A stretch of 36,395 bases of DNA, from positions 1 to 36,395 of the forward strand of contig CAZKLR010000001.1 in assembly GCA_964553695.1 (NCBI GenBank), given 5' to 3'. The notes under the pieces were generated by a model. The model searched no databases and was not told the DNA's origin. It worked only from the letters and a program-made list of their open reading frames with translations. Both the position numbers and the translations under genes were made by a program. Source of the stretch: an uncultured Candidatus Saccharibacteria bacterium (GTDB lineage: Bacteria > Patescibacteriota > Minisyncoccia > JAHIHE01 > JAGLIN01). Shown piece by piece: positions 1 through 36,395 of this stretch. The number at the start of each line of letters is the position of its first letter. Positions within the stretch are counted from its first letter, which is position 1.

Positions 1-137
1 AGCAAGACGAACTTATTAAATCGGTTTTGGGTGAAGATTTATTTAAACGCTATTATGATATAAAGATGGCGGAATGGGACGAATTTAGAATTCACGTTAC
101 GGATTGGGAAAAGGAAAGATATATGGAAGTGTATTAA
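1..137 (+). CDS. glnA: glutamine synthetase, C-terminal fragment (5' part outside window)
   Basis: Frame 3 reads QDELIKSVLGEDLFKRYYDIKMAEWDEFRIHVTDWEKERYMEVY*, with TAA at 135-137. This matches the conserved C-terminal tail of type I glutamine synthetases (..EWDxYR..V..WE.ERY..). Confidence 0.6.
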   Translation, partial: QDELIKSVLGEDLFKRYYDIKMAEWDEFRIHVTDWEKERYMEVY

Positions 138-143
138 AATAAA

Positions 144-176
144 ATGTAAAACGCCTTTATGAGGCGTTTTACATTT
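144..176 (+). terminator. rho-independent terminator after glnA
   Basis: Perfect 12-bp hairpin ATGTAAAACGCC (144-155) / GGCGTTTTACAT (163-174) with a 7-nt loop. The T-run lies in and after the 3' arm. Confidence 0.6.
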
Positions 177-318
177 AAATAAAAAATTTTTCTGTATAAC
201 TTCAACACTGCCTTTATGGTTTTACAAAAGTGTTGTATAATATTGAAATATGAATAAGTAAATCCTTGCTAGAAATATTTTATATTAAATAGGGTTATTT
301 TGGATATTCTACTAAATT

Positions 319-1770
319 ATGGAAAATCAAATACAAGATAATTTTCGAGATATTGCTCAAGATGAATTTGACGAAATTATAAAAAATTCAGAAGGGGATT
401 TCTCTGATTTTAAGTCTATTCTCTTTGCGCAATCGGAGGTATCTGTAAAAAAGGTGGAACATCTTATTGTTGCTTTGGCAAATAGTAATGGTGGAAATGT
501 ATATCTCGGAATAACTGATGATGGTCATCCAGATGGATATTCCTCAATAGAAAATTATAACGATATTATCACTGCTATTTTTTATGGAATTTCACCAGCA
601 ATTTCTTCTTTAAAAAAATATTTTTTGAAATTTAAGAATAAATTTATATTATTAATCGAAGTTCCAAGAAGTTCAGTTGCCCACAAGGCCGCCGACGGTA
701 ACTATTATGAAAGAAATGGATCATCTACTCATAGAGTTGCTGATGCTGAAAATATTATGCGGTTATATAGAAGGAAGGGTATAAGGAGCTTTGAAGAAGA
801 GACGAAAGAAGTTGAATTAGGTTTAATTACTAAAAGCGATTATATAAATAAATTTTTACGAAAGATAAAAATGACAGATGATGCGGAATCTTTTTTGAGA
901 AGAAATAATTTTATTTATGATAATAAACCTAGAATTTCTTCTATAGTCTGCTTTTGCGATGAACCACAATCTATTACAAAATGCGGAGTAAGAATTTTTA
1001 GATATGAATTTCAGAAATCTTCTAGACAATATGAATATAACAGGGAGAGAGTGAGTGATGATGACTTTTATATAACAGGCCCTCTTGAACTATTAATAAG
1101 AGATTCAATAGCTAAAATTCAACTTATTCTGTCAGGAATGGGGGTAGGATATCCAGTCTTAGCAGTGCAGGAGGCTTTAGTCAATGCAGTTCTGCATAGA
1201 GATTATTTTATACAGGATGAAATCCATGTTAAAATTTATGATAATCAACTAGAAATAATTAGCCCGGGAGGGTTTCCGGAGGGAATTACTGAAAAGAATA
1301 TTTTAAAAGCTCCTAGAATAGCAAGGAATCCTCAAATATTGGGTTTATTATTTAAAATTTCATCAGAAGAAACAGATAGAAATCTACGATTAAGTCAGAA
1401 TGCAGGAGAGGGGGTTAAGACTATATTTAATGAAATGAAAAGAGCAAGTTTGGCAGATCCTATTTTTAAGGAGGTTGATATAGATGGTAATCAAAGAGTA
1501 ATTGTTGTTCTTAAGCATTCATCAGCAAAGAGTTATGAGAGAAAGATAATAGAATATCTCAAGGAGTTTGGAAGCATCTCTAATAGGGAAGCAAGAGAGA
1601 TTACTAGAGAAGAAGATAAAGAAAAGATAAAAAATATTTTTAAGAAGATGGAGAATCGTAAAACTATTGAAAAAGTGGACCCTAATGTTTCAAGGTCAAA
1701 AATAAGATACAGGCTGAAAGAACAAAACGCAGATAATGATTGGCAGACGTCTTTTAATTTTTATTATTAA
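319..1770 (+). CDS. AlbA_2 (Schlafen-like AAA-4) plus HATPase_c_4 domain protein, putative DNA-binding ATPase/regulator
   Basis: 483-aa ORF. The N-terminal segment (VKKVEHLIVALANSNGGNVYLGITDDGHPDG) resembles the AlbA_2 domain. The C-terminal half (QEALVNAVLHRDY..IHVKIYDNQLEIISPGGFPEGIT..ARNPQILGLLFK..GEGVKTIF) resembles the RecG-C-terminal-like HATPase_c_4 fold, followed by a wHTH-like tail. Motif recognition only. Confidence 0.65.
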   Translation: MENQIQDNFRDIAQDEFDEIIKNSEGDFSDFKSILFAQSEVSVKKVEHLIVALANSNGGNVYLGITDDGHPDGYSSIENYNDIITAIFYGISPAISSLKKYFLKFKNKFILLIEVPRSSVAHKAADGNYYERNGSSTHRVADAENIMRLYRRKGIRSFEEETKEVELGLITKSDYINKFLRKIKMTDDAESFLRRNNFIYDNKPRISSIVCFCDEPQSITKCGVRIFRYEFQKSSRQYEYNRERVSDDDFYITGPLELLIRDSIAKIQLILSGMGVGYPVLAVQEALVNAVLHRDYFIQDEIHVKIYDNQLEIISPGGFPEGITEKNILKAPRIARNPQILGLLFKISSEETDRNLRLSQNAGEGVKTIFNEMKRASLADPIFKEVDIDGNQRVIVVLKHSSAKSYERKIIEYLKEFGSISNREAREITREEDKEKIKNIFKKMENRKTIEKVDPNVSRSKIRYRLKEQNADNDWQTSFNFYY

Positions 1771-1773
1771 AAT

Positions 1774-1801
1774 TTGACTTTAAAAATTTTTGTTATATAC
1801 T
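1774..1801 (+). promoter_or_regulatory. sigma70-like promoter of the ATP-grasp operon
   Basis: TTGACT (1774-1779), 16-nt spacer, TATACT (1796-1801). This implies a leader of about 190 nt before ATG 1999. Confidence 0.4.
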
Positions 1802-1937
1802 TTATTTTACCAAGGTAGGGGTTTATTTTCTCCTCCAGGTAATGAAAAGTATGGACTTATCACTTACAATTGACGACGAGCCTCCAGATACTTGTTTTTG
1901 GAAGGAAATCAACAAATGTTTATATAAACTTCGAAAA

Positions 1938-1977
1938 GAAGACTGAATTTTTATTTAGCCTTCTTTTTTGTTTTTTT
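1938..1977 (+). terminator. terminator-like hairpin inside the 5' leader of the ATP-grasp operon
   Basis: GAAGACTGA (1938-1946) pairs with TTAGCCTTC (1955-1963): 8 pairs including one G-U wobble, plus 1 mismatch. It is followed by TTTTTTGTTTTTTT. The stop codon TGA (1944-1946) of a 34-codon upstream ORF (1842-1946) lies in the 5' arm. Confidence 0.4.
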
Positions 1978-1998
1978 AAGATATTTTTAAGTTATATT

Positions 1999-4479
1999 AT
2001 GAAAAAGACAACAAAAAAAGTTACAAAATTAAAAGAAAAGATTGCCAGCAGGGTATTTTCTCGAAATATAAAAATTGAAGGGAGAACGCTTCTTTTGGTT
2101 AATACCGGATCAATTCGCAAGCGCTTTGTTTTGCAAAGGCTGAAAAAGTTAGGAATCAAATTAGTGGTACTCAATTGCGAACGCAATTGGGCGGAGCCAT
2201 ATGTGGATGAATGGATAATCGCCGATACTTCGCGTCATGCCGAGGCTTTGCGGGCGGTACAGGCGTTTATAAATAATCATCCGGAACGTAAAATCGAGGG
2301 TGTGTTTACCTTCTATGAAGATGACGTATTACTGACTTCCAAGATTGTAGACAAATTTGGATTTATAGGAATTCCTTATGCCGTGGCATCAAACGCGCGC
2401 AACAAAGATCTTTTTCGGAATTTTTGCGAGGAGAATGATATTTTATCTCCTTGGCATCGGAGAATTGAGTCTAAAAAGGACTTGGATTTTGTCCGGGAAA
2501 ACTTTACCTTCCCTGTTGTTATTAAGCCGGCTTACGGTTCTTCAAGTGCCTTTGTAGTAAAAGTTGAAATACCGGAGAATTTGGATGAAGAATTTGAATA
2601 TGTTAAAACTTCACTTTCGGAAACTGTGGAATCGGCGCTGGCGGACGGAAGGCAGATTATGATAGAAGAATATATTGATGGAAGCGAGGTAGACGTTGAT
2701 GTGCTGGTGCAAAACGGGATCGTTAAATTTTATTCCATTTCTGACAATAGTGCGACCCGCGAACCATTTTTTATTGAAACCTATCGGTTGACGCCCTCTA
2801 ATTTGCCGGACGATGATCAAGAAAATATTATTGCAACGGTGGAAGAGGTGCTGGAAAAAATGGGAGTGCGTGATGGATGTATTCATTTTGAGGCCAAACT
2901 CACTAAGCGGGGTACAGTGCCGATTGAGGCAAATTTGCGGATGGGGGGAGATGAAATGTATTCAAGCGTGAAAAAGGTTTGGGGTGTGGATTTGATTGAA
3001 GGTGCGGTCAAGATTGCTTTGGGCATATATATTCCTAAACTAAAAATAGAAGAACCCAAACAGTGTATAATGGCTAAAACTTTTCTTGCGGATCATTCCG
3101 GAGTTATAGTGCAGCTGGACATAGATCCGGAGTTGGAAGAGAAAGAACATATTGAAGAAGTGAAATTCTTCAAGAAAGTTGGAGATACCGTAATGGCGCC
3201 TCCGGAAGGGTATGAATATTTGGGGTGGATGACAGTTTCGGGGGATAATTCGGCTGAAGCGCAGGATAATATGGAAGAAGCGGAGAAGCTTATAGAATAC
3301 GAAGTGGCAAGATTTCATTCCGCTTCGTCGATTGGAAAGACGTTGAGAAAAGACCATTGTTCTTCTTCGTTTTTTAAGACCGAAGCTGCAAAGAAACGTG
3401 AGAAGATAGAAAAAATACAAAAGATGTCAATAAAGGATCAGCGGAATTTGCACATTGGAATAGTCTGTAATCTTTATGACAAGGATGGAGATGCAACTTT
3501 GGAAAAAGAACTGACTGTGATAGGGGTTAATATTCAGAATGCTTTGAAAGAGCGGGGATACAAAGTTAGCTTTTTCGATTTTAACGACGTTGAAAAGGCG
3601 TTTAATGATTTGAAAAATAGTGACGTGGATTTGGTGTTCAATGTTTGCGAGAGAATCAATAATTCCAGTCTTTTGGAGCCGCATGTCGCTTCGCTCTTGG
3701 ATGTCCTGGAAATTCCATATACCGGCTCCAACCCTTTTACTTTAAGTCTTTGCATTGATAAAATTCGCGTGAAAAAGCTTTTGAGTTATCACAAGATTCC
3801 GACTCCGGAATGGGATTATGTTTATTCTATGGATGACAACGTCAGAGATGACCTTAAATATCCTTTAATTGTCAAACCTGCCAATACGGATAATTCCATC
3901 GGTATCACAAATAATTCTGTCGTAACCAATGAAGAGCAGCTCAAGAAACAGTTGGAGTATGTAGTTAAGGAAATGGGAAGGCCGGCGCTTATCGAAGAGT
4001 ATATCGAAGGTGACGAATACGATGTTTCGATTATAGGAAGCGAGGAGGAAGATTTGCGTGTTTTACCGCTTTCTCGTTCTGTGTTTGATAAAATGCCTGA
4101 AGGCTATTGGCACATTTATCCTTTTGAATCGAAATATGGAGAAGAGGAGGTTTATAAAAGATATATATCCGTGCAGAGACCGCCAAAGAACATAAGCAAA
4201 AAATTGGAAGCGGTTATAAGCGAGATTGCCTTGGATACTTATAACATTTTGGATTGCCACGATTATGGAAGGGTGGAAATTAGAGTGGATAAAAATGGAA
4301 ATCCTTATGTTTTGGAGCTTAACCCCAATCCTACCATCAATTTGACATCATGTGTGCCTTCAGTGGCCAAACTGACGGGAATGGATTATGGCGATTTCTT
4401 GGAGGAAATTATCAGAATGGCGATAAAACGTTATAAGAACCGGCCGCCTTACTATCATTTACAGGCTAATTTAATTTAA
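1999..4479 (+). CDS. fused double ATP-grasp ligase (N-terminal amino-acid-ligase-like ATP-grasp plus C-terminal D-Ala-D-Ala-ligase-like module)
   Basis: The ORF track starts at TTG 1870, but the first 43 codons look like leader sequence, so I place the start at ATG 1999 (MKKTTKK). First module motifs: FPVVIKPAYGSSSAFVVKV, IMIEEYIDGSEVDVDVLV, IHFEAKLT..PIEANLRMGG. Second module, from about nt 3448: LHIGIVCN, LEIPYTGSN, DKIRVKKLL, YPLIVKPANTDNSIGI, ALIEEYIEGDEYDVSIIG, YGRVEIRVDKNGNPYVLELNPNP. The second set is typical of the Ddl family. Confidence 0.75.
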   Translation: MKKTTKKVTKLKEKIASRVFSRNIKIEGRTLLLVNTGSIRKRFVLQRLKKLGIKLVVLNCERNWAEPYVDEWIIADTSRHAEALRAVQAFINNHPERKIEGVFTFYEDDVLLTSKIVDKFGFIGIPYAVASNARNKDLFRNFCEENDILSPWHRRIESKKDLDFVRENFTFPVVIKPAYGSSSAFVVKVEIPENLDEEFEYVKTSLSETVESALADGRQIMIEEYIDGSEVDVDVLVQNGIVKFYSISDNSATREPFFIETYRLTPSNLPDDDQENIIATVEEVLEKMGVRDGCIHFEAKLTKRGTVPIEANLRMGGDEMYSSVKKVWGVDLIEGAVKIALGIYIPKLKIEEPKQCIMAKTFLADHSGVIVQLDIDPELEEKEHIEEVKFFKKVGDTVMAPPEGYEYLGWMTVSGDNSAEAQDNMEEAEKLIEYEVARFHSASSIGKTLRKDHCSSSFFKTEAAKKREKIEKIQKMSIKDQRNLHIGIVCNLYDKDGDATLEKELTVIGVNIQNALKERGYKVSFFDFNDVEKAFNDLKNSDVDLVFNVCERINNSSLLEPHVASLLDVLEIPYTGSNPFTLSLCIDKIRVKKLLSYHKIPTPEWDYVYSMDDNVRDDLKYPLIVKPANTDNSIGITNNSVVTNEEQLKKQLEYVVKEMGRPALIEEYIEGDEYDVSIIGSEEEDLRVLPLSRSVFDKMPEGYWHIYPFESKYGEEEVYKRYISVQRPPKNISKKLEAVISEIALDTYNILDCHDYGRVEIRVDKNGNPYVLELNPNPTINLTSCVPSVAKLTGMDYGDFLEEIIRMAIKRYKNRPPYYHLQANLI

Positions 4480-4491
4480 TAAGTAAAATAT

Positions 4492-5376
4492 ATGTTTGCT
4501 ATCAGGGTCGTTACTGAATTGGAGGAGGCCCGCAAAGTTTGGAATCTTTTGAGTCCTAAACAGAATATTTATGAGGACTGGGATTTTCGTTTTGTGTTTT
4601 ACAAGTATTTTAATTATCCGCTGCGGTTTTATGTTGGAGAAGAAAATGGGGAAATAATCGGACTGCTTGCTTTGCAGGAAAATACCAATGTCGAATGTCT
4701 GGAGTTTTTTGGCGGAAGTTTTATGGAAGACAATCATACTTTGATAAAGTCTGGTTTTGAAAAATATATCCCGGAATTCTACGAAGCCATTAAAGAAAGA
4801 GCTAAATTGGAAGATATTATATACGATAACGAATTTGTTCCTATGGATTTTCTGGAAAACAAATATGTAATAGATCTAAGGGGATTGAATAACATCGAAG
4901 ATTATCTTAAAAAAACCTTTAGTTCAAAGACTCGTTCGAAATTGCGCAAAAAGATAAAACGAATAGAAGCTCTAAAATTTGTTGTTGTTGATAATCGATA
5001 TGCGGATATAGATGCTTTAATGCAATTTAATCGAAAAAATTTTGGTGTGGAATCATCTTTTAACAAGCCTCATCGTCAGCAGATTTATCATGATCTAGCG
5101 GGTAGTAGTTTTAAAGTAGTGATGATTTCGGCTGAAATTGACGAAAAATTAGAGGGTGTGTCTTTTGCAATCAAGTTCGAAAATACTTTTGTCAGTTTAA
5201 ATGCAGGCGTGAATAAAACGGATTTTGAAGATTTGGGGAATGTTATGTTGCTCAAGCGAATAGAGAAAGCAATTAATTTGGGTTGTAACGTTTATGATGC
5301 TGGATTAAACGATTTGGGGTGGAAAAAACAATGGCATCTAAAGCAAATTCCACAATATAAGTTCTACTATGAGTAA
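4492..5376 (+). CDS. GNAT-fold acyltransferase, FemAB/BioF2-like (Acetyltransf_6) family
   Basis: 294-aa ORF starting 12 nt after the ATP-grasp gene. The C-terminal part (GVSFAIKFENTFVSLNAGVN..LGNVMLLKRIEKAINLGCNVYDAGLNDLGWKKQW) resembles the FemAB-like/CelD-like GNAT domain, which ends in G..x.YK..W. Confidence 0.55.
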   Translation: MFAIRVVTELEEARKVWNLLSPKQNIYEDWDFRFVFYKYFNYPLRFYVGEENGEIIGLLALQENTNVECLEFFGGSFMEDNHTLIKSGFEKYIPEFYEAIKERAKLEDIIYDNEFVPMDFLENKYVIDLRGLNNIEDYLKKTFSSKTRSKLRKKIKRIEALKFVVVDNRYADIDALMQFNRKNFGVESSFNKPHRQQIYHDLAGSSFKVVMISAEIDEKLEGVSFAIKFENTFVSLNAGVNKTDFEDLGNVMLLKRIEKAINLGCNVYDAGLNDLGWKKQWHLKQIPQYKFYYE

Positions 5377-5422
5377 AAACTAATACGTTTTAAAAAGGAG
5401 GGCAGTGGGTATAAAAATGTAG

Positions 5423-5450
5423 TTGGCTTAATAAAGAATAATGTTATAAT
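5423..5450 (+). promoter_or_regulatory. sigma70-like promoter
   Basis: TTGGCT (5423-5428), 16-nt spacer, TATAAT (5445-5450), with a TGT extended -10 element. Confidence 0.4.
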
Positions 5451-5487
5451 AAATCTATAAGATAACATTTATAATTTTAAGTCAGAT

Positions 5488-6384
5488 ATGAGCGAACTTT
5501 TTATTTTGCCGTTTGATCATCGCGGTTCTTTTCAGGAAAAAATGTTTGGGATTCTGGGGGAACCAACAGCAGATGAGAGGGAAAAAATCAAATTCTTTAA
5601 GGAAATAATTTATAACGGATTTAAAATTGCAATCGAATCGGGGAAGGTTCCCAAGGAAGGCGGAGCTATTTTGGTAGACGAAGAATTTGGAGATAAAATT
5701 ATTCGAGATGCAAAGCAGAACGGCTATAAAGTTTCTATTTGTTGCGAAAAAAGCGGCCAGGAAGAGTTTGATTTTGAATTTGGGGAAAATTTCAAGGAGC
5801 ATATCGAGAAATATCGTCCGGAATATGTGAAGGCTTTGATAAGATATAATCCGGACGGAGATCAGGATTTAAATGAAAGGCAAACTGAGAAGTTGAAGGT
5901 TTTGACTGATTATTGTCATGAAAATGGCTATAAGCTTATGCTGGAGCCTTTAGTTCCGCCGACAGAAAGACAGTTAGAAATCCTCGAGGGCGATAAAGAA
6001 GCCTATGATCATGAAATGAGACCCCAATTAATGGAGTTGATGATTGAAGAACTTCAAGACGGAGGAGTCGAGCCGGATATTTGGAAAATAGAGGGGCTGG
6101 AAGAAGAAGATGACTATAAAATGCTAGTTGAACAAGTGCAAACGCAAGGAAGAAAATCTAATATTATTATTTTGGGCAGGCATGCCGAGGAGAATCAAGT
6201 TGAAAAATGGCTGAAAATTGGGGCGAAAGTGCCAGGAGTGGTCGGATTTGCTGTCGGCCGAACGATTTTTTGGGATGCGCTTTTGGAATATAAGTCGGGA
6301 AAAATTACAGCCGATGACGCAGCTAAGGCGATTGCGGAGAGATTTGAGCATTTTTATAAGGTTTTTAAAGAGGGAAACAACTAA
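5488..6384 (+). CDS. DUF2090 / LacD-like class I aldolase-fold (beta/alpha)8 protein
   Basis: 298-aa ORF. The N-terminus MSELFILPFDHRGSF and overall layout resemble the IolC C-terminal DUF2090 / 2-deoxy-5-keto-gluconate-6-P aldolase-like family. Confidence 0.55.
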   Translation: MSELFILPFDHRGSFQEKMFGILGEPTADEREKIKFFKEIIYNGFKIAIESGKVPKEGGAILVDEEFGDKIIRDAKQNGYKVSICCEKSGQEEFDFEFGENFKEHIEKYRPEYVKALIRYNPDGDQDLNERQTEKLKVLTDYCHENGYKLMLEPLVPPTERQLEILEGDKEAYDHEMRPQLMELMIEELQDGGVEPDIWKIEGLEEEDDYKMLVEQVQTQGRKSNIIILGRHAEENQVEKWLKIGAKVPGVVGFAVGRTIFWDALLEYKSGKITADDAAKAIAERFEHFYKVFKEGNN

Positions 6385-6502
6385 AAACATAGAAGTTTTT
6401 GCTAGACAATTTTAGTTTGTACGATATTCTTCTGTAATTTTTGTTCTTTAAAGAATTTTGATTTTTTCTTTTTCAATCTTTTTAGAAAGGAGGTGATTAA
6501 TT

Positions 6503-6994
6503 ATGAAACTTCCAATCCAAAAGACAGAACGCAGAAAGGAAACAATGGGTTCCGAAATAACTCCGTGGGAAGAGCCGCAAGCTCTTATGGAAAGATTTTT
6601 TCCAGAGAGCTGGCTTAGGCCGTGGTTCAAATGGGAAAAAGATTTTTATCGCGGTATGGAGAACTGGATGCCCAAGGTCGACATTGCTGAAACCGACAAG
6701 GAATTCCATATCAAAGCCGATGTTCCCGGGGTTAAGCCCGAGGATATTAAAGTGGAAATTTCCGGCGATAATCTTATTCTGCAGGGAAAGAGTGAAGAAG
6801 AAAAAGAGGAGAAAGGAAAAACCTGGCATAGGATAGAGAGAAAAAGCGGCAGTTTCTATCGAGAATTCGAACTTCCTCAAGGAGCGGACAAGGATCAAAT
6901 TGAAGCGATGGTGAAAAACGGAATATTGACGGTTAAATTAAAGAAAAAGCCCGAAGCGCAAAATAAACCGATTGAAGTAAAAGTTGAAGAATAG
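6503..6994 (+). CDS. small heat shock protein, Hsp20/alpha-crystallin family
   Basis: Alpha-crystallin domain: PKVDIAETDKEFHIKADVPGVKPEDIKVEISGDNLILQGK..WHRIERKSGSFYREFELPQGADKDQIEAMVKNGILTVKLKK. Strong SD GAAAGGAGGTGA (6485-6496) lies 6 nt before the ATG. Confidence 0.9.
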   Translation: MKLPIQKTERRKETMGSEITPWEEPQALMERFFPESWLRPWFKWEKDFYRGMENWMPKVDIAETDKEFHIKADVPGVKPEDIKVEISGDNLILQGKSEEEKEEKGKTWHRIERKSGSFYREFELPQGADKDQIEAMVKNGILTVKLKKKPEAQNKPIEVKVEE

Positions 6995-7004
6995 ATTTTG
7001 AAAA

Positions 7005-7034
7005 GCGTCCTGCCTGAAAAGGCGGGCGTTTTTA
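7005..7034 (+). terminator. rho-independent terminator after hsp20
   Basis: GC-rich hairpin GCGTCCTGCC / GGCGGGCGT with loop TGAAAA, followed by TTTTT. Confidence 0.65.
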
Positions 7035-7200
7035 TGATCAAAAAACTATCGGATATAGTCTACGGGTGAATGTTTGGAATTCGCAGGTATATAAATCTGC
7101 AAATAGATACTGCTGTGTATTTTATAATATATGTATTAGCCGATTTGTGTTATAATATTATAAAGCTTTTTGCTAATCTTTAATCCATTAAAATAAAAAC

Positions 7201-8583
7201 ATGGAAGGTGAAAAGGGAAATCAAATGCCGGAAGCGGCTTTAAGTCCTAAAGTTTCCACATCCCGCAGTTGGCGGCGTAAGGTTCTGTTTTCAGTTGGAG
7301 CTGCGGTGTTTCTGGCGCTGTTTATATTAGTTTTTTGTTCCTGGCAAAGTTTTATGTCCATACCTGATTTTAAGAAGGAAGATGGATCGATAATTTCCTC
7401 AAAAGTTAAAGTGACTTCTGTTGGTGAGAAAGCTTTTGGAAGTCTTGCGGAACTTACATCTTCTAAAGGTACGGAAGAGAGCGCGGATAGTAACGGCGCA
7501 TATGATACGGCAGCTAATAAAGCAGCTTCTTCGTCGGCGGTTCCGGCGGGACAAGGGGGCGGCAGTTCTACGGCAGTTGATATGGTTTATCCCTATGAGC
7601 CGACTTATTACAAATACATTTATAGGGGTGAAGAATTTACTCAAAATGAAGAGAGAATGGCTGTTCTCAGGCGTGTTACCAGCAATGCGAATATTTCCGG
7701 TTCAATGTTTGCAGATGCGCTTGATTTTGATCTGTTTAATATAAACAAAATAAATAAAGCCAAGACCTCTAATTTAAGCTTTTATGAAGATAGGGAATTT
7801 GGTTATCGCACGGAGATAGATCTTGTCCGCGAAACGGTTTCAATTTATAAGAATTGGGATAAGTGGCCGCAGGATTATCTTGAGCAGCTTACTTTAAATG
7901 ATCTTCAGGATGACGAAGAAATAATTGGCGCAGCTAATGCTTTTTTTGATGATTATCAAATTGACAAGAGCGCTTATGGCACTCCGGAGATAAATAAAAA
8001 TTTTTTAAACTATTATGCAACCGAGCAGCAGGAAGTTTTTATTCCTGAAGAAATATCGGTAATTTATCCGCTCGTAGTTGATGGTAAAAGTGTGTATGAA
8101 AGTTACGGTGAATTTAATGGATTAAGTGTCAACTATGATCTTCGCAACAATAAGGTTTCGTCCATATACAATCTGACGACTCATAACTATCAATCTTCGG
8201 CCTATGAGGCAGAGACTGATGTTTCAAAGATTCTGACACGAGCTCAAAATATAGATGGATTTATGCCGCTTAAAGATGATGTAAGTGTAACTTATAAAAC
8301 TATTGAATTAGAACTCGATACTCCGGTTATGGGTTATGAGATTTTGTGGAAGTACGAAGACAATCAAAATTTGGAATATTTGGTGCCGTGTTTGGTATTC
8401 CCCGTTAAAGAAAATTCCGAAGCACCGGCTTATATACGAAAGCGAGTAATTGTTCCGCTTATAAAAGATTTTTTGGATCAGAACAATGATATACCTGTCA
8501 GAATTATGAAAGAAGGTTCTGGGACTTCTAGCGTTTCTGGTTCTAGTACCGGTGTTGCAGTTGATGGAAATGCAAAAAATTAA
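7201..8583 (+). CDS. hypothetical membrane-anchored extracytoplasmic protein
   Basis: 460-aa ORF with one N-terminal TM segment (VLFSVGAAVFLALFILVFCSW), then a Ser/Ala-rich linker and a large domain with no motif I recognise. An alternative start is ATG 7225. Confidence 0.55.
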   Translation: MEGEKGNQMPEAALSPKVSTSRSWRRKVLFSVGAAVFLALFILVFCSWQSFMSIPDFKKEDGSIISSKVKVTSVGEKAFGSLAELTSSKGTEESADSNGAYDTAANKAASSSAVPAGQGGGSSTAVDMVYPYEPTYYKYIYRGEEFTQNEERMAVLRRVTSNANISGSMFADALDFDLFNINKINKAKTSNLSFYEDREFGYRTEIDLVRETVSIYKNWDKWPQDYLEQLTLNDLQDDEEIIGAANAFFDDYQIDKSAYGTPEINKNFLNYYATEQQEVFIPEEISVIYPLVVDGKSVYESYGEFNGLSVNYDLRNNKVSSIYNLTTHNYQSSAYEAETDVSKILTRAQNIDGFMPLKDDVSVTYKTIELELDTPVMGYEILWKYEDNQNLEYLVPCLVFPVKENSEAPAYIRKRVIVPLIKDFLDQNNDIPVRIMKEGSGTSSVSGSSTGVAVDGNAKN

Positions 8584-8663
8584 AGAAAAATATTGTTATG
8601 TGCATTGATTATGAGCTTTTTATTGTTTCAAACTGAGACAGCAAAAATATTATTAAGTTCGTC

Positions 8664-8696
8664 AAAAAACAGAAGATTATTCATCTTCTGTTTTTT
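8664..8696. terminator. bidirectional terminator between convergent genes
   Basis: AAAAAA, CAGAAGAT (8670-8677), loop TATTC, ATCTTCTG (8683-8690), TTTTTT. Confidence 0.7.
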
Positions 8697-8701
8697 CATG
8701 T

Positions 8702-8908
8702 CTATTCTTTGTTTAAACTCATGGAGATTGCTGCGACATAAAGTGCTGCAAGACCGACTAGAGAATATATAACCCTTGAGAGCAAGGACATTTCTCCAAA
8801 CAGAGTTTCAACCAAGTCAAAATCCAGAATTCCTACTAAACCCCAATTCAATGCTCCCACTAAAACTAGGACCAGGGCTAACCAGTCCATCATATTTAGT
8901 TTTTGCAT
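8702..8908 (-). CDS. DUF378 family small membrane protein
   Basis: 68 aa. The sequence DWLALVLVLVGALNWGLVGILDFDLVETLFG..VIYSLVGLAALY is the characteristic DUF378 (YuzA-like) pattern. Confidence 0.75.
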   Translation of the reverse strand: MQKLNMMDWLALVLVLVGALNWGLVGILDFDLVETLFGEMSLLSRVIYSLVGLAALYVAAISMSLNKE

Positions 8909-9082
8909 GTTTTTAAATTAAGATTTTTTAAAGAAATTCGACCTTTTATACATATAATAATAAAATTTTTATAGATTTAAGTCAAATAATTTTTATGTGG
9001 AAAATTTTTGCAATTGTTATAATATTTTTTGTATGCTAAAATGCTTTTGGTCCGATAATTTTATAGGCTATTACAAATCAAA

Positions 9083-9271
9083 ATGGAGAAAAAGGCAAAG
9101 ATAAAGAAGCTTTGCTTCTATGTGTTGCGCTGGCAGCTAAGTACGCCAATTCTGTATTTGGTCTTGGCTCTCCTGCCGTATGACGATCTTACCAAGACAA
9201 TTATTGCGAATTTCGTCGGGGCGCTGGTGTTTTTTCCGGTTGATGAGCTGATTTTCAAGAACAAGAATTGA
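9083..9271 (+). CDS. small hypothetical membrane protein
   Basis: 62-aa ORF with two hydrophobic segments. Its stop codon overlaps the first possible start of the downstream sigma factor gene. Confidence 0.35.
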   Translation: MEKKAKIKKLCFYVLRWQLSTPILYLVLALLPYDDLTKTIIANFVGALVFFPVDELIFKNKN

Positions 9272-9894
9272 AAGAAAAAATCCTTAGTTTCGTATATATG
9301 GATATGAGAATCGAATCTCAAACTGATTTGTGCTTATCAAAAACTGATGAAGAGCTTGTTAAGATGGCTCTTAATAATCAGGATTCTTTTTTGTATCTTG
9401 TTGAAAGGTATGAAAAAAAACTTCTTTCTTATATAATAAGGATTTCAGGGTTTTCCAAAGAAGATGCGGAGGATGTTTTGCAAGAGGTGTTTATAAAAGT
9501 TTATGTGAATCTGAATTCTTTTGACGATGATTTGAAGTTTTCTTCTTGGATTTACCGTATTACTCATAATGAGGTGATTAATAATTATCGCAAAAAGAAA
9601 GTTCGACCGCAGAGCGTGATGGATTTAGATGATGAGTTTTTGAACAATTTAGCTTCTGATTTAAAAACTGACGGGCATATAGATCAGCGGTATCTTAAAG
9701 AAAATGTGGCAAAGGTAATAGAAAATCTGGATCCGAAATATAAAGAAATTTTAGTTTTGAGATTCTGGGAAGATAAGGATTACAGCGAAATTTCTGATAT
9801 TTTAAAGAAGCCGATGGGGACTGTGGCAACATTAATCAGCAGAGCAAAGAAAAAATTTCAGGAAGAATTAGAAAAACAAGAAATTAATTTATAA
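9268..9894 (+). CDS. RNA polymerase sigma factor, sigma-70/ECF (sigma-24) family
   Basis: Region 2 (DAEDVLQEVFIKVYVNLNSFDDDLKFSSWIYRITHNEVINNYRKKK) and region 4 (YKEILVLRFWEDKDYSEISDILKKPMGTVATLISRAKKKF) are both recognisable. The start is uncertain: TTG 9268 or ATG 9298. Confidence 0.85.
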   Translation: MKEKILSFVYMDMRIESQTDLCLSKTDEELVKMALNNQDSFLYLVERYEKKLLSYIIRISGFSKEDAEDVLQEVFIKVYVNLNSFDDDLKFSSWIYRITHNEVINNYRKKKVRPQSVMDLDDEFLNNLASDLKTDGHIDQRYLKENVAKVIENLDPKYKEILVLRFWEDKDYSEISDILKKPMGTVATLISRAKKKFQEELEKQEINL

Positions 9895-9898
9895 ATAT

Positions 9899-10642
9899 AT
9901 GGAAAAAGATTTTAGCCAGGAAATCTTGGACAAAATAAAGAAAGAACAAATAAAGCCTAAATCCAGATGGCATTTCATATTGAAGGATTCTGTGGTTTGG
10001 ATTGTTTTTGGTTTGAGTATTGTTCTTGGAGCTCTTGCTTTTTCTATTATTTTACATTTCTGGGAAATTAATGACTGGGATGCTTATTATCGAATCAATG
10101 AGAACTTTTTGGCTTTTATAGCGCTTACGATGCCTTATTTCTGGCTGGTGTGTTTCTTGCTATTCCTTGGAGTTGCATTTTACTATCTCAAGAATACTAA
10201 AACGGGGTATCGTTTTGAATTTGCAAAAATCGTGGCATGGAACGTAGGCCTTTCCCTGATTTTGGGAGGTGTGCTTTATAGTGTTGGCGTAGGCAGGCAA
10301 GTTGAGGGTGAATTTGCAAAAAGGTCTCCATTCTATGAAGATATAAGAAATAAGCAGGAAGGGGTTTGGCAAAGGCCGGAACAAGGAGTGATTGTGGGTA
10401 AAATTATAATGATTGCCGAAAATGGGGAAATGTTCGAGTTGGACGATCCTCGCCATATTATTTGGACAGTTGATGCCAGTAATGCGGAATATTTTCAAGG
10501 TTTTATGATTGAAGAAGGTTATATGGTAAAAGTATTCGGTAATAGTCAGGGAAATAACTTTTTCGTTGCGGAAGAAATAAGGCCTCTTGTTAAAGAAAGA
10601 GGTCCTAGAATTCAAATCATAATTCCTTCTTCGGGACAGTAA
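9899..10642 (+). CDS. putative membrane-bound anti-sigma factor / multi-TM protein
   Basis: 247-aa ORF starting 4 nt after the sigma gene. It has a short cytoplasmic N-terminus, about 4 TM segments and a C-terminal soluble domain. The call rests on position plus topology. Confidence 0.45.
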   Translation: MEKDFSQEILDKIKKEQIKPKSRWHFILKDSVVWIVFGLSIVLGALAFSIILHFWEINDWDAYYRINENFLAFIALTMPYFWLVCFLLFLGVAFYYLKNTKTGYRFEFAKIVAWNVGLSLILGGVLYSVGVGRQVEGEFAKRSPFYEDIRNKQEGVWQRPEQGVIVGKIIMIAENGEMFELDDPRHIIWTVDASNAEYFQGFMIEEGYMVKVFGNSQGNNFFVAEEIRPLVKERGPRIQIIIPSSGQ

Positions 10643-10727
10643 GTGTTGTAAAGGTTGAAATAAAATATAAGGCGTTCTTGTATTACTTGATACAAGGGCG
10701 CCTTATTTAATTACTAAGTTAAAATTT

Positions 10728-11615
10728 ATGAAGAATAAAAAAATCATAAGCTTAACTGCAGTGTCGTTGGTTTTAGGGTCTACAATAGCAACTAGTAATG
10801 CTTCAAGCAGTATGGCTGCAACAAGAGGATCACAAACTCCTGCGGGAGTTTCTATGAGGATTCCTCAGGCGGAGCAAACGGCAATTGACAATGGCGACTA
10901 CAATGCTTGGAAAGCTGCCATCGAGTCTAGCGGAAACACTGACATTCTAAACTATGTTACCGAAGAAAATTTTGCAAGATATGTGGAAGCATTTAAATTG
11001 CGCGAATCCGGAGATATGGATGGATCAAAGGCTATTTTAGATGAGTTGGGGATTAAGATGTCTGGTCCAAAAGGCAAAGGAGACGAGGAGATGATGGAAC
11101 CTGTCTCGCAAGAAAATCGCGAAGCTTTGGAAAATGCAATCAAAAATGCCGATTATAGCGCATGGAAAAATATTATGGAAGAAATAAAAGATGAGAAGAT
11201 TGCAGATTATATTTCCGAAGAGAATTTTAATGTTATTGTTCGTGCCTATAAATTGCGAGCTAGCGGAGATAATGCAGGAGCAATGAAACTCTTAGAAAAT
11301 TCTAATATTCCTGGATTTATGTGTCTGTGTGGCGGTCCGATGATAAGGAATAATGAAGGATGGAATCACGAAGCTCTAATACAAACATACGAAAACAATG
11401 ACTATAACGCCTGGAAAACCTTAATGGAAAAGCGCGGTGGCGGAAAAATTTTGGAATTAGTGAATGCCTATAATTTTGCAAAATTTGCTCAAGCTAAGGT
11501 TCTTCAGTCGGAAGGCAAGGTAGCTGAAGCTAAGGCGATTATGGATGAGTTAGGATTTCCATTCCAAGAGAGAGGCATAAGGATGAAAAATTTTGCAAAT
11601 GCATCAGTTTTTTAG
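10728..11615 (+). CDS. secreted protein with three internal repeats
   Basis: Signal peptide MKNKKIISLTAVSLVLGSTIATSNA. Three copies of an about 65-aa unit with the core DY(N/S)AWK..(15-20 aa)..NF..(F/V)..A.KL..(S/E)G. Confidence 0.7.
   Translation: MKNKKIISLTAVSLVLGSTIATSNASSSMAATRGSQTPAGVSMRIPQAEQTAIDNGDYNAWKAAIESSGNTDILNYVTEENFARYVEAFKLRESGDMDGSKAILDELGIKMSGPKGKGDEEMMEPVSQENREALENAIKNADYSAWKNIMEEIKDEKIADYISEENFNVIVRAYKLRASGDNAGAMKLLENSNIPGFMCLCGGPMIRNNEGWNHEALIQTYENNDYNAWKTLMEKRGGGKILELVNAYNFAKFAQAKVLQSEGKVAEAKAIMDELGFPFQERGIRMKNFANASVF
10872..11564 (+). repeat. three diverged in-frame coding repeats (about 65 aa units) within the secreted protein gene
   Basis: Unit 1: GDYNAWKAAIESSGNTDILNYVTEENFARYVEAFKLRESGDMDGSKAILDELGI. 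Unit 2: ADYSAWKNIMEEIKDEKIADYISEENFNVIVRAYKLRASGDNAGAMKLLENSNI. Unit 3: NDYNAWKTLMEKRGGGKILELVNAYNFAKFAQAKVLQSEGKVAEAKAIMDELGF. Confidence 0.7.
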
Positions 11616-11642
11616 AGATAACGCGGCCATAGATTATAAAAA

Positions 11643-11677
11643 GGACAGTCGTCGGATTTAAAAGGACTGTTCTTTTT
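11643..11677 (+). terminator. rho-independent terminator
   Basis: GGACAGTC (11643-11650) / GACTGTTC (11665-11672), followed by TTTTT. Confidence 0.55.
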
Positions 11678-11739
11678 ATTTTATTATTAAATCTATTTTT
11701 AATTGCCGTTTCAAGTGACGGTGGTATGGCCTAACGAAT

Positions 11740-11768
11740 TTGACGCATCTAGGTTGCTTGGGTATGAT
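11740..11768 (+). promoter_or_regulatory. sigma70-like promoter of the aminotransferase gene
   Basis: TTGACG (11740-11745), 17-nt spacer, TATGAT (11763-11768). Confidence 0.45.
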
Positions 11769-11801
11769 GTAATAAGATATTAAAATATTAATAGTGATGA
11801 T

Positions 11802-12968
11802 ATGAAATTTTCTCAGAGTGCTTTAGGTATACAGGAATCGTTTTTAAACAAGTGGGATTCTTCCATAAAACTTAGAAAGGCTGCAGGTGAAGACATTCTG
11901 CAGTTCAATTTGGGCCAGCCGGATTTTGCCTGTCCGGATTTTGTCAAAAAAATTATTGAAGAAGTAAACCAAAAAGATGGAAATAATTTTTATAATCATA
12001 CGGCAGGAATCGAAGGCGCTCGTAAGGCGATTGTTAAATTTCAAAAAGAGGTTTTTAATTCTGAATATAGCAAGGACGAGGTTGTTATTACAAATGGAGC
12101 GAAAGAGGCGATTTTCTTGGCTTTTGCTGCTCTGCTAAATCCTCAGGATGAGGTTATTGCAATTGCGCCTCACTGGCCGACTTATATTGAAGCTGTTAAA
12201 TTTTTAGGAGGCAAGCCAATAGTTGTGGATGCCGGCAAGGATTTTCATTTGAATATTGAGGCTATAAAAAATGCAATCGGAGAAAAAACCAGGGCAATTG
12301 TGATTAATAGCCCCAATAATCCAAGCGGAACTATTTATGGCGAGGAAGAATTTTCAAAAATAGCCGAATTGGCCGTCCAAAATGATTTGGTTGTGGTTTC
12401 GGATGAAGTTTACGGTTTGACCATTTTTGATGGTAAAAAACATATTTCCATTGCCGATTTTCCCGGTATGAGAGAGAGAACAGTCTTGATTGACGGTTTT
12501 TCTAAAACACTCTCTATGACCGGTTACAGGCTTGGATATGCTTTGGCTTCTCGTGAAATCATCAGTAACATGGTGAAAGTAAAAAGCAATATCAATGGGA
12601 ATACAAATTCCTTCTTTCAGATGGTTTTGGAAGAAGCGATCTTAAATCATTTCGATGAGTTTACAGCTTTCGTTGATTTCTCAAGGGAAAAGTATCTCGA
12701 GAGAAGAGATTTTCTATGTGAAAAATTGGCAGAAATGGGAATTGAGTTTGCAAGGCCAGATGGAACTTTTTATGTTTTTGCCAGGATTCCGGAAAAAGTG
12801 GGAAAAAAGTCTCAAGAATTTGCGGAATATTTATTAGAGCAGACAGGAGTGGCGGTAGCGCCGGGAATATTTTTTGGAAAGAATTATGATAATTATTTCC
12901 GCATTTCTTTCGGCACGTCTATGGAAGATATAAAGAAAGGGATAGAAAGGATGAGAAAAATTTTATAG
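11802..12968 (+). CDS. pyridoxal-phosphate-dependent aminotransferase, class I/II (AspC-like; possibly aromatic/aspartate)
   Basis: 388 aa. Motifs: ITNGAKEAIFLAF, INSPNNPSGTIY, SDEVY, and the PLP-lysine motif GFSKTLSMTGYRLGY, then the RISF tail. Confidence 0.85.
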   Translation: MKFSQSALGIQESFLNKWDSSIKLRKAAGEDILQFNLGQPDFACPDFVKKIIEEVNQKDGNNFYNHTAGIEGARKAIVKFQKEVFNSEYSKDEVVITNGAKEAIFLAFAALLNPQDEVIAIAPHWPTYIEAVKFLGGKPIVVDAGKDFHLNIEAIKNAIGEKTRAIVINSPNNPSGTIYGEEEFSKIAELAVQNDLVVVSDEVYGLTIFDGKKHISIADFPGMRERTVLIDGFSKTLSMTGYRLGYALASREIISNMVKVKSNINGNTNSFFQMVLEEAILNHFDEFTAFVDFSREKYLERRDFLCEKLAEMGIEFARPDGTFYVFARIPEKVGKKSQEFAEYLLEQTGVAVAPGIFFGKNYDNYFRISFGTSMEDIKKGIERMRKIL

Positions 12969-13015
12969 CTTTATAAGGGGTGAATTGCCTTTTATCTTCG
13001 AAATAGTTTAGGCTA

Positions 13016-13055
13016 AAGGTCGGATTCTTCAACGCTTGAATCTGACCTTCTATTT
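13016..13055 (+). terminator. rho-independent terminator after the aminotransferase gene
   Basis: 12-bp stem AAGGTCGGATTC (13016-13027) / GAATCTGACCTT (13038-13049) with one G-U pair, followed by a weak T tract CTATTT. Confidence 0.5.
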
Positions 13056-13081
13056 GACAAACTTTTTGAAATGACTATAAT
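13054..13081 (+). promoter_or_regulatory. consensus sigma70 promoter of leader element A
   Basis: Exact TTGACA (13054-13059), 16-nt spacer, exact TATAAT (13076-13081). Confidence 0.65.
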
Positions 13082-13102
13082 ATCTTTATATTAAGCGAAA
13101 TC

Positions 13103-13165
13103 ATGAGCCACAACATAAGCAACAAATTCTATTTCTTTTATTTTTTTAGCCATCACTTGAGATAG
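13103..13165 (+). CDS. Phe/Tyr-rich leader peptide A (MSHNISNKFYFFYFFSHHLR)
   Basis: 20-codon ORF. Codons 9-15 are TTC TAT TTC TTT TAT TTT TTT. A paralogous peptide occurs at 14477-14530. The stop codon is embedded in the antiterminator strand. No clear SD. Confidence 0.5.
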   Translation: MSHNISNKFYFFYFFSHHLR

Positions 13166-13197
13166 GTCGCTTTTGCCGTAGCTTATAAAATGCGAAA

Positions 13198-13225
13198 CAG
13201 CCCATCTCAAGAGGGCTGATTTTTT
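13198..13225 (+). terminator. attenuator terminator of leader A
   Basis: CAGCCC (13198-13203) / GGGCTG (13213-13218), loop ATCTCAAGA, then ATTTTTT. The segment CCCATCTCAAG (13201-13211) is complementary to CTTGAGATAGG (13156-13166). Confidence 0.6.
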
Positions 13226-13370
13226 ATGTGCTTAATTTCGAGTTTTGATTTATAAAAATAAAAGCTCAAAAGTAAGCATAAGATTTCAACTTTACATCGT
13301 TTAAAGCTTACTGGTATTGTTCGTTAAAAAGAAAAATATAAAACAAAAATAAAATAGGGAACTGATAGAT

Positions 13371-13940
13371 ATGGAAAAAAATAAATATGGACAAGGCAGA
13401 ATGGTTATTTATATTGGTGAAAATCTACAACCTCATGTTATTAGATATTTTCTTGAGGGATTGGCAATGAAGGCAAACGGAGGAGGGATAATTTCTCCTG
13501 TTTCATTTACATTGTTAGATGCTTCTGGAAGAACATTGGAGGCTAGAGGATCTGTAGAGAAAATAAAAGAGATAGTAGACATCATATCTAATTCCATTTT
13601 TCTTGAAGACAGGATTTGTCTTTTTGGAGTTAAATCAGATAAAGCTATCCATTATTTCTCTTTTGCGGCTGATTACTTTAATAAGCGCACTGGTTCCGTG
13701 GGGTTCTGCAAAGACTATTTCCCCGGTTTTATAAAGATAAGAAAAGGTGCTACTGCTCTAGAAAAAGTAATGAGCGCATTTCGAGGGATTATTTTTGACC
13801 CTTTAGAAGTTATAGAAATAGACAAAAAGGGAAAAATAGTTTTATTACAACAGGAAATTGAAGAAAAGGAACTTACTAAAAAAAGGCCGATTGATAAATT
13901 TCAAGATGTGGCAAAAGGATTAATTTCTCAGGAGGTTTAA
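13371..13940 (+). CDS. hypothetical protein (189 aa), first gene of module A
   Basis: ORF with coding-like composition. It is tightly followed by the next gene. I recognise no motif. Confidence 0.55.
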   Translation: MEKNKYGQGRMVIYIGENLQPHVIRYFLEGLAMKANGGGIISPVSFTLLDASGRTLEARGSVEKIKEIVDIISNSIFLEDRICLFGVKSDKAIHYFSFAADYFNKRTGSVGFCKDYFPGFIKIRKGATALEKVMSAFRGIIFDPLEVIEIDKKGKIVLLQQEIEEKELTKKRPIDKFQDVAKGLISQEV

Positions 13941-13943
13941 ATA

Positions 13944-14387
13944 ATGAGCGAAATTCCGAAGCCTATTAGTTATTTTAATGATGTCTTTAGTCTTGTTAGT
14001 GAGATTCAACAGAAGCATAGTATTGCGAAAAAATCACAGGGAGCTAAAAAGGATAAATATAAAAAATGGGCCACAAAGCTATCATTTATTCTAGAAAGAA
14101 AAATAGAAGCAACAGAAAAACTAGGAATGGAGATGGCACATGTTAGGGCCATTCTTGTTAAAGCCAATAGAACTAAGAGTTGCGGTAATCTAGAATTATT
14201 TTCAGACTTAATTCAGATGGCTATAAATATAGCAAAAAAGACAAAACTATCAGAACAAATATTACTAAGGTGTTCAAGCGAGGATATTCTTGCTCTTCTG
14301 AAAGAAAATCCAGAAAGAGTGATAGTATTTAAGGCGGGGGAACTGATGAAAATAAAAATTAAGGAGGTGAAAAGCAATGAATTTTAA
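13944..14387 (+). CDS. hypothetical protein (147 aa), second gene of module A
   Basis: Strong SD AGGAGG lies 8 nt upstream of ATG 13944. The C-terminal about 60 aa are weakly similar to the 95-aa product of 14732-15019. Confidence 0.6.
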   Translation: MSEIPKPISYFNDVFSLVSEIQQKHSIAKKSQGAKKDKYKKWATKLSFILERKIEATEKLGMEMAHVRAILVKANRTKSCGNLELFSDLIQMAINIAKKTKLSEQILLRCSSEDILALLKENPERVIVFKAGELMKIKIKEVKSNEF

Positions 14388-14388
14388 C

Positions 14389-14422
14389 GGACATAGGGGA
14401 ATAATCCTCCATGTCCTATTTT
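14389..14422 (+). terminator. rho-independent terminator ending module A
   Basis: GGACAT (14389-14394) / ATGTCC (14411-14416), with a possible inner extension AGGGG/CCTCC, followed by TATTTT. Confidence 0.5.
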
Positions 14423-14423
14423 A

Positions 14424-14451
14424 TTGACAAGGTGTGATATTTTGTTATAAT
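14424..14451 (+). promoter_or_regulatory. consensus sigma70 promoter of leader element B
   Basis: Exact TTGACA (14424-14429), 16-nt spacer, exact TATAAT (14446-14451). Confidence 0.65.
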
Positions 14452-14476
14452 TTTTTTGATGTTTTAGATTATTATT

Positions 14477-14530
14477 ATGAACCACAATACAAACAACCAA
14501 TTCTTCTTTTTCTTTTTTAGCCAGCTCTAG
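14477..14530 (+). CDS. Phe-rich leader peptide B (MNHNTNNQFFFFFFSQL)
   Basis: 17-codon ORF. Codons 9-14 are TTC TTC TTT TTC TTT TTT. It is alignable with leader A at both peptide and nucleotide level. Confidence 0.5.
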   Translation: MNHNTNNQFFFFFFSQL

Positions 14531-14562
14531 GAGATAGGTCGTTTTTGTTGAAACTTTAAATG

Positions 14563-14591
14563 AATGGCCCATCTCAAGAGGCTGTTTTTTT
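14563..14591 (+). terminator. attenuator terminator of leader B
   Basis: AATGGCC (14563-14569) / GGCTGTT (14580-14586), 7 bp including two G-U pairs, loop CATCTCAAGA, then a T-run to 14591. It is weaker than copy A. The G-U pairs are valid only on the + strand. Confidence 0.5.
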
Positions 14592-14731
14592 ACGTTTCGG
14601 ATTCAGCTCTTAGAACTTTTAGAAAATTCCAGGAGGTAAATCTGAAATGTCGGTTTATCATTTTGTTCGTTTAAAAAACTACAAAAATAAGATTTATAAA
14701 AATATAAATAGAATTTACAGGTGAAACAAAT

Positions 14732-15019
14732 ATGCAAACTCAATCTTTGCAGAATACGGGTGTTGGAAAAGAGGAATGCTTAAAAAAAATAAAAAAGTTA
14801 CTTCAAGTAACAAAAGAGGCACAAGAAAAAAATCTTGTAGAAGTTTTTTATCGCTCCTTAAGTTTCGCAATTTATTACATGAAGGAGCTGAAGGTATGTG
14901 ATATTTTTCTTAATTCTGATCCTAAAGATTTTTGTGCTTTGTGCGGAGAAGAAGCAATAAATTTGGTAGTTTTTTCCGAAGAAGACAGTCAAATAAAACT
15001 GTGCATCAAAAAAGAATAA
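14732..15019 (+). CDS. hypothetical protein (95 aa), module B
   Basis: SD AGGTGA lies 7 nt upstream of the ATG. It is weakly similar to the C-terminal part of the 147-aa protein (..D..AL..E.....VVF.......IK..). Confidence 0.55.
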   Translation: MQTQSLQNTGVGKEECLKKIKKLLQVTKEAQEKNLVEVFYRSLSFAIYYMKELKVCDIFLNSDPKDFCALCGEEAINLVVFSEEDSQIKLCIKKE

Positions 15020-15028
15020 AAATAGTCT

Positions 15029-15080
15029 AAAAAGACATGGTTTGCAAAAAATGCAAATGGCCATGTCTTTTTCTTTTTTT
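15029..15080. terminator. bidirectional terminator between module B and pheA
   Basis: AAGACATGG/CCATGTCTT plus TTTGCA/TGCAAA helices around an AAAAA loop. An A-run lies upstream and TTTTTCTTTTTTT lies downstream. Confidence 0.7.
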
Positions 15081-15088
15081 GTACGATT

Positions 15089-15655
15089 TTATTTTTCCAC
15101 TGCCAAAAAACTGGTGAAATTGAATTTTAGGTCTTGTACTCCTTTTTCCAATACTTCCAGTCCATAAAGCTCAGCACAGCTCTCGGGAGCGAGGACGGCG
15201 GTACTATTTGGCAAGATTCCTTCGGAAAGGTCTTTGGCGGCTTTGGCGGTGTCGTCGCGCTGTTCAATGGCGGCGGATGGCCAGTTTCTTTTGATATACA
15301 TCTTGCATTGTTTGATCGCTTGGTCGTGAGAGGCAATGGTCTCAATGTTTTCTTTTTTGATTCCGGGTTTGACTAATAGGCAATGAATTACGGGAATCTC
15401 GAAAAGCTCCCGGATGTTAAATATATAGCGGCTCATCGCATATACGCTTTCGATAACTATGCCTCCGTTGGAGTTTTCGATGGGGAAAACACCCATATCT
15501 ATTTTTTTATTTTCCAGAGCATTAAGAACATTCTCTACGGAGATCAAATATTCAAGTTTGTAATTTTCAATTTTTTTGTTGCGGCAGTATTCCCTTGCGG
15601 CTTGTTCGGAAAAACTTCCGATTGCGCCGGAGACGCCGATTATTTTTTCTTGCAT
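15089..15655 (-). CDS. pheA: prephenate dehydratase, catalytic PDT domain only (no ACT domain)
   Basis: 188 aa. Motifs: IGVSGAIGSFSEQAAREY, FPIENSNGGIVIESV, IASHDQAIKQC. The length is too short for the usual C-terminal ACT regulatory domain. Confidence 0.8.
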   Translation of the reverse strand: MQEKIIGVSGAIGSFSEQAAREYCRNKKIENYKLEYLISVENVLNALENKKIDMGVFPIENSNGGIVIESVYAMSRYIFNIRELFEIPVIHCLLVKPGIKKENIETIASHDQAIKQCKMYIKRNWPSAAIEQRDDTAKAAKDLSEGILPNSTAVLAPESCAELYGLEVLEKGVQDLKFNFTSFLAVEK

Positions 15656-16410
15656 ATCTTCTTATCTAGTTTATTAAGTTCTTTCAGAAATTTATTTCTG
15701 GTTTTTGCGGCATAAGGATTCAAGGTTTGCATATCAAGGAAAAGCTGCTCGGGATCATCTTTGACTTCCAAAATGATGTCTTTGAGTCGTTTGGCCGAAG
15801 GTGTGGTGAAAGCAAAGCCTTCAAGAGGTATGGTTTGGGCGGCTGCTCTTGAAAAGAAATGAGTCAGTGATTGTGTGTAGGCCATTATTTCGTCATGTTT
15901 TTTCGCCGATACTTCTTTTATATCAAGTCCCATATGCTTGAAAATTGATTTTATTTCTTGGTAACTTTTCTTTTTTATTCTTTCAGGGCATAGGACAATT
16001 TGAAGATCTTTGATTCCTTTTTTTCCGCTTTGCGGACCGAAAAGCGGGTGAGTACCAAGAATCTGCGCGTCTTTCGGGAGTATTTTTTTCATTTCTTTCA
16101 AAGGAAAAACTTTTACCGAACAGACATCAAAAACTATACAGTTTTTTTTGATTTTGCTGCGGATATCATTTAATACGCTTGTAATCTCTGAAATAGGCAT
16201 AGAGAGCATTATGATGTCTTGCTGGCAAACTTCTTCCATTGAAGAATAAGTGACCCCCAGCCTTTTTGCCGTTTCACTTTTATTGCTTTTGCTGGTAATA
16301 TAAATTTCCGAGAAAAAAGGTTTAAGATGCGGAATAAAAAACTCAGCAAATTGTCCTATTCCGATGATGCCTAAAGTTTTTTTATTGCCTTTTGTTGTAT
16401 TATTTGTCAT
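15640..16410 (-). CDS. tyrA: prephenate/arogenate dehydrogenase
   Basis: 256 aa. N-terminal Rossmann motif LGIIGIGQFAEFF, then DVCSVK and GTHPLFGP motifs. It overlaps the pheA start by 16 nt. Confidence 0.75.
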   Translation of the reverse strand: MTNNTTKGNKKTLGIIGIGQFAEFFIPHLKPFFSEIYITSKSNKSETAKRLGVTYSSMEEVCQQDIIMLSMPISEITSVLNDIRSKIKKNCIVFDVCSVKVFPLKEMKKILPKDAQILGTHPLFGPQSGKKGIKDLQIVLCPERIKKKSYQEIKSIFKHMGLDIKEVSAKKHDEIMAYTQSLTHFFSRAAAQTIPLEGFAFTTPSAKRLKDIILEVKDDPEQLFLDMQTLNPYAAKTRNKFLKELNKLDKKICKKK

Positions 16411-16585
16411 TCTTTTGATTCTTAAAGAAGAAAATTGCCATTATTAGCCAGAAGCCGCAAATAATAATCGTTATAATTAGGTCTGCCGGTTTGGAAAAGT
16501 CTGGCGGGGTGGAAATAAATAAAGCCAAGAGCAGTATAAACCAAATTGCTTCTAGAAGATAATATGACTTTGATATTTTTTTCAT
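16400..16585 (-). CDS. small hypothetical 2-TM membrane protein
   Basis: 61-aa ORF with two hydrophobic helices. It overlaps the tyrA start by 11 nt. Confidence 0.35.
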   Translation of the reverse strand: MKKISKSYYLLEAIWFILLLALFISTPPDFSKPADLIITIIICGFWLIMAIFFFKNQKNDK

Positions 16586-16621
16586 ATTCTATTTTTATAA
16601 TAAAGTGACTGGAAATTGTGT

Positions 16622-18841
16622 TTAATCTTCCTTTTCATGTTTACATTCTTTGTTTGAGCAGACTACTTTACCTTTGGCGGCGAATACCATAAGGCTGCTG
16701 CACTCCGGACATTTTTCGCCAGTTGGTTTTTGCCACATTGCAAACTTGCATTCCGGATAATTATTACAGCCGTAGAAAGCGCGTCCCGCCTTGGATTTTT
16801 TTTCAACAATATCGCCCTTGCCGCATTCCGGACATTTGGCTCCGGTAGGTTTTGCCATAGATTTAATGTTCTTGCATTCCGGATAGCCTGAGCAGCCGAG
16901 GAATGCTCCGAAGCGTCCGCGTTTTACAACCATCGGTTTGCCGCATTTTTCACAGACTTCGCCTGAGAATTCTTCTATTAACTTCTTTTCTTCACCCATT
17001 GGTCTTGTGGTTTTGCAGGTTGGATAATTGCTACAGGCCATAAACTTGCCAAAACGTCCCAATTTGATGACCATCGGCGAGCCGCATTTTTCACATTTCT
17101 CATCCGTCTTTTCTTCGGTTATAGCTTTTTTATCAATCTCTTTTTCTTTGAGGTTAAGATTGTCCATAAACGGGTCATAGAAATCTTCCATCAGCTTGCG
17201 CCATTCGCATTCTCCTTCAGCTACTTTATCCAAATCCTCTTCCATTTTAGCCGTAAATTCTATATCAACAATGTCTGGAAAATGTTCGACCAAGAAGTCG
17301 TTGACAATGAAGCCTATTTCTTCCGGCATAAATCTTTTTTCTTCTTTTTTAACATAGCCTCGTTCTTGGATAGTTGAAATAATTGGGGCATAAGTAGAAG
17401 GTCTTCCTATACCGAATTCTTCCAAGGCTTTGACCAGACTGGCTTCATTGTATCTTGCCGGAGGTTGAGTAAAATGCTGTTCAGCAAGCACTTTGAGAAG
17501 ATCAAGCTCTTCCTTCTCTTTGAGTTCCGGAAAGATAGTCTCTTCACTTTTTATTGGGTAAACGCGCAAAAATCCGTCGAATTTTAGCGTTGAACCGCTG
17601 GAACGGAGCGTATATTTCCCAGCCTTAATTTCTATAGTCGTGAGATCGCTAACTGCTGGAGTCATTTGAGAGGCGAGCATACGCTGCCAAATAAGTGTAT
17701 AGAGCTTATATTGTTTAGGATCAAGATATTCTTTGATACTCTCCGGGGTTCGTGAAGGATCGGTTGGCCGGATTGCTTCATGAGCCTCCTGCGCGCCTTT
17801 GCTTTTGGTCTTAAAATGTCTTTCTTCGGCATATTCCGGGCCAAAGTGGTTGGTAATATAATTCTTGGCCGTATCCAGAGATTCGCGGCTTAAATTTAAT
17901 GAGTCGGTACGCATATAGGTAATAAGACCGACAGCACCGCCTTTGCCAAGCTGAATTCCTTCGTAGAGCTGCTGTGCGATCATCATAGTTTGTTTAGCGC
18001 TATAACCCAGACGATTGCCTGCGGCCTGCTGAAGCGTGCTGGTGGTGAAAGGCGGAAGGGGATTCTTTTTAGTTTCTTTCTTTTCGATTTTTTCTATTAC
18101 GTATTTTTCTTTCTCCAGGTCCTCTTTGATCTTGTCAGCTTCATCTTTAGTCTTAATATCGAGTTTTTTCAGAGATTTATTTTCGATTTTGACTAGCTTG
18201 GCCAGAAAATTCTCCTTGCTATCTTTTTTTGCAAGGTCGGTATTTATTTCCCAATATTCATCCGGTTTAAATTTCTGAATTTCTCGTTCGCGTTCTACGA
18301 TAAGTCTCACTGCAACAGACTGGACTCTTCCGGCAGACAGACCGTAACGAATTTTTTTCCACAAAAAAGGTGAAAGTTTATACCCCACAAGACGGTCTAA
18401 AATTCTTCGCGCTTGTTGAGCATCTACTAAATTGAGATCCAGTTGGCGCGGATGTTTAAGCGCTTCCAAAATGGCTCCTTTGGTAATTTCATGGAATACT
18501 ATGCGGCTGTACCCTTTTTTGGTCTTACTGTTTCCGGTAAGATCAAGTCCAAGGATTTGCGCCAAGTGCCAGGAAATTGCTTCTCCTTCGCGGTCTTCAT
18601 CGCTTGCAAGAATAACTTCGTCGGAATCTTTGGCAATTTTTTTAAGCTCCGAGGCGATTTTTTTGGATTTCGGACTTATGACATATTCCGGTTCAAAGTC
18701 ATTTTCAACATCCACTCCCAGTTTGCTTTTAGGGAGGTCGCGCAGATGGCCAAAGGAAGATTTAACGGTATAGTTTTTATCTAGAAATTTGGAAATGGTT
18801 TTCGCTTTGGTGGGCGATTCCACAATGATAAGTTTTTTCAT
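16622..18841 (-). CDS. topA: DNA topoisomerase I
   Basis: 739 aa. Toprim N-terminus MKKLIIVESPTKAKTISKFL, then DEDREGEAISWH, and the active-site region GLITYMRTDS. Four C-terminal C4 zinc ribbons (CxxC..CxxC) are present. Confidence 0.95.
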   Translation of the reverse strand: MKKLIIVESPTKAKTISKFLDKNYTVKSSFGHLRDLPKSKLGVDVENDFEPEYVISPKSKKIASELKKIAKDSDEVILASDEDREGEAISWHLAQILGLDLTGNSKTKKGYSRIVFHEITKGAILEALKHPRQLDLNLVDAQQARRILDRLVGYKLSPFLWKKIRYGLSAGRVQSVAVRLIVEREREIQKFKPDEYWEINTDLAKKDSKENFLAKLVKIENKSLKKLDIKTKDEADKIKEDLEKEKYVIEKIEKKETKKNPLPPFTTSTLQQAAGNRLGYSAKQTMMIAQQLYEGIQLGKGGAVGLITYMRTDSLNLSRESLDTAKNYITNHFGPEYAEERHFKTKSKGAQEAHEAIRPTDPSRTPESIKEYLDPKQYKLYTLIWQRMLASQMTPAVSDLTTIEIKAGKYTLRSSGSTLKFDGFLRVYPIKSEETIFPELKEKEELDLLKVLAEQHFTQPPARYNEASLVKALEEFGIGRPSTYAPIISTIQERGYVKKEEKRFMPEEIGFIVNDFLVEHFPDIVDIEFTAKMEEDLDKVAEGECEWRKLMEDFYDPFMDNLNLKEKEIDKKAITEEKTDEKCEKCGSPMVIKLGRFGKFMACSNYPTCKTTRPMGEEKKLIEEFSGEVCEKCGKPMVVKRGRFGAFLGCSGYPECKNIKSMAKPTGAKCPECGKGDIVEKKSKAGRAFYGCNNYPECKFAMWQKPTGEKCPECSSLMVFAAKGKVVCSNKECKHEKED

Positions 18842-19041
18842 ATAAGTATTGATTAACGAAAAATATTTGCATAGAGCGCATATTTTACAATATAAACAAA
18901 GAAAAATAAAACGTTTTGGCGATTTTGGAAAAATTTTTTGCCTATTTTTATGATTTTTTCTAACAACTTTTACTTTACATTTTTAAGTTTATAATGTCAA
19001 ACCAAATCTTTCTCCTTATATTTTATTAATTTTTTAAGTAT

Positions 19042-19069
19042 TTGACATAAACCAATGTTGTGATAATGT
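19042..19069 (+). promoter_or_regulatory. sigma70-like promoter with extended -10
   Basis: TTGACA (19042-19047), 16-nt spacer ending in TGA, then TAATGT (19064-19069). Confidence 0.35.
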
Positions 19070-19094
19070 TTAGTGGCAGATTGGGGAATAAAAT

Positions 19095-19259
19095 ATGCAC
19101 ATTTCAATTGGAATTCTTTTGTTCCTTTTGGTAGCATCTACTATTGCTGCCTGTATGGCTATAGAAAGAATAACATGGGAAAATAAACCAGAAACAGATC
19201 AAAAGGAGGAAGCTGATTATTGGTTTTTAATGAAAGACTGGAGTTTGAAACCGTATTGA
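19095..19259 (+). CDS. small hypothetical membrane protein (54 aa)
   Basis: ATG 19095 to TGA 19259: MHISIGILLFLLVASTIAACMAIERITWENKPETDQKEEADYWFLMKDWSLKPY. It is flanked by a promoter-like site and a terminator hairpin. It is below the ORF-track length cutoff. Confidence 0.35.
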   Translation: MHISIGILLFLLVASTIAACMAIERITWENKPETDQKEEADYWFLMKDWSLKPY

Positions 19260-19277
19260 TAAACAGGTAAGTGAATT

Positions 19278-19310
19278 GTCGGATAGATTTTCTATTCGAC
19301 CTATTTTTTT
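19278..19310 (+). terminator. rho-independent terminator
   Basis: GTCGGATAGA (19278-19287) / TCTATTCGAC (19291-19300) with one G-U pair, followed by CTATTTTTTT. It overlaps the dprA stop codon. Confidence 0.5.
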
Positions 19311-20392
19311 ATATATCTCATTCCGCCAATGTCGCGGATCATTCCTTTCATTTCCATTAATGTAAGCAGTGATGAAAGCGATGCGGTTTTAATGCCGGTT
19401 AAAGCGGAAAGTTTGTCAACGTGAATTGAATTGTCGGCGGAAAGATTTTTCAAAATAATTTCCTCTTCCGGATTTTCAGGGAGAATTTCTTTAGCGGATT
19501 TAAAGGCAGGGTCAAGATTGAGATTAAATTCTTCAAGGATGTCGCTGATTTTGCATGCGGCTTTGGCTCCCATTTTTATAAGATTATTGGTGCCTTCTGA
19601 ATTTTTGGAATAAATGCTTCCGGGAACGGCAAACACTTCGCGGTTTTGCTCCAAGGCAAAACGGGCAGTAATAAGCGAACCGGAAGTTGCTGAAGCTTCA
19701 ATTACTACAATACCTCGGGAAATGCCGCTTACAATCCGGTTGCGTGCTGGAAAATTTTGTTTGAGGGGCGGCGTACCAACAGGGAATTCGCTGATAACGC
19801 ATCCGCAGTTTGCAATTTCATGGGCGATTTGGCGATTGGCGGAAGGATAAATACTTTTCTCGTCGAGACCGCTGCCCAAGACTGCAATAGTGCGGTTTTT
19901 TAATTTCAGACACTCGCGGTGGGTGATAGTGTCAACTCCGTATGCCATACCGCTCACAAGAGTCATACCACTTTTTGAAAGTGCGCGGGCAAAATCTTCA
20001 GTTGCGCGCTTGCCATAATCAGAGAGTTTTCGAGAGCCGACAAGACCTAGATAAAATTCGTCGGGCAATATATTTCCACGAGCATAGAGAAGAGCTGGCG
20101 CGGAAGAAATCTCCGTTAGACTTTTTGGATATTCTTTTTCTTCCGGCGTGATGATTTTAATATGTTCTTTTTCTAATTTTGCAAATTCAATATCAGGATC
20201 AATGTTTTTTCTTGCGGTTAAAATATTTTCTGCAATCTTTTCTTCTCCAAGCGCTTCTTTGAGTTCGGAAAAATTTGCCTGCCAAGCGGTTTGCATTGAA
20301 GGAAAATATATCTGCAGCTTTTTTATTCTTCGCGGGCCGATTTGGGGCAACAAATTAAAGGCATTTAAATATTTTTTTTCAAGACTTGACAT
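19301..20392 (-). CDS. dprA: DNA-processing protein DprA (Smf)
   Basis: 363 aa. Rossmann-like core: GLVGSRKLSDYGKRATEDFARALSKSGMTLVSGMAYGVDTITHRECL..TIAVLGSGLD..YP..N..IA..I...G.VISEFPVGTPP...NFPARNRIVSG. C-terminal wHTH. Confidence 0.9.
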   Translation of the reverse strand: MSSLEKKYLNAFNLLPQIGPRRIKKLQIYFPSMQTAWQANFSELKEALGEEKIAENILTARKNIDPDIEFAKLEKEHIKIITPEEKEYPKSLTEISSAPALLYARGNILPDEFYLGLVGSRKLSDYGKRATEDFARALSKSGMTLVSGMAYGVDTITHRECLKLKNRTIAVLGSGLDEKSIYPSANRQIAHEIANCGCVISEFPVGTPPLKQNFPARNRIVSGISRGIVVIEASATSGSLITARFALEQNREVFAVPGSIYSKNSEGTNNLIKMGAKAACKISDILEEFNLNLDPAFKSAKEILPENPEEEIILKNLSADNSIHVDKLSALTGIKTASLSSLLTLMEMKGMIRDIGGMRYIKK

Positions 20393-20475
20393 GTAAGAAA
20401 AGGTATGATAATATACAAAGTTAGTTGGAGGCTATAAGGATTTGTAGTATACCAACTGATTTTTTAACCCAAAAA

Positions 20476-20610
20476 CTATTGTATACTACCCTGTATATGA
20501 GTGCGGAGATAAAAGCCATCCCTCCTAGGTCTTTTATACCAGCTGCAAAATCAAGACAATTTTTCTAGTAAAATTTGTTTTATGCTCATATACAGGGTAG
20601 TAAACGATAG
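20476..20610. repeat. 135-nt element closed by a 26-bp inverted repeat (candidate structured ncRNA or MITE-like element)
   Basis: CTATTGTATACTACCCTGTATATGAG (20476-20501) is the reverse complement of CTCATATACAGGGTAGTAAACGATAG (20585-20610). The inner 18 bp are perfect; the outer part has one U-G (on the + strand) and one A-A. Interior helices: ATAAAA/TTTTAT and CTAGGTCTT/AAGAC..CTAG. Confidence 0.6.
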
Positions 20611-20620
20611 TAAATATAAT

Positions 20621-20649
20621 AAAAAGAGCTTATAAAATAAGCTCTTTTT
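20621..20649 (-). terminator. terminator hairpin at the 3' end of pth
   Basis: Perfect 13-bp stem AAAAAGAGCTTAT (20621-20633) / ATAAGCTCTTTTT (20637-20649). It overlaps the last pth codons. There is a U-run on both strands. Confidence 0.55.
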
Positions 20650-21163
20650 GTATAATTTCAGGCACATTTATTAGAATTGCTTCCAATTTTTCTGTTTCGT
20701 TGGCATTAAAATTACCAAGTACAAATTTTTCAGTCGGAATGTTTTGGTTTTTTGCACCTATGCCGATTCTTATTCTAGTGAAGTCTTTTGTGCTTAATGC
20801 GTCTATGATAGACTGAACTCCTTTGTGTCCGGCCGAACTTCTTCCAAATCCCAGCTTGAAATTTCCAAGTTCGAGATCCAATTCATCATGAATGACAATC
20901 AGGTCAGCTGGCTCAATTTTGTAAAAGCTCATAACTTTTTGCACGGCGCGTCCTGAGGCATTCATATAAGTTTGCGGTTTTATGAGAATTATTTTTTCAT
21001 CTGCGATTTCTCCTTTTGATAATTCCGCTTCAAATTTTTCTTCCAGGGTAAAGTTGTCAAAGTTATAATAGTTGGCAATTTTATCGAGTGCCATAAAACC
21101 GACATTATGTCTGGTTTTTTCATATTCTTTTCCAATGTTTCCAAGTCCAACTATGGCTTTCAT
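20630..21163 (-). CDS. pth: peptidyl-tRNA hydrolase
   Basis: 177 aa. Motifs: IVGLGNIGKEYEKTRHNVGF, PQTYMNASG, IHDELDL..G..K...G.S.AGHKG..SI. Confidence 0.9.
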   Translation of the reverse strand: MKAIVGLGNIGKEYEKTRHNVGFMALDKIANYYNFDNFTLEEKFEAELSKGEIADEKIILIKPQTYMNASGRAVQKVMSFYKIEPADLIVIHDELDLELGNFKLGFGRSSAGHKGVQSIIDALSTKDFTRIRIGIGAKNQNIPTEKFVLGNFNANETEKLEAILINVPEIIQKELIL

Positions 21164-21214
21164 ATTTATACGGAAGTTATTTTATATTTTGATTATAGTA
21201 CTTTTTTAAAAATA

Positions 21215-22516
21215 TCAAAACCCCTTGCCAAGAACAATCGTAAAGTCGGCGCGGGAATCGATATTTTCTCTTGCCTCTGCCTTGGCGGCGAATTTGTCGA
21301 TAAGGAACTGCAGAGTTTCCGGTTTTTGGTTTGTGGCGGGATAATATATACCAACTCCGCCAAATTCCGGTGCATCAATGTTTGTAGAATTTATAATTCT
21401 GAACCCCATATTTTCCATATCTTTGGCGATTTTATTGGCGATGTCAGGTGATCCGGTGCCATTTTGAATTGCAATAAGTGCATTTTCTGCTTTTATTGCT
21501 TCCTTTTTATTCTCGGGGATTTGCAGATCAAAAAGATTTTTTGCTACATCATTTTTTATTGTCTGATAATCTCCGGTTAGAGTATATCCCAAGCCTACGT
21601 TTATTTTTTGCAAATATTTTTTTGTATCTACGGTTTGGGCGGTAAAATTATGGTTTTTGATTTCTTTGACGACGGAATAAAATCGGGGAATCTCTCGCAT
21701 TTCAATATCAGTTTTGAGATTGGACGAAAGAGCTGACAAAATATCCGAAAAAGCTTTTATATCAGCATTGGAATATTTTTCATAAATTTTTTGGCGAAAT
21801 GCTTTAATAATCTCTTGCTGACGCTTGATACGGTCGAAATCTCCCATAGTGCTATGGCGGGAACGCGCTACCTTGAGAGCCGTAGCTCCGTCCAGATGGT
21901 GCCAGCCTTTTTTTATATAGAAAGGGTCGTATCCATAGCCCGAGTCAGGGTAAGCGGCATCGTTGATATCGTTTTCCAAATATACATCAATTCCGTCAAC
22001 AGAATCGATAATTTTGGTGAAACCTGCGAAATCAAGCTGAACATAATAATCAATGTGCAGTCCCGAAACCTCTTCAACTGTTTGTTCTAGAAGTTCGATG
22101 CCGTTTTTTTGTGCGGTTTTGTCCCCTAAGGCTTTAACAGCGTTAATTTTGCTTTTGATATTTGTGTTGGTAACCTCGACATAGAGATCGCGAGGGATAG
22201 AAAGTAGCGCAGCTTCGTGGGTTTGAGGCTTGAGGCTGGCAACCATAATAGTGTCAGTAAGTTGTCCGCCACTGTGCCCTTCGCCGCCGATGCCAAGAAG
22301 TAGAATATTTATTTGCCCGTTTTCTTCTCCTTGCAATTTTTCGCTGGGATTTATAATCATATCACTGAACTGTTTGACTATGGAAGTTTTTTTCTCTTCG
22401 TTTTGGGAAAAAATATTGTCGCTGGCTGATAGAAATTCGTAAAAAAAGGCAGATGCAAAAATTGCCACAGCCAAAAAAATAAATGCGAAAAATTTTAGTA
22501 TTGTTTTTTTCTGCAT
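21215..22516 (-). CDS. LCP (LytR-CpsA-Psr) family cell-envelope phosphotransferase with LytR_C domain
   Basis: 433 aa. N-terminal TM segment, then INILLLGIGGEGHSGGQLTDTIMVASL, SIPRDLYV, ARSRHS..GDFDR..RQQ, and a C-terminal LytR_C-like domain. Confidence 0.85.
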   Translation of the reverse strand: MQKKTILKFFAFIFLAVAIFASAFFYEFLSASDNIFSQNEEKKTSIVKQFSDMIINPSEKLQGEENGQINILLLGIGGEGHSGGQLTDTIMVASLKPQTHEAALLSIPRDLYVEVTNTNIKSKINAVKALGDKTAQKNGIELLEQTVEEVSGLHIDYYVQLDFAGFTKIIDSVDGIDVYLENDINDAAYPDSGYGYDPFYIKKGWHHLDGATALKVARSRHSTMGDFDRIKRQQEIIKAFRQKIYEKYSNADIKAFSDILSALSSNLKTDIEMREIPRFYSVVKEIKNHNFTAQTVDTKKYLQKINVGLGYTLTGDYQTIKNDVAKNLFDLQIPENKKEAIKAENALIAIQNGTGSPDIANKIAKDMENMGFRIINSTNIDAPEFGGVGIYYPATNQKPETLQFLIDKFAAKAEARENIDSRADFTIVLGKGF

Positions 22517-22650
22517 ATCTATGAAAACTTTGTAAAGATAATTCTATTTTATAACATTTGTAAAATAGTGTCGAATTTGACTTATGGACAATTTTGTGTC
22601 ATGTTTACAATAATATCATCTTTGTAGTGGGAGATGATGGGGGAAGTTCC

Positions 22651-22929
22651 GTGAACGAAAATAAAGATATTTCTGAAGAAAGCTTAGCAAAATCAGCGAA
22701 ATAGCTTTTTAAAAAGCCAAATGCTTGGATAATTCCATGCCAACTCGAAGAAAGAGAATGCCAAATTAAGGGTTGTTTAGATAAACAAGAAGATATATGT
22801 CTCTATCTTCTATCTGGAGCAATTCCTATAATTATAGCCATTCCTATGTGCGGGAAACATTGGAATATCTATAACGGAACCAATATTGATACTTCCAAGG
22901 GAGAATGTTTTCCCGAGGAATTGAAATAA
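22651..22929 (+). pseudogene. open frame interrupted by an in-frame TAG (possible pseudogene of a small Cys-rich membrane protein)
   Basis: GTG 22651 (alternative starts TTG 22594, GTG 22627) reads VNENKDISEESLAKSAK, then TAG (22702-22704). A further 74 sense codons follow in the same frame: LFKKPNAWIIPCQLEERECQIKGCLDKQEDICLYLLSGAIPIIIAIPMCGKHWNIYNGTNIDTSKGECFPEELK*. A terminator follows. Confidence 0.3.
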
Positions 22930-22946
22930 AATAAAAAATGATTTTT

Positions 22947-22980
22947 AGCAGAGGTGTTTTTGACACAACTCTGCTTTTTA
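22947..22980 (+). terminator. rho-independent terminator
   Basis: AGCAGAG (22947-22953) / CTCTGCT (22969-22975), followed by TTTTTA. Confidence 0.55.
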
Positions 22981-23116
22981 TATATAGTTTTAATCGGGTT
23001 GTTTTGTTTGATTTTTGCGCAAAATTCTTCATTAAAATACGTTTGACTTGCCTGTCCAAAAGTTATATCATAAGCTCATAAAAGCTAAAAGCTTATAATA
23101 AAAATAACTCAATATA

Positions 23117-23803
23117 ATGGAAATAGAAAAAGAAAATTTAGAAAATGAAAATGTTGAATTGACAGAAAAGCCGGAAGAAGCAGCAGCTGCAAGCGTCGAA
23201 CAAATGAAAGAAGCCGATCAAAGCGACAAGCTTATGAATAAAGTAAAATCTTTTTTGGATTTATCCTTCGAAACTATCCGCGTTATTATCGTAAGTTTGA
23301 TTATTATTTTTGTTGTCAGGTCTTTTGTAATCCAACCTTTTTTTGTTAAAGGCTCAAGTATGGAGCCGAATTTCGAAGATGGTGATTATCTGATTGTTGA
23401 CGAGATAAGCTATCGATTTGAAGAGCCGAAAAGGGGTGACGTGATTATTTTCCGCTATCCTAATAATCCAAGTGAATTTTTTATCAAGAGAATTATCGGA
23501 CTGCCAGGGGAAACTGTGGAAATAAAAGACAACAAGATTTCTATTTACAGTTCCGCACATCCGGAAGGCATCGCCTTGAACGAAAGTGAATATCTTGATA
23601 ATGCAGTGGTAACTTCGGGCAACATATATCAGCAGCTTGGCGAAGATGAATATTATGTTTTGGGCGACAATAGGGTTGCAAGCTCGGATTCCAGAAGATG
23701 GGGGATTTTGAATAAGCGATATGTAATTGGCAAGGCTTGGCTTCGGGCATGGCCGTTCGATGATTTTAAAATCTTTGAATCTCAAAATTATCAAACTAAT
23801 TAA
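23117..23803 (+). CDS. lepB: signal peptidase I
   Basis: 228 aa. TM anchor, catalytic Ser box GSSMEPNF, GDVIIFRYP, Lys box FIKRIIGLPGE, and GDNRVASSDSRRWG. Confidence 0.9.
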   Translation: MEIEKENLENENVELTEKPEEAAAASVEQMKEADQSDKLMNKVKSFLDLSFETIRVIIVSLIIIFVVRSFVIQPFFVKGSSMEPNFEDGDYLIVDEISYRFEEPKRGDVIIFRYPNNPSEFFIKRIIGLPGETVEIKDNKISIYSSAHPEGIALNESEYLDNAVVTSGNIYQQLGEDEYYVLGDNRVASSDSRRWGILNKRYVIGKAWLRAWPFDDFKIFESQNYQTN

Positions 23804-23821
23804 TTCTAATTTATTTAGGAG

Positions 23822-24358
23822 ATGAATATAATCGCAGTTTGCGGAAGCCCAAGACGCGGCAATACCGAGTTTGTTCTTAGAAGATTCCTAACCAAGGCCG
23901 AAGAATTGGGACATAAAACCGAATTGATTCTGTTGCGGGAAAAAAGAATCGAACATTGTTCAGGATGTCTTTCCTGTGATGATGACGGCGTATGTCCAAT
24001 AATAGATGATGTGAAGATTATCACTGAAAGATTGGCGGCAAATGATCTGATTGTTTTTGGAAGTCCAAATTATTTTAATAATGTTACGGGATTGATGAAA
24101 GATTTTTTTGACCGAACAAATACGCTTTATAAAAACAAACTTTTGGAAGGCAAAAAAATGCTTAGCGTTTGTGTCGGAGGATCGAAGAATGAATCTTATC
24201 CTGCCAAGTTTTGTGCAGTCATGGAATCTTTGGCCGATTTGCATAAAATGATTTTTGTCGGGGATTTTTATTTAGTTGCGCGAGATGCCAATGAGATTGA
24301 AAATAATCCTGAAAGTATTCAAAAAATAGATGAATTTACAAAAAATATTTTAAGTTAA
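23822..24358 (+). CDS. NADPH-dependent FMN reductase-fold / iron-sulfur flavoprotein (Isf-like)
   Basis: 178 aa. MNIIAVCGSPRRGNT flavodoxin-like N-terminus plus the compact Cys cluster CSGCLSCDDDGVC. Confidence 0.7.
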   Translation: MNIIAVCGSPRRGNTEFVLRRFLTKAEELGHKTELILLREKRIEHCSGCLSCDDDGVCPIIDDVKIITERLAANDLIVFGSPNYFNNVTGLMKDFFDRTNTLYKNKLLEGKKMLSVCVGGSKNESYPAKFCAVMESLADLHKMIFVGDFYLVARDANEIENNPESIQKIDEFTKNILS

Positions 24359-24372
24359 TTATTGAAACTATT

Positions 24373-25701
24373 ATGCCTCGAGTTAAAAAAGAAGAACAGG
24401 CCGAGAAAAAAGCCAGAAAAAAAATGAAGCCGATTCAAATTGTAAAAGGAATGAAAGACGTTTTGCCTCCGGAGCAGTTTGCCTGGGAGCATATTTTGGA
24501 AAATTCCAGAAAAATGTGCCAAGATTTTGGATTTGGAAGAATTGAAACTCCTATTGTTGAAAACACGGATCTTTTCAAGCGGGGAGTAGGGCAAGTTACT
24601 GATATCGTGGAAAAAGAAATGTTTTCTTTTGAGACTCAAGGAGGAGATAAAGTGTCTCTTCGTCCGGAAGGCACAGCGGGCGTGGTCCGTTCGTATATTG
24701 AAAATGGAATGAGCAAATGGACTCAGCCGGTTCACCTTTATTACGAAGGATCGATGTTTCGTTATGACAAACCTCAGCAGGGAAGGTATCGTGAATTTCA
24801 TCAATTTGGTGCAGAGGTTATCGGAGAAGACAGTCCTGCAATTGATGCTCAGATTATTTATCTTGCTTGGAAGATTTTTCAGAAAATCGGCATAAAAAAT
24901 GTCTCAATACAAATAAACAGCATCGGCTGTACAACTTGCAGGAATAAATACAAAAAGCTTTTGACTGATTATTATGATATGAAAATCAATAAGCTTTGCA
25001 CGGATTGCAAAAGAAGATTGGAAAAGAATCCGATGAGGCTTTTGGACTGCAAAGAGGATAAATGTATGCAAGTCGGAGCCGGAGCGCCTCAAATTATTGA
25101 TAATTTATGTCCGCAGTGTAATGATCATTTTAAGAGCGTTTTGGAGTTTTTGGACGAGTTGGAAATACCGTATGTTTTGAATCCAAATCTTGTGAGGGGG
25201 TTGGATTATTATACGAGAACAGTTTTTGAAATTTGGACTGACGGGGAAGACGGAGAATCGAGGCAATCTGCATTGGGCGGCGGCGGAAGATATGACGGAC
25301 TCGTCGGGCTTCTTGGGGGAGAGGAAACTCCTGCGGTTGGTTTTTCTTTTGGAGTAGAAAGAGTTGCAGAAAAACTTATAAAAATGAACTTGGATTTGGA
25401 ACCTAAAGTTTCAAAAGATGTTTTCTTGGTTCAGCTAGGAGATATGGCAAGGAGAAAAGTTATGAAGGCTTTTGACAAACTCATAGATACCGAAATTACA
25501 GTTGGAGAGTCTTTGGGTCGCGGCAGTATTAAATCTCAGCTAAGGATGGCGAACAAGTCGCATGCAAAACTTGCTCTTATTATCGGACAAAAAGAAGCAC
25601 TTGATAATACTGTAATTGTTCGGGATATGAAAAGTGGAATGCAGGAAACAGTAATGCTGGAAGATATTGTTAAAGAAGTGAGACGAATGCTAAAGAAATA
25701 A
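24373..25701 (+). CDS. hisS: histidine--tRNA ligase
   Basis: 442 aa. Motifs: VKGMKDVLP, LRPEGTAGVVR, FRYDKPQQGRYREFHQFGAE, GGGRYDGL. The more likely start may be ATG 24424 (MKPIQIVKGMKD). Confidence 0.9.
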   Translation: MPRVKKEEQAEKKARKKMKPIQIVKGMKDVLPPEQFAWEHILENSRKMCQDFGFGRIETPIVENTDLFKRGVGQVTDIVEKEMFSFETQGGDKVSLRPEGTAGVVRSYIENGMSKWTQPVHLYYEGSMFRYDKPQQGRYREFHQFGAEVIGEDSPAIDAQIIYLAWKIFQKIGIKNVSIQINSIGCTTCRNKYKKLLTDYYDMKINKLCTDCKRRLEKNPMRLLDCKEDKCMQVGAGAPQIIDNLCPQCNDHFKSVLEFLDELEIPYVLNPNLVRGLDYYTRTVFEIWTDGEDGESRQSALGGGGRYDGLVGLLGGEETPAVGFSFGVERVAEKLIKMNLDLEPKVSKDVFLVQLGDMARRKVMKAFDKLIDTEITVGESLGRGSIKSQLRMANKSHAKLALIIGQKEALDNTVIVRDMKSGMQETVMLEDIVKEVRRMLKK

Positions 25702-25768
25702 GTTTCTAAGGGTAAATAGGATTTTTTCTCGCAAGCAAAGTAAGTTATATAATTTTTATCTTATAACT

Positions 25769-26119
25769 ATGGATTGCATATTTGATAAACTTATAGCCGG
25801 AGAGATTCCGGCAAAGAAAGTCTATGAAGACGATTACGTCTTTGCTTTCTACGATATACATCCGATTGCGCCGGTACATATTTTGATTATTCCCAAAAAA
25901 CATATTGAATCGGTGAATGACGTGGAAGAAGCAGATATTGAAACGATGGGGCATTTATTTTTGGCGGCAAAACAAATTGCCAAGGAATTGGGCATTGCGG
26001 AAAAGGGCTATAAACTTCTTGTGCGTACTGGGCGTGATGGCGGACAGGAAGTGTCGCATATTCATATGCATCTGTTGGGAGGTGCCAGGCTTCGGGAAGA
26101 TATTGGGCCGATAAAATAG
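25769..26119 (+). CDS. HIT family (histidine triad) nucleotide-binding protein
   Basis: 116 aa. CIFDKLIAGEIPAKKVYEDDYVFAFYDIHPIAPVHILIIPKKH plus the triad SHIHMHLLGG. Confidence 0.9.
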   Translation: MDCIFDKLIAGEIPAKKVYEDDYVFAFYDIHPIAPVHILIIPKKHIESVNDVEEADIETMGHLFLAAKQIAKELGIAEKGYKLLVRTGRDGGQEVSHIHMHLLGGARLREDIGPIK

Positions 26120-26208
26120 AAAATTAATTATTTCATGAATTTTTCTTAATAAAATATAGGAATATCTATAAGTTTTATTTTTGGGATTTTGAGGTTATAT
26201 CTGATAAC

Positions 26209-26236
26209 TTGCCAAACATAGAAATTCTGTTATACT
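26209..26236 (+). promoter_or_regulatory. sigma70-like promoter upstream of rpsU
   Basis: TTGCCA (26209-26214), 16-nt spacer ending in TGT, then TATACT (26231-26236). Confidence 0.45.
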
Positions 26237-26284
26237 AAAATAAGTTTTTATATAAACAATAATATCACATTGGAGGTGATAACA

Positions 26285-26521
26285 ATGATTGAAGTCAAGA
26301 AAAAAGACAACGAAAGCGTTGGCAGTTTGCTTAGGCGTTTTTCAAGGAAAGTGCAGCAAAGCGGACTTCTTTTGCAAGCTCGAAGCTCAAGGTTTCAGGA
26401 AAGAGAAAAGAGCCGGACAGAAAGAAGAAAAAGCGCTTTAAGACGAAACCAAATCGTAGCTCAGAAAGACAAAGATAGAAAATTGGGAAAACTCGAAGAA
26501 GAATTCAAATTCAAAAAATAG
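26285..26521 (+). CDS. rpsU: 30S ribosomal protein S21
   Basis: MIEVKKKDNESVGSLLRRFSRKVQQSGLL..REKSRTERRKSALRR. The start is set at ATG 26285 because GGAGGTGA lies 4-5 nt upstream; the ORF-track TTG 26270 overlaps that SD. Confidence 0.85.
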   Translation: MIEVKKKDNESVGSLLRRFSRKVQQSGLLLQARSSRFQEREKSRTERRKSALRRNQIVAQKDKDRKLGKLEEEFKFKK

Positions 26522-26556
26522 TTTTTGCTTATTTTAATCGACTTTCGTTAAGACTT

Positions 26557-27003
26557 ATGGAGCTAGAAGATAAAATAAAGGAAGATCTTAAGGCAGCGAT
26601 AAAAAGCGGCGATACTGCCGTAAGAGATGTCCTTAGGTTTTTGATGTCGGATTTAAAAAATGAAGTTATTAAAACTCAAAAGGATTTGGAAGACAAAGAT
26701 GTTTTGGCAGTGGTTCGCAGGAATATAAAAACCAGAAAAGATTCTATCGAGCAATTTTTGGCTGCCGGCCGTGCCGATTTGGCTGATAAAGAAAAAGAGG
26801 AGCTTGCTGTCTTGGAGAAATATCAGCCGGAGCAGATGAGCGAAGAAGAAATCGAAAAGACAGTCAAAAAAGTTTTGGAAAGAATGGATGCGGAGCAGGC
26901 AAAGAATTTTGGTTTGGTTATGAAAGAAGTTCTGAAAGAGATCGAGGGTAGAGCTGATGGCGCCGTAGTGAGCAAGATCGTTAAAAAGACTTTAATCGGT
27001 TAA
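26557..27003 (+). CDS. GatB/YqeY domain-containing protein
   Basis: 148 aa. LKAAIKSGDTAVRDVLRFLMSDLKNE..RRNIKTRKDSIEQFLAAGRADLADKEKEELAVLEKYQPEQMSEEEI is typical of the YqeY family. Confidence 0.8.
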   Translation: MELEDKIKEDLKAAIKSGDTAVRDVLRFLMSDLKNEVIKTQKDLEDKDVLAVVRRNIKTRKDSIEQFLAAGRADLADKEKEELAVLEKYQPEQMSEEEIEKTVKKVLERMDAEQAKNFGLVMKEVLKEIEGRADGAVVSKIVKKTLIG

Positions 27004-27034
27004 TAGCCGTTTAGGGTTTTTTTATTTTTTTATT

Positions 27035-27487
27035 TTGTCAAAAATGAGCCTTTTAATAAGAAATTTTACCAAAAAGAAAGTCAGCGCAAAAGAGCTTGAA
27101 GTAACAATGACTGTTGTGATCTCAGAGGAAAAAATCAAGAAAGAAGTTGAAGTCAGCTTGGTTTTTGTCGGAGACAAAAGAATTAGGGCTTTGAATAAAA
27201 AATATCGCGGCATAGATAGGATTACGGATGTACTTTCTTTTGAAGGGGAGAACGATGATGTTTTTATAAGTCCGGACAATGATACTTCTTATTTGGGGGA
27301 GATTTTTATATGTTATCCAAGAGCAGAAAAACAGGCAAAAGAAAAAAAACATTCGGTGAAAAAAGAAATTAACATCCTTTTTGTTCATGGACTTTTTCAT
27401 CTTCTGGGATATAACCATATTCGAGACGAAGACTATAAACTTATGAATAAAAAAGAGTTGAAAGTGCTAAAAAAAATATACGAATAA
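27035..27487 (+). CDS. ybeY: rRNA maturation RNase YbeY
   Basis: 150 aa. TDVLSF motif and metal-binding motif HGLFHLLGYNH. Confidence 0.85.
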   Translation: MSKMSLLIRNFTKKKVSAKELEVTMTVVISEEKIKKEVEVSLVFVGDKRIRALNKKYRGIDRITDVLSFEGENDDVFISPDNDTSYLGEIFICYPRAEKQAKEKKHSVKKEINILFVHGLFHLLGYNHIRDEDYKLMNKKELKVLKKIYE

Positions 27488-27490
27488 TTT

Positions 27491-27862
27491 ATGTCTAGTT
27501 TTAAAAGATTTCTTAAAAGTTTAAAGCATGCCTTTAACGGTCTAAAAAGCGTTATTAAAGAAGGTAATTTTCAGATAGAACTCGCAATGGGAATTGCGGT
27601 AATTATTTTTTCAATTTATTTTAAACTGTCCAGTATTGAGCTGGCAATTCTCGTTCTGACAATATCGTTAGTTTTAGTGATGGAGATTATAAATACTATT
27701 TTTGAAAGGGTTACCGATATTCTGGTTCCCAGATTACATCCTTATGCGAAGATAATTAAAGATATGATGGCAGGTGCGGTTCTTGTGGTTTCTTTAGGCT
27801 CAGTAATTATCGGATTAGCAATTTTTTATCCATATTTTATAGCTTCATTGAATATTTTTTAG
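27491..27862 (+). CDS. dgkA: diacylglycerol kinase family (DgkA/undecaprenol kinase-like) membrane protein
   Basis: 123 aa, three TM segments. FKHAFNGL N-terminus, EIINTIFERVTD and KDMMAGAVLV motifs. Confidence 0.8.
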   Translation: MSSFKRFLKSLKHAFNGLKSVIKEGNFQIELAMGIAVIIFSIYFKLSSIELAILVLTISLVLVMEIINTIFERVTDILVPRLHPYAKIIKDMMAGAVLVVSLGSVIIGLAIFYPYFIASLNIF

Positions 27863-27977
27863 GGATACTTTTTATTTTTTTAAAAATATACTATAATATT
27901 TTTAAGGTTTTTATCCTTGGTTTTAAAACGAAAAGTAACAAATAGCAGAAAGAATTATTTTTTAAACAAAAGGCCTC

Positions 27978-29219
27978 ATGTCAAAAGAAAATATCGTAAT
28001 AGGACTTGATCTAGGTACAAGTCAAATCAGAACAATCGTAGCACAGATACAGGGAGACGATTCCAAACCGTTGGTTCTTGGAGTTGGGACAGCGCCATCT
28101 GCCGGCATTAGTAATGGAGTAGTTGTTGATATAGAAGAAACTATAAACGCTATTAACAAGTCCAAAGAGGAGGCCGAGAGAATTGCGGGTGTTCCTATTG
28201 AGCATGCTTTTGTCAGCATAAATGGTAAACATATAGTATCTCAGTTTTCCAAGGGGGTTGTTGCAGTGTCTAGGGCCGATGGTGAAATAAGCGAAGAAGA
28301 TGTGAATCGAGTTATAAACGCCGCGCAAGCAATTTCTATTCCTAATAATAAGGAAATCATAAACATTGTTCCTTGTAGCTACACTATTGACGGACAGGAA
28401 CAGATTAAATATCCGGTGGGAATGAGCGGAGTGCGTTTGGAAGTTAATGCTTTGCTGGTACAGGGCGCTGCTCCGTTTATAAAGAATTTAGAAAAATGCG
28501 TGCAGCAAAGATGCGGAATTGATATCGATGATTTGGTTTTTGCTCCGATGGCGGCCACAAAAGCGGTTATTTCGCGCAGACAGAAAGAATTGGGCGTGGT
28601 TGTTGTTGATCTGGGCAAAGAAACCACGGGCATTTCTGTGTATGAGGATGGAAATATCTTGGGAATGAAAATAATTCCGATCGGTTCAGGGCACATAACA
28701 AATGATATTGCAATCGGTTTAAGAACTTCTATTGACGTTGCGGAAAAGATAAAACTTGAGTATGGAAATACAGTACCGGAAGAGATTAATAAAAATGAGG
28801 AAATAGATTTGAGCGAAATGGATTCTAATGAAGAGGGTGTTTTTAAGAGACAATATATTTCTGAAATTATAGAAGCTCGCGTTGAAGAAATTTTTACAAT
28901 GGTGGATGATGAACTTAAAAAATTGGATAAGAGCGGAATGCTTCCAGCCGGTGTCGTAATTACCGGCGGTGGAGCTAAATTGCCAGGCATAATAACCCTT
29001 GCAAAAAGAGTGCTTAGACTTCCCGCTCAAATAGGCTACCCAATGGAAATGAACGGTGTTGTGGACAAGATTGATGATCCTGAGTTTGCAACTTCCGTGG
29101 GCTTAATACTGTGGGAGGCTGATGACAATGGAGCATTTTCTATGGAAAAAAAAGGAGGGGTTGATTTCGGAGGATTAGGGAGAAAAATAGGCGGAATTCT
29201 CAAGAATATCCTTCCTTAG
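27978..29219 (+). CDS. ftsA: cell division protein FtsA
   Basis: 413 aa actin-fold protein. Motifs: IVIGLDLGTSQIRTIVA, VVDLGKETTGISVY, GSGHITNDIA, GVVITGGGAKLPG. Confidence 0.9.
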   Translation: MSKENIVIGLDLGTSQIRTIVAQIQGDDSKPLVLGVGTAPSAGISNGVVVDIEETINAINKSKEEAERIAGVPIEHAFVSINGKHIVSQFSKGVVAVSRADGEISEEDVNRVINAAQAISIPNNKEIINIVPCSYTIDGQEQIKYPVGMSGVRLEVNALLVQGAAPFIKNLEKCVQQRCGIDIDDLVFAPMAATKAVISRRQKELGVVVVDLGKETTGISVYEDGNILGMKIIPIGSGHITNDIAIGLRTSIDVAEKIKLEYGNTVPEEINKNEEIDLSEMDSNEEGVFKRQYISEIIEARVEEIFTMVDDELKKLDKSGMLPAGVVITGGGAKLPGIITLAKRVLRLPAQIGYPMEMNGVVDKIDDPEFATSVGLILWEADDNGAFSMEKKGGVDFGGLGRKIGGILKNILP

Positions 29220-29288
29220 GTATTTTCTTGCGATATTTTTGGAAAAAAGTTATTATGGAAATATAAGAGTATTAATAGTTTAAAATAT

Positions 29289-30800
29289 ATGAAAGAAATA
29301 AAACCAGAACTGGAAACTTTCGCAAGGATAAAGGTTGTTGGCGTGGGAGGAAGTGGCAATCATGCAATAAGCAGAATGATGGAGGCTAATTTGAAAGGAA
29401 TCGATTTTATTGCTGTAAATGCGGATGCCCAGGACCTTCACCATTGCAGAGTTCCGGAAAAGATACATATAGGGAAAAATTTAACCAGAGGTTTGGGCGC
29501 GGGTATGAATCCTGATATCGGACGCCAGGCGGCAGAGGAAAATAAGGATGAAATTCAAGATGCGCTCAAAAATGCCGATATGGTTTTTGTAACCTGCGGT
29601 CTGGGGGGAGGAACAGGAACAGGCGCCGCTCCTATTATTGCTGAAGCAGCCAAGGATGCCGGAGCTTTGACGGTAGCGGTGGTAACTAAGCCTTTTGCTT
29701 TTGAAGGAATGCAAAGAAGAAAAATTGCCGAGGCCGGGCTTGAAGCGCTGAAGGCGAATGTGGATACGATTATTACAATTCCAAACGATAAAATTCTTCA
29801 AGTAATTGATAAAAACACTCCTTTACTTGATTCCTTCAAAATAGTTGATGACGTTTTGAGACAAGGAGTTCAAGGAATCTCAGATCTTATAACTATTCCT
29901 GGTATAGTAAATGTTGATTTTGCCGATGTAAAATCTATTATGCAGAACACCGGTCCGGCCCTTATGGGAATCGGACGTGCTTCCGGTGAAAATAGAGCTG
30001 TGGATGCTGCCAAACAGGCGATAAACAGTCCTCTTTTGGAACTTTCTATTAATGGTGCCCGGGGAGTTTTGTTTAATATAAGCGGTGGGGCAGATTTGAC
30101 TATGATGGAAGTTAATGATGCGGCACAGGTTATTACTGAGTCTGCTGATCCGGAAGCAAAAGTTATTTTTGGTGCTATAACAGATGAGGATTTAAAAAAG
30201 GGAGAAATAAAAATTACAGTAATTGCTACAGGTTTTCAATCTCCTACTATTCCATATACCCCCAAGAAGCAGCAAGTTGGCAGGGGTTTTAGCGAGGTTG
30301 AAACAATAAAAACGGAATCGGTTCAAGAAAATAAACAGGAAGATTTATTTAGACCAAAATCTGATATAAGTTTATCTAAAGTTGATAGTTTGCCAAGTTT
30401 CTCAAAAAAGAACTTGTCATCTTCTATTGCCGAAGTATTTAAGAAAGATTTGAGAGATAAGAATAAAGAAAAAGAGGAAATAGTAAAAGAAGAAAAAACG
30501 GAAATTAAAAAGGAGGAAAATATAGAAAGAAAAGAAACTGGATTGGATAGCTTGTTTGTGCCTAAAGCTGCTCCCAAATATGTTAGCGAGCCTGCAGTTT
30601 CTTCTGGTTTTTATGAAGATAAAGAAAAAAGGTCCAGCGATAGAGCTTTTTCAGATATTTCCAGGAATGAAAAAAGATCCGAAGAGAGCGTAAATAAACC
30701 TTTTGCCTCAAAGATCAGTAATATAAAATACAGTGATGAGTATGATATCCCTGCTTTTTTGAGAAAAAAGATGGATAAAAATAAAAATATTTCAAATTAA
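29289..30800 (+). CDS. ftsZ: cell division protein FtsZ with long C-terminal linker
   Basis: 503 aa. [17 protein letters not shown], signature [14 protein letters not shown], and NVDFADV. The core ends about aa 320, followed by a K/E/S-rich linker of about 165 aa and the conserved tail DIPAFLRKK. Confidence 0.95.
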
Positions 30801-30835
30801 ATCTCTATAGTAAATTGTAAACAAAAATAAAAATC

Positions 30836-30898
30836 CTGCCCTTTAAGGAAGTTGTCTGTTTTTGATGTTGTCAAAATAAACGTAAAAGGCAGTTTTTT
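30836..30898 (+). terminator. putative complex terminator after ftsZ
   Basis: Outer stem CTGCCCTTTA (30836-30845) / TAAAAGGCAG (30883-30892) with 1 mismatch and a 37-nt interior, followed by TTTTTTATTTTTT. Confidence 0.35.
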
Positions 30899-30943
30899 AT
30901 TTTTTATTTGCGGACAAAATTAATCAGGTAAAAAAAGTAAATC

Positions 30944-32689
30944 ATGGAACCTAAAAAAATAAAAGTACAGCAAGTAAGAAAAAGAGACGGCAGAATTGTA
31001 AAATTTGATAAGAAAAAGATTACCGGTGTTTTAATGAAAGCTTTTAAAGCTACAGACGAAGGCGGTCTTAGAAATGCGCAGGATTTAACGAGGAAGATAG
31101 AGCACGAAATAGACAAAAGGTTCACAGTGAGAAATGGCGGCGGCAAAATGAAAGCGGAAATTCCTACGGTTGAGGAAATTCAGGATATTGTGGAAGGGAT
31201 TTTGATAAGAGAAAATTATGTTGATACTGCCAAGGCTTTTATTATTTATAGGGAACAGCACAGAAGGCTGCGCGAGAATCAGGAGGTTCTTAAAAATGCC
31301 GTTGATTTGGTTGATGCCTATTTGAGCGAGATGGACTGGAAAGTCAAAGAGAACAGCAATATGTCTTATTCTCTGCAAGGGCTTAATAATTACATCGGGG
31401 AGATTGTTACTTCCAAATATTGGATAGAAAAAATTTATCCGCCGGAGGTGCGTGATGCTTACGTTGATGGCGATTTTCATATTCATGATCTGGGGCTGCT
31501 TTCTGTTTATTGTTGCGGATGGGATTTGAAGGATCTCTTGACGCGTGGATTTGGCGGGGTTAAAGGGAAAATTGAAAGCGGGCCGGCTAAACATTTTCGT
31601 TCGGCTTTGGGCCAGCTGGTAAATTTTCTTTATACTTTGCAGGGAGAAGCGGCAGGAGCGCAGGCTATTTCCAATTTCGACACATTGCTTGCTCCTTTTA
31701 TCAGATATGATCAGCTTACTTATCGTGAAGTTAAGCAGGCAATGCAGGAGTTTTTATTTAATATGAATGTTCCAACTCGTGTAGGATTCCAGACGCCTTT
31801 CACAAATATTACGATGGATTTGACTGTGCCTTCCACTTTGGCGAATGAGGCGGTGATAATAGGCGGGCAGCCTCAAAAAGAACAGTATAAAGATTTTGCG
31901 AGCGAAGTCATTCTTTTAAATAAAGCTTTTGCGGAGGTGATGTCGGCAGGGGATTCAAGCGGCAGAGTTTTTACTTTCCCTATTCCAACCTATAATATTA
32001 CCAAAGATTTTAATTGGGACGATCCGGAGCTGGAACCGCTTTGGGAAATGACTGCCAAATATGGAATCCCTTATTTTTCCAACTATATAAACAGCGATAT
32101 GAATCCGGAAGACGCTCGTTCAATGTGCTGTCGTTTGCGTCTCGACAATCGCGAGCTCTACAAACGCGGCGGCGGGCTTTTTGGAGCAAATCCTATGACG
32201 GGTTCTATTGGAGTTGTAACGATCAATTTGCCAAGAATTGGATATACTTCAAAAAATAAGAAAGAATTCTTTAAGCGTTTGGAAGAATTGATGGGTTTGG
32301 CAAAAGTGAGTTTGGAAATCAAAAGAAAGACTTTGGAAAATTTTACCGCCAATGGACTTTATCCGTATTCCAGGCATTATCTTGAAAATATAAAATTGCA
32401 GAGAGGTGAGTACTGGGGCAATCACTTTTCAACTATCGGAATTATAGGAATGAATGAGGCGCTTTTGAATTTCTTCGGTCCCAAGACCAATATTGCTACT
32501 CCGAAAGGTATGGCTTTTGCAGAAGAAATTCTGAATTTTATGCGTGATAAGATGGTTGAATATCAGGAAGAAACCGGAAATTTGTATAATTTGGAAGCGA
32601 CTCCCGGAGAAGGCACCTCTTACCGTTTGGCTCGCAAGGACAAGGCCAAATATCCGGATATTCTTACGGCAAATGATAATATAATATAA
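30944..32689 (+). CDS. nrdD: anaerobic ribonucleoside-triphosphate reductase, C-terminally truncated (possible pseudogene)
   Basis: 581 aa. N-terminal ATP-cone (VRKRDGRIVKFDKKKI), then a class III RNR core (NMSYSLQGLNNY, HIHDL, CCGWDL, GAQAISNFDT, FTFPIPTYN, YFSNY.NSDM..EDARSMCCRLRLD, LEATPGEGTSYRLARKDKAKYPDI). The ORF stops at ..LTANDNII* with no Zn-ribbon and no RVxGY glycyl-radical motif. About 130-150 aa appear to be missing. Confidence 0.85.
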   Translation: MEPKKIKVQQVRKRDGRIVKFDKKKITGVLMKAFKATDEGGLRNAQDLTRKIEHEIDKRFTVRNGGGKMKAEIPTVEEIQDIVEGILIRENYVDTAKAFIIYREQHRRLRENQEVLKNAVDLVDAYLSEMDWKVKENSNMSYSLQGLNNYIGEIVTSKYWIEKIYPPEVRDAYVDGDFHIHDLGLLSVYCCGWDLKDLLTRGFGGVKGKIESGPAKHFRSALGQLVNFLYTLQGEAAGAQAISNFDTLLAPFIRYDQLTYREVKQAMQEFLFNMNVPTRVGFQTPFTNITMDLTVPSTLANEAVIIGGQPQKEQYKDFASEVILLNKAFAEVMSAGDSSGRVFTFPIPTYNITKDFNWDDPELEPLWEMTAKYGIPYFSNYINSDMNPEDARSMCCRLRLDNRELYKRGGGLFGANPMTGSIGVVTINLPRIGYTSKNKKEFFKRLEELMGLAKVSLEIKRKTLENFTANGLYPYSRHYLENIKLQRGEYWGNHFSTIGIIGMNEALLNFFGPKTNIATPKGMAFAEEILNFMRDKMVEYQEETGNLYNLEATPGEGTSYRLARKDKAKYPDILTANDNII

Positions 32690-32701
32690 ACTTTCAAATA
32701 T

Positions 32702-32727
32702 AAAACAGCCTGTTAAAGGCTGTTTTT
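32702..32727 (+). terminator. rho-independent terminator immediately after the nrdD breakpoint
   Basis: AACAGCC (32704-32710) / GGCTGTT (32718-32724), loop TGTTAAA, then TTT. Confidence 0.6.
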
Positions 32728-32815
32728 ATGAAAAAAACTTATGGCTTTATTCTTTACTTTTTGCGCTATAAGCCTTATTATTAAGTTAAGATTATTTTTT
32801 AAAATATAAATTTCT

Positions 32816-33838
32816 ATGCAAAGAACGGAAATTATAAAGCAAATAGAAGAATTGAGAAATTCAAAAGTTGTGAGTTATATAACGAGTGATAGACAAGGTC
32901 CTATAAATGCGCGCGTGGCGATGGATATTATTCCGATTATCAGCTCCCAGCTTCGCAAAATAGGAAAAACGAGTAAGATTGATTTAGTTTTGTACAGCTC
33001 CGGAGGTGACACAATGGTCCCGTGGCGGCTGGTTTCGATGATCCGGGAATATTGTGATCAGTTTTCAGTAATTGTTCTTTATAAAGCTCATAGCGCGGCA
33101 ACGATGATTTCCCTGGGGGCGGATGAAATTGTTATGAGTGATATGTCGGAACTTTCACCAATCGATCCTTCAACGTCTAATTTTTTCAATCCGTCTGATC
33201 CGCAAAATCCCCAGAGCAGGATTCCGATTTCCGTTGAAGAAGTAATGGCTTATTTTGATCTGGCAAAAAATAAATTTGGGATTAAAAGCGATGAAGAGCT
33301 CACAAAGATTTTCAATAAGTTCATCGAAAGCAATCCTTCCATACATCCGCTGGCGTTGGGCAATGTGAACAGAACGCATAATCTTATTAAAATCCTTGCC
33401 AAACGCCTTTTAAAAAGCCACAGAGAGTCTCTCAAGGAGGAAGAAATTGATAGAATCATTGAATTTTTAACGGAAAAACTATACTCGCATCAGTATTATA
33501 TCGGCAGAAAGGAAGCCAAAGAAGATCTGGGGATAAAAACTGTGACTTATGCCGATGAGAAATTGTCAGAGTTGATGACCAGTCTTTATGAAAGCTATGC
33601 CGAGGAAGCGCAGATAAACAAAATCTGGAATCCGGAAATTGAGATTGAAGGAAAGGAAACGCAGAATAAAGAATATAAAATCGCTTTTGTGGAAAGCGGG
33701 GAAATGCAGAATTATTTCTCTTTGGGGATCGAATTGAAGAAAGTAAGAAAACCTGTGCCTCTTCAGACTCCGCAAGGTCCGATTAATATTGAACAGGACC
33801 AAATTGTGTGGAGAATGACAGGGCAGGGGTGGAGATAG
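32816..33838 (+). CDS. Clp-fold serine protease, SDH (serine dehydrogenase proteinase)/S49 SppA-like family
   Basis: 340 aa. VVSYITSDRQG...IDLVLYSSGGDTMVPWRLVSMIREYCDQFSVIVLYKAHSAATMISLGADEIVMSDMSELSPIDPS matches the ClpP/crotonase-fold SDH family pattern, with the nucleophile Ser in HSAAT. The C-terminal about 200 aa are helical with no motif I recognise. Confidence 0.65.
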   Translation: MQRTEIIKQIEELRNSKVVSYITSDRQGPINARVAMDIIPIISSQLRKIGKTSKIDLVLYSSGGDTMVPWRLVSMIREYCDQFSVIVLYKAHSAATMISLGADEIVMSDMSELSPIDPSTSNFFNPSDPQNPQSRIPISVEEVMAYFDLAKNKFGIKSDEELTKIFNKFIESNPSIHPLALGNVNRTHNLIKILAKRLLKSHRESLKEEEIDRIIEFLTEKLYSHQYYIGRKEAKEDLGIKTVTYADEKLSELMTSLYESYAEEAQINKIWNPEIEIEGKETQNKEYKIAFVESGEMQNYFSLGIELKKVRKPVPLQTPQGPINIEQDQIVWRMTGQGWR

Positions 33839-33847
33839 TAAACGAAA

Positions 33848-34489
33848 ATGAAAAGAAAAGGTGTCAATATATGTCTAGTAGCTCCAATCATAACCTTTTT
33901 TTTGGGTCTCAATTTGTCTATTTTTTTAAAGCTGATAGATGATATTTTAAAGCGGATAAATCTTAATGTTGTAGCAATTGTTATAACAATTTGCCTTGCG
34001 TTTGGTGTGCCTCTCTATAAAGAAAATAAAAAAAAGAGATCTACTGCTAGACAAGTGTTACAGGAGATAAAAAATGCGATGAGCCAAATAGAGATTATCC
34101 ACGAAAGGGGTGATAGCTTTTCTTTATCTGACAGGCTACTTCCTACAGATAATTGGCATAATAATCTCTCTTTGTTCACAAATGATCTGAATGAAAATGA
34201 AAGAAAATCTGTAAGCTGCTTCTACAAAGAGGCTGTTTGTATTGATAATATGATATTTCGTGCAGTAAATCAGCTCTTTAATGCTCCTGTCTTATCTTCG
34301 TATTCTTCGGATGATAGTTGTGATAATTCTAATAAAGGCATACAATATTCTTCTATTACTTCTGGGTTTGAGCTTAATATAAGGACCTTATTGCTGGAGG
34401 AAATTAATGTTATTAAGTCGATAGATATGATTTCTGCGGTAGATAAATTAGAAGAGATTTCTGTTAAAAAATGGCTTAGATTTTTATAA
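33848..34489 (+). CDS. hypothetical 2-TM membrane protein (213 aa)
   Basis: Starts 9 nt after the protease gene. Two N-terminal TM helices (VNICLVAPIITFFLGLNLSIFLKLI; VVAIVITICLAFGVPLY), then a soluble domain of about 150 aa with no recognisable motif. More AT-rich than its neighbours by eye. Confidence 0.5.
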   Translation: MKRKGVNICLVAPIITFFLGLNLSIFLKLIDDILKRINLNVVAIVITICLAFGVPLYKENKKKRSTARQVLQEIKNAMSQIEIIHERGDSFSLSDRLLPTDNWHNNLSLFTNDLNENERKSVSCFYKEAVCIDNMIFRAVNQLFNAPVLSSYSSDDSCDNSNKGIQYSSITSGFELNIRTLLLEEINVIKSIDMISAVDKLEEISVKKWLRFL

Positions 34490-34566
34490 GGCAAACTTTT
34501 CTGTCAAAATTTTCTTCGACTCAACTTAGGTGGAAATAATAAAGATCGAAAATAATTTTAAAAAAC

Positions 34567-35286
34567 ATGCTAATCGGCGGACTGCAAAAATTTACAGCCT
34601 TGGATTATCCCGACAAGATTGCGGCGACGATTTTTACGGTGGGGTGTAATTTTCGCTGTCCTTTTTGCCATAATGGCGAGATTGTGGAGATTGGTTCAGA
34701 GAATAATTTTGAGATTATCAGTGAAGCGGAGGTTTTGAAGTTTTTAAAATCTCGGCAAGGCGAACTGGATGGGGTTTGCATTACGGGCGGAGAGCCGACA
34801 TTGCAGAAAGACCTTCTTGAATTTATAAAAAAAGTGAGGAAGATGGGATTTTTGGTGAAGGTGGATACTAATGGTTCAAATTTTGAAGTGGTGAAAAATT
34901 TGGTGGCAGAAAATATTGTTGATTATTTTGCAATTGATATAAAGACCACTTTTCAGAAATATGATTTGGTTTCGGCGCCAAAAGACAGTGCGGAAAATAC
35001 TTTACGGAGCGTAGAATTTATACTAAAGAATAGCATTCCTTTAGAATTACGGACCACTATGGCTCCTGGAGTAGTTGCACTGGATGATTTTGATGAAATT
35101 ATCCGTGTTTTGGGAGAGGAAAATGATATATTATCCCGACTATTTCGATACAGTGTGCAGGCGTTTCGTCCGCAAAAATGTCTGGACGATCAATTTGAGA
35201 AACTTGTGCCTTATGATGATTTTATCCTGGAAGAAGCGGCGAATAAGATACGGAAATATTGTTCGCGAGTAGATGTGGTTAAATGA
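34567..35286 (+). CDS. nrdG: anaerobic ribonucleoside-triphosphate reductase activating protein (radical SAM)
   Basis: 239 aa. GGLQKFTALDYPDKIAATIFTVGCNFRCPFCHN (CxxxCxxC radical-SAM cluster) and GVCITGGEPTL. It appears full length. Confidence 0.85.
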   Translation: MLIGGLQKFTALDYPDKIAATIFTVGCNFRCPFCHNGEIVEIGSENNFEIISEAEVLKFLKSRQGELDGVCITGGEPTLQKDLLEFIKKVRKMGFLVKVDTNGSNFEVVKNLVAENIVDYFAIDIKTTFQKYDLVSAPKDSAENTLRSVEFILKNSIPLELRTTMAPGVVALDDFDEIIRVLGEENDILSRLFRYSVQAFRPQKCLDDQFEKLVPYDDFILEEAANKIRKYCSRVDVVK

Positions 35287-35297
35287 TATAAATAATT

Positions 35298-35564
35298 ATG
35301 AGATTTTCCTGCAAAGTTATAACTCGTGCTTCAAAAAATGAAGTCGTAGGAATTGAAAAATTGTCGCGACTTGGTTTGGATTTTGTAACAAAAGACCTAG
35401 ATATGCCTGAAATCAAGGTCTATACAACGGCCGTGCCGGTAGGCGGAAAGGCTAACAAGGAAGTTGTTAACTTATTGGCGGAGGCGCTGGGAGTCGCTAA
35501 AAGCAGGGTGAAAATTATCAGAGGCGACACTTCAAATAAAAAAATAATCGAGGTGGATGACTAA
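35298..35564 (+). CDS. yggU: DUF167 (YggU) family protein
   Basis: 88 aa. The sequence V.T.AVPVGGKANKEVVNLLAEALGVAKSRVKIIRGDTSNKKIIEV is the typical DUF167 C-terminal pattern. Confidence 0.75.
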   Translation: MRFSCKVITRASKNEVVGIEKLSRLGLDFVTKDLDMPEIKVYTTAVPVGGKANKEVVNLLAEALGVAKSRVKIIRGDTSNKKIIEVDD

Positions 35565-36395
35565 AGACAAGAAATTCCTCTTAGGTGAGACTGCTTTTAT
35601 TTTTGGTATAGTATTATTTTCTTTTGTAGAGTTTGACCTGTGGGTTTTGTTTTCGATTATTGCGTTGCTGGTTGCGCTTATTTTTTTGTTTAAGGGTGAA
35701 AAGATTGAAGTTGTGTTTTTGGTGATATTGTTTTTGATTACAGGGCTGATCCGTTTTGAATTGTTTGTTAAAACCGAGCCTAAAGAAGAAGAGTTGCAAA
35801 GTTTAAATGGTCAAAATATCGAGCTAAATTGCGAGGTTGCGGCTATGCCGGAGTTTAAAAACGGCAAACAGCAAATAATCCTAAAAGCTAACAATGAACG
35901 GCTATTGAAAGGAAAGATTTTGGTTTATGCCAGTCCGTATGAAAGTTATAATTATGGCGACGAATTGAGTTATAAAGGAACTGTAAAGATTCCGGAAAAT
36001 TTTGACGATTTTGATTATAGAAAATATCTGCGCGGCAGAAATATTTATCTGATTTCTTATTATCCGGAATTGGACAAGCTGGAGGCAAATCAAAAAGGTT
36101 ATTATAAAACTTTTTTGGGGGCGCTTTATTCTTTTCGCAAACGGGCCGATGGCAATATAAATAGTCTTTTGCCTGCGCCGGCGGGCAATATTGTGAGTGC
36201 TATGACTTTGGGGATAAGCTCTTCAGAAACCAAAGAGGTGATGGAAAATTTCAATAAAACTGGCACCAGCCATGTGATTGCCGTTTCCGGTTTTCATATG
36301 GTAGTTGTAACTGCTATTTTGATGTTTATTCTCTTGGGAGTTGGAGTAAATCGGGGCAAAGTTTTTTATCTGGCGGTTTTGGGAATTTGCTGTTT
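35557..36395 (+). CDS. comEC: ComEC/Rec2 DNA internalization channel protein, N-terminal part (runs off the window)
   Basis: ATG 35557 overlaps the yggU stop and is preceded by GAGGTGG. Translation: MTKDKKFLLGETAFIFGIVLFSF... with TM segments, a DUF4131-like OB region (ILVYASPYESYNYGDELSYKGTVKIPENFDDFDYRKYL), and the competence-domain motif FNKTGTSHVIAVSGFHM. Not in the ORF track because no stop lies in the window. Confidence 0.8.
   Translation, partial: MTKDKKFLLGETAFIFGIVLFSFVEFDLWVLFSIIALLVALIFLFKGEKIEVVFLVILFLITGLIRFELFVKTEPKEEELQSLNGQNIELNCEVAAMPEFKNGKQQIILKANNERLLKGKILVYASPYESYNYGDELSYKGTVKIPENFDDFDYRKYLRGRNIYLISYYPELDKLEANQKGYYKTFLGALYSFRKRADGNINSLLPAPAGNIVSAMTLGISSSETKEVMENFNKTGTSHVIAVSGFHMVVVTAILMFILLGVGVNRGKVFYLAVLGICC

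Follow-up and report, generated by a model that had tools for sequence, protein, structure and literature searches.

Putative leader-peptide attenuators with aromatic codon runs at Phe/Tyr pathway loci of Paceibacterota-type bacteria

Two perfect promoters in the 36,395-nucleotide stretch of DNA analysed here (the window) each lead into an ORF of no more than 20 codons with a run of aromatic codons and then into an intrinsic terminator. CPR bacteria have tiny genomes with few recognised regulators and little amino-acid biosynthesis, and to our knowledge almost nothing has been learned of how their genes are regulated. We assign a probability of roughly 0.7 to the reading that both units, copy A and copy B, are ribosome-mediated transcription attenuators sensing charged aromatic tRNAs, Phe and Tyr in copy A and Phe in copy B.

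Copy A spans 13054-13225 on the plus strand, the strand of every feature below unless stated otherwise. Its promoter (13054-13081) matches the consensus at 12 of 12 positions, with TTGACA at 13054-13059, a 16-nt spacer and TATAAT at 13076-13081, and leaves a predicted 5′ UTR of only ~14 nt before the leader ORF (13103-13165), which runs from ATG 13103 to TAG 13163-13165 and encodes MSHNISNKFYFFYFFSHHLR. Codons 9-15 of this ORF (13127-13147; TTC TAT TTC TTT TAT TTT TTT) are aromatic at seven of seven positions, five Phe and two Tyr, and are followed directly by region 1′, the tetranucleotide AGCC (13148-13151), which can pair with GGCT at 13214-13217. The stop codon lies within region 2, CTTGAGATAGG (13156-13166), the 5′ strand of a long-range helix with region 3, CCCATCTCAAG (13201-13211), that contains one A/C mismatch (13164/13203). 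Region 3 is common to this helix and to a short terminator hairpin (13198-13218), a 6-bp stem of −11.4 kcal/mol formed by CAGCCC (13198-13203) and GGGCTG (13213-13218, region 4) and followed, after one A, by a T6 U tract (13220-13225). Between regions 2 and 3 lies a spacer (13167-13197) with a conserved 5′ part, TCGCTTTTGCC. A preliminary description of the locus, made from the sequence of the window, had named the exact promoter, the 20-codon ORF with its Phe/Tyr codons, the stop codon inside the complementary segment and the terminator hairpin with its T run; each of these proved to be present, the complementarity with the one mismatch given above. The AGCC/GGCT pairing is missing from that description, as are the aromatic-pathway genes that neighbour the units.

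Copy B (14424-14591) repeats this plan. Its promoter (14424-14451) again has TTGACA and TATAAT 16 nt apart, here with a TG extension, and its leader ORF (14477-14530) encodes MNHNTNNQFFFFFFSQL, a type also found at the related loci L031, L033 and L035, with a run of six Phe codons out of six at 14501-14518. In the switch region (14519-14591), AGCC/CAGCTCT (14519-14528) and GAGATAGG (14531-14538) pair with CCCATCTC (14568-14575) and GGCTG (14580-14584), after which comes T7 (14585-14591). The short hairpin TGGCC/GGCTG of copy B is weak (−4.1 kcal/mol), and the minimum free energy fold is a single long hairpin ending at the U tract. The window contains the pattern TTGACA-N16-18-TATAAT only twice, once in copy A and once in copy B; shuffled sequence would lead one to expect 0.01 occurrences.

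The preliminary description had proposed looking in related genomes for the same arrangement of Phe run and terminator, and the unit is present there 16 times, with three aberrant copies besides, in 13 related Paceibacterota-type genomes. By nhmmer profile the whole unit recurs in every syntenic relative whose contig extends past the aminotransferase gene, and a locus holds several paralogous copies. All copies with their own promoter have TTGACA and a near-perfect −10 element, mostly TATAAT, with TACAAT, TATACT and TATGCT in three of them. The U tract measures T6 to T8 in the aligned aromatic and Asn-type copies and only T5 in the degenerate copy L002b. Tandem copies at L031 carry a run of Asn codons and keep the conserved motif of the unit; as they lack the alternative-fold pattern described below and precede an orphan gene, we rejected them as evidence of re-targeting to asparagine. 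An exact-pattern scan of the genome collection gave no matches, and a relaxed pattern scan of JGI metagenomes gave two, both chance matches inside high-GC coding regions.

All leader copies lie within or beside a cluster of aminotransferase, prephenate dehydratase and prephenate dehydrogenase genes. In the window the units are flanked on one side by the class I/II aminotransferase gene AT1 (11802-12968; Pfam PF00155, E = 2e-68), which to judge from its upstream sequence has its own weaker promoter and no leader, and on the other side by genes for prephenate dehydratase (15089-15655; PF00800, E = 3e-44) and prephenate dehydrogenase (15640-16410; PF02153/PF20463), both on the minus strand and convergent with the leader units. 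At L001 and L041 a leader stands directly upstream of a second aminotransferase gene, and at L045 upstream of the primary aminotransferase gene. The preliminary statement that the unit precedes genes of unknown function describes the window correctly, where these genes are orphans, but misses that the units sit within a cluster for the terminal pathway to Phe and Tyr.

Downstream of copy A (13371-14387) are genes for orphan proteins of 189 aa (13371-13940) and 147 aa (13944-14387), and downstream of copy B is a gene for a 95-aa orphan (14732-15019). None of the three has a family match in Pfam, NCBIfam, PHROG, PADLOC or PDB sequences. The 95-aa protein shares 55-56% identity with the product of the gene that follows the same leader type at L035. 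For the 189-aa protein, a full HMMER search of 1.8 billion representative proteins recovered just two true remote homologues, a third match being a spurious repeat protein, and a word-indexed homologue search with the downstream proteins returned only the queries themselves. The single-sequence AlphaFold model was unusable (mean pLDDT 41), and profile-profile comparison of the downstream gene families produced marginal hints at up to 73% probability. The downstream proteins are not unusual in their content of aromatic residues, and searches by family, homologue and residue content detected no link between the controlled orphans of the window and aromatic amino acids. No tRNA or tmRNA was found in the 36 kb window.

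The substitution pattern across the 16 homologous copies in 13 genomes is of a coding type and supports the earlier proposal of a translated Phe/Tyr leader peptide. Every aligned copy has the ATG, and indels within the ORF measure 3, 6 or 12 nt, all multiples of three. The aromatic block of type-1 copies has accumulated at least eight nucleotide changes, of which six are synonymous third-position changes and seven leave the codon aromatic; overall, changes in the block are mostly of this synonymous kind or swaps among F, Y and W, and N-terminal codons vary freely. Comparative sequence evidence thus indicates, indirectly, that the mini-ORF is translated, because the start codon is invariant, the indels are in frame and the changes are synonymous or preserve aromatic character. 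No Shine-Dalgarno sequence precedes the mini-ORFs, and neighbouring genes have AGGAGG or AGGTG. The runs read FYFFYFF, WFFFYF, FFFFFF, FFFFSFF, SFYFYFW and WLFFDFF among the copies, with six or seven aromatic codons per seven-codon window in 14 of 16 copies (five of seven in L046, six of seven in L045), and in every copy 0-1 codon separates the end of the run from the (A/G)GCC motif, which is AGCT in L046. Because the C-terminal codons form RNA helices, it is their nucleotide sequence that is kept, even in copies such as B that read this stretch in another frame.

This evolutionary record also bears on whether the units are genes for a small functional aromatic peptide (secreted, membrane-active or signalling), with a leaky terminator setting the ratio of peptide to accessory protein in the manner of lantibiotic loci. 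Such genes would be expected to have what each unit has, a consensus promoter, a selected ORF and a terminator of its own, and to be followed by fast-evolving orphans in a variable island, as is the case here; at L002, L003 and L044, moreover, a different small ORF (MSFSRKTNMH...) occupies the same site, likewise with a promoter and terminator. We nevertheless regard a functional peptide as unlikely, since the copies share no conserved peptide sequence, only a run that is aromatic and fixed in position, and since the nucleotide-level conservation of the helix-forming C-terminal codons holds across reading frames. The products, at 17-20 aa, have no signal peptide and are too short to span a membrane, no transporter or modifying enzyme is found consistently near the units, and the association with aminotransferase and prephenate genes would be left unexplained.

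Attenuation would require RNA structures that compete, and the alignment of copies contains them. Every copy has the terminator hairpin with its U tract. Hairpin energies run from −6.8 to −12.8 kcal/mol in types 1 and 2, and in the copy B type only from −4.1 to −7.7 kcal/mol. In the short terminator 96.7% of alignment cells are paired, three of its six pairs have compensatory changes, and its covariation score of 0.324 compares with 0.251 in shuffles (2/500) and with no more than 0.10 in slid controls. The 2:3 helix, which shares the nucleotides of the terminator 5′ arm and is mutually exclusive with the terminator, is paired in 91.4% of cells and is invariant apart from what is essentially one event, a compensatory replacement of A-U by C-G in L045 and L046, which are the most distant copies; such invariance could also reflect a protein-binding site. 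The AGCC/GGCT pairing is formed in 95% of cells in 15 copies, and the RNAalifold consensus is one long hairpin that includes it as AGCC/GGCU. In copy L035b a change of GGCTG to GGTTG is offset in both alternative partners, CAGC becoming CAAC and TGGCC becoming TGACC. The preliminary description had cast the long-range helix as an antiterminator opposed to the terminator. This competing helix is conserved, but it is not a pure antiterminator because AGCC/GGCT extends it onto the U tract, and folding suggests that, as long as AGCC is not covered by a ribosome, it would form a long hairpin resembling a terminator.

Two further pairings fared less well. We rejected the idea that the aromatic codons and region 2 consistently form a 1:2 hairpin, as 1:2-type pairing of UUCUAUUUC with GAGAUAGG occurs in some copies only, those with TTC TAT TTC. 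The small hairpin TCGCTTTT/AAAATGCGA that the preliminary description placed between the competing structures does exist in the spacer of copy A but is specific to it and not kept in relatives, and we discarded it as a conserved element.

Within region 2, GAGATAGG is nearly invariant, and a switch run by a trans-acting RNA-binding protein or sRNA that recognises GAGAUAGGU, with the ORF incidental or modulatory, would account for an element (GAGATAGG(T)) held constant far beyond the needs of pairing and across reading frames. The lack of a Shine-Dalgarno sequence before the ORF would then be less surprising, as would the L031 Asn-type copies, in which the motif survives and the alternative folding does not. 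Set against this are the coding signature of the ORF (ATG, in-frame indels, synonymous third positions) and the position of the aromatic run, fixed relative to AGCC in all copies. The invariance of the motif is also explicable by the triple constraint of coding, 2:3 pairing and 3:4 pairing, and no candidate gene for an RNA-binding protein is conserved beside the units; we consider control by a trans-acting factor very unlikely.

To relate the structures to ribosome position, we placed a ribosome at successive positions in each of the 16 copies and folded only the RNA 3′ of its footprint, which was varied from +10 to +16 nt. The same order of outcomes, the long hairpin (L), an unpaired terminator 3′ arm and the short hairpin (S), emerged in 16 of 16 copies at every footprint in this range. 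While the A site is on the last 2-3 aromatic codons, and in Phe-only copies up to 1-2 codons past the run, the 3′ arm stays unpaired, and in this thermodynamic modelling the short terminator forms from the codons next after that window through to the stop codon. Modelled stalls on the first four aromatic codons lead to termination, which, if it holds, would be an odd design for a starvation sensor. The claim that stalling on Phe codons gives readthrough is thus borne out in modelling for the last 2-3 aromatic codons but reversed for earlier ones, and the claim that a ribosome at the stop codon masks the antiterminator strand so that the terminator forms agrees with the predicted outcome in all 16 copies.

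On the attenuator reading, the consensus sigma-70-type promoter would give rise to a short leader RNA whose 17-20 codon ORF is translated, and this RNA would adopt one of three states according to where the leading ribosome stands as RNA polymerase reaches the U tract. Region 2 (GAGAUAGG) overlaps the stop codon or lies just after it. With no ribosome, or one still upstream, region 2 would pair with region 3 and AGCC:GGCU would add to the 2:3 helix, and the long hairpin so formed would border directly on the U tract and cause termination (state L). If the ribosome stalls while its A site holds one of the last 2-3 aromatic codons, it would cover AGCC and leave region 2 free, so that the 2:3 helix could take up the 5′ arm of the short terminator, GGCUG would remain single-stranded, and transcription would continue into a second hairpin and the downstream genes. 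A ribosome that reaches the stop codon would cover region 2, allowing the short 3:4 hairpin to form and terminate transcription (state S). The downstream genes would most likely be transcribed only when the ribosome stalls for lack of aromatic amino acids. In vivo, we infer translation of the leader, termination at 13225, a response to Phe/Tyr limitation and pauses that synchronise ribosome and polymerase; the copy A spacer (13167-13197) might conceivably serve as a pause signal for RNA polymerase.

The second hairpin is itself conserved. In copy A it is a long stem-loop right after the U tract (13227-13280), with 21 pairs, 12 of them with compensatory changes, by RNAalifold on nine copies, and in copy B (14592-14650) it has 25 pairs, five with compensatory changes, by RNAalifold on four copies. 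Between terminator and downstream gene no promoter of consensus strength was seen in the promoter listing for the window or, by eye, in the relatives; a weak promoter-like site (9/12) at 13291-13320, between the copy A terminator and its downstream genes, could allow some independent transcription of these genes.

That the peptide itself arrests the ribosome, in the manner of TnaC, SecM or Erm leaders and in response to a free small molecule or a ribosome state, is highly improbable: the ORF is short and conserved, its stop codon lies in a regulatory helix, and polar-aromatic-basic peptides can interact with the ribosome exit tunnel, but arrest peptides conserve specific residues, whereas in these units residues differ in kind and order from copy to copy and only a run of one codon class is kept, and the modelled readthrough window lies on the codon run and not at the stop codon. 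We also rejected a minus-strand gene, as minus-strand ORF frames differ between copies A and B, and an attC, integron-like or transposable-element origin, as no attC-type R''/R' core motifs were visible by eye in the sequences read; no integrase was found among the genes scanned or carrying precomputed Pfam annotation, which comprise part of the ORFs of the window and loci.

The attenuator reading places the units closest to pheL-pheA (Rfam RF01859 Phe_leader; PMC3082878), with which they share a short leader ORF, an internal Phe run and a terminator 5′ arm able to pair upstream. pheL-pheA controls genes for Phe synthesis, and at L001, L041 and L045 the gene that the leader would control encodes a prephenate-pathway aminotransferase. 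The likeness is not one of sequence family, as the Phe_leader model scores 19.9 bits at 13116-13225 (E = 3.4), below its gathering score of 55. In contrast to pheL-pheA, the units described here mix Tyr with Phe (copy A) and in some relatives add Trp, lack a Shine-Dalgarno sequence, have a 5′ UTR that is very short, carry an extra AGCC/GGCU pairing that would make the competing helix the default terminator, have a conserved second hairpin after the U tract, and occur as several paralogous copies per locus. The controlled genes in the window are orphans and not pheA, and prephenate dehydratase is encoded on the opposite strand without a leader.

The same logic, in which ribosome position on cognate codons selects terminator or antiterminator, operates in pheM-pheST, trpL (RF00513), hisL (RF00514) and the leu, thr and ilv leaders, and in these classical systems too the default without translation is termination (super-attenuation). 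The family described here differs from them in sequence and structure, its predicted default being one long coaxial hairpin in place of separate 1:2 and 3:4 hairpins. The Lactococcus Leu/Phe leader (RF01743) and the attenuators predicted in Actinobacteria (PMC1262725) were, like these units, found outside Proteobacteria by comparative genomics; the Paceibacterota/CPR units belong to a different lineage and have no Rfam match at a useful score, and no conserved Phe or Tyr attenuator was found in Actinobacteria (PMC1262725). TnaC likewise uses a short leader peptide to govern downstream termination in response to an aromatic amino acid, but its signal is free tryptophan, recognised by particular conserved residues, and its effect is to block Rho, whereas the units here have a codon run and an intrinsic terminator (PMC8429421). 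Across the whole window Rfam returned nothing at gathering score, and a permissive search gave matches at chance level, that to Phe_leader among them. In the literature searched we found no description of leader-peptide attenuation or of comparable cis-regulatory RNAs in CPR/Patescibacteria. As far as sequence comparison can tell, the family of leader-peptide attenuators appears to be real and undescribed, of a known kind in a new lineage.

A wider role for these units is possible, though we hold it tentatively and with some doubt. In these bacteria, which have reduced genomes and probably depend on a host, the paralogous aromatic-codon leaders might form a common switch for the hypervariable island of fast-evolving orphans and for the aminotransferases, a three-state device by which the cell would read its supply of Phe, Tyr and Trp, probably from a host or community, and turn on lineage-specific, non-biosynthetic genes, for example for scavenging or host interaction, with other codon runs (the Asn-run tandem copies of L031) re-targeted. 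If the attenuator reading is correct, these units would give CPR a clear example of classical translation-coupled attenuation, which would imply coupled transcription-translation and intrinsic termination in these bacteria. It would mark the terminal Phe/Tyr pathway (prephenate dehydratase, prephenate dehydrogenase and aminotransferases) as regulated by supply, and it would offer a handle on orphan protein families that are apparently made when aromatic aminoacyl-tRNAs run short. The 16 or more natural variants with their differing codon runs would also provide a series in which to study how ribosome position is turned into a decision on transcription.

The window carries two paralogous leader units, which we read, with a probability of roughly 0.7, as translation-coupled attenuators. 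Re-reading the sequence recovered every element of the preliminary description of the first of these, copy A (13054–13225), exactly where it had been placed. On the + strand, a promoter (TTGACA 13054–13059, 16-nt spacer, TATAAT 13076–13081) precedes a mini-ORF that runs from ATG 13103 to TAG 13163–13165, encodes MSHNISNKFYFFYFFSHHLR, and reads TTC TAT TTC TTT TAT TTT TTT at codons 9–15. The strand around the stop codon, region 2 (CTTGAGATAGG, 13156–13166), pairs with one A/C mismatch to region 3 (CCCATCTCAAG, 13201–13211), which overlaps the 5′ arm of a short terminator formed by CAGCCC (13198–13203) and GGGCTG (13213–13218) and followed by an A and six Ts. Copy B (14424–14591) encodes MNHNTNNQFFFFFFSQL. 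In a promoter scan both copies scored 12/12, and neither strand of the 36 kb window has any further perfect TTGACA-N16–18-TATAAT site (0.01 in shuffles); a chance origin of the units is excluded. The units belong to no Rfam family; the Phe_leader model reached only 19.9 bits (E = 3.4).

The window is chromosomal DNA from a low-GC organism and is rich in housekeeping genes (topA, dprA, pth, hisS, ftsA, ftsZ, nrdD); within the genome collection it is closest to MAGs of Candidatus Paceibacterota. Copies A and B lie within 2.1 kb between AT1, a class I/II aminotransferase gene (11802–12968, + strand), and convergent genes for prephenate dehydratase (15089–15655, − strand) and prephenate dehydrogenase (15640–16410, − strand), followed by topA. 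Prephenate dehydratase, prephenate dehydrogenase and aminotransferase catalyse the last reactions in making Phe and Tyr. The preliminary description had the attenuator preceding genes of unknown function; orphan genes do lie directly downstream, but it missed this setting of Phe/Tyr terminal-pathway genes. The two prephenate genes overlap by 16 nt (15640–15655) and have no leader or obvious promoter ahead of them, and a 61-codon hydrophobic ORF in the 16400–16585 region overlaps the dehydrogenase start and lies between that gene and topA. A GC-poor palindrome, AAAAAGACATGG...CCATGTCTTTTT (15028–15070), flanked by A and T runs between the 95-aa gene downstream of copy B and the dehydratase gene, looks like a bidirectional terminator. 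Elsewhere in the window, an 869-aa protein (1870–4479) with two ATP-grasp modules (an L-amino-acid-ligase C-terminal domain and a D-Ala-D-Ala-ligase C-terminus) is followed at 4492–5376 by a FemAB-like GNAT protein and DUF2090, an order kept in all syntenic loci.

Related loci were gathered by synteny and with an nhmmer profile of the leader unit. Together they yielded 16 different copies of the aromatic type, spread over 13 genomes, and leader copies are present in every related locus whose contig passes AT1. Nearly all carry TTGACA and TATAAT with a 16–17 nt spacer; three have one-base −10 variants (TACAAT in L001, TATACT in L045, TATGCT in L046), and the second of a tandem pair has no promoter. 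The peptides fall into the types xxxxSNK-FYFFYF[FY]-SHxLR (copy A), NYNxSN-WFFFYF-SRHLR and xxxxNNQ-FFFFFF-SQL (copy B), each ending at a stop codon, with more distant runs of SFYFYFW (L044), FFFFSFF (L045) and WLFFDFF (L046).

Additional copies comprise one degenerate and two tandem Asn-run units. The degenerate copy (L002 13795–13954) retains the promoter, the GGGATAGG motif and a terminator-like end, with the ORF shortened to MRAISPPSI, the aromatic run gone and a 137-aa orphan downstream. The tandem copies (L031 12994–13287), an insertion absent from the window in a locus whose AT1 is 94% identical to that of the window, place the Asn-rich ORFs MQYTNNNNLNFPNHLR and MIFSKSNNNNNNFFRHHLR on the same RNA scaffold, with genes for a 373-aa orphan and an M28-like peptidase downstream; since folding did not give them the three-state pattern described below, they may be decaying or working differently. 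Another small unit, also absent from the window, directly follows AT1 in three loci (L002 11314–11520, L003 5176–5390, L044 7527–7720); it has a TTGACA promoter, a 28–30 codon ORF (MSFSRKTNMHLAAWATYGTVGFVLSSKVFA and variants), a strong terminator and other orphan genes downstream, and could represent a further leader or encode a small membrane protein.

RNA structure was evaluated on a 15-copy alignment, to which the three most distant copies were later added for the region 2:3 test. In the short terminator stem, 96.7% of cells are paired and three of six pairs show compensatory changes (for example CAGCCC/GGGCTG versus CAGCCT/AGGCTG); the stem's covariation of 0.324 exceeds that of shuffles (0.251; 2/500 reach it) and of slid partners (at most 0.10). 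Region 2 (GAGATAGG) and region 3 (CCYRTCTC) are nearly invariant, and with the distant copies included they show one compensatory pair, GAGA/TCTC to GCGA/TCGC in L045 and L046, and a covariation of 0.141 versus 0.094 (6/500 shuffles reach it), which lends thin support to the putative helix. The mutually exclusive helix and intrinsic terminator originally proposed are supported by a terminator that covaries and a region 2:3 pairing kept in about 91% of cells. The RNAalifold consensus is one long hairpin, in which the AGCC that immediately follows the aromatic codons also pairs with GGCU in the 3′ arm of the terminator. In copy L035b, a change in this arm (region 4, GGCTG to GGTTG) is matched in both partners (TGGCC to TGACC and CAGC to CAAC), as use of both helices would predict. 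Predicted energies are −6.8 to −12.8 kcal/mol for the short hairpin (−4.1 to −7.7 in the copy B type), −15 to −22 kcal/mol for region 2:3 alone and −22 to −30 kcal/mol for the long hairpin. A switch operated by a factor that reads the invariant GAGAUAGGU is a possible alternative, but it leaves the coding signature unexplained.

That signature suggests that the mini-ORF is translated, as first supposed: the ATG is invariant, all indels measure 3, 6 or 12 nt, and at least eight nucleotide changes in the aromatic block of the copy A type include six third-position T/C substitutions and seven that keep aromatic codons. Changes between types in the run are F/Y/W swaps, and the amino acids of the eight N-terminal codons vary freely, as expected of a leader peptide whose sequence is immaterial. 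The C-terminal codons are conserved as nucleotides even where the frame differs (the copy B stop lies 3 nt ahead of GAGATAGG), which places their conservation at the RNA level. A caveat to translation is that the mini-ORFs have no Shine-Dalgarno sequence and a predicted 5′ UTR of only about 14–18 nt; the downstream genes, by contrast, carry AGGAGG, AGGTG or GGAG. A functional small aromatic peptide combined with a leaky terminator is possible but fits poorly with the conservation of only codon class and position relative to the RNA helices, and the lack of any specific conserved residue makes a TnaC-like arrest peptide unlikely.

For the attenuator reading, we carried out the computational folding of alternative structures that had been suggested, using only RNA 3′ of the ribosome footprint for each A-site codon and footprint edges of +10 to +16 nt; the predicted pattern was identical in 16 of 16 copies and at all edges. 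While the ribosome occupies codons 1 to about 12, the long hairpin would shut on the U tract and terminate transcription. When the A site holds one of the last two to three aromatic codons, AGCC would be masked, region 2:3 paired and the GGCUG 3′ arm free, allowing readthrough; at the codons that follow, up to and including the stop, region 2 would be covered and the short 3:4 terminator would form. The model first put forward, readthrough on stalling and termination at the stop codon, is retained in these folds, except that the competing helix would antiterminate only while a ribosome masks AGCC. A weak point is that a stall on the first four aromatic codons is still predicted to give termination. 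Termination would also be the default without translation, a likeness to super-attenuation of the trp operon, in which transcription terminates by default when translation is absent. The conserved GGTCGYTTTTG after region 2 might, speculatively, be a pause signal synchronising polymerase and ribosome.

The 189-aa and 147-aa proteins encoded after copy A and the 95-aa protein after copy B had no match in Pfam, NCBIfam, PHROGs or PADLOC and have almost no homologues among billions of proteins. One candidate homologue of the 189-aa protein, a 1004-aa Cys-rich tandem-repeat protein that matched its residues 8–56 14 times in full HMMER, was judged to reflect composition or repeats and not homology. 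Between the terminator and the start codon of the downstream gene, a scan of copy A gave no promoter match better than 9/12 (13291–13320), and inspection of the relatives by eye showed none of consensus strength. Directly 3′ of the U tract lies a long hairpin 2 (13227–13280 in copy A, 14592–14650 in copy B) with very strong covariation (12 of 21 pairs compensatory across nine copies). It is not a terminator, since it has no U tract, and it could stabilise or process the readthrough mRNA or act as a second switch; in copy A its 3′ flank GTAAGC (13272–13277) can alternatively pair with GCTTAC (13306–13311). The 5′ UTRs of the downstream genes (13300–13370, 14660–14731 and homologues) share TTG(T/C)TC(A/G)TT, unconvincing as a promoter, then a long A-rich tract and the Shine-Dalgarno sequence.

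In relatives, the leader precedes a second aminotransferase in L001 and L041 (these two 39% identical), AT1 itself, immediately downstream, in the more distant L045, and a 389-aa ATP-grasp enzyme and M20 peptidase, divergent from AT1, in L046. Elsewhere it precedes fast-evolving, positionally conserved orphan families, such as the 95-aa family that lies behind the Phe-only leader of the window, L031 and L035. The aromatic amino-acid link is therefore direct in three genomes, where leaders stand ahead of aminotransferases, and only positional in the window. In L045 (9176–9425) and L046 (4613–4672), AT1 (50–52% identical) and prephenate dehydratase are directly convergent; with both the variable island and the prephenate dehydrogenase gene missing there, the island and the leader cassettes in it look like an expansion confined to a single subclade.

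The predicted switch makes the leader units the same functional kind as the pheL, pheM and trpL attenuators (pheL: PMC3082878), from which they differ in their mixed Phe/Tyr/Trp runs, start without a Shine-Dalgarno sequence, AGCC/GGCU closing helix, second hairpin and multi-copy presence in a variable island. A full-text literature search turned up no account of leader-peptide attenuation for CPR/Patescibacteria, and in Actinobacteria a 2005 survey found neither Phe nor Tyr attenuators (PMC1262725). We classify the units as a known kind, the leader-peptide attenuator; what is new is this family of copies, whose value lies in its lineage, its predicted orphan regulon and its natural series of variants.

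Follow-up and report, generated by a model that had tools for sequence, protein, structure and literature searches.

The closest described counterpart of the locus reported here is the pheL-pheA attenuator of gamma-proteobacteria, represented in Rfam as Phe_leader (RF01859), in which a short leader ORF containing consecutive Phe codons precedes a terminator whose 5' arm can pair alternatively upstream, read-through is tied to the supply of Phe-tRNA, and the cargo in E. coli is prephenate dehydratase (PMC3082878). Two other described groups bear on the proteins concerned: the ACT modules, as in the R-domain of PheA and the beta subunit of aspartate kinase, and the archaeal UPF0201/DUF54 proteins, DUF54 being described as archaea-specific (PMC2596488). 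We analysed a DNA stretch of 36,395 nucleotides from an uncultured bacterium of the Patescibacteria, which as a whole we call the window, and identify in it two leader modules that share these features with pheL-pheA, the tie to Phe-tRNA being read from the sequence and prephenate dehydratase being the cargo in several relatives of the window. We propose, and consider fairly likely, that this region comprises two tandem, paralogous, ribosome-mediated attenuators switching starvation-induced and most likely non-catalytic proteins.

Both modules lie on the forward strand, and each has the promoter, Phe-codon leader and terminator that the sequence-only reading had described, an architecture that our inspection confirms. 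Module A begins with a promoter (TTGACA-N16-TATAAT, 13054-13081) that matches the consensus at 12 of 12 positions and is kept in aligned relatives. Its leader peptide ORF (MSHNISNKFYFFYFFSHHLR*, 13103-13165) contains a run of five Phe and two Tyr codons (FYFFYFF), and the fam1 gene (189 aa, 13371-13940) and a gene for a 147-aa protein (13944-14387) follow. Module B has an equally perfect promoter with an extended -10 TG (TTGACA-N16-TG-TATAAT, 14424-14451; 12/12), a leader peptide ORF with six Phe codons (FFFFFF; MNHNTNNQFFFFFFSQL*, 14477-14530) and the fam95 gene (95 aa, 14732-15019). The two promoters are the only perfect sigma-70 matches in 2.5 kb, and the leader ORFs start 22-26 nt downstream of them. 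Leader regions A and B align over about 160 nt, and a 362-column alignment of the two that includes the 3' flanks has a mean column identity of 77%.

Downstream of each codon run lie mutually exclusive RNA structures. By coordinates and folding, attenuator A (13159-13225) consists of an antiterminator 5' arm (GAGAUAGGUCG, 13159-13169), with the leader stop codon inside it, and a terminator (CAGCCCAUCUCAAGAGGGCUG plus U-tract, 13198-13225; -11.4 kcal/mol). Attenuator B (14530-14591) has its arm (GGAGAUAGGUCG) at 14530-14541 and its terminator and U-tract at 14565-14591; this terminator hairpin is weaker than that of A (-5 to -8 kcal/mol), and the full long hairpin abutting the U-tract reaches -23 kcal/mol. 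In both modules the hairpin is followed by U6-7, and a hairpin with U-tract is present in 21 of 21 distinct leaders, with differing stem sequences. Across 21 leaders RNAalifold predicts eight pairs between GNGAUAGGU and the 5' arm of the terminator; one antiterminator pair (74-127) is AU in 11 leaders, CG in nine and AG in one, three pairs show GU changes, and the pairing is conserved for module B as well. In 19 of 20 leaders, 11-12 nt separate the arm from the final Phe/Tyr codon of the run; the exception, L072, owes its figure to one extra Tyr codon downstream. The stop codon sits at +4 within the arm in the A type and at -3 in the B type. Directly after the terminator U-tract of module A, the 5' UTR folds as a single sequence into a further, long and conserved hairpin (13227-13284), for which RNAalifold on 10 loci finds 21 pairs; double compensatory changes support 11 of these. 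Module B carries a hairpin of like position and architecture and different sequence (14592-14652), with equivalents in L052B, L054 and L101. The leaders combine the hallmarks of the attenuator class: an ORF with a codon run, a terminator, an exclusive and covarying antiterminator, and fixed codon and stop spacing. An Rfam scan gave no match in the window at any gathering score; at 13116-13225 Phe_leader scored 19.9 bits (E 3.4), below its gathering score of 55.

These elements suggest how the switch would operate. The leader stop codon lies inside the arm (A) or 3 nt before it (B), and the arm would compete with the intrinsic terminator. With charged Phe-tRNA plentiful, and for module A also Tyr-tRNA, the ribosome would reach the stop codon and cover the antiterminator arm, allowing the terminator to form and transcription to stop. 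When charged tRNA is scarce, the ribosome would instead stall 11-12 nt upstream, the antiterminator would form and transcription would read through. Read-through of module A would yield fam1 and the 147-aa protein, and that of module B the 95-aa fam95 protein. We infer this direction of switching from the sequence together with one compensatory pair. Translational coupling of fam1 and the 147-aa gene is suggested by Shine-Dalgarno (SD) sequences and a 3-nt spacing between the genes: the last fam1 codons, CAG GAG GTT, contain the SD of the next gene, with AGGAGG 8 nt upstream of the 147-aa ATG.

Homologs of the leader occur in about 25 related loci, where synonymous TTT/TTC changes preserve the Phe run; homologous leader peptides were found at 9 genome loci, about 14 metagenome loci and in 4 Logan/ENA/JGI contigs. 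The cargo behind them comprises aminotransferases (L005, L008, L057, L073, L004, L025), ACT-containing prephenate dehydratases (PheA; L008, L009, L075, L089), a pair of ATP-grasp and M20 peptidase genes (L041, L072), fam1 (the window, L099, L024, L102, L025, L098, L052, L002, L022, L077) and fam95 (the window, L052, L024, L102, L054, L101). In L101 the leader before fam95 has Tyr codons (YYLY) in place of Phe. The B-type leader is common to the window and L052, each time before a fam95 gene, and the L054 leader, also before fam95, is probably B-type too, judging from a pattern match and its cargo. In the closest relatives the genes under the leader's control, in a slot adjoining pheA, are fam1, fam95 or further small orphan ORFs; fam1 and fam95 nearly always occupy the slot between the aminotransferase gene and convergent pheA, a slot that is hypervariable among relatives. 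Its other occupants include mutually unrelated small ORFs (L002_102/L022_134; L001_125/L004_193; the 74-aa and 67-aa ORFs of L006). A leader-fam1-fam95 operon is still present in L024 and L102, and the two-module layout of the window most likely arose by duplication of such an ancestral operon. Control of the modules by Phe/Tyr-tRNA shortage is, as read from these genomes, well supported by the conserved leaders, the cargo in relatives and the slot beside pheA. The role in phenylalanine and tyrosine supply, sensing or salvage that had been suggested for the three proteins thus keeps its regulatory and genomic tie, and loses the specific functional guesses attached to it, which we weigh below.

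The placement of the modules between an aminotransferase gene and convergent pheA-tyrA, as seen by the sequence-only reading, is upheld by Pfam. Upstream lies the class I/II aminotransferase gene (388 aa, 11802-12968, forward strand; Aminotran_1_2, E 2.3e-68), a transcription unit of its own whose best NCBIfam matches are aspartate and other aminotransferases, all below equivalog cut-offs; orthologs with 57-94% identity hold the equivalent position in L001, L002, L004, L022, L052, L098 and L099. On the reverse strand, convergent to the modules and downstream of topA, are pheA (188 aa, 15089-15655), in which Pfam finds PDT only (E 3e-44, residues 6-187) and no ACT domain, and the prephenate dehydrogenase gene tyrA (256 aa, 15640-16410; PDH_N and PDH_C). 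The adjacency of pheA and topA is kept in L001-L010. Two further elements were read from the sequence. A palindrome of A-run, hairpin and T-run (15029-15073) between the 95-aa ORF and pheA is a probable bidirectional terminator, and a forward-strand hairpin with a T-rich run after the 147-aa ORF (GGACATAGGGG...CCTCCATGTCC, 14389-14425) is a probable terminator of module A; the latter was not picked up by a strict terminator scan and has a counterpart in both L101 and L099, following the 147-like gene. The region had also been described as AT-rich; its GC content does dip (0.31-0.33 at 13001-15000 against 0.35-0.42 in the flanks), but the dip is modest and other parts of the window are equally low.

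Purifying selection, measured as dN/dS, and confident AlphaFold models indicate that the three ORFs are real genes; the AF2 models of fam1 (pLDDT 77, pTM 0.73) and fam95 (pLDDT 83, pTM 0.72) were built from very shallow alignments. At dS of about 0.15, dN/dS is 0.40 for fam1 (against L099) and, each against a close relative, 0.31 for the 147-aa gene and 0.12 for fam95, the values for fam1 and the 147-aa gene being two to ten times those of neighbouring genes. All three proteins are soluble, cytoplasmic and not depleted in Phe, and their N-terminal sequences and GRAVY values reveal no signal peptide or membrane segment. The 147-aa protein (pI 9.6; close homologs P0013 with 89% and P0014 with 67% identity) has a basic, Lys-rich N-terminal part and a C-terminal domain (roughly residues 74-142) distantly paralogous to fam95, a relationship that only profiles detect. 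The weak alignment of the 95-aa and 147-aa proteins noticed earlier was not significant in pairwise BLASTP (no alignment in one run, E 0.65 in another), but profiles support it: an HMM built from four fam95 members gives the 147-aa protein 17.4 bits, which none of 2989 shuffled sequences reached (maximum 11.1), and when the fam95 and fam147 alignments are compared by hhalign, 94 columns match at E 7.7e-4, with a probability of only 10%. On this profile evidence we assign both proteins, as paralogs, to one family. Homologs of fam95 are L052_103 (56% identity), L024_119 (33%, E 3e-12), P0010, L054_123 and an ORF in L101; the model has two long helices, short helices and a C-terminal beta-hairpin.

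In the fam1 protein an alpha/beta unit is duplicated internally in tandem (95.9% hhalign probability for the repeat, E 5e-9; the controls were clean). Each half reads in the AF2 model as a ferredoxin-like module of beta-alpha-beta-beta-alpha-beta order, and a disordered tail follows at residues 159-189. The members of fam1 (the window, L024/L102, L025, L098, L052, L002, L022 and L077) are 14-40% identical between genomes whose PheA proteins are 76-88% identical. Across eight members, only M1 and A100 are invariant and no polar residue is conserved. The two families are confined to a Paceibacteria-like clade of the candidate phyla radiation (CPR) in searches of 5.8 and 1.84 billion proteins, and fam1 has only 3 true relatives among the 1.84 billion representative proteins.

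Profile-HMM and structure searches, proposed earlier as the way to place the proteins, brought out the paralogy and the fam1 repeat and placed the proteins in no known family. Pfam, NCBIfam, PHROG and PADLOC assign none of the three proteins to a family, and Pfam matches none of eight fam1 members even with the E cut-off relaxed to 10. In searches with the whole fam1 and fam95 models, no structure match is significant (best E 0.017, TM about 0.2). Homologs in phage or plasmid contexts, resemblance to toxin-antitoxin families and loss of pheA/tyrA synteny in all relatives had been named as observations that would tell against an aromatic role. The four IMG/VR matches to the leader pattern in viral contigs proved on inspection not to be leaders, PHROG matches were at best E 0.026, and the best BFVD structure match had E 0.023 and TM 0.24. 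PADLOC returned 0 defence matches, no integrase/transposase, mobile-element or toxin-antitoxin signature was found in the slot, and pheA synteny is retained in most relatives.

Other readings of the cargo have to be set against these data. The proteins could supply a missing pathway enzyme, such as the non-canonical chorismate mutase that had been suggested or another supplier of prephenate or phenylpyruvate: the window holds only the terminal Phe/Tyr steps, which would leave an upstream step missing locally, the leader elsewhere controls true enzymes (aminotransferase, PDT, M20 peptidase), and in size the 95-aa protein is close to an AroQ mutase. We regard this as highly improbable, given that Pfam and NCBIfam contain no CM_2 (AroQ, PF01817) or AroH match, that no chorismate mutase is among the best 50 Foldseek PDB matches listed for either model, and that the fam95 model ends in a beta-hairpin whereas AroQ is all-helical. 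Neither family has conserved charged or polar residues, and the divergence of fam1 beside a well-conserved PheA is atypical of a housekeeping enzyme. Also quite improbable, in our judgement, is that the proteins act in trans as regulatory or ligand-sensing subunits of the ACT-less PheA, of TyrA or of the aminotransferase, with ACT-like fam1 modules binding Phe/Tyr in place of the missing ACT domain. The PDT-only PheA, the homologous fam1 halves with their modelled topology, the tandem-ACT aspartate kinase subunits among the weak Foldseek matches (3tvi, 2dt9, 5yei, 3ab4), the adjacency to pheA in most relatives and the control, in sister lineages, of a PheA with its own ACT domain are all compatible with it. 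Profiles of fam1, its halves and fam3, however, align to PheA ACT domains with hhalign probabilities of at most 0.1%, and those of fam95 and fam147 with at most 0.8%, where the positive control gives 100%; the tandem-ACT matches (E 0.045-0.18, TM about 0.2, rmsd 15 A) are mixed with RRM, KH, HMA and M16 folds. ACT-less PheA occurs with neither fam1 nor fam95 in L001, L004, L005, L008 and L009, and L077 has fam1 with no pheA adjacent. In a feedback subunit one would expect slow evolution and retained ligand residues, of which fam1 keeps none, and the earlier suggestion of a PheA regulator is not supported here.

The presence of unrelated ORF families behind the same leader raises the possibility that the cargo consists of opportunistic captures with no functional tie to Phe, for example growth-arrest or toxin-antitoxin-like pairs or host-interaction factors of an episymbiont, for which Phe starvation would be a mere cue of poor nutrition. 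Slot content that differs in nearly every relative between flanking genes 57-99% identical, at least four mutually unrelated small-ORF families in the post-leader position, fast divergence with elevated dN/dS, small and translationally coupled two-gene units, and restriction to one clade would all fit such captures. The slot nevertheless lacks toxin-antitoxin, defence, phage and mobile-element signatures, the proteins lack signal peptides and membrane segments, and fam1 and fam95 stand without exception behind such a leader. The exchange of Phe for Tyr codons in the L101 leader, with the fam95 cargo retained, points to a specific link to aromatic amino acids, and we consider purely opportunistic cargo unlikely. 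A more specific proposal is that fam1 and fam95 form a new CPR aromatic-starvation module, a tandem ferredoxin-like protein that binds a ligand or another protein, with a small partner, both made only when Phe/Tyr-tRNA is low and acting in trans on the ACT-less PDT, TyrA or the aminotransferase or reprogramming the cell or its host interaction to gain aromatics; stated in this detail, it seems to us rather unlikely. We favour the broader reading that fam1 and fam95 are most likely non-catalytic binding or regulatory proteins of an aromatic amino-acid starvation response and not pathway enzymes. Fast evolution and the lack of conserved polar residues argue for a non-catalytic role, and the terms binding and regulatory are argued from absent catalytic signatures, no structure match being significant.

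About half of the proteins of CPR/Patescibacteria have no known function, and their capacity for regulation and for amino-acid biosynthesis is thought to be small. To our knowledge, a leader-peptide attenuator has not previously been described in this phylum. The locus presents a textbook-style Phe/Tyr attenuator family, both conserved and diversified within a Paceibacteria-like clade, with a tandemly duplicated switch, Phe-only, mixed and Tyr-only leaders and a covariation-backed extra hairpin. It also documents how, over short evolutionary distances, enzymes and novel proteins replace one another as the cargo of a conserved riboregulator. In physiological terms the attenuator is a label, marking cargo that would be wanted when aromatic amino acids are short, and so turns two orphan families into concrete experimental targets. 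If the specific starvation-module proposal were true, it would be the first physiological assignment of a CPR-specific orphan protein family by way of a leader-peptide attenuator.

Comparison with described systems places the proteins and the switch differently. UPF0201/DUF54 (2pzz, 3d7a, 2nrq) is the only family matched by both sequence profile and Foldseek, and fam1 resembles it as a small alpha/beta protein with almost no conserved residues and a function likewise unassigned. The fam1 A5 profile matches MJ1564 (2pzz) at E 0.017, a match lost with the eight-member profile; the Foldseek matches are 3d7a (E 0.035) and 2nrq (E 0.16), with TM about 0.2, Pfam PF01877 (DUF54) has no match in fam1, and we treat the link as a weak lead and not as membership. 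Like ACT modules, fam1 has in its model tandem beta-alpha-beta-beta-alpha-beta halves, and it is genomically associated with a pathway enzyme missing the ACT domain that it usually carries; unlike them, it lacks a glycine-rich ligand loop and any other conserved residue, and it has no detectable sequence or profile relationship to them, the structural matches being insignificant. The switch itself differs from pheL-pheA in coming from another phylum (Patescibacteria/CPR), in having no sequence or structure membership in Phe_leader, in a simpler geometry, in which the antiterminator arm includes the stop codon, in a conserved extra hairpin after the terminator, in its tandem duplication, in a leader family that includes mixed Phe/Tyr and Tyr-only variants, and in cargo of orphan proteins in place of biosynthetic enzymes.

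The window is a low-GC (~37%) housekeeping stretch with genes for DprA, Pth, a LytR-type protein, signal peptidase, HisRS, a HIT protein, a sigma factor, Hsp20 and TopA. The nearest matches to its pheA are in MAGs labelled Paceibacterota, Parcubacteria or Patescibacteria; identity is 85-88% for the relatives' loci L001, L004 and L022. Within this stretch, two modules on the forward strand are bounded on one side by a class I/II aminotransferase gene (11802-12968) and on the other by the convergent pair pheA (15089-15655), encoding a PDT domain without ACT, and tyrA (15640-16410). We confirm the 189-, 147- and 95-aa ORFs of the sequence-only reading at exactly its coordinates (13371-13940, 13944-14387 and 14732-15019), together with the promoters, leaders, terminators and probable end terminators it described around them. 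Promoters A (13054-13081) and B (14424-14451) match TTGACA-N16-TATAAT at 12 of 12 positions and are the sole perfect matches within 2.5 kb. Module A, which holds the 189- and 147-aa ORFs, closes with a hairpin and T-run (14389-14425), and a palindrome between an A run and a T run (15029-15073) separates the 95-aa ORF of module B from pheA. A further hairpin read from the sequence, AAGGTCGGATTC…GAATCTGACCTT and then CTATTT (13016-13049), separates the aminotransferase stop codon from promoter A and is probably a terminator making the aminotransferase gene its own transcription unit. GC content is 0.31-0.33 over the modules versus 0.35-0.42 in the flanks, a modest dip that is matched in other parts of the window.

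Several features of the neighbouring sequence deserve mention. Upstream of the aminotransferase gene, a 295-aa protein (10728-11615, forward strand) begins like a signal peptide and contains three repeats in which the motif 'N-DY-AWK…E-NF' recurs; tblastn gave multiple internal HSPs, and Pfam no match. A 61-aa hydrophobic ORF on the reverse strand (16400-16585) overlaps the tyrA start; its 95% identity and dN/dS of 0.16 in L099, a relative's contig, make a genuine gene for a small membrane protein probable at this place between topA and tyrA. L099 also carries, between tyrA and topA, an insertion of ~3.5 kb that is not in the window (12680-16130, compared with window 16410-16622), containing a 373-aa ORF, a 315-aa M28-like peptidase and two 75-aa ORFs. 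A '161-aa ORF' in the relative L098 was the antisense strand of pheA and was dropped.

Each promoter is followed by a leader ORF, MSHNISNKFYFFYFFSHHLR in module A (13103-13165) and MNHNTNNQFFFFFFSQL in module B (14477-14530), and then by a terminator hairpin with U-tract (13198-13225 and 14565-14591, respectively). The two leader regions are alignable over ~160 nt, and mean column identity is 77% over the full 362 columns, 3' flanks included. A search of relatives found the leader common to 9 genome loci, and an exact-pattern scan of metagenome contigs, in which requiring a leader ORF plus U-tract removed ~55 of 69 matches as chance, supplied ~14 further loci; Logan, ENA and JGI contigs contributed L023, L024, L025, L099, L101 and L102. 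The leader pattern also matched viral contigs four times, none with a leader ORF or terminator. The leader peptides are clearly homologous across loci (for example MNSNTSNKFFFYFFSHHLR, MNYNISNWFFFYFSRHLR, MNYINNNWFFFFSRQLR and MNYTKNSQFFFFSFFSRHMR).

Across 21 distinct leaders, RNAalifold predicts that GNGAUAGGU, within which the leader stop codon falls, pairs with the terminator's 5' arm. This alternative antiterminator pairing shows covariation, one pair being AU in 11 sequences and CG in 9, with GU changes at three pairs. Terminator stems vary (CAGCCC/GGGCUG, CAGCCU/AGGCUG, CCAUC/GAUGG, GGCCU/AGGCU) while folding and U-tract stay constant. The last Phe/Tyr codon of the run lies 11-12 nt upstream of the antiterminator 5' arm in 19 of 20 leaders, the figure for the outlier L072 being due to one additional downstream Tyr codon; the stop codon sits at +4 inside the arm in A-type leaders and at -3 in B-type leaders. 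Regulatory codons are mixed Phe/Tyr in window leader A (FYFFYFF) and Phe only in window leader B (FFFFFF), and the L101 leader (500-660), which precedes a gene of the 95-aa family, is Tyr-only (MNIKIGNRYYLYISSNPKR) with an unchanged antiterminator/terminator design. The regulatory codons of this leader family thus change between amino acids. Judged by its sequence, the leader anatomy is that of a ribosome-mediated attenuator, for which we infer the direction of switching: a ribosome at the leader stop codon would cover the antiterminator, and one stalled at Phe codons would leave it free. Across the window, all Rfam families stay below their gathering scores; Phe_leader (RF01859) comes to 19.9 bits where 55 would be required, and the other E-value matches, to miRNAs and sRNAs, are chance hits reflecting hairpins.

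Directly 3' of the terminator U-tract, every leader has a long hairpin (13227-13284 in A, 14592-14652 in B), found also in L001, L002, L004, L022, L024, L025, L052, L081 and L098. Over 10 A-type loci, RNAalifold gives it 21 pairs, and 11 of these show compensatory double changes; in B-type and L008/L009/L041-type leaders the corresponding position is taken by hairpins that differ in sequence. The hairpin is not followed by a U-tract; it could stabilise the UTR or serve as a processing or binding site.

All three ORFs are genuine genes and fall into two small families. Compared with L099, a relative at dS ~0.15-0.3, dN/dS is 0.40, 0.31 and 0.12 for the 189-, 147- and 95-aa genes, respectively, with neighbouring genes at 0.01-0.20. 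For the family of the 189-aa protein (fam1), a full HMMER scan with that protein over 1.84 billion representatives found real relatives only in P0001 (99% identity), P0002 (42%) and P0004 (27%); P0003, a Cys-rich 1004-aa protein with 14 repeats, was a repeat artefact and was dropped. Profile searches and locus mining enlarged fam1 by L098, L102, L052, L002, L022 and L077, and every member is the first gene behind a leader. Across 8 members, invariance is limited to M1 and A100, and identity falls to 14-40% between genomes whose PheA proteins are 76-88% identical. The AlphaFold model (pLDDT 77, pTM 0.73) runs E-H-E-E-H-E-E then H-E-E-H-E, and residues 159-189 form a tail predicted to be disordered (pLDDT <50). 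The N- and C-terminal halves match each other in hhalign (probability 95.9%, E 5e-9), with reversed and 40 column-shuffled controls at or below 0.6%; together with the strand and helix order of the model, this makes fam1 a tandem duplication of an alpha/beta unit, each predicted half reading as ferredoxin-like (beta-alpha-beta-beta-alpha-beta).

The fam1 gene appears closely tied to the gene behind it. AGGAGG, 8 nt upstream of the 147-aa ORF, overlaps the last codons of the 189-aa ORF, and the conserved fam1 C-terminal 'QEV' is the translation of CAGGAGGT, which holds this Shine-Dalgarno of the next gene (window 13929-13946; L024 880-900; L025 838-850). In L025 the fam1 stop codon overlaps an aminotransferase ATG (ATGA). 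These arrangements indicate tight translational coupling of fam1 with the next gene. In the close relatives L099 (9930-9980) and L100, a 1-nt A-run difference from the window (13880-13940) frameshifts the C-terminal tail, which then ends …TKKGRLINFKMWQKD and a stop codon; either this is an assembly error or the tail is dispensable.

Homologs of the 95-aa protein (fam95) are L052_103 (56% identity), L024_119 and P0010 (33%, E 3e-12), L054_123 and an ORF in L101, and its AF2 model (pLDDT 83) has two long helices, short helices and a C-terminal beta-hairpin. The 147-aa protein has close homologs only, P0013 and P0014. The weak alignment proposed between the two is not detectable by BLASTP, but a four-member fam95 HMM scores the 147-aa protein at 17.4 bits, a value reached by 0 of 2989 shuffles (maximum 11.1), and hhalign aligns fam95 with the 147-aa family over 94 columns at E 7.7e-4, with a probability of just 10%. 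On these profile scores, the two proteins are most likely true distant paralogs. L024 and L102 have one leader followed by fam1 and fam95; L052 has leader A, fam1, leader B and fam95, without a 147-like gene; and the window, L099 and L101 have a 147-like gene, a second leader and fam95 in that order. The simplest reading of these layouts is a duplication covering the leader and the fam95 gene, after which one copy would have diverged into the 147-aa gene.

The sequence-only reading suggested that the three proteins act in phenylalanine/tyrosine supply, sensing or salvage. Leader cargo elsewhere includes an aminotransferase (L005/L057, L008 and L073, with a second paralog in L004 and a copy downstream of fam1 in L025), full-length PheA with an ACT domain (L008, L009, L075 and L089) and an ATP-grasp protein with an M20 peptidase (L041 and L072). 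These aminotransferase, PheA and M20 peptidase genes place what follows the leader in a Phe-supply regulon, and the suggestion holds in part, as far as membership of a Phe/Tyr regulon goes. In metagenome contigs L041 and L072, the ATP-grasp (389 aa) and M20 peptidase (359 aa) pair points to a branch of the regulon that would salvage Phe from peptides or amides. In genomes L008 and L009 the PDT genes number up to three: besides the leader-controlled full-length PheA with its ACT domain there are two copies without ACT, which share 67-69% and 57-59% identity with window PheA. The PDT conserved clade-wide is the ACT-less copy adjoining topA.

The two specific functions put forward, a chorismate mutase and a regulator of the ACT-less PheA, are not supported. 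Pfam, NCBIfam, PHROGs and PADLOC returned nothing above noise for the three proteins, Pfam at E up to 10 matched none of the 8 fam1 members, and Foldseek gave no match at E <0.01 for both AF2 models against PDB or for fam1 against BFVD. Chorismate mutase gave no signal in Pfam or NCBIfam, nor among the top 50 PDB structure matches listed for either model. The fam1 Foldseek matches are mixed (tandem ACT of the aspartate kinase beta subunit, RRM, KH, HMA, M16 and DUF54), all at TM ~0.2. One fam1 sequence profile matched UPF0201/DUF54 MJ1564 (E 0.017), a family with no known function (PMC2596488), and the match was gone with a broader profile. Among PDB sequences the fam95 profile matched nothing but de novo designed helical repeat proteins, a result of helix composition that we rejected. 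When fam1, fam95, fam147, fam2', fam3, fam4 and the L006 ORFs were compared by hhalign mutually and with PheA, its ACT domain and its PDT domain, similarity appeared only for fam95/fam147 and the two fam1 halves. The absence of profile similarity to ACT or PDT domains of related PheA proteins counts against a PheA regulator and led us to reject the idea of fam1 as a degenerate PheA/ACT remnant. An obligatory PheA partnership is further disfavoured by ACT-less PheA occurring without fam1 or fam95 in several relatives, and by fam1 in L077 with no neighbouring pheA.

The proteins are predicted to be soluble, lack signal peptides and membrane segments, and show no Phe depletion; fam1 contains 4.6-8.5% Phe, at or above the 4.7% background, and we reject the idea of Phe-sparing cargo. 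Their fast divergence and lack of conserved polar residues speak against a pathway enzyme and favour a role in binding or regulation. A serious rival is opportunistic capture of cargo behind the leader, favoured by a hypervariable slot: small unannotated ORFs are the cargo in the window's closest relatives, and unrelated small-ORF families follow the same leader in L001/L004, L002/L022 and L006/L007. Taken together, we hold the gene models, their regulation and the family structure with considerable confidence, and we regard a non-catalytic role in the starvation response as a reasoned proposal, evenly balanced between right and wrong.

A literature search on CPR leader peptides, and on PDT in CPR, found nothing relevant. 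What is novel here is a CPR leader-peptide attenuator regulon that is tandemly duplicated and carries orphan proteins as cargo. The kind of attenuator is itself already known, and the closest described system is pheL of gamma-proteobacteria (PMC3082878).

Follow-up and report, generated by a model that had tools for sequence, protein, structure and literature searches.

Why should a Paceibacteria-like CPR bacterium carry a consensus promoter, a very short open reading frame with six consecutive phenylalanine codons and a terminator hairpin ahead of a small orphan gene? The question is raised by positions 14424-14591 of the window, by which we mean the whole 36,395-nucleotide stretch of DNA analysed. 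An earlier note had interpreted this segment, referred to here as copy B, as a second, diverged copy of a Phe leader/attenuator acting on the + strand, and this interpretation is supported by homologues, by a three-way covariation and by a ribosome-position model. We estimate a probability of roughly 0.85 that copy B is a ribosome-mediated (leader-peptide) transcription attenuator sensing charged tRNA-Phe. Copy B and the segments immediately downstream of it comprise the following features.

14424-14451, + strand: promoter, TTGACA (14424-14429), N16 and TG-TATAAT (14446-14451), 12/12 in a consensus scan
14477-14530, + strand: leader ORF of 17 codons, MNHNTNNQFFFFFFSQL*
14477-14497, + strand: segment S0 (AUG and the next 18 nt of the ORF, 21 nt in all)
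14501-14518, + strand: Phe run, codons 9-14, TTC TTC TTT TTC TTT TTT
14522-14544, + strand: antiterminator 5' strand, CAGCUCUAGGAGAUAGGUCGUUU, consisting of the last codons, the stop and the invariant GAGAUAGG
14562-14591, + strand: intrinsic terminator, stem GAAUGGCCC / GGCUGUUU within 14562-14587, loop AUCUCAA, U7 at 14585-14591
14597-14645, + strand: post-terminator hairpin, UUCGGAUUCAGCUC...GGAGGUAAAUCUGA, containing AGGAGG
14663-14678, + strand: motif shared with copy A, TTGTTCGTTTAAAAAA

Two structures compete for the same RNA. In the folds, the antiterminator 5' strand pairs with 14562-14584, and the loop and 3' half of the terminator therefore double as the antiterminator 3' strand; within it CTCTAGGAGATAGG pairs with CCCATCTCAAGAG and excludes the terminator, and the partner of GAGAUAGG is CCCAUCUC. 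The antiterminator pairs in the fold run from C46-G108 to U52-A101 and from G55-C99 to U59-A95, and those of the terminator from G86-U111 to C94-G102. A simple terminator scan misses the terminators of both copies, which we attribute to their loops of 9-10 nt probably exceeding the limit of the scan; loops in the leader terminators are 8-10 nt, longer than those of efficient intrinsic terminators. There is no Shine-Dalgarno sequence in the ~19-nt AU-rich 5' UTR before the copy B leader ATG, and most homologous copies also lack one at this position while their downstream genes have one, such that initiation at the leader would depend on the unstructured AU-rich 5' UTR.

The related unit lies upstream, and has these parts.

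13054-13225, + strand: copy A unit, with promoter 13054-13081, ORF 13103-13165 (MSHNISNKFYFFYFFSHHLR*) and T-run 13220-13225
13198-13218, + strand: copy A terminator, CAGCCC/GGGCUG
13227-13280, + strand: type A post-terminator hairpin, starting at the invariant ATG 13226-13228

A formal alignment, which the earlier note had called for, gives 98 identities in 127 columns and a local score of 101. Dinucleotide shuffles (n = 1000) reach 20.3 +/- 2.9 (maximum 31) and the best of 845 other pieces of the window reaches 30, showing that copies A and B are true paralogues (z ~28). Nearly everything that had been read directly from the letters is borne out by the analysis: the exact promoter with its TG before the -10 hexamer, the ORF with six Phe codons, the competition between antiterminator and terminator (seen in the folds and kept in homologues), the gap of 32 nt between stop and terminator in both copies (13166-13197 in A and 14531-14562 in B), and the G-U pairs of the copy B terminator, U89-G108 and G90-U107, taken as indicative of the + strand. 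The same is true of the distance to the next start codon, which is 145 nt from the T-run in copy A and 140 nt in copy B, and of the motif TTGTTCGTT(T)AAAAA, which recurs at 13317-13330 in copy A, reads GYTCRTT(N)AAAAA across relatives, and in their copies of either type, A or B, lies about equally far from the start codon. A Phe run common to the two copies is only partly correct, because copy B has a pure Phe run whereas that of copy A is FYFFYFF, a mixture of Phe and Tyr, and the type A run includes a Trp codon in some relatives.

The aminotransferase gene upstream of copy A served as the anchor for finding related loci (L008-L024). The search for further homologues conserving the run recovered 15 full-length leaders and one that is cut by a contig end, all in relatives named Ca. 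Paceibacterota, and the sequences are few and closely related. Eight loci (L008, L011, L013, L015 and L021-L024) have a leader downstream of orthologous aminotransferases with 56-94% identity. A metagenome pattern that specifies no Phe codon at all gave five matches in four loci, every one with an aromatic run just upstream and none of them a chance match. A scan of genome contigs with GAGATAGG-N20-50-CCCATCTCAAGAG gave two hits only, both fortuitous and located within coding regions of MAGs that are not related. Each homologous leader retains the ATG and its frame, the run of aromatic codons, the position of the stop, and both the terminator and the antiterminator. Of 13 homologues inspected, 12 have a TTGACA-16/17-TATAAT/TACAAT promoter with unchanged spacing to the ATG.

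The variation within the ORF is informative. All 89 run codons in 14 leaders encode Phe, Tyr or Trp, with interchange of TTC with TTT and of TAT with TAC, and the run is kept in the five type B and nine type A full-length ORFs examined; indels in these 14 ORFs are multiples of three. Among type B copies the ATG, frame, run and stop are kept in 5/5 and the Phe run is identical in 5/5, but codons 2-6 vary freely. No third-position bias was found in codons 2-6, as one would expect of a leader peptide but not of a functional one. In L008 the same scaffold carries runs of Asn codons, favouring codon sensing over a functional peptide. GAGAUAGG shows no variation, also in copies where it lies outside the ORF, such as those of type B. 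Taken at the level of sequence, the ORF appears to behave in a manner typical of a leader peptide.

Both alternative structures are maintained across the homologues. The terminator has 95.8% of cells paired, compared with 21-52% when slid, and three of its six pairs are changed on both sides; the antiterminator has 92.7% of cells paired among 16 distinct sequences (29-48% when slid), although its covariation is modest, as 35 of 500 shuffles reach the score and the alignment was fitted to the antiterminator structure. A three-way change is seen in L013B and L018B, in which CAG→CAA in the ORF, a synonymous change, accompanies GGCC→GACC in the 5' half and GGCU→GGUU in the 3' half of the terminator. 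There is also a third structure, in which S0 pairs with the segment just 3' of GAGAUAGG (S3, approximately 14538-14558) in a helix of 21 bp that sequesters the AUG. This S0:S3 helix has 73.8% of cells paired, compared with 32-49% slid, nine of the 21 pairs differ on both sides, and none of these measures is attained by any of 500 shuffles; the alignment was not fitted to the helix. The signal is strongest in type A, and in copy B the helix appears in folds for codons 15-17. The central small hairpin that had been described for both copies is therefore better viewed as mainly one strand of this helix with the first 21 nt of the ORF.

The hairpin that follows the terminator is conserved as well. 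RNAalifold finds 22 pairs, 12 with compensatory changes, in eight type A copies, and 21 pairs, four with compensatory changes, in four type B copies. Permissive Rfam searches list hairpin-like microRNA matches on this stem. A 25-codon uORF with AGGAGG at 14647-14724 had been put forward as an additional control site and was rejected, as its ATG is present only in the window and in the nearest relative and reads ATA in L011 and L013, and the AGGAGG is a strand of the conserved hairpin.

Constrained folding was used to model how the position of a ribosome affects the choice of structure, with an assumed footprint of -15 to +12 nt and equilibrium folding. All 13 homologues form the terminator when the ribosome is placed at the stop codon, and 11/13 form the antiterminator when it stalls at the last aromatic codon; the two exceptions, winA and L019A, form the antiterminator with a stall at the first run codon. 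In copy B the antiterminator has a probability of 0.87 or more for every A-site position on codons 1-14, and the terminator one of 0.97 or more from codon 15 on, placing the modelled switch point exactly after the last Phe codon (codon 14). The antiterminator and terminator of copy B are thus predicted by these folds to be mutually exclusive, with the choice set by ribosome position. In minimum-energy folds of the free RNA, the Phe-codon run pairs with the purine-rich GAGAUAGG.

These observations suggest a mechanism in which the strong promoter, presumably constitutive, starts a transcript of ~135 nt and the 17-codon leader is, we infer, translated by a ribosome. With ample Phe-tRNA this ribosome would reach the stop and its footprint would cover CAGCUCUAG-GAGAUAGG; the terminator (GGCC.../...GGCU, then U7) would then fold, and transcription would end ahead of the 95-aa gene. 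A shortage of Phe-tRNA would instead stall the ribosome in the UUC/UUU run and leave the GAGAUAGG arm free to pair with the terminator loop and 3' half, thereby preventing termination and allowing the polymerase to read into the cargo. Once a ribosome has moved on, the AUG and the rest of the first 21 nt of the ORF would pair 3' of GAGAUAGG behind it, and the resulting S0:S3 helix may block re-initiation and lock the terminated state. Copy A would operate by the same mechanism with mixed Phe and Tyr codons, and in some relatives a Trp codon.

Other explanations for the element must be weighed against this one. The same two RNA structures could be switched by a protein, a tRNA or a small molecule with the ORF being incidental, as might be suspected from the leader ATG without a Shine-Dalgarno sequence, from the invariance of GAGAUAGG even in non-coding type B, which could mark a binding site, and from the extra conserved hairpins and shared motif downstream. 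However, the ATG, frame and stop are kept in 14/14 full-length ORFs with indels only in multiples of three, the run is always aromatic with synonymous interchange, Asn codons are found on the L008 scaffold, and the modelled switch falls where the run ends. Furthermore, the window contains no match to Rfam at gathering scores, there is no riboswitch or T-box match at a significant level, and T-box and riboswitch families are absent even among permissive Rfam matches for 12950-14800; we regard a switch of this type as improbable. The same evidence counts against a gene for a trans-acting small RNA of ~130 nt, followed by a gene with its own promoter. A perfect promoter with a terminator after ~130 nt, the 140 nt separating the T-run from the next gene, and the occurrence of two to three paralogues in a genome, as is known from small RNA families, are what such a gene would present; but the element is always directly upstream of a gene or operon in the same orientation, though the cargo differs between genomes, and the promoter scan listed nothing in the copy B spacer and only a 9/12 match in that of copy A, making this proposal less probable still.

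The ORF itself could also be the functional product, a hydrophobic micropeptide such as a type I toxin or a membrane peptide, given that the frame is short and conserved and that six or seven aromatic residues form a hydrophobic core in it. This seems very unlikely: its 17-20 residues are too few to span a membrane, the residues on either side of the run change freely with no third-position bias, a polar Asn run takes the place of the aromatic one in paralogues built on this scaffold, there is no sign of an antisense or antitoxin feature, and the covariation with the downstream RNA segments would be left unexplained. Least credible of all is that the real feature is the 62-aa ORF on the minus strand (14384-14572), which is open in the window and was annotated by a gene caller on one contig. 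It is not conserved, its start region being destroyed by a 1-nt indel in copy B of the closest relative, L008; the G-U pairs of the terminator would be A-C mismatches on the minus strand, and conservation follows the + strand ORF and structures. Copy B therefore appears to be a real, conserved switch of the classical Phe-sensing leader-peptide kind.

What such an attenuator would control is best considered from the genes that surround it.

11802-12968, + strand: class I/II aminotransferase, immediately upstream of copy A (Pfam 2.3e-68)
13371-14387, + strand: copy A cargo, orphans of 189 aa (13371-13940) and 147 aa (13944-14387)
14732-15019, + strand: copy B cargo gene, with Shine-Dalgarno sequence AGGTGA, for a 95-aa member of a lineage-restricted protein family
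15030-15079, no strand assigned: bidirectional terminator hairpin, AAAAGACATGG ... CCATGTCTTTT, read from the sequence, between the cargo and the convergent prephenate dehydratase
15089-15655, - strand: prephenate dehydratase, convergent, catalytic domain only and no ACT domain (Pfam PDT 3e-44)
15640-16410, - strand: prephenate dehydrogenase (Pfam PDH_N 1.6e-21)

In the window, the attenuator units are thus flanked by an aminotransferase gene on one side and by the genes for prephenate dehydratase and dehydrogenase on the other, and the locus adjoins the latter two in most relatives, although L022 has a leader with neither gene nearby. In L015 and L021 the gene directly after a type A leader encodes a paralogous class I/II aminotransferase. 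The match of the dehydratase to the NCBIfam PDT model covers positions 5-183 of 284. Antisense control of this gene by read-through is unlikely, because the bidirectional terminator separates the two genes.

The cargo proteins themselves are enigmatic. Beyond their own lineage the 189-, 147- and 95-aa proteins are essentially without homologues, searches of Pfam, NCBIfam and PADLOC gave nothing significant, and a PDB sequence profile search was not significant. Comparison with L008 gives dN/dS values of 0.12 for the 95-aa protein, on few substitutions, and of 0.30 and 0.31 for the 189- and 147-aa proteins respectively. The 95-aa protein forms only three clusters in 5.8 billion proteins, and its AlphaFold2 model (pLDDT 85) has no fold match in the PDB. 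The model of the 189-aa protein is unreliable (pLDDT 41), and its beta-alpha-beta-beta-alpha-beta pattern is only a hint of what may be an ACT-like or ferredoxin-like fold. No link of the cargo proteins to Phe metabolism could be demonstrated.

The proposed logic is a familiar one. In the pheM-pheST, trpL, hisL, leuL, thrL and ilv leaders of Proteobacteria the position of the ribosome selects a 2:3 antiterminator or a 3:4 terminator, with a protector pairing when there is no stall, and copy B would follow the same logic. It differs in that its 'protector' is a 21-bp helix between the ORF start and a segment inside the antiterminator, and in that its cargo includes no recognisable biosynthetic or tRNA-synthetase gene. 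The closest parallel is pheL-pheA (RF01859) of E. coli and other Gammaproteobacteria, which likewise has a leader ORF with a Phe run, alternative hairpins and a U-run, and in which a stall at Phe codons favours read-through. All 53 known pheL genes are from the gamma subdivision (Gurvich et al. 2011, PMC3082878), whereas the host of copy B is a Paceibacteria-like CPR bacterium. Nor is the arrangement the same, since pheL sits directly upstream of pheA but copy B precedes a 95-aa orphan, and the nearby prephenate dehydratase gene, unlike pheA, is on the opposite strand beyond the bidirectional terminator; the leader ATG without a Shine-Dalgarno sequence and the additional AUG-sequestering helix are further departures. 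The RF01859 Phe_leader model detects nothing at its gathering score of 55, and with permissive settings matches copy A at 19.9 bits (E = 2.9) and copy B not at all, and the copy A and B leaders are thus a new sequence family below the Rfam threshold.

Independent, lineage-specific families of leaders have been found by comparative genomics before, as here, including leader-peptide attenuators predicted in Actinobacteria (Seliverstov et al. 2005, PMC1262725) and a His leader before hisS/hisZ paralogues in bacilli (Naville and Gautheret 2010, PMC2965389). The family of copies A and B differs from these in belonging to another phylum, in having aromatic regulatory codons, and in having within-locus paralogues with different runs (Phe; Phe/Tyr/Trp; and Asn in L008). 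Our literature search found no earlier report of amino-acid-sensing leader-peptide attenuators in Ca. Paceibacterota. The mechanism is a textbook one and offers limited surprise to specialists in attenuation; what is unusual is its CPR host, and a cargo that is a small orphan protein instead of a known biosynthetic enzyme.

A broader reading, which we advance tentatively and at less than even odds, is that these are the first CPR attenuators of the amino-acid-sensing leader-peptide type (in Ca. Paceibacterota, now Minisyncoccota), that they form a 'codon-swappable' family with Phe, Phe/Tyr/Trp and Asn runs on one RNA scaffold, and that their fast-evolving orphan cargo proteins are unrecognised components of amino acid acquisition in reduced genomes. 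If so, some cargo proteins could regulate the ACT-less prephenate dehydratase in place of the missing domain, or help the cell to scavenge from a host. The leaders in any case may serve as labels, marking the 95-, 147- and 189-aa orphans as likely to be induced by aromatic amino acid starvation and providing a concrete, testable way into their function, and the presence of Phe, mixed aromatic and Asn runs on the same scaffold suggests that the sensor can be re-targeted by codon swap. Regulation in the CPR is almost unstudied, and most of these bacteria are not culturable. Classical attenuation needs a ribosome close behind the RNA polymerase, and a conserved, covarying family of this kind would therefore provide sequence-level evidence for both transcription-translation coupling and amino-acid-responsive regulation in CPR bacteria.

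Copy B, the predicted Phe leader and attenuator at 14424-14591 (+ strand), and its paralogue copy A at 13054-13225 (+ strand) can be aligned from the -35 box through the T-run, beyond which the likeness fades. Their local alignment scores 101, compared with 20.3 +/- 2.9 for 1000 dinucleotide shuffles and a best score of 30 among 845 other pieces of the window, so the likeness claimed in the earlier note exceeds what is expected by chance for AT-rich DNA. Several shared details described there also hold: a stop-to-terminator distance of 32 nt in both copies, spacers of 140 nt (copy B) and 145 nt (copy A) to the next start codon, the common motif TTGTTCGTT(T)AAAAA, and G-U pairs in the copy B terminator. 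Terminator loops are 8-10 nt long, and in most copies the leader ATG is not preceded by a Shine-Dalgarno sequence.

Features of the two copies and the genes downstream (cargo)
Within 14424-14591, +: copy B promoter, an exact TTGACA-16-TATAAT with TG preceding the -10 box (consensus scan)
Between promoter and leader ORF, +: copy B 5' UTR, about 19 nt, AU-rich
14477-14530, +: copy B leader ORF, MNHNTNNQFFFFFFSQL* (sequence reading)
14562-14587, +: copy B terminator, a G+C-containing stem with a seven-U run at its end (fold)
14732-15019, +: copy B cargo, a 95-aa gene ending at a bidirectional terminator that faces the prephenate dehydratase gene
13054-13081, +: copy A promoter
13103-13165, +: copy A leader ORF, MSHNISNKFYFFYFFSHHLR*
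13198-13218, +: copy A terminator, with its T-run at 13220-13225
After copy A: cargo genes of 189 aa and 147 aa

With the aminotransferase as anchor, contigs of relatives at 56-94% identity were fetched. The loci share a gene order of ECF sigma factor, two unknown genes, aminotransferase, leader island, convergent prephenate dehydratase and dehydrogenase genes, and topA. Both leader types (type A resembling copy A, type B resembling copy B) are present in loci L008, L011 and L013, and type A leaders occur in L015 (GCA_028691985.1) and L021-L024. A covariance model built from 13 copies gave 14 strong matches (103-133 bits) at ten loci, together with three diverged copies, a truncated copy in L020 and another strong copy in L024. 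Scanning JGI metagenomes with a pattern that specified AGCC, GRGATAGGT, CCYRTCKCARG and TTT alone returned five matches at four loci, each with an aromatic codon run just 5' of it, and 0 chance matches; a pattern scan of a genome collection returned two chance matches only. All sequences derive from metagenome assemblies. A diverged scaffold copy in L023 (9847-9959, +) has a good promoter and terminator and has lost its aromatic run, its ORF now reading MRAISPPSI*. Downstream of it is a 137-aa gene whose relative follows leader B in L011, and the copy may be a decayed or re-purposed attenuator. A minus-strand ORF was rejected as a feature, its frame being broken in L008.

The copy B ORF reads ATG AAC CAC AAT ACA AAC AAC CAA TTC TTC TTT TTC TTT TTT AGC CAG CTC TAG. 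Type B peptides follow the pattern M-x4-[NSI]-N-Q-FFFFFF-SQL*, and type A peptides M-x4-S-N-[KQW]-(5-7 aromatic residues)-S-[HR]-x-[LM]-[RG]*. The ATG, reading frame and stop position are conserved in all 14 full-length ORFs examined, whose lengths differ by multiples of three, and every run codon (89/89) specifies Phe, Tyr or Trp, with TTC/TTT, TAT/TAC and Phe/Tyr swaps within the runs. Codons 2-6 vary freely, and third-position bias is absent there. This combination argues for a signature of regulatory codons and not of a functional peptide. L008 contains an insert, missing in the window, with two tandem diverged copies (15045-15148 and 15175-15287, +) that keep the scaffold (…HLR*, GAGAUAGG and terminator) yet carry Asn codon runs in place of aromatic ones (MQYTNNNNLNFPNHLR and MIFSKSNNNNNNFFRHHLR), which points to codon sensing. 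The first has its own TTGACA-16-TATAAT promoter, and downstream of the pair are genes for a 373-aa orphan protein and a peptidase of the M28 family.

Three structures were scored in a covariance-model alignment of 16 distinct rows. The 5' strand of the antiterminator runs from AGCC / CAGCUCU through GAGAUAGG, and its 3' strand is the terminator loop plus 3' half.

Paired cells, slid controls and pairs changed on both sides
Terminator: 95.8% paired; slid controls 21-52%; 3 of 6 pairs changed
Antiterminator: 92.7% paired; slid controls 29-48%; 3 of 20 pairs changed
ORF nt 1-21 with the segment after GAGAUAGG: 73.8% paired; slid controls 32-49%; 9 of 21 pairs changed

The terminator covariation score is attained by 5 of 500 shuffles. 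That of the antiterminator is modest, being attained by 35 of 500, and the alignment had been fitted to this structure. For the helix formed by ORF nt 1-21, which takes in the leader AUG and was not used in building the alignment, none of 500 shuffles attains any of five measures. The homologues are related to one another and small in number, so that few events underlie the covariation. No single finding is more telling than a coordinated triple change that distinguishes the type B leaders of L013 and L018 (L013B and L018B) from the window: a synonymous CAG to CAA in the ORF, GGCC to GACC in the 5' half of the terminator, and GGCU to GGUU in its 3' half. One 3' nucleotide therefore has a Watson-Crick partner in both alternative structures.

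Ribosome positions were modelled at equilibrium with an assumed footprint of -15 to +12 nt around the A-site codon, and such folding models show consistency, not kinetics. A ribosome placed on the stop codon leaves the terminator as the minimum-energy structure in 13/13 homologues; a stall at the last aromatic codon gives the antiterminator in 11/13, and copy A and L019A form it instead with a stall at the first run codon. In the copy B ensemble the probability of the antiterminator never drops below 0.87 while the A site is anywhere within codons 1-14, and that of the terminator stays at or above 0.97 once the A site has reached codon 15, up to the stop, which places the predicted switch exactly past the last Phe codon. 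For copy A the model puts the switch between aromatic codons three and four, with the 5' end of its ORF re-pairing with the central segment behind the ribosome.

We propose that copy B and its family work like the pheL-pheA, pheM-pheST and trpL attenuators. The constitutive promoter would fire and the leader would presumably be translated. With enough Phe-tRNA, a ribosome at the stop codon would cover CAGCUCUAG-GAGAUAGG, allowing the terminator to fold and the transcript to end at 14585-14591. When Phe-tRNA is scarce, the ribosome would pause within the UUC/UUU run; GAGAUAGG would then pair with CCCAUCUC, and CAGCUCU with AGA-GGCUG, precluding the terminator and letting transcription proceed through the 95-aa gene. 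Once the first ribosome has gone by, pairing of ORF nt 1-21 with the central segment may lock the off state and would also hide the AUG.

Further candidate elements lie between terminator and cargo. The 25-codon uORF with AGGAGG proposed at 14647-14724 is not conserved, its ATG reading ATA in L011 and L013, and AGGAGG was rejected as a uORF site, being one strand of a conserved post-terminator hairpin. In type B this hairpin (14597-14645) has 21 pairs, 4 of them compensatory; its better supported type A counterpart in the same place (13227-13280) has 22, with 12 compensatory. Part of the 3' strand of these hairpins, which lie directly 3' of the U-run, can also pair further downstream (AGTAAGC/GCTTACT in type A, TAAATC/GATTTA in type B), which suggests a second switch. 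An ATG at 13226-13228, right behind the T-run and invariant in 8/8 aligned type A copies, begins another short ORF (MCL..SF...) whose length varies greatly and which in L011 continues in frame into the cargo gene; this may be a genuine uORF, or the ATG may simply form the base of the conserved hairpin. The motif GYTCRTT(N)AAAAA (13317-13330 and 14663-14678) recurs in relatives with both leader types, some 45-55 nt ahead of the start codon of the cargo.

The cargo genes vary among relatives and evolve fast. Comparison with L008 gives dN/dS values of 0.12 (95 aa), 0.30 (189 aa) and 0.31 (147 aa), from few substitutions, which argue that all three are real genes. The 95-aa protein has a confident AlphaFold2 model (pLDDT 85). 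Searches of Pfam, NCBIfam and PADLOC, and PDB fold and sequence searches, returned no match for the cargo proteins, and almost no homologues were found among billions of proteins searched. A link to aromatic amino-acid supply is plausible, because the type A leaders of L015 and L021 are followed first by a gene for another class I/II aminotransferase, and because the adjoining prephenate dehydratase (15089-15655, -; 188 aa) matches positions 5-183 of a 284-position model and thus has the catalytic domain only, lacking the C-terminal ACT regulatory domain. Relatives also have this short ACT-less form, but L022 has a leader with no prephenate dehydratase or dehydrogenase gene nearby. The 189-aa protein (13371-13940, +) and the 160-190-aa products of genes after type A leaders in relatives have the look of a tandem repeat of a beta-alpha-beta-beta-alpha-beta unit, in which the motif G-x-I-[SG]-P-[LV]-S-F recurs. 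This is reminiscent of ACT-like or ferredoxin-like domains, and is only a lead since the AlphaFold2 model is of low confidence.

The window is chromosomal, with ftsA, ftsZ, hisS, topA, dprA, pth, nrdD and a LytR-family gene, and has a G+C content of ~36%. The Paceibacterota/Minisyncoccota are part of the candidate phyla radiation (CPR). The best named relatives of the aminotransferase (11802-12968), at ~65% identity, are in MAGs called Candidatus Paceibacterota or Pacebacteria, and an orthologue of the 95-aa protein is annotated in such a MAG; NCBI taxonomy now places the name Candidatus Paceibacterota under phylum Minisyncoccota. Between topA and the prephenate dehydrogenase gene, and overlapping the start of the latter, is a small ORF of ~61 aa with a hydrophobic translation (about 16402-16585, -). 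A conserved three-gene cluster at 1870-6384 (+), syntenic in every fetched relative whose contig extends that far, encodes an 869-aa protein with two ATP-grasp / D-Ala-D-Ala-ligase-like modules, a GNAT-type acetyltransferase-like protein (Acetyltransf_6) and a DUF2090 protein.

Leader peptides were described in 2010 as known from no groups other than Proteobacteria and Actinobacteria, to which a case in Firmicutes was then added (PMC2965389; for leader peptides outside Proteobacteria see also PMC1262725). Unlike pheL, the copy B element is not upstream of pheA. We class the attenuator as a new sequence family within a known type, the ribosome-mediated leader-peptide attenuators, because it falls outside the Rfam Phe_leader family (19.9 bits for copy A, below the threshold of 55, and no match for copy B), because every one of the 53 pheL genes known comes from the gamma subdivision (PMC3082878), and because a full-text literature search found no paper joining leader peptide and attenuation with Patescibacteria or CPR. 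What makes it notable is its host phylum, its orphan cargo, a helix that would sequester the AUG, and paralogues whose codon runs differ.

Follow-up and report, generated by a model that had tools for sequence, protein, structure and literature searches.

A short nrdD gene beside an intact nrdG in a Patescibacteria contig probably reflects fission of the class III ribonucleotide reductase gene

The short nrdD gene in the window (the whole 36,395-nt stretch of DNA that was analyzed) is very probably not broken and represents one piece of a gene for class III ribonucleotide reductase (RNR) that underwent fission in a large clade of Patescibacteria (Parcubacteria, Paceibacteria, and Moranbacteria). 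The large piece, NrdD-N, includes the finger-loop cysteines, and the last 125–130 residues would be made separately from a stand-alone gene with a product of approximately 150 aa, which we named NrdD-C. We infer that the genome from which the window derives also encodes NrdD-C. NrdD-N and NrdD-C would assemble non-covalently into the normal NrdD fold, and NrdG, which is kept beside nrdD-N, may put the glycyl radical on NrdD-C in trans; the radical-bearing NrdD-C could be replaced once oxidative cleavage has occurred. We found no account of a split class III RNR in the searchable literature. The features of the locus are summarized in Table 1.

Table 1. Features of the nrdD-N/nrdG locus in the window.
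Feature	Position	Strand	Remarks
ftsA-ftsZ	27978–30800	+	Upstream synteny anchor; order conserved in relatives
nrdD-N	30944–32689	+	581 aa; putative large subunit in a class III RNR of two pieces; comprises the ATP-cone and most of the catalytic barrel
Hairpin, intrinsic-terminator-like	32702–32727	+	Perfect 10-bp stem, 5-nt loop, A and T runs on the flanks
SDH-family ClpP-fold serine protease gene	32750–33838	+	ORF 32816–33838 (340 aa) and ~66 nt upstream
213-aa ORF, no family	33848–34489	+	Variable partner of the protease gene; two N-terminal hydrophobic segments by inspection
nrdG, radical-SAM activase of class III RNR	34567–35286	+	Intact; 77 nt after the 213-aa ORF
DUF167/YggU	35298–35564	+	Downstream synteny anchor; PF02594, E = 6e-19; same place in relatives

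The product of nrdD-N ended with KYPDILTANDNII directly before the stop codon, which is the break after KYPDILTA typical of the clade plus a tail of 5 residues. It matched PF13597 (E = 3.6e-144) and PF03477 (ATP-cone, E = 2.6e-19) and, with an NRDD barrel and an ATP-cone, belongs to NrdD by sequence. The Pfam NRDD profile aligned at positions 1–434 of 562 only. The NCBIfam profile NF006126 gave 874.9 bits (cut-off 548) and aligned at positions 2–552 of 684, which indicates that approximately 130 C-terminal residues are missing. The conserved motifs YCCGWD and SMCCRLRLD were both present; the Cys-Cys pair of the latter is the finger-loop pair, to which we assign the thiyl-radical role from established NrdD structures, and it did not vary among 26 full-length relatives (C400 and C401). 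The CxxC..CxxC zinc site and the RVxGY loop, which canonical NrdD carries on the same polypeptide as the barrel, were found neither in the nrdD-N ORF nor in any of the six frames of the window. RVxGY occurred in no real ORF of the window, and tblastn of four NrdD C-terminal domains against the window gave no match (best E about 0.9). The length of the ORF, the motif scan, and tblastn agree with the preliminary description of this DNA, in which nrdD ends early without its radical domain and no frame in the window encodes the zinc or glycyl-radical motif.

We compared the locus with those of relatives. Relatives at 76–91% identity encode the same NrdD of 577–585 aa with the same KYPDI(I/L)TA end and have nrdG directly downstream, with no cassette between the two genes. 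The preliminary description had proposed a comparison of syntenic nrdDG loci to define the empty site. Empty sites were found in L002 (91% identity), L007/L008 (79%), L094–L098, and L100, where the order was ftsZ-nrdD-nrdG with spacers of 42–160 nt, and they hold a short nrdD (578–585 aa), not a full-length one. A short NrdD was present in at least 79 of the 120 closest protein clusters (67–91% identity). These proteins stop 1–12 aa after KYPD/EI..(T/S)A, or 20–40 aa after it in a sister group, and form one clade in a neighbor-joining tree. One full-length form, P0071, to which the JGI loci L142, L143, and L148 are similar, falls next to the short-tail clade in the tree, which indicates that the history was not a single clean fission. 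The proteins of the window and L002 were 91% identical and the DNA only 76% (dN = 0.075, dS saturated), and the dN/dS values of the short nrdD were 0.036–0.051 for unsaturated pairs. The short nrdD is under strong purifying selection (dN/dS of approximately 0.04–0.05), and the low dN/dS together with the saturated synonymous sites indicates that the short nrdD is an old form and is constrained. An AlphaFold model of a full-length relative, consulted as to whether the break lies in a surface loop, was poor (pLDDT 63.5).

To find the remaining piece, we used the 137 C-terminal residues of the closest full-length relative as a query. The best matches were stand-alone proteins, 60 of them complete among the top 120 clusters, and 54 further stand-alone NrdD-Cs were found among the cluster members, with lengths of 129–171 aa. 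Each starts with Met and a basic leader of 2–39 aa followed by P(F/Y)YTNS, and the four Cys residues and RVVGY were invariant. NrdD-C thus spans the segment PYYTNS..KYTGG, the zinc ribbon with CxxC..CxxC, and the glycyl-radical loop with RVVGY. The order prfA-nrdD-C-ftsE-ftsX was conserved in three genomes. At least three NrdD-Cs are labeled "hypothetical protein" at NCBI.

The two ORFs together tile full-length NrdD, with the NrdD-C taken from a relative and not from the genome of the window. On NF006126, NrdD-N of the window covers positions 2–552 and the NrdD-C P0245 of a relative covers 550–683; on Thermotoga maritima NrdD (4coi), NrdD-N covers residues 100–513 and NrdD-C 518–644. Both pieces were also found in one genome. 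On an ENA scaffold (scaffold_1, 831,018 bp), the NrdD-N P0044 lies at approximately 332.4–334.1 kb and P0245 at approximately 798.9–799.4 kb, between prfA and ftsE. The two genes are on opposite strands approximately 465 kb apart, neither adjacent nor parted only by a mobile element, and both also occur in the MAG GCA_023132875.1. A second NrdD-N/NrdD-C pair is linked by the neighboring accessions MCK4799536 and MCK4799483, and P0067 and P0138 were found together in three samples. The halves are possibly adjacent in the long-tail sister group, as judged solely from the equal lengths of their contigs. The abundant NrdD-Cs and the pair on one scaffold support, in relatives, the second option of the preliminary description, namely a radical domain that a gene elsewhere encodes as a polypeptide of its own. 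It had also considered that NrdD of this lineage might normally end here with the domain supplied in trans, and the data match this at the level of gene content. The purifying selection on NrdD-N and the invariant motifs of NrdD-C indirectly suggest that the halves associate and are active. The following count against a two-piece RNR in the genome of the window: none of NrdD-C, prfA, and ftsE lies within the 36-kb window, and the insert and the terminator-like hairpin uncouple nrdG from nrdD-N.

The complete nrdG noted previously was confirmed as that of a cognate radical-SAM activase. Its product gave 197.5 bits against TIGR02495 (NrdG2, cut-off 131.15) and contains the CxxxCxxC motif and the Radical_SAM and Fer4_12 domains. 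The order ftsA-ftsZ-nrdD-N-nrdG-DUF167-comEC is common to L002, L005, and L007, and L110 has the same order from ftsA to comEC but with a protease insert between nrdD-N and nrdG. In all relatives examined, nrdG follows nrdD-N in synteny.

The preliminary description also reported a terminator hairpin followed by two unrelated genes. Folding of the hairpin gave −15.8 kcal/mol (z = −5.25), and the ORFs and Pfam bear out the two genes. Inverted repeats were also seen by eye in an alignment directly 3′ of the short nrdD in the cassette-free L100 and L007. The protease ORF matched PF01972 (E = 8e-16) and phrog_11747 (E = 3e-40) and had no PADLOC match. It has more than 2000 homologues; the best 120 listed are 68–100% identical, and those with a named source are mostly from Moranbacteria/Parcubacteria. 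The 213-aa ORF gave nothing past the default of 0.001 in Pfam, NCBIfam, PADLOC, and PHROGs, with two marginal PHROG matches (E = 0.02 and 0.06), and is also present in L108 and L109. When the insert was compared with L110/L111 by blastn, only the protease region aligned (79%), and it is the sole part of the insert with DNA conserved in the insert of a relative. The homologous protease of L110/L111 lies in the same nrdD-N/nrdG spacer with different downstream genes; the 213-aa ORF is not homologous to the ORFs after the protease in L110 and differs from those in L113, as judged by unequal lengths. In L113 the protease sits in an unrelated island. These contexts in L110/L111 and L113 indicate that the insert is independent of the nrdD break. 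The 1.9-kb insert, an unrelated accessory module, came to lie in the nrdD-N/nrdG spacer, which is variable, and truncated nothing.

In regard to mobility, the differing contexts in L110 and L113, and these only, suggest that the insert can move. No recombinase ORF was found in the window by the ORF list and Pfam, which accords with the earlier report of no integrase, transposase, or clear target-site duplication. GGCAAA does occur at both junctions as described (32668 and 34490), but it is not distinctive to them and is not a target-site duplication because the window contains 51 copies. There were no significant flanking repeats around the insert, only an AT-rich inverted repeat of 11–13 nt. 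Thus, neither a recombinase, nor repeats or a target-site duplication, nor a PADLOC match marks 32750–34489 as a mobile element or defence cassette.

In the first option of the preliminary description, the cassette took the place of the nrdD 3′ end, and a recent pseudogene remained with nrdG as an orphan activase. This would account for the coincidence of the break and the insert and for the lack of a radical domain in the window, but it is refuted by the identical break in cassette-free relatives, the number of short forms among the closest clusters, the low dN/dS with saturated synonymous sites, and an NrdD-C that shares a genome with a short NrdD. The third option, a chimeric contig with a mis-join at 32690–32815 or 34490–34566, has nothing in its favor except the oddity of the arrangement, and its probability is practically nil. 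Contigs from three other sequencing runs were 99.0–100% identical to the window: L108 (SRR8925806) spans both junctions with 99.975% identity over 31336–35347, and L001 (SRR23559934; 99.0% over 27891–33334) and L109 (SRR31966184; 100% over 32798–34223) each cover part of the region. Moreover, the corresponding spacer of L110/L111 holds a related insert. The junctions recur in three independent read-set assemblies, and the contig is therefore not chimeric.

Within a split lineage, the genome of the window may itself have lost NrdD-C, with nrdD-N and nrdG as decaying relics and dNTPs obtained by salvage or another RNR. In favor of this, NrdD-C is missing from the window, the nrdD-N/nrdG unit is broken by the insert and the hairpin, and Patescibacteria are reduced and depend on hosts. 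We consider this unlikely, however, because both ORFs are intact, NrdD-N is 90–91% identical to that of relatives despite saturated silent sites, the arrangement is kept at 99–100% identity in the contigs of the three other runs, and the expected neighbors prfA and ftsE fall outside the window. It is very unlikely that the short NrdD works without any glycyl-radical domain, through another radical source or in another function; this has no direct support, nrdG is retained beside nrdD-N throughout the clade, and intact NrdD-C co-occurs. To our knowledge, the installation of glycyl radicals is the only role of NrdG. Another possibility is that a split intein ligates the translated halves (protein trans-splicing), which then would not act as two subunits. 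Inteins are common in these NrdDs, forms of approximately 900 aa such as P0059 carry one, and the intein of P0156 ends with VCLHN/TSYR about 20 residues before the break. Such ligation is nonetheless extremely improbable: the NrdD-N tails of 1–12 aa are variable and lack an intein N-block, the NrdD-C leaders are variable and Lys-rich and lack a terminal HN plus Cys/Ser/Thr, and Pfam and NCBIfam show NrdD segments only, with no intein domain. Thus, neither the N-fragment nor the C-fragment of a split-intein pair was found.

By sequence, the two-piece RNR belongs to the same family as the canonical single-chain NrdD/NrdG of phage T4, Escherichia coli, T. maritima (4coi), and P. copri (8p23), with which it shares the ATP-cone, barrel, finger-loop Cys-Cys, zinc ribbon, RVVGY loop, and adjacent nrdG. 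It differs in that the last 125–130 residues are on a separate polypeptide, encoded in relatives approximately 465 kb away beside prfA/ftsEX. RNR catalytic subunits encoded by two ORFs have been reported for class II NrdJa/NrdJb of Pseudomonas aeruginosa (Crona et al. 2015, PMC4520616) and class Ia NrdA-a/NrdA-b, genes in pieces, of Aeromonas phage Aeh1 (PMC3045599), and in those systems the halves must associate. NrdJb, like NrdD-C, is a C-terminal piece with a zinc-finger domain. However, those systems belong to other RNR classes and their halves are adjacent (with a homing endonuclease gene between them in Aeh1), whereas the halves of the split NrdD are unlinked, the break has no mobile element, and the small piece bears the radical cofactor. 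Phage nrdD genes can be fragmented or interrupted by an intron or intein, as with the I-TevII intron in T4 and the three pieces in phiAS4 (Dwivedi et al. 2013, PMC3653736). There too nrdD is annotated in several pieces, but these are adjacent and are either spliced back or, in single genomes, of unknown function; none is a clade-wide, selected, and unlinked arrangement in cellular genomes.

NrdD-C, as seen in relatives, resembles GrcA/YfiD, the autonomous spare part of pyruvate formate-lyase (PFL). Both are small stand-alone proteins in which a glycyl-radical domain, homologous to the C-terminal end of the partner enzyme, comes after a disordered N-terminal stretch. GrcA rescues a PFL that is full length and contains a radical domain itself; NrdD-N has none, and NrdD-C would therefore be obligatory. 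Furthermore, NrdD-C, unlike GrcA, takes in a stretch of approximately 70 residues that lies upstream of the zinc ribbon. According to a June 2026 review, only formate lyases have known spare parts (PMC13450708).

The class III RNR of Patescibacteria may be modular, with a detachable and replaceable glycyl-radical subunit, a proposal to which we give somewhat less than an even chance. NrdD-C would be obligatory in one clade, full-length NrdD elsewhere would have a mini zinc-ribbon/Gly-loop spare part of 81–106 aa encoded between nrdD and nrdG, and phages that carry only NrdD-C would recharge the host NrdD-N during infection. If so, the formate lyases would no longer be the only enzymes with a spare-part or two-component glycyl-radical system, the idea would extend past PFL, the sole case in that review, and there would be a natural radical domain that the activase can reach without flipping it out of the barrel. 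Activase access to the buried glycine and oxygen damage are open questions in the field of glycyl-radical enzymes, and a separate radical polypeptide makes both testable. Gene fission here would mean that streamlined genomes have split the gene of an essential enzyme and then dispersed its pieces, of which the small one can be carried alone by a phage. In metabolic reconstructions from Patescibacteria MAGs, a short NrdD ORF should count neither as a pseudogene nor as "RNR absent", and the "hypothetical proteins" of 150 aa encoded between prfA and ftsE are probably the missing radical subunit.

A separate set of mini-ORFs adjoins full-length nrdD genes, an arrangement that fits a spare part whose partner has its own radical domain.

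The preliminary description of a truncated nrdD, followed by a hairpin, two genes and an intact nrdG, proved accurate when the ORFs, the Pfam and NCBIfam profiles and the hairpin folding were examined (see the table). The short NrdD of the window (NrdD-N), whose C-terminus reads ...LEATPGEGTSYRLARKDKAKYPDILTANDNII followed by the stop codon, covers only positions 1–434 of 562 of the Pfam NRDD profile and only positions 2–552 of 684 of NCBIfam NF006126; it therefore lacks approximately 130 residues at the C-terminus compared with a normal NrdD. A motif scan and tblastn with four NrdD C-terminal domains detected no zinc-ribbon/RVxGY segment in the 36-kb window, in agreement with the earlier statement that no radical-domain motif is encoded there. 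Rfam and tRNA scans of the window gave no matches.

Coordinates of the nrdD-nrdG region in the window, and of radical-domain mini-ORFs and nrdD-N/nrdG spacer variants in loci of relatives (L numbers)
Feature	Sequence	Position	Strand	Description
nrdD-N ORF	window	30944-32689	+	581 aa; N-terminal ATP-cone, then NrdD barrel
Hairpin	window	32702-32727		perfect 10-bp stem; -15.8 kcal/mol, z = -5.25
Protease ORF	window	32816-33838		340 aa; SDH-family ClpP-fold protease, PF01972
Small ORF	window	33848-34489		213 aa; no family
nrdG, intact	window	34567-35286		starts 77 nt after 213-aa ORF; TIGR02495 197.5 bits, cut-off 131
Mini-ORF	L026	6464-6727
Mini-ORF	L028	6507-6752
Mini-ORF	L031	6523-6777
Mini-ORF	L034	6516-6770
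Mini-ORF	L050	6451-6729
Mini-ORF	L055	6455-6718
Mini-ORF	L169	864-1184
Spacer variant	L005	11927-12226		99-108 aa membrane ORF
Spacer variant	L006	6596-6922		99-108 aa membrane ORF
Spacer variant	L094	4744-4785		42 nt
Spacer variant	L110	5620-8585		three-gene insert

We carried out a protein search with the 581-aa NrdD-N and took the 120 closest NrdD clusters, at least 79 of which are short forms. Clusters 76–91% identical to the NrdD-N of the window are 577–585 aa long and end 1–12 residues past KYPDI(I/L)TA. A sister group (67–70% identity) stops at the same place but carries a tail of 20–40 aa, and more distant relatives (~65–69% identity) are 700–725 aa long, with ...TA-(4–13 variable residues)-PYYTNS... 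leading on through the radical loop. One clade of the neighbor-joining tree holds all short forms, with a single full-length form (P0071) beside the short-tail subclade. The nrdD-N genes of the window and of locus L002 share 91% protein identity but 76% DNA identity (dN = 0.075, synonymous sites saturated), and non-saturated nrdD-N pairs gave dN/dS values of 0.036–0.051. The short nrdD is under strong purifying selection, and a recent pseudogene is therefore excluded.

Comparison with syntenic nrdDG loci, which the preliminary description had proposed, revealed an empty site at which nrdD is short as well. L002 (91% identity), L007/L008 (79%), L094–L098 and L100 have the order ftsZ-nrdD(578–585 aa)-nrdG-DUF167-comEC, with ftsA upstream of ftsZ wherever the locus extends that far, and nrdG begins just 42–160 nt past the short nrdD in these insert-free loci. 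The proposal that a two-gene cassette replaced the 3' end of nrdD and left a recent pseudogene is thus refuted by insert-free relatives with the same break, together with the purifying selection. The suspicion that the contig is chimeric at this point fails because matching contigs were assembled from three other sequencing runs: L108 (SRR8925806) matches window 31336–35347 at 99.975% and spans both junctions, L001 (SRR23559934) matches 27891–33334 at 99.0%, and L109 (SRR31966184) matches 32798–34223 at 100%.

The last 137 residues of P0071, the closest full-length relative, served as query against the protein collection. The best matches were stand-alone proteins (73–81% identity), not full-length NrdDs. 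Complete stand-alone C-terminal pieces (NrdD-C) numbered 60 among the top 120 clusters, with 54 more among the listed cluster members. They are 129–171 aa long (median, 151.5) and consist of Met, a Lys-rich leader of 2–39 aa and the sequence P(F/Y)YTNSSQLPVG...KYTGGTV...TPTFS(I/V)CPxHGY...CPKC...CEVYSRVVGYLRPVQQWN; RxVGY and the four zinc cysteines are invariant in their alignment. On NF006126, the NrdD-N of the window occupies positions 2–552 and the NrdD-C P0245 positions 550–683, and on Thermotoga maritima NrdD (4coi) the two pieces occupy residues 100–513 and 518–644. NrdD-C therefore holds approximately 70 residues before the zinc ribbon besides the glycyl-radical domain proper. As judged from these alignments, the two pieces tile the full-length family exactly. 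In a scan of the genome collection with the NrdD-C alignment, the matches listed comprised 79 full-length nrdD loci and one stand-alone gene, L014.

Both halves were found in one genome. The ENA scaffold ZHAN22-2_SAMN18200500_METAG-scaffold_1 (831,018 bp) carries the NrdD-N P0044 (578 aa) at ~332.4–334.1 kb and the NrdD-C P0245 (156 aa) at ~798.9–799.4 kb on the opposite strand, ~465 kb away. The metagenome-assembled genome GCA_023132875.1 also holds P0044 and P0245, on contigs JAGLXN010000007.1 and JAGLXN010000003.1, and a second N/C pair has neighbouring accessions (P0049, MCK4799536.1; P0299, MCK4799483.1). Accession numbers linked the halves of two other pairs but gave no partner for the NrdD-C P0138; three ENA samples contain both P0138 and the NrdD-N P0067. 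The context prfA(RF-1)-nrdD-C-ftsE-ftsX surrounds NrdD-C in three different genomes, suggesting that the gene was relocated and then inherited vertically. Neither prfA nor ftsE is in the window, and the expected site of its NrdD-C is therefore outside the 36 kb. The earlier suggestion that the radical domain is supplied in trans is supported in the relatives by gene content, conservation and co-occurrence; for the genome of the window itself, NrdD-C is a prediction.

The full-length lineage beside the short-tail split clade (P0071; L142, L143 and L148) has NrdDs of ~724–732 aa, 75–76% identical to the NrdD-N of the window, and its position reflects either fission twice or one re-fusion. L142 and L143 have an unexplained gap of ~750 nt between nrdD and nrdG. 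In regard to the long-tail sister group (P0074–P0082, P0086, P0088–P0091 and P0110), the tail often ends in a conserved ...(E/D)(A/V)QKQAVCA. Three NrdD-N/NrdD-C cluster pairs have the same longest-contig size (P0110 and P0170, 3,292 bp; P0074 and P0281, 26,810 bp; P0088 and P0278, 7,604 bp). The two halves may still be adjacent in this group, a possible intermediate stage of fission. A JGI metagenome scan with a long-tail-group NrdD-C gave no demonstrable stand-alone NrdD-C among the matches listed, in which the nrdD loci were full-length or contig-truncated and nearly all had nrdG downstream.

NrdD-N and NrdD-C most likely associate non-covalently, rebuilding a normal NrdD protomer. NrdG, the radical-SAM activase, would generate the radical in NrdD-C, at the Gly of RVVGY, and the radical would then move to the finger-loop cysteine (SMCCRL) of NrdD-N. 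By analogy with GrcA/YfiD, the autonomous spare part of pyruvate formate-lyase, a detachable radical subunit would be cheap to replace once oxygen has cleaved it at the glycyl radical. The break falls in a stretch whose length and sequence vary among full-length relatives (GEKE, NGTVGKKKGIE, QYYHRDSDELSD), and this variability suggests a tolerant loop. An AlphaFold2 model of the closest full-length relative was too poor to place the break (mean pLDDT, 63.5; <50 over residues 557–608). Tails ending in ...AC or ...VCA prompted us to consider a split intein with protein trans-splicing, which is unlikely, the tails and leaders being short, variable and devoid of intein blocks.

Inteins are frequent in the NrdDs of relatives (P0059, P0063, P0066, P0068 and P0070, ~900 aa; P0156; L106 and L107). 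One is placed after ...RVGFQ in otherwise short (split) NrdD-N proteins, and another ends ...VCLHN/TSYRLA, just ~20 residues ahead of the break point. Large viral contigs hold full-length, intein-bearing nrdD.

Split RNRs are known from other classes. The class II catalytic subunit is split as NrdJa/NrdJb (PMC4520616) and the class Ia RNR of phage Aeh1 is also split (PMC3045599); the halves are adjacent in both, whereas NrdD-N and NrdD-C of the relatives are unlinked. Some phage nrdD genes contain introns or inteins, and others are broken up in place (PMC3653736). According to a review of June 2026, small spare-part proteins are known among glycyl-radical enzymes only for formate lyases (PMC13450708). 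We searched open-access papers and bioRxiv and found in them neither a class III RNR encoded by two genes nor a free-standing NrdD radical domain or spare part; a mention may exist elsewhere, for example in RNRdb. The RNR of the window has every sequence feature of a class III RNR except the defining radical domain, which here would reside on a second, unlinked polypeptide. The window is one of the ordinary members of a large clade that has its anaerobic RNR in two pieces and is apparently undescribed. Our confidence in the split-gene architecture of the clade is high; it is good, though indirect, for the presence of NrdD-C in the genome of the window and for the proposed working of the pieces.

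Seven loci of other Patescibacteria, which have a full-length nrdD (~700 aa), carry an extra ORF of 81–106 aa that contains only the CxxC..CxxC zinc ribbon and the glycyl-radical loop (...TEVYSR(I/V)VGYIRPV.QWN.GK...). This mini-ORF lies between nrdD and nrdG in the six loci checked (L026, L028, L031, L034, L055 and L169) and looks like a GrcA-type spare part for class III RNR. Stand-alone NrdD-C genes also occur on two phage-like contigs, L013 (8001–8441, 146 aa), which has a P22/SU10 portal and an SU10 major capsid protein, and L105 (6912–7337, 141 aa), an IMG/VR contig with tape-measure, baseplate-hub and lysin genes. The flanks read on both contigs contain no NrdD-N or nrdG, suggesting that the radical subunit is all that the phage contributes.

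In regard to the insert between nrdD-N and nrdG, we read it as an accessory module composed of a protease and a variable partner. The protease family is well conserved and has a very wide distribution (>2000 homologues, with 68–100% identity for the best 120 listed), and those of the best 120 with a source name are mostly from Moranbacteria/Parcubacteria. The protease ORF matches phrog_11747 (E = 3e-40). A phage search with the insert gave weak matches only (26–36% identity), and PADLOC gave no defence-system hits for it. L110/L111 (NrdD 86% identical) have a homologous protease (89%) in the same spacer; downstream of it lie a DUF6941 gene and an ORF of 210 aa with no relation to the 213-aa ORF of the window. 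DNA similarity to L110/L111 is limited to window 32750–33838, the sole delimitable segment of the insert. Exact insertion boundaries could not be set, as the spacer DNA does not align with that of insert-free relatives even where the proteins are 91% identical. The protease of L113 (79%) is found in a different location, with yet other small ORFs downstream; its neighbours there are a Schlafen/AlbA_2-HATPase_c_4 gene, an HNH nuclease, restriction-enzyme remnants, Vsr and Fic, and because of them the module is possibly defence-related.

The insert has neither a recombinase gene nor a target duplication, and its borders show no convincing terminal repeat. GGCAAA, previously noted at both junctions, is a frequent hexamer (51 copies in the window), not a target-site duplication. 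The sole repeat at both borders is an AT-rich inverted repeat of 11–13 nt (13 nt at 92%, with an 11-nt perfect core), located just upstream of the protease start (32786–32805) and just before the nrdG start (34549–34565); it is probably due to chance in AT-rich spacer DNA and is not regarded as significant. The spacer differs between relatives, with 42 nt, 118 nt or ~120–160 nt, or with one, two or three ORFs, and it seems to tolerate or attract insertions. From the empty sites in relatives we infer that the insert and the break in nrdD are unrelated.

The first ORF of the window (319–1770, + strand) encodes a Schlafen AlbA_2 and HATPase_c_4 protein. The same AlbA_2/HATPase_c_4 pair is encoded at 4116–5534 of L113, directly upstream of the protease homologue and among HNH, HpaII, Vsr and Fic genes, which may hint that both come from the accessory/defence gene pool of these bacteria. 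Window 1870–6384 (+ strand) encodes an 869-aa protein with two ATP-grasp domains (ATP-grasp_4 and LAL_C2, then D-Ala-D-Ala-ligase C), followed by GNAT (Acetyltransf_6) and DUF2090 genes, and may represent a peptide-ligase cluster.

Follow-up and report, generated by a model that had tools for sequence, protein, structure and literature searches.

A Clp-Fold Serine Protease Paired with a Two-Transmembrane Protein in Patescibacteria: an Accessory Module with a Possible Role in Defence

Between nrdD and nrdG of an uncultured Candidatus Saccharibacteria bacterium, in the 36,395-nucleotide stretch of DNA that was analysed (the window), lie two genes, one coding for an SDH-type serine protease with a predicted ClpP fold and the other for a membrane protein with two transmembrane (TM) segments, here termed T2 (Table 1). 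The two are tightly coupled, and their pairing recurs at unrelated loci. Several lines of evidence support the view that the pair belongs to the accessory genome and moves horizontally as a module and, because in related Patescibacteria this module usually adjoins restriction-modification (R-M) genes, it can be regarded as a candidate anti-phage system. We propose, at a probability of roughly 45%, that its likeliest role is defence against phage or foreign DNA, or their exclusion, at the membrane. Members of the Patescibacteria (the candidate phyla radiation) possess very small genomes in which, R-M aside, few defence systems have been recognised; if the proposal is true, a widespread and highly conserved protease module at the head of R-M islands would constitute a new part of their immunity.

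Table 1. Features in and around the nrdD-nrdG spacer of the window
Feature	Coordinates	Strand	Basis or description
nrdD, 581 aa, left border of the insertion site	30944..32689	+	ATP-cone and NRDD barrel
Hairpin, intrinsic-terminator-like	32702..32726	+	Inverted repeat: 10-bp perfect stem, 5-nt loop, then UUUUUAU
Leader of the protease gene	32750..32815	+	Kept in related locus L010 (blastn)
SDH-type serine protease, predicted ClpP fold, 340 aa	32816..33838	+	PF01972
T2, predicted two-TM membrane partner, 213 aa	33848..34489	+	TM scan
nrdG, radical-SAM activase, 239 aa, right border	34567..35286	+	Pfam Radical_SAM and Fer4_12

The two open reading frames exist exactly as the first-pass annotation had described them, separated by 9 nt; GGAGA lies 13 nt 5' of the T2 ATG, and a gap of 78 nt follows before nrdG. 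The terminator which that annotation had placed upstream of the pair is borne out by a hairpin directly 3' of the nrdD stop codon, between nrdD and the cassette, with an RNA fold of -15.6 kcal/mol (z = -5.5; 0/200 shuffles were as stable). This hairpin is not conserved in the related loci L010, L015, and L016. In blastn, the homology of L010 to the window begins again at 32750 and extends, at 79% identity, as far as the protease stop codon. A sigma-70-like element, TTTACT-17-TATTAT, is found at 32753-32781 as a consensus match only (9/12 positions), and the cassette appears to carry a promoter of its own, which probably now drives nrdG too. No terminator-like site was found from T2 to nrdG (34490-34566), and homology with the relatives picks up again at 34559-34567.

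Among 16 species representing the NrdD clade of the window, 13 have nrdD followed by nrdG after only 14-195 nt, with no gene in the gap. Because these 13 related species have no cassette at this place, we interpret it as an insertion into a variable spacer; the earlier claim that the pair interrupts an otherwise conserved nrdD-nrdG operon thus stands. Further, the content of the spacer differs among the four closest genomes: L016 has other cargo and L015 none, with no protease or T2 remnants found in either, and L010 has a protease of 89% amino acid identity accompanied by a DUF6941 protein and a single-TM protein in the place of T2. The empty site in 13 related species and the variable spacer in close genomes also favour the mobile accessory module that had been suspected from the window by itself. 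The pair is not a conserved core neighbour of nrdG in the relatives, nor is it a housekeeping part of the nrdD-nrdG operon. As for vehicles of mobility, an rve transposase adjoins the protease in one locus only (L013); the window holds no integrase, the direct repeats flanking 32690-34566 are none of them longer than chance. Scans of the window for tRNA genes and Rfam families came back empty. Within the window, the cassette is not accompanied by R-M genes or by genes of other defence systems.

The NrdD protein bordering the insertion site lacks about 130 residues at its C-terminus, among them the Zn ribbon and the glycyl-radical loop. Its match to the Pfam NRDD profile spans positions 1-434 of 562, alignments end at about position 525/651 of the Thermotoga maritima protein and 471/605 of the T4 protein, and no glycyl-radical motif is present anywhere in the window. 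The NrdD proteins of 16 related species end at the same place, and the short form is a clade-wide trait; the cassette was rejected as the cause of the shortening, the NrdD of those species being equally short and most of them having no cassette. L031 and L069 encode a separate C-terminal piece of about 150 aa (PYYTNS ... CxxC ... CxxC ... RVVGY).

The protease matches the Pfam SDH_protease (SDH_sah) profile PF01972 over residues 1-127 with 58.3 bits against a gathering score of 31.3 (E = 8e-16), the family for which an HMM check had been suggested, and falls short of the NCBIfam equivalog NF047768 (66.7 versus 250 bits). It has 2070 homologues in the database and no match in a sequence search of the PDB. 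PHROG 11747 aligns with residues 2-265 (3e-40). In Foldseek searches, the AF2 model (pLDDT 78, pTM 0.76) matches ClpP and SppA (E of 8e-4 to 1e-3, TM-scores of 0.56-0.63 normalised by target length), as well as giant-virus models labelled "serine dehydrogenase proteinase" (E = 3e-10, TMq 0.51), in alignments that span about 250-290 columns of the protein. On this profile and model evidence the protein is an SDH-type protease with a predicted ClpP/crotonase-like fold. The C-terminal ~200 residues, previously taken for a helical region that could not be classified, prove by PHROG 11747 and Foldseek to belong largely to the latter half of the SDH/ClpP fold; the sole extra C-terminal part is residues 282-339, modelled by AF2 as three long beta strands, and there is an insertion at residues 119-182. 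The candidate triad, assigned by position and motif, comprises Ser93 (KAHSAAT), Asp117 (SPIDPS), and His225 (YSHQY), with the GGD of the oxyanion region at residues 63-65. The serine of HSAAT, which had been marked for scrutiny, is thus present. None of the three residues varies across 56 close homologues or across 7 sequences reaching down to 25% identity, nor do G63-D65 in homologues down to the same identity; these patterns suggest that the enzyme is catalytically intact. No TM segment or N-terminal signal was detected, the maximal 19-residue Kyte-Doolittle value (1.22) corresponding to the buried nucleophile strand, and the protease is predicted to be soluble. Against L010 its dN/dS is about 0.03, and its dN is lower than that of FtsZ, FtsA, and NrdD, with synonymous sites saturated. 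The protease is thus better conserved than FtsZ, whereas its partner genes are swapped.

T2 has hydrophobic helices at approximately residues 5-29 and 40-57, with TM-flanking charges of +3, 0, and +5, from which we predict an N-in/C-in TM hairpin and, after it, about 155 residues that form an all-helical domain in the cytoplasm. Two N-terminal TM helices and an unclassified soluble domain had been reported before; the TM scan agrees, and the protein has no Pfam, NCBIfam, or PADLOC match. The AF2 model is all helical (pLDDT 80), and a PDB fold search with it returned generic helical bundles only (E >= 0.5). The GC content of the gene is 0.316, against about 0.40 in its neighbours. A word-indexed single-sequence search gave T2 alone, as if it were an ORFan, an interpretation rejected once local blastp and profile searches had found relatives: proteins downstream of the protease elsewhere are 31-35% identical to it (local blastp, E of 1e-15 to 1e-27), and the family profile covers 202 clusters at 90% identity and at least 568 at 50%. 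All members are stand-alone proteins of about 180-250 residues. Their conserved core lies right after TM2 (AAxxxLQEI..A...I) and around a TNSW motif, and the soluble domain is well conserved while the TM helices are poorly so. Searches of phage and plasmid collections with T2 gave no match, and a 205-aa two-TM protein in another locus (L098) was discarded as a divergent T2 (hhalign probability 0.9%).

A T2 homologue occurs directly, or one small gene, after the SDH protease in the window and at nine further loci, and the genes that flank the pair differ from locus to locus; at one of them, L122, the bare pair sits amid housekeeping genes. The two families are therefore found together at many unrelated loci, the co-occurrence on which the reading of the pair as a unit had been made to depend. 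Starting from T2, a Clp-fold protease was immediately upstream in 4/5 loci. At one locus found in this way, L123, T2 is preceded by a 186-aa PF00574 Clp protease, without pairwise similarity to the SDH protease, and the two genes share 4 nt at the start of T2. T2 represents a Pfam-less family whose sole consistent neighbour is a Clp-fold protease. The distances within the two families are partly correlated (Mantel r = 0.39, p = 0.025), and each of the three main branches of the protease tree includes T2-linked enzymes. Starting from the protease, T2 was present in only 7/20 contexts, the enzyme being elsewhere alone, with other downstream partners, or with unrelated neighbours; hence, T2 may be dispensable cargo.

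In other Patescibacteria, one arrangement that recurs in islands runs RadC, protease, (small TM protein), T2, (DUF6941 and TM protein), type III Mod, and Res, with type III Mod and Res directly downstream in five independent contexts. Other neighbours include DpnI, EcoRII-C with Dcm, HNH_2/HpaII/Vsr, and two methylases, and further ones are GmrSD, Phd/ParE, PemK, Fic, and SLFN-like ATPases. At ten loci the module is flanked by genes of R-M or other defence systems. The nearness to known defence genes that had been thought worth checking is thus seen, with R-M/RadC relatives at 11/21 protease/T2 loci versus 0/80 control nrdD loci (882 kb), in a small sample in which the query proteins came from the protease/T2 loci themselves. 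PADLOC-DB v2.0.0 had no match for the protease, T2, the small tail-anchored protein S that accompanies some copies, the DUF6941 protein, or RadC, and none for the E. coli or Chlorohelix homologues of the protease; its sole match was a weak coiled-coil one between a single-TM neighbour and LmuB. The first-pass annotation, too, had found no named defence system that fits the pair. In the literature we found nothing relevant on SDH/PF01972, ClpP-like, or S49 proteases in defence, or on DUF6941; defence genes specific to Patescibacteria, LdgA and DdgA, have been described (PMC12366544).

Taking these findings together, the original suggestion of a defence or membrane-proteolysis cassette has gained mobility, co-occurrence, an intact serine, and R-M neighbourhoods in its favour, while the function is one that we infer. 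We read the window copy as a minimal, two-gene version of the module that landed in the nrdD-nrdG spacer, the module heading R-M-rich islands in relatives. The conserved domain of T2 is predicted to face the cytoplasm, on the same side as the protease, and T2 might contact the enzyme and tether it, gate it, or be cut by it. One possibility is that infection would supply a trigger that sets the protease free to cut T2 or a target from the phage or the host, with a protective effect against the phage. Several observations weigh against a role in defence: the copies in the window and in L122 have no R-M neighbours; no PADLOC v2 model matches, and no paper on the module was found; T2, with its conserved soluble domain and poorly conserved TM helices, looks more like an anchor or regulator than like a pore-forming effector; purifying selection as strong as that seen on the protease is not usual in arms-race genes; and co-location in islands would also fit addiction or anti-restriction.

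Relatives of the protease are also found in viral DNA. Full-length homologues in proviruses are 33-43% identical to it. A single-protein scan of IMG/VR gave no match, and an alignment-based scan recovered 89 stretches encoding relatives, about 46 among the 80 matches listed having E < 1e-30, many of them full length. The E. coli homologue (39% identity; 47/5426 genomes) is a lone opposite-strand gene between the antiterminator Q and holin genes, a stand-alone moron of a prophage. In the (pro)viral loci, including this one, a conserved open reading frame of 55-65 aa overlaps the protease stop codon; that of the E. coli prophage is 59 aa long and unannotated. In Porphyromonas phages, a 25%-identical homologue is located inside the structural gene block. 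The full-length moron-slot homologues of E. coli lambdoid prophages (WP_044064371.1 and WP_086714419.1) make the defence idea testable in a tractable host.

These versions invite a wider, though rather unlikely, extension of the defence proposal, namely that the SDH protease with its swappable partners (T2, S, or the DUF6941 and single-TM proteins) forms an undescribed Clp-fold immune module acting as a guard of R-M or a second line behind it. Its native carriers would be Patescibacteria and the proviruses of other phyla, and it would work beside R-M, especially that of type III, with S as one of the interchangeable membrane partners. The cytoplasmic domain of T2 might keep the protease latent at the membrane until a cue, for instance a phage protein or a failure of restriction, unleashes proteolysis and the infection is aborted; the lone E. 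coli prophage copy with its 59-aa frame might be a version for superinfection exclusion. A role of the module in defence, if true, would be the first immune one for the SDH/Clp-fold protease family, for which, to our knowledge, no physiological role is established.

Alternatively, the pair could serve in the quality control of membrane proteins or peptides or in resistance to antimicrobial peptides, in the style of SppA-SppI or NfeD-stomatin and with no part in phage defence, an idea we consider improbable. Foldseek does group the protease with SppA and ClpP, and its tight coupling to a membrane protein that is conserved in its soluble domain, its strong purifying selection, the housekeeping surroundings of the pair in the window and L122, and a Band_7/stomatin gene 2 kb downstream in L123 are all in keeping with such a function. 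Unlike SppA and NfeD, however, the protease lacks both a TM segment and a signal peptide, and T2 shows no RDD or Band_7 similarity; further, a patchy distribution, swapped partners, and recurrence with R-M and in proviruses do not match housekeeping.

More doubtful still is an addiction or toxin-antitoxin (TA)-like stabiliser of the islands, in which T2 or another small membrane protein would be a latent toxin that the protease continuously neutralises or processes, such that loss of the island would kill or arrest the cell. The operon order, with small, variable membrane proteins encoded after a conserved enzyme, would suit it, as would islands shared with R-M, Phd/ParE, PemK, and RadC and the 55-65-aa frame over the protease stop codon in (pro)viral loci, which is placed as a cognate small partner would be. 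Nevertheless, the TM segments of T2 are not conserved as toxin helices usually are, the protease persists where T2 is replaced, as in L010, and we know of no TA family with a dedicated Clp-fold protease as the neutraliser. Finally, a leftover or domesticated ClpP-related phage head-maturation protease, with no cellular function and an unrelated neighbour, is very improbable: the partial matches (NF045542, 2e-8; PHROG 1684, 2e-10; PHROG 94, 4e-5), the provirus homologues, and the one within the Porphyromonas phage structural block recall it, but the scores are far below the family cut-offs (34.2 versus 120 bits for NF045542), no portal, capsid, or terminase gene is near in the window or any Patescibacteria locus examined, the low dN/dS and invariant triad speak against a relic, and the E. 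coli gene is at a moron position and not in the head module.

The proposed defence module can be set beside several known systems. With the SDH proteinases of PF01972/NF047768 (MEROPS S49-related), the window protease shares the predicted fold and the Ser...Asp...His order, and it differs from them in the insertion and the C-terminal beta domain. With the ClpP-related head-maturation proteases (NF045542; PHROG 1684, 94, 2976, and 53), it shares the fold and a weak local similarity around the nucleophile (residues 42-113). In SppA-SppI (YteJ) of Bacillus subtilis and in NfeD (STOPP)-stomatin, a ClpP-fold protease likewise lies beside a membrane protein that is its regulator or substrate; SppA and NfeD are themselves membrane anchored and use a Ser-Lys dyad, and these systems are housekeeping ones. 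The window protease, unlike them, is predicted to be soluble with a candidate Ser-Asp-His set, and it is patchy and island-borne. PrrC-EcoprrI is a "guard" module attached to an R-M system; although the window copy has no R-M neighbour and there is no relation in sequence or fold, the accessory genes that lie in or abut an R-M operon, which in the five contexts is type III Mod-Res, offer a possible analogy. Two-TM effectors are known in CBASS, retron, and Pycsar systems. Bacterial gasdermins with an adjacent protease are a further pairing of defence islands (bioRxiv 10.1101/2021.06.07.447441). Systems of this group resemble the present one in the tight linkage of a protease gene to a small membrane protein, in their location in defence islands, and in swappable effectors. 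In contrast to this group, the protease here would be Clp-fold and not caspase-, trypsin-, or CHAT-like, and T2 is a predicted integral TM hairpin in which the soluble domain, and not the TM part, is conserved.

A cassette of two co-directional genes, coding for an SDH-type Clp-fold protease and a two-TM protein (hereafter T2), lies between nrdD and nrdG. Both ORFs, the upstream terminator and the interruption of nrdD-nrdG adjacency had been called in the first-pass annotation and were recovered here, with the hairpin folding at -15.6 kcal/mol (z = -5.5). The T2 gene ends 78 nt before the nrdG start, and no terminator-like site was seen in this gap; the surrounding genes code for HisRS, HIT, YbeY, FtsA, FtsZ, NrdD, NrdG and DUF167 proteins and, with the names carried by homologues, assign the window to Candidatus Moranbacteria/Patescibacteria. 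The order nrdD-protease-T2-nrdG recurs on a separate public contig (L001; compared loci carry L numbers). Among 80 nrdD loci from species-representative genomes, 16 have the NrdD type of the window (76-91% identity), and in 13 of these a cassette-free gap of just 14-195 nt separates nrdD from nrdG; hence, the pair is not a conserved neighbor of nrdG. In the closest genomes, the spacer of L015 is devoid of ORFs and that of L016 codes for two large secreted or surface-like proteins, neither retaining cassette remnants, while L010 and L011 have a protease (89% identical) with a DUF6941 protein and a single-TM protein downstream in place of T2. No flanking repeats were found at the cassette borders. 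With such differing cargo in the nearest genomes, the nrdD-nrdG junction is a local hotspot at which this lineage gains and loses genes.

Coordinates of features in the window and in compared loci
Feature	Location	Strand	Details
nrdD	window 30944-32689
Hairpin	window 32702-32726		10-bp perfect stem then UUUUUAU; 13 nt past nrdD stop codon
SDH-type protease gene	window 32816-33838	+	340-aa ORF
GGAGA motif	13 nt upstream of T2 ATG
T2 gene	window 33848-34489	+	213-aa ORF; 9 nt past protease gene
nrdG	window 34567-35286
nrdD-nrdG spacer	L015:7755-8254		498 nt
nrdD-nrdG spacer	L016:7743-11586		3.8 kb; 560-aa and 397-aa proteins
PF00574 Clp protease and T2 homologue	L123:6444-7642		186-aa protease; 4-nt gene overlap
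Small overlapping ORF	L118:3217-3396		E. coli phage-plasmid NZ_CP081704.1
Split NrdD	L031:5977-8351		distant MAG
Split NrdD	L069:5959-8419		distant MAG

The window and L010 are homologous in DNA across nrdD up to 32661; the homology returns at 32750, 66 nt upstream of the protease start, stops exactly at the protease stop codon and picks up again 8 nt before nrdG. Between these genomes, synonymous sites are saturated in the protease gene and the flanking housekeeping genes alike, indicating that the residence of the protease at this site is roughly as old as the split between the two genomes; the protease dN (0.074) is below those of FtsZ, FtsA and NrdD. The downstream partner was exchanged after the protease was already resident, and the low GC content of the T2 gene (0.316; GC3 0.276), against about 0.40 for the protease and all neighboring genes, fits T2 having been acquired separately and later, downstream of an older resident gene.

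The adjacent NrdD is itself unusual, stopping 130 residues early: its Pfam match covers positions 1-434 of 562, and its alignments to the T. maritima and T4 structures end at about 525 of 651 and 471 of 605, respectively. The missing part of about 130 residues comprises the PYYTNS strand, the Zn ribbon and the glycyl-radical loop, and the window contains no PYYTNS, Zn-ribbon or RVxGY motif at any position. We considered the cassette as the cause of this truncation and rejected it, because the proteins of 16 other species (L015-L027, L029, L030 and L032), mostly cassette-free, end at the same residue, just past "...YPDIxTA" (about 578-585 aa). Purifying selection on the short NrdD is strong (dN/dS about 0.02), and the activase gene nrdG is kept. 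Two MAGs at a greater distance have NrdD divided at this very point between two ORFs: one encodes 608 or 612 aa, the other a C-piece of 150-156 aa that has a separate start codon and contains PYYTNS, CxxC...CxxC and RVVGY. Loci in the clade of the window lack this piece within +/-6 kb, and it is missing from the full 36-kb window too. These sequences suggest a class III ribonucleotide reductase in pieces, whose radical domain may be encoded elsewhere; should the C-piece truly be absent, the enzyme would pose a real puzzle. We found no literature describing a short or split NrdD.

The protease matches PF01972 (SDH-type ClpP-like proteinases) at 58.3 bits, above the Pfam threshold of 31.3, despite falling under the NCBIfam equivalog cutoff. 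It has 2,070 homologues at E <= 1e-3, the best 120 of which are 68-100% identical. Its AF2 model (pLDDT 78) matches ClpP and SppA in the PDB (E about 1e-3) and giant-virus "serine dehydrogenase proteinase" models over about 250-290 columns (E = 3e-10), and PHROG 11747, of unknown function, spans residues 2-265 (3e-40). Thus, the ClpP-like N-terminal part was correctly recognized at first reading, but the supposed unclassified helical C terminus is the remainder of the SDH fold; the sole extra part, residues 282-339, is modeled as three long beta strands, and residues 119-182 form a low-confidence insertion. G63-G64-D65, S93 (KAHSAAT), D117 (SPIDPS) and H225 (YSHQY) are invariant across 56 close homologues and relatives down to 25% identity; the catalytic Ser is therefore retained, in the Ser...Asp...His order that gives the SDH family its name. 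The protease has no TM segment.

T2 has the two N-terminal hydrophobic helices originally noted and is without a match in Pfam, NCBIfam or PADLOC. A single-sequence search recovers T2 alone, as if it were an ORFan; this was ruled out by local blastp, which detects two-TM proteins just downstream of the protease elsewhere (31-35% identity; E 1e-15 to 1e-27), and by profile searches, which reach 202 clusters at 90% identity from seven proteins and 568 clusters at 50% identity from 79 sequences. The best 150 clusters contain no fusions, just stand-alone proteins about 70-260 aa long, mostly 180-250. T2 does not occur in the phage and plasmid collections. From its charges (+3 at the N terminus, 0 in the loop and +5 past TM2), the positive-inside rule predicts an N-in/C-in topology, which would place the 155-aa helical domain in the cytoplasm. 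The AF2 model is all-helical (pLDDT 80) and has no counterpart in the PDB. Conservation peaks in the helix leaving TM2 (AAxxxLQEI..A...I) and around a TNSW motif, rather than in the TM helices.

The two genes indeed co-occur at different loci. T2 stands right behind the protease, or one small gene later, in 7 of 20 distinct contexts reached from the protease (the window, L003, L006, L013, L099, L103 and L104), and the protease is immediately upstream in three of five reached from T2 (L113, L114 and L122), L122 being a bare pair amid Sec and other housekeeping genes; in L116, T2 occurs without the protease. In the protease tree, each of the three major branches includes T2-linked members, and protease distances correlate partly with T2 distances (Mantel r = 0.39, p = 0.025); some loci, e.g., L099, are clear cases of exchange. 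Other co-directional partners are a small protein (S; 94-100 aa) with a C-terminal TM helix, DUF6941 with a single-TM coiled-coil protein, DUF3467, KilA-N and PemK. In L123, the fifth context reached from T2, a T2 homologue (29% identical) is translationally coupled to a PF00574 Clp protease lacking detectable pairwise similarity to the SDH protease; T2 thus pairs with two different Clp-fold families. This is the strongest comparative evidence suggesting a functional link.

The neighborhoods point to defense islands. A recurring arrangement comprises RadC, the protease, optionally S, T2, optionally DUF6941 with its TM protein, and an N6_N4 methylase with a ResIII helicase-nuclease, the last two forming a type III-like restriction-modification (R-M) pair (L006, L013, L098, L113 and L114). 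Also directly adjacent are HNH_2, HpaII, Vsr, Fic and an SLFN/AlbA ATPase (L003), two methylases (L009), EcoRII-C together with a C5 methylase (L101), DpnI (L104), GmrSD (L113), Phd/ParE (L114), PemK (L096), an rve transposase (L013) and Bro-N or KilA-N proteins (L097, L099 and L102). Of 21 protease/T2 loci (302 kb), 11 contain relatives of the R-M and RadC proteins, versus none of 80 nrdD loci (882 kb), a rough control given that the queries were taken from the very loci under test; the window cassette has no such neighbor. The RadC gene (JAB-like, UPF0758) recurs upstream of or near the protease or T2 in six loci (L013, L098, L104, L113, L114 and L116), including the lone T2 of L116, where an SLFN-like helicase and MazG are adjacent, which hints at a bigger conserved island architecture.

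Protease relatives also occur on 89 IMG/VR stretches (alignment-based scan), and among the 80 listed many are full length at 33-43% identity. In E. coli, 47 of 5,426 complete genomes carry a homologue (331 aa; 39% identical; annotated "SDH family Clp fold serine proteinase"), which lies in lambdoid prophages and a phage-plasmid as a lone opposite-strand gene between the antiterminator Q and holin genes, the classic moron slot of lambdoid prophages. At many (pro)viral loci (e.g., L118, L135-L138, L156, L159-L161, L164 and L165), the E. coli lambdoid prophage copy among them, an S/T/N-rich ORF of 55-65 aa, unannotated in RefSeq and 45-80% identical between loci, shares 8-29 nt with the protease gene across its stop codon; the product may be a small partner coupled in translation to the protease, as substrate, inhibitor or antitoxin.

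No PADLOC v2 model matches any component of the module or the E. coli homologue, and the first-pass annotation had matched the pair to no named defense system. Likewise, we found nothing relevant in the literature on the PF01972 family, Clp-like/S49 proteases in defense, or DUF6941. Of the original interpretation, the accessory, mobile, paired and defense-island-associated character is borne out by the paired loci, the variable spacer and the neighborhood counts, and the function is a candidate one. We propose, with moderate confidence, that the cassette is a mobile accessory module in defense or exclusion, in which the soluble protease would act at the membrane through the cytoplasmic domain of T2, this domain serving as its tether, gate or substrate.

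The known systems closest in design, SppA-SppI and NfeD-stomatin, likewise pair a Clp-fold protease with an operon-encoded membrane partner. However, those proteases are membrane-anchored, unlike the window protease, and T2 is unrelated to their partners; hence, the cassette does not belong with them. An SppA-like quality-control or peptide-resistance pair is an unlikely reading. A toxin-antitoxin-like module stabilizing the island is somewhat less likely still, and a relic head-maturation protease is highly improbable. Protease/membrane-effector pairs of defense islands, e.g., gasdermin and its protease, follow a similar logic but differ in fold.
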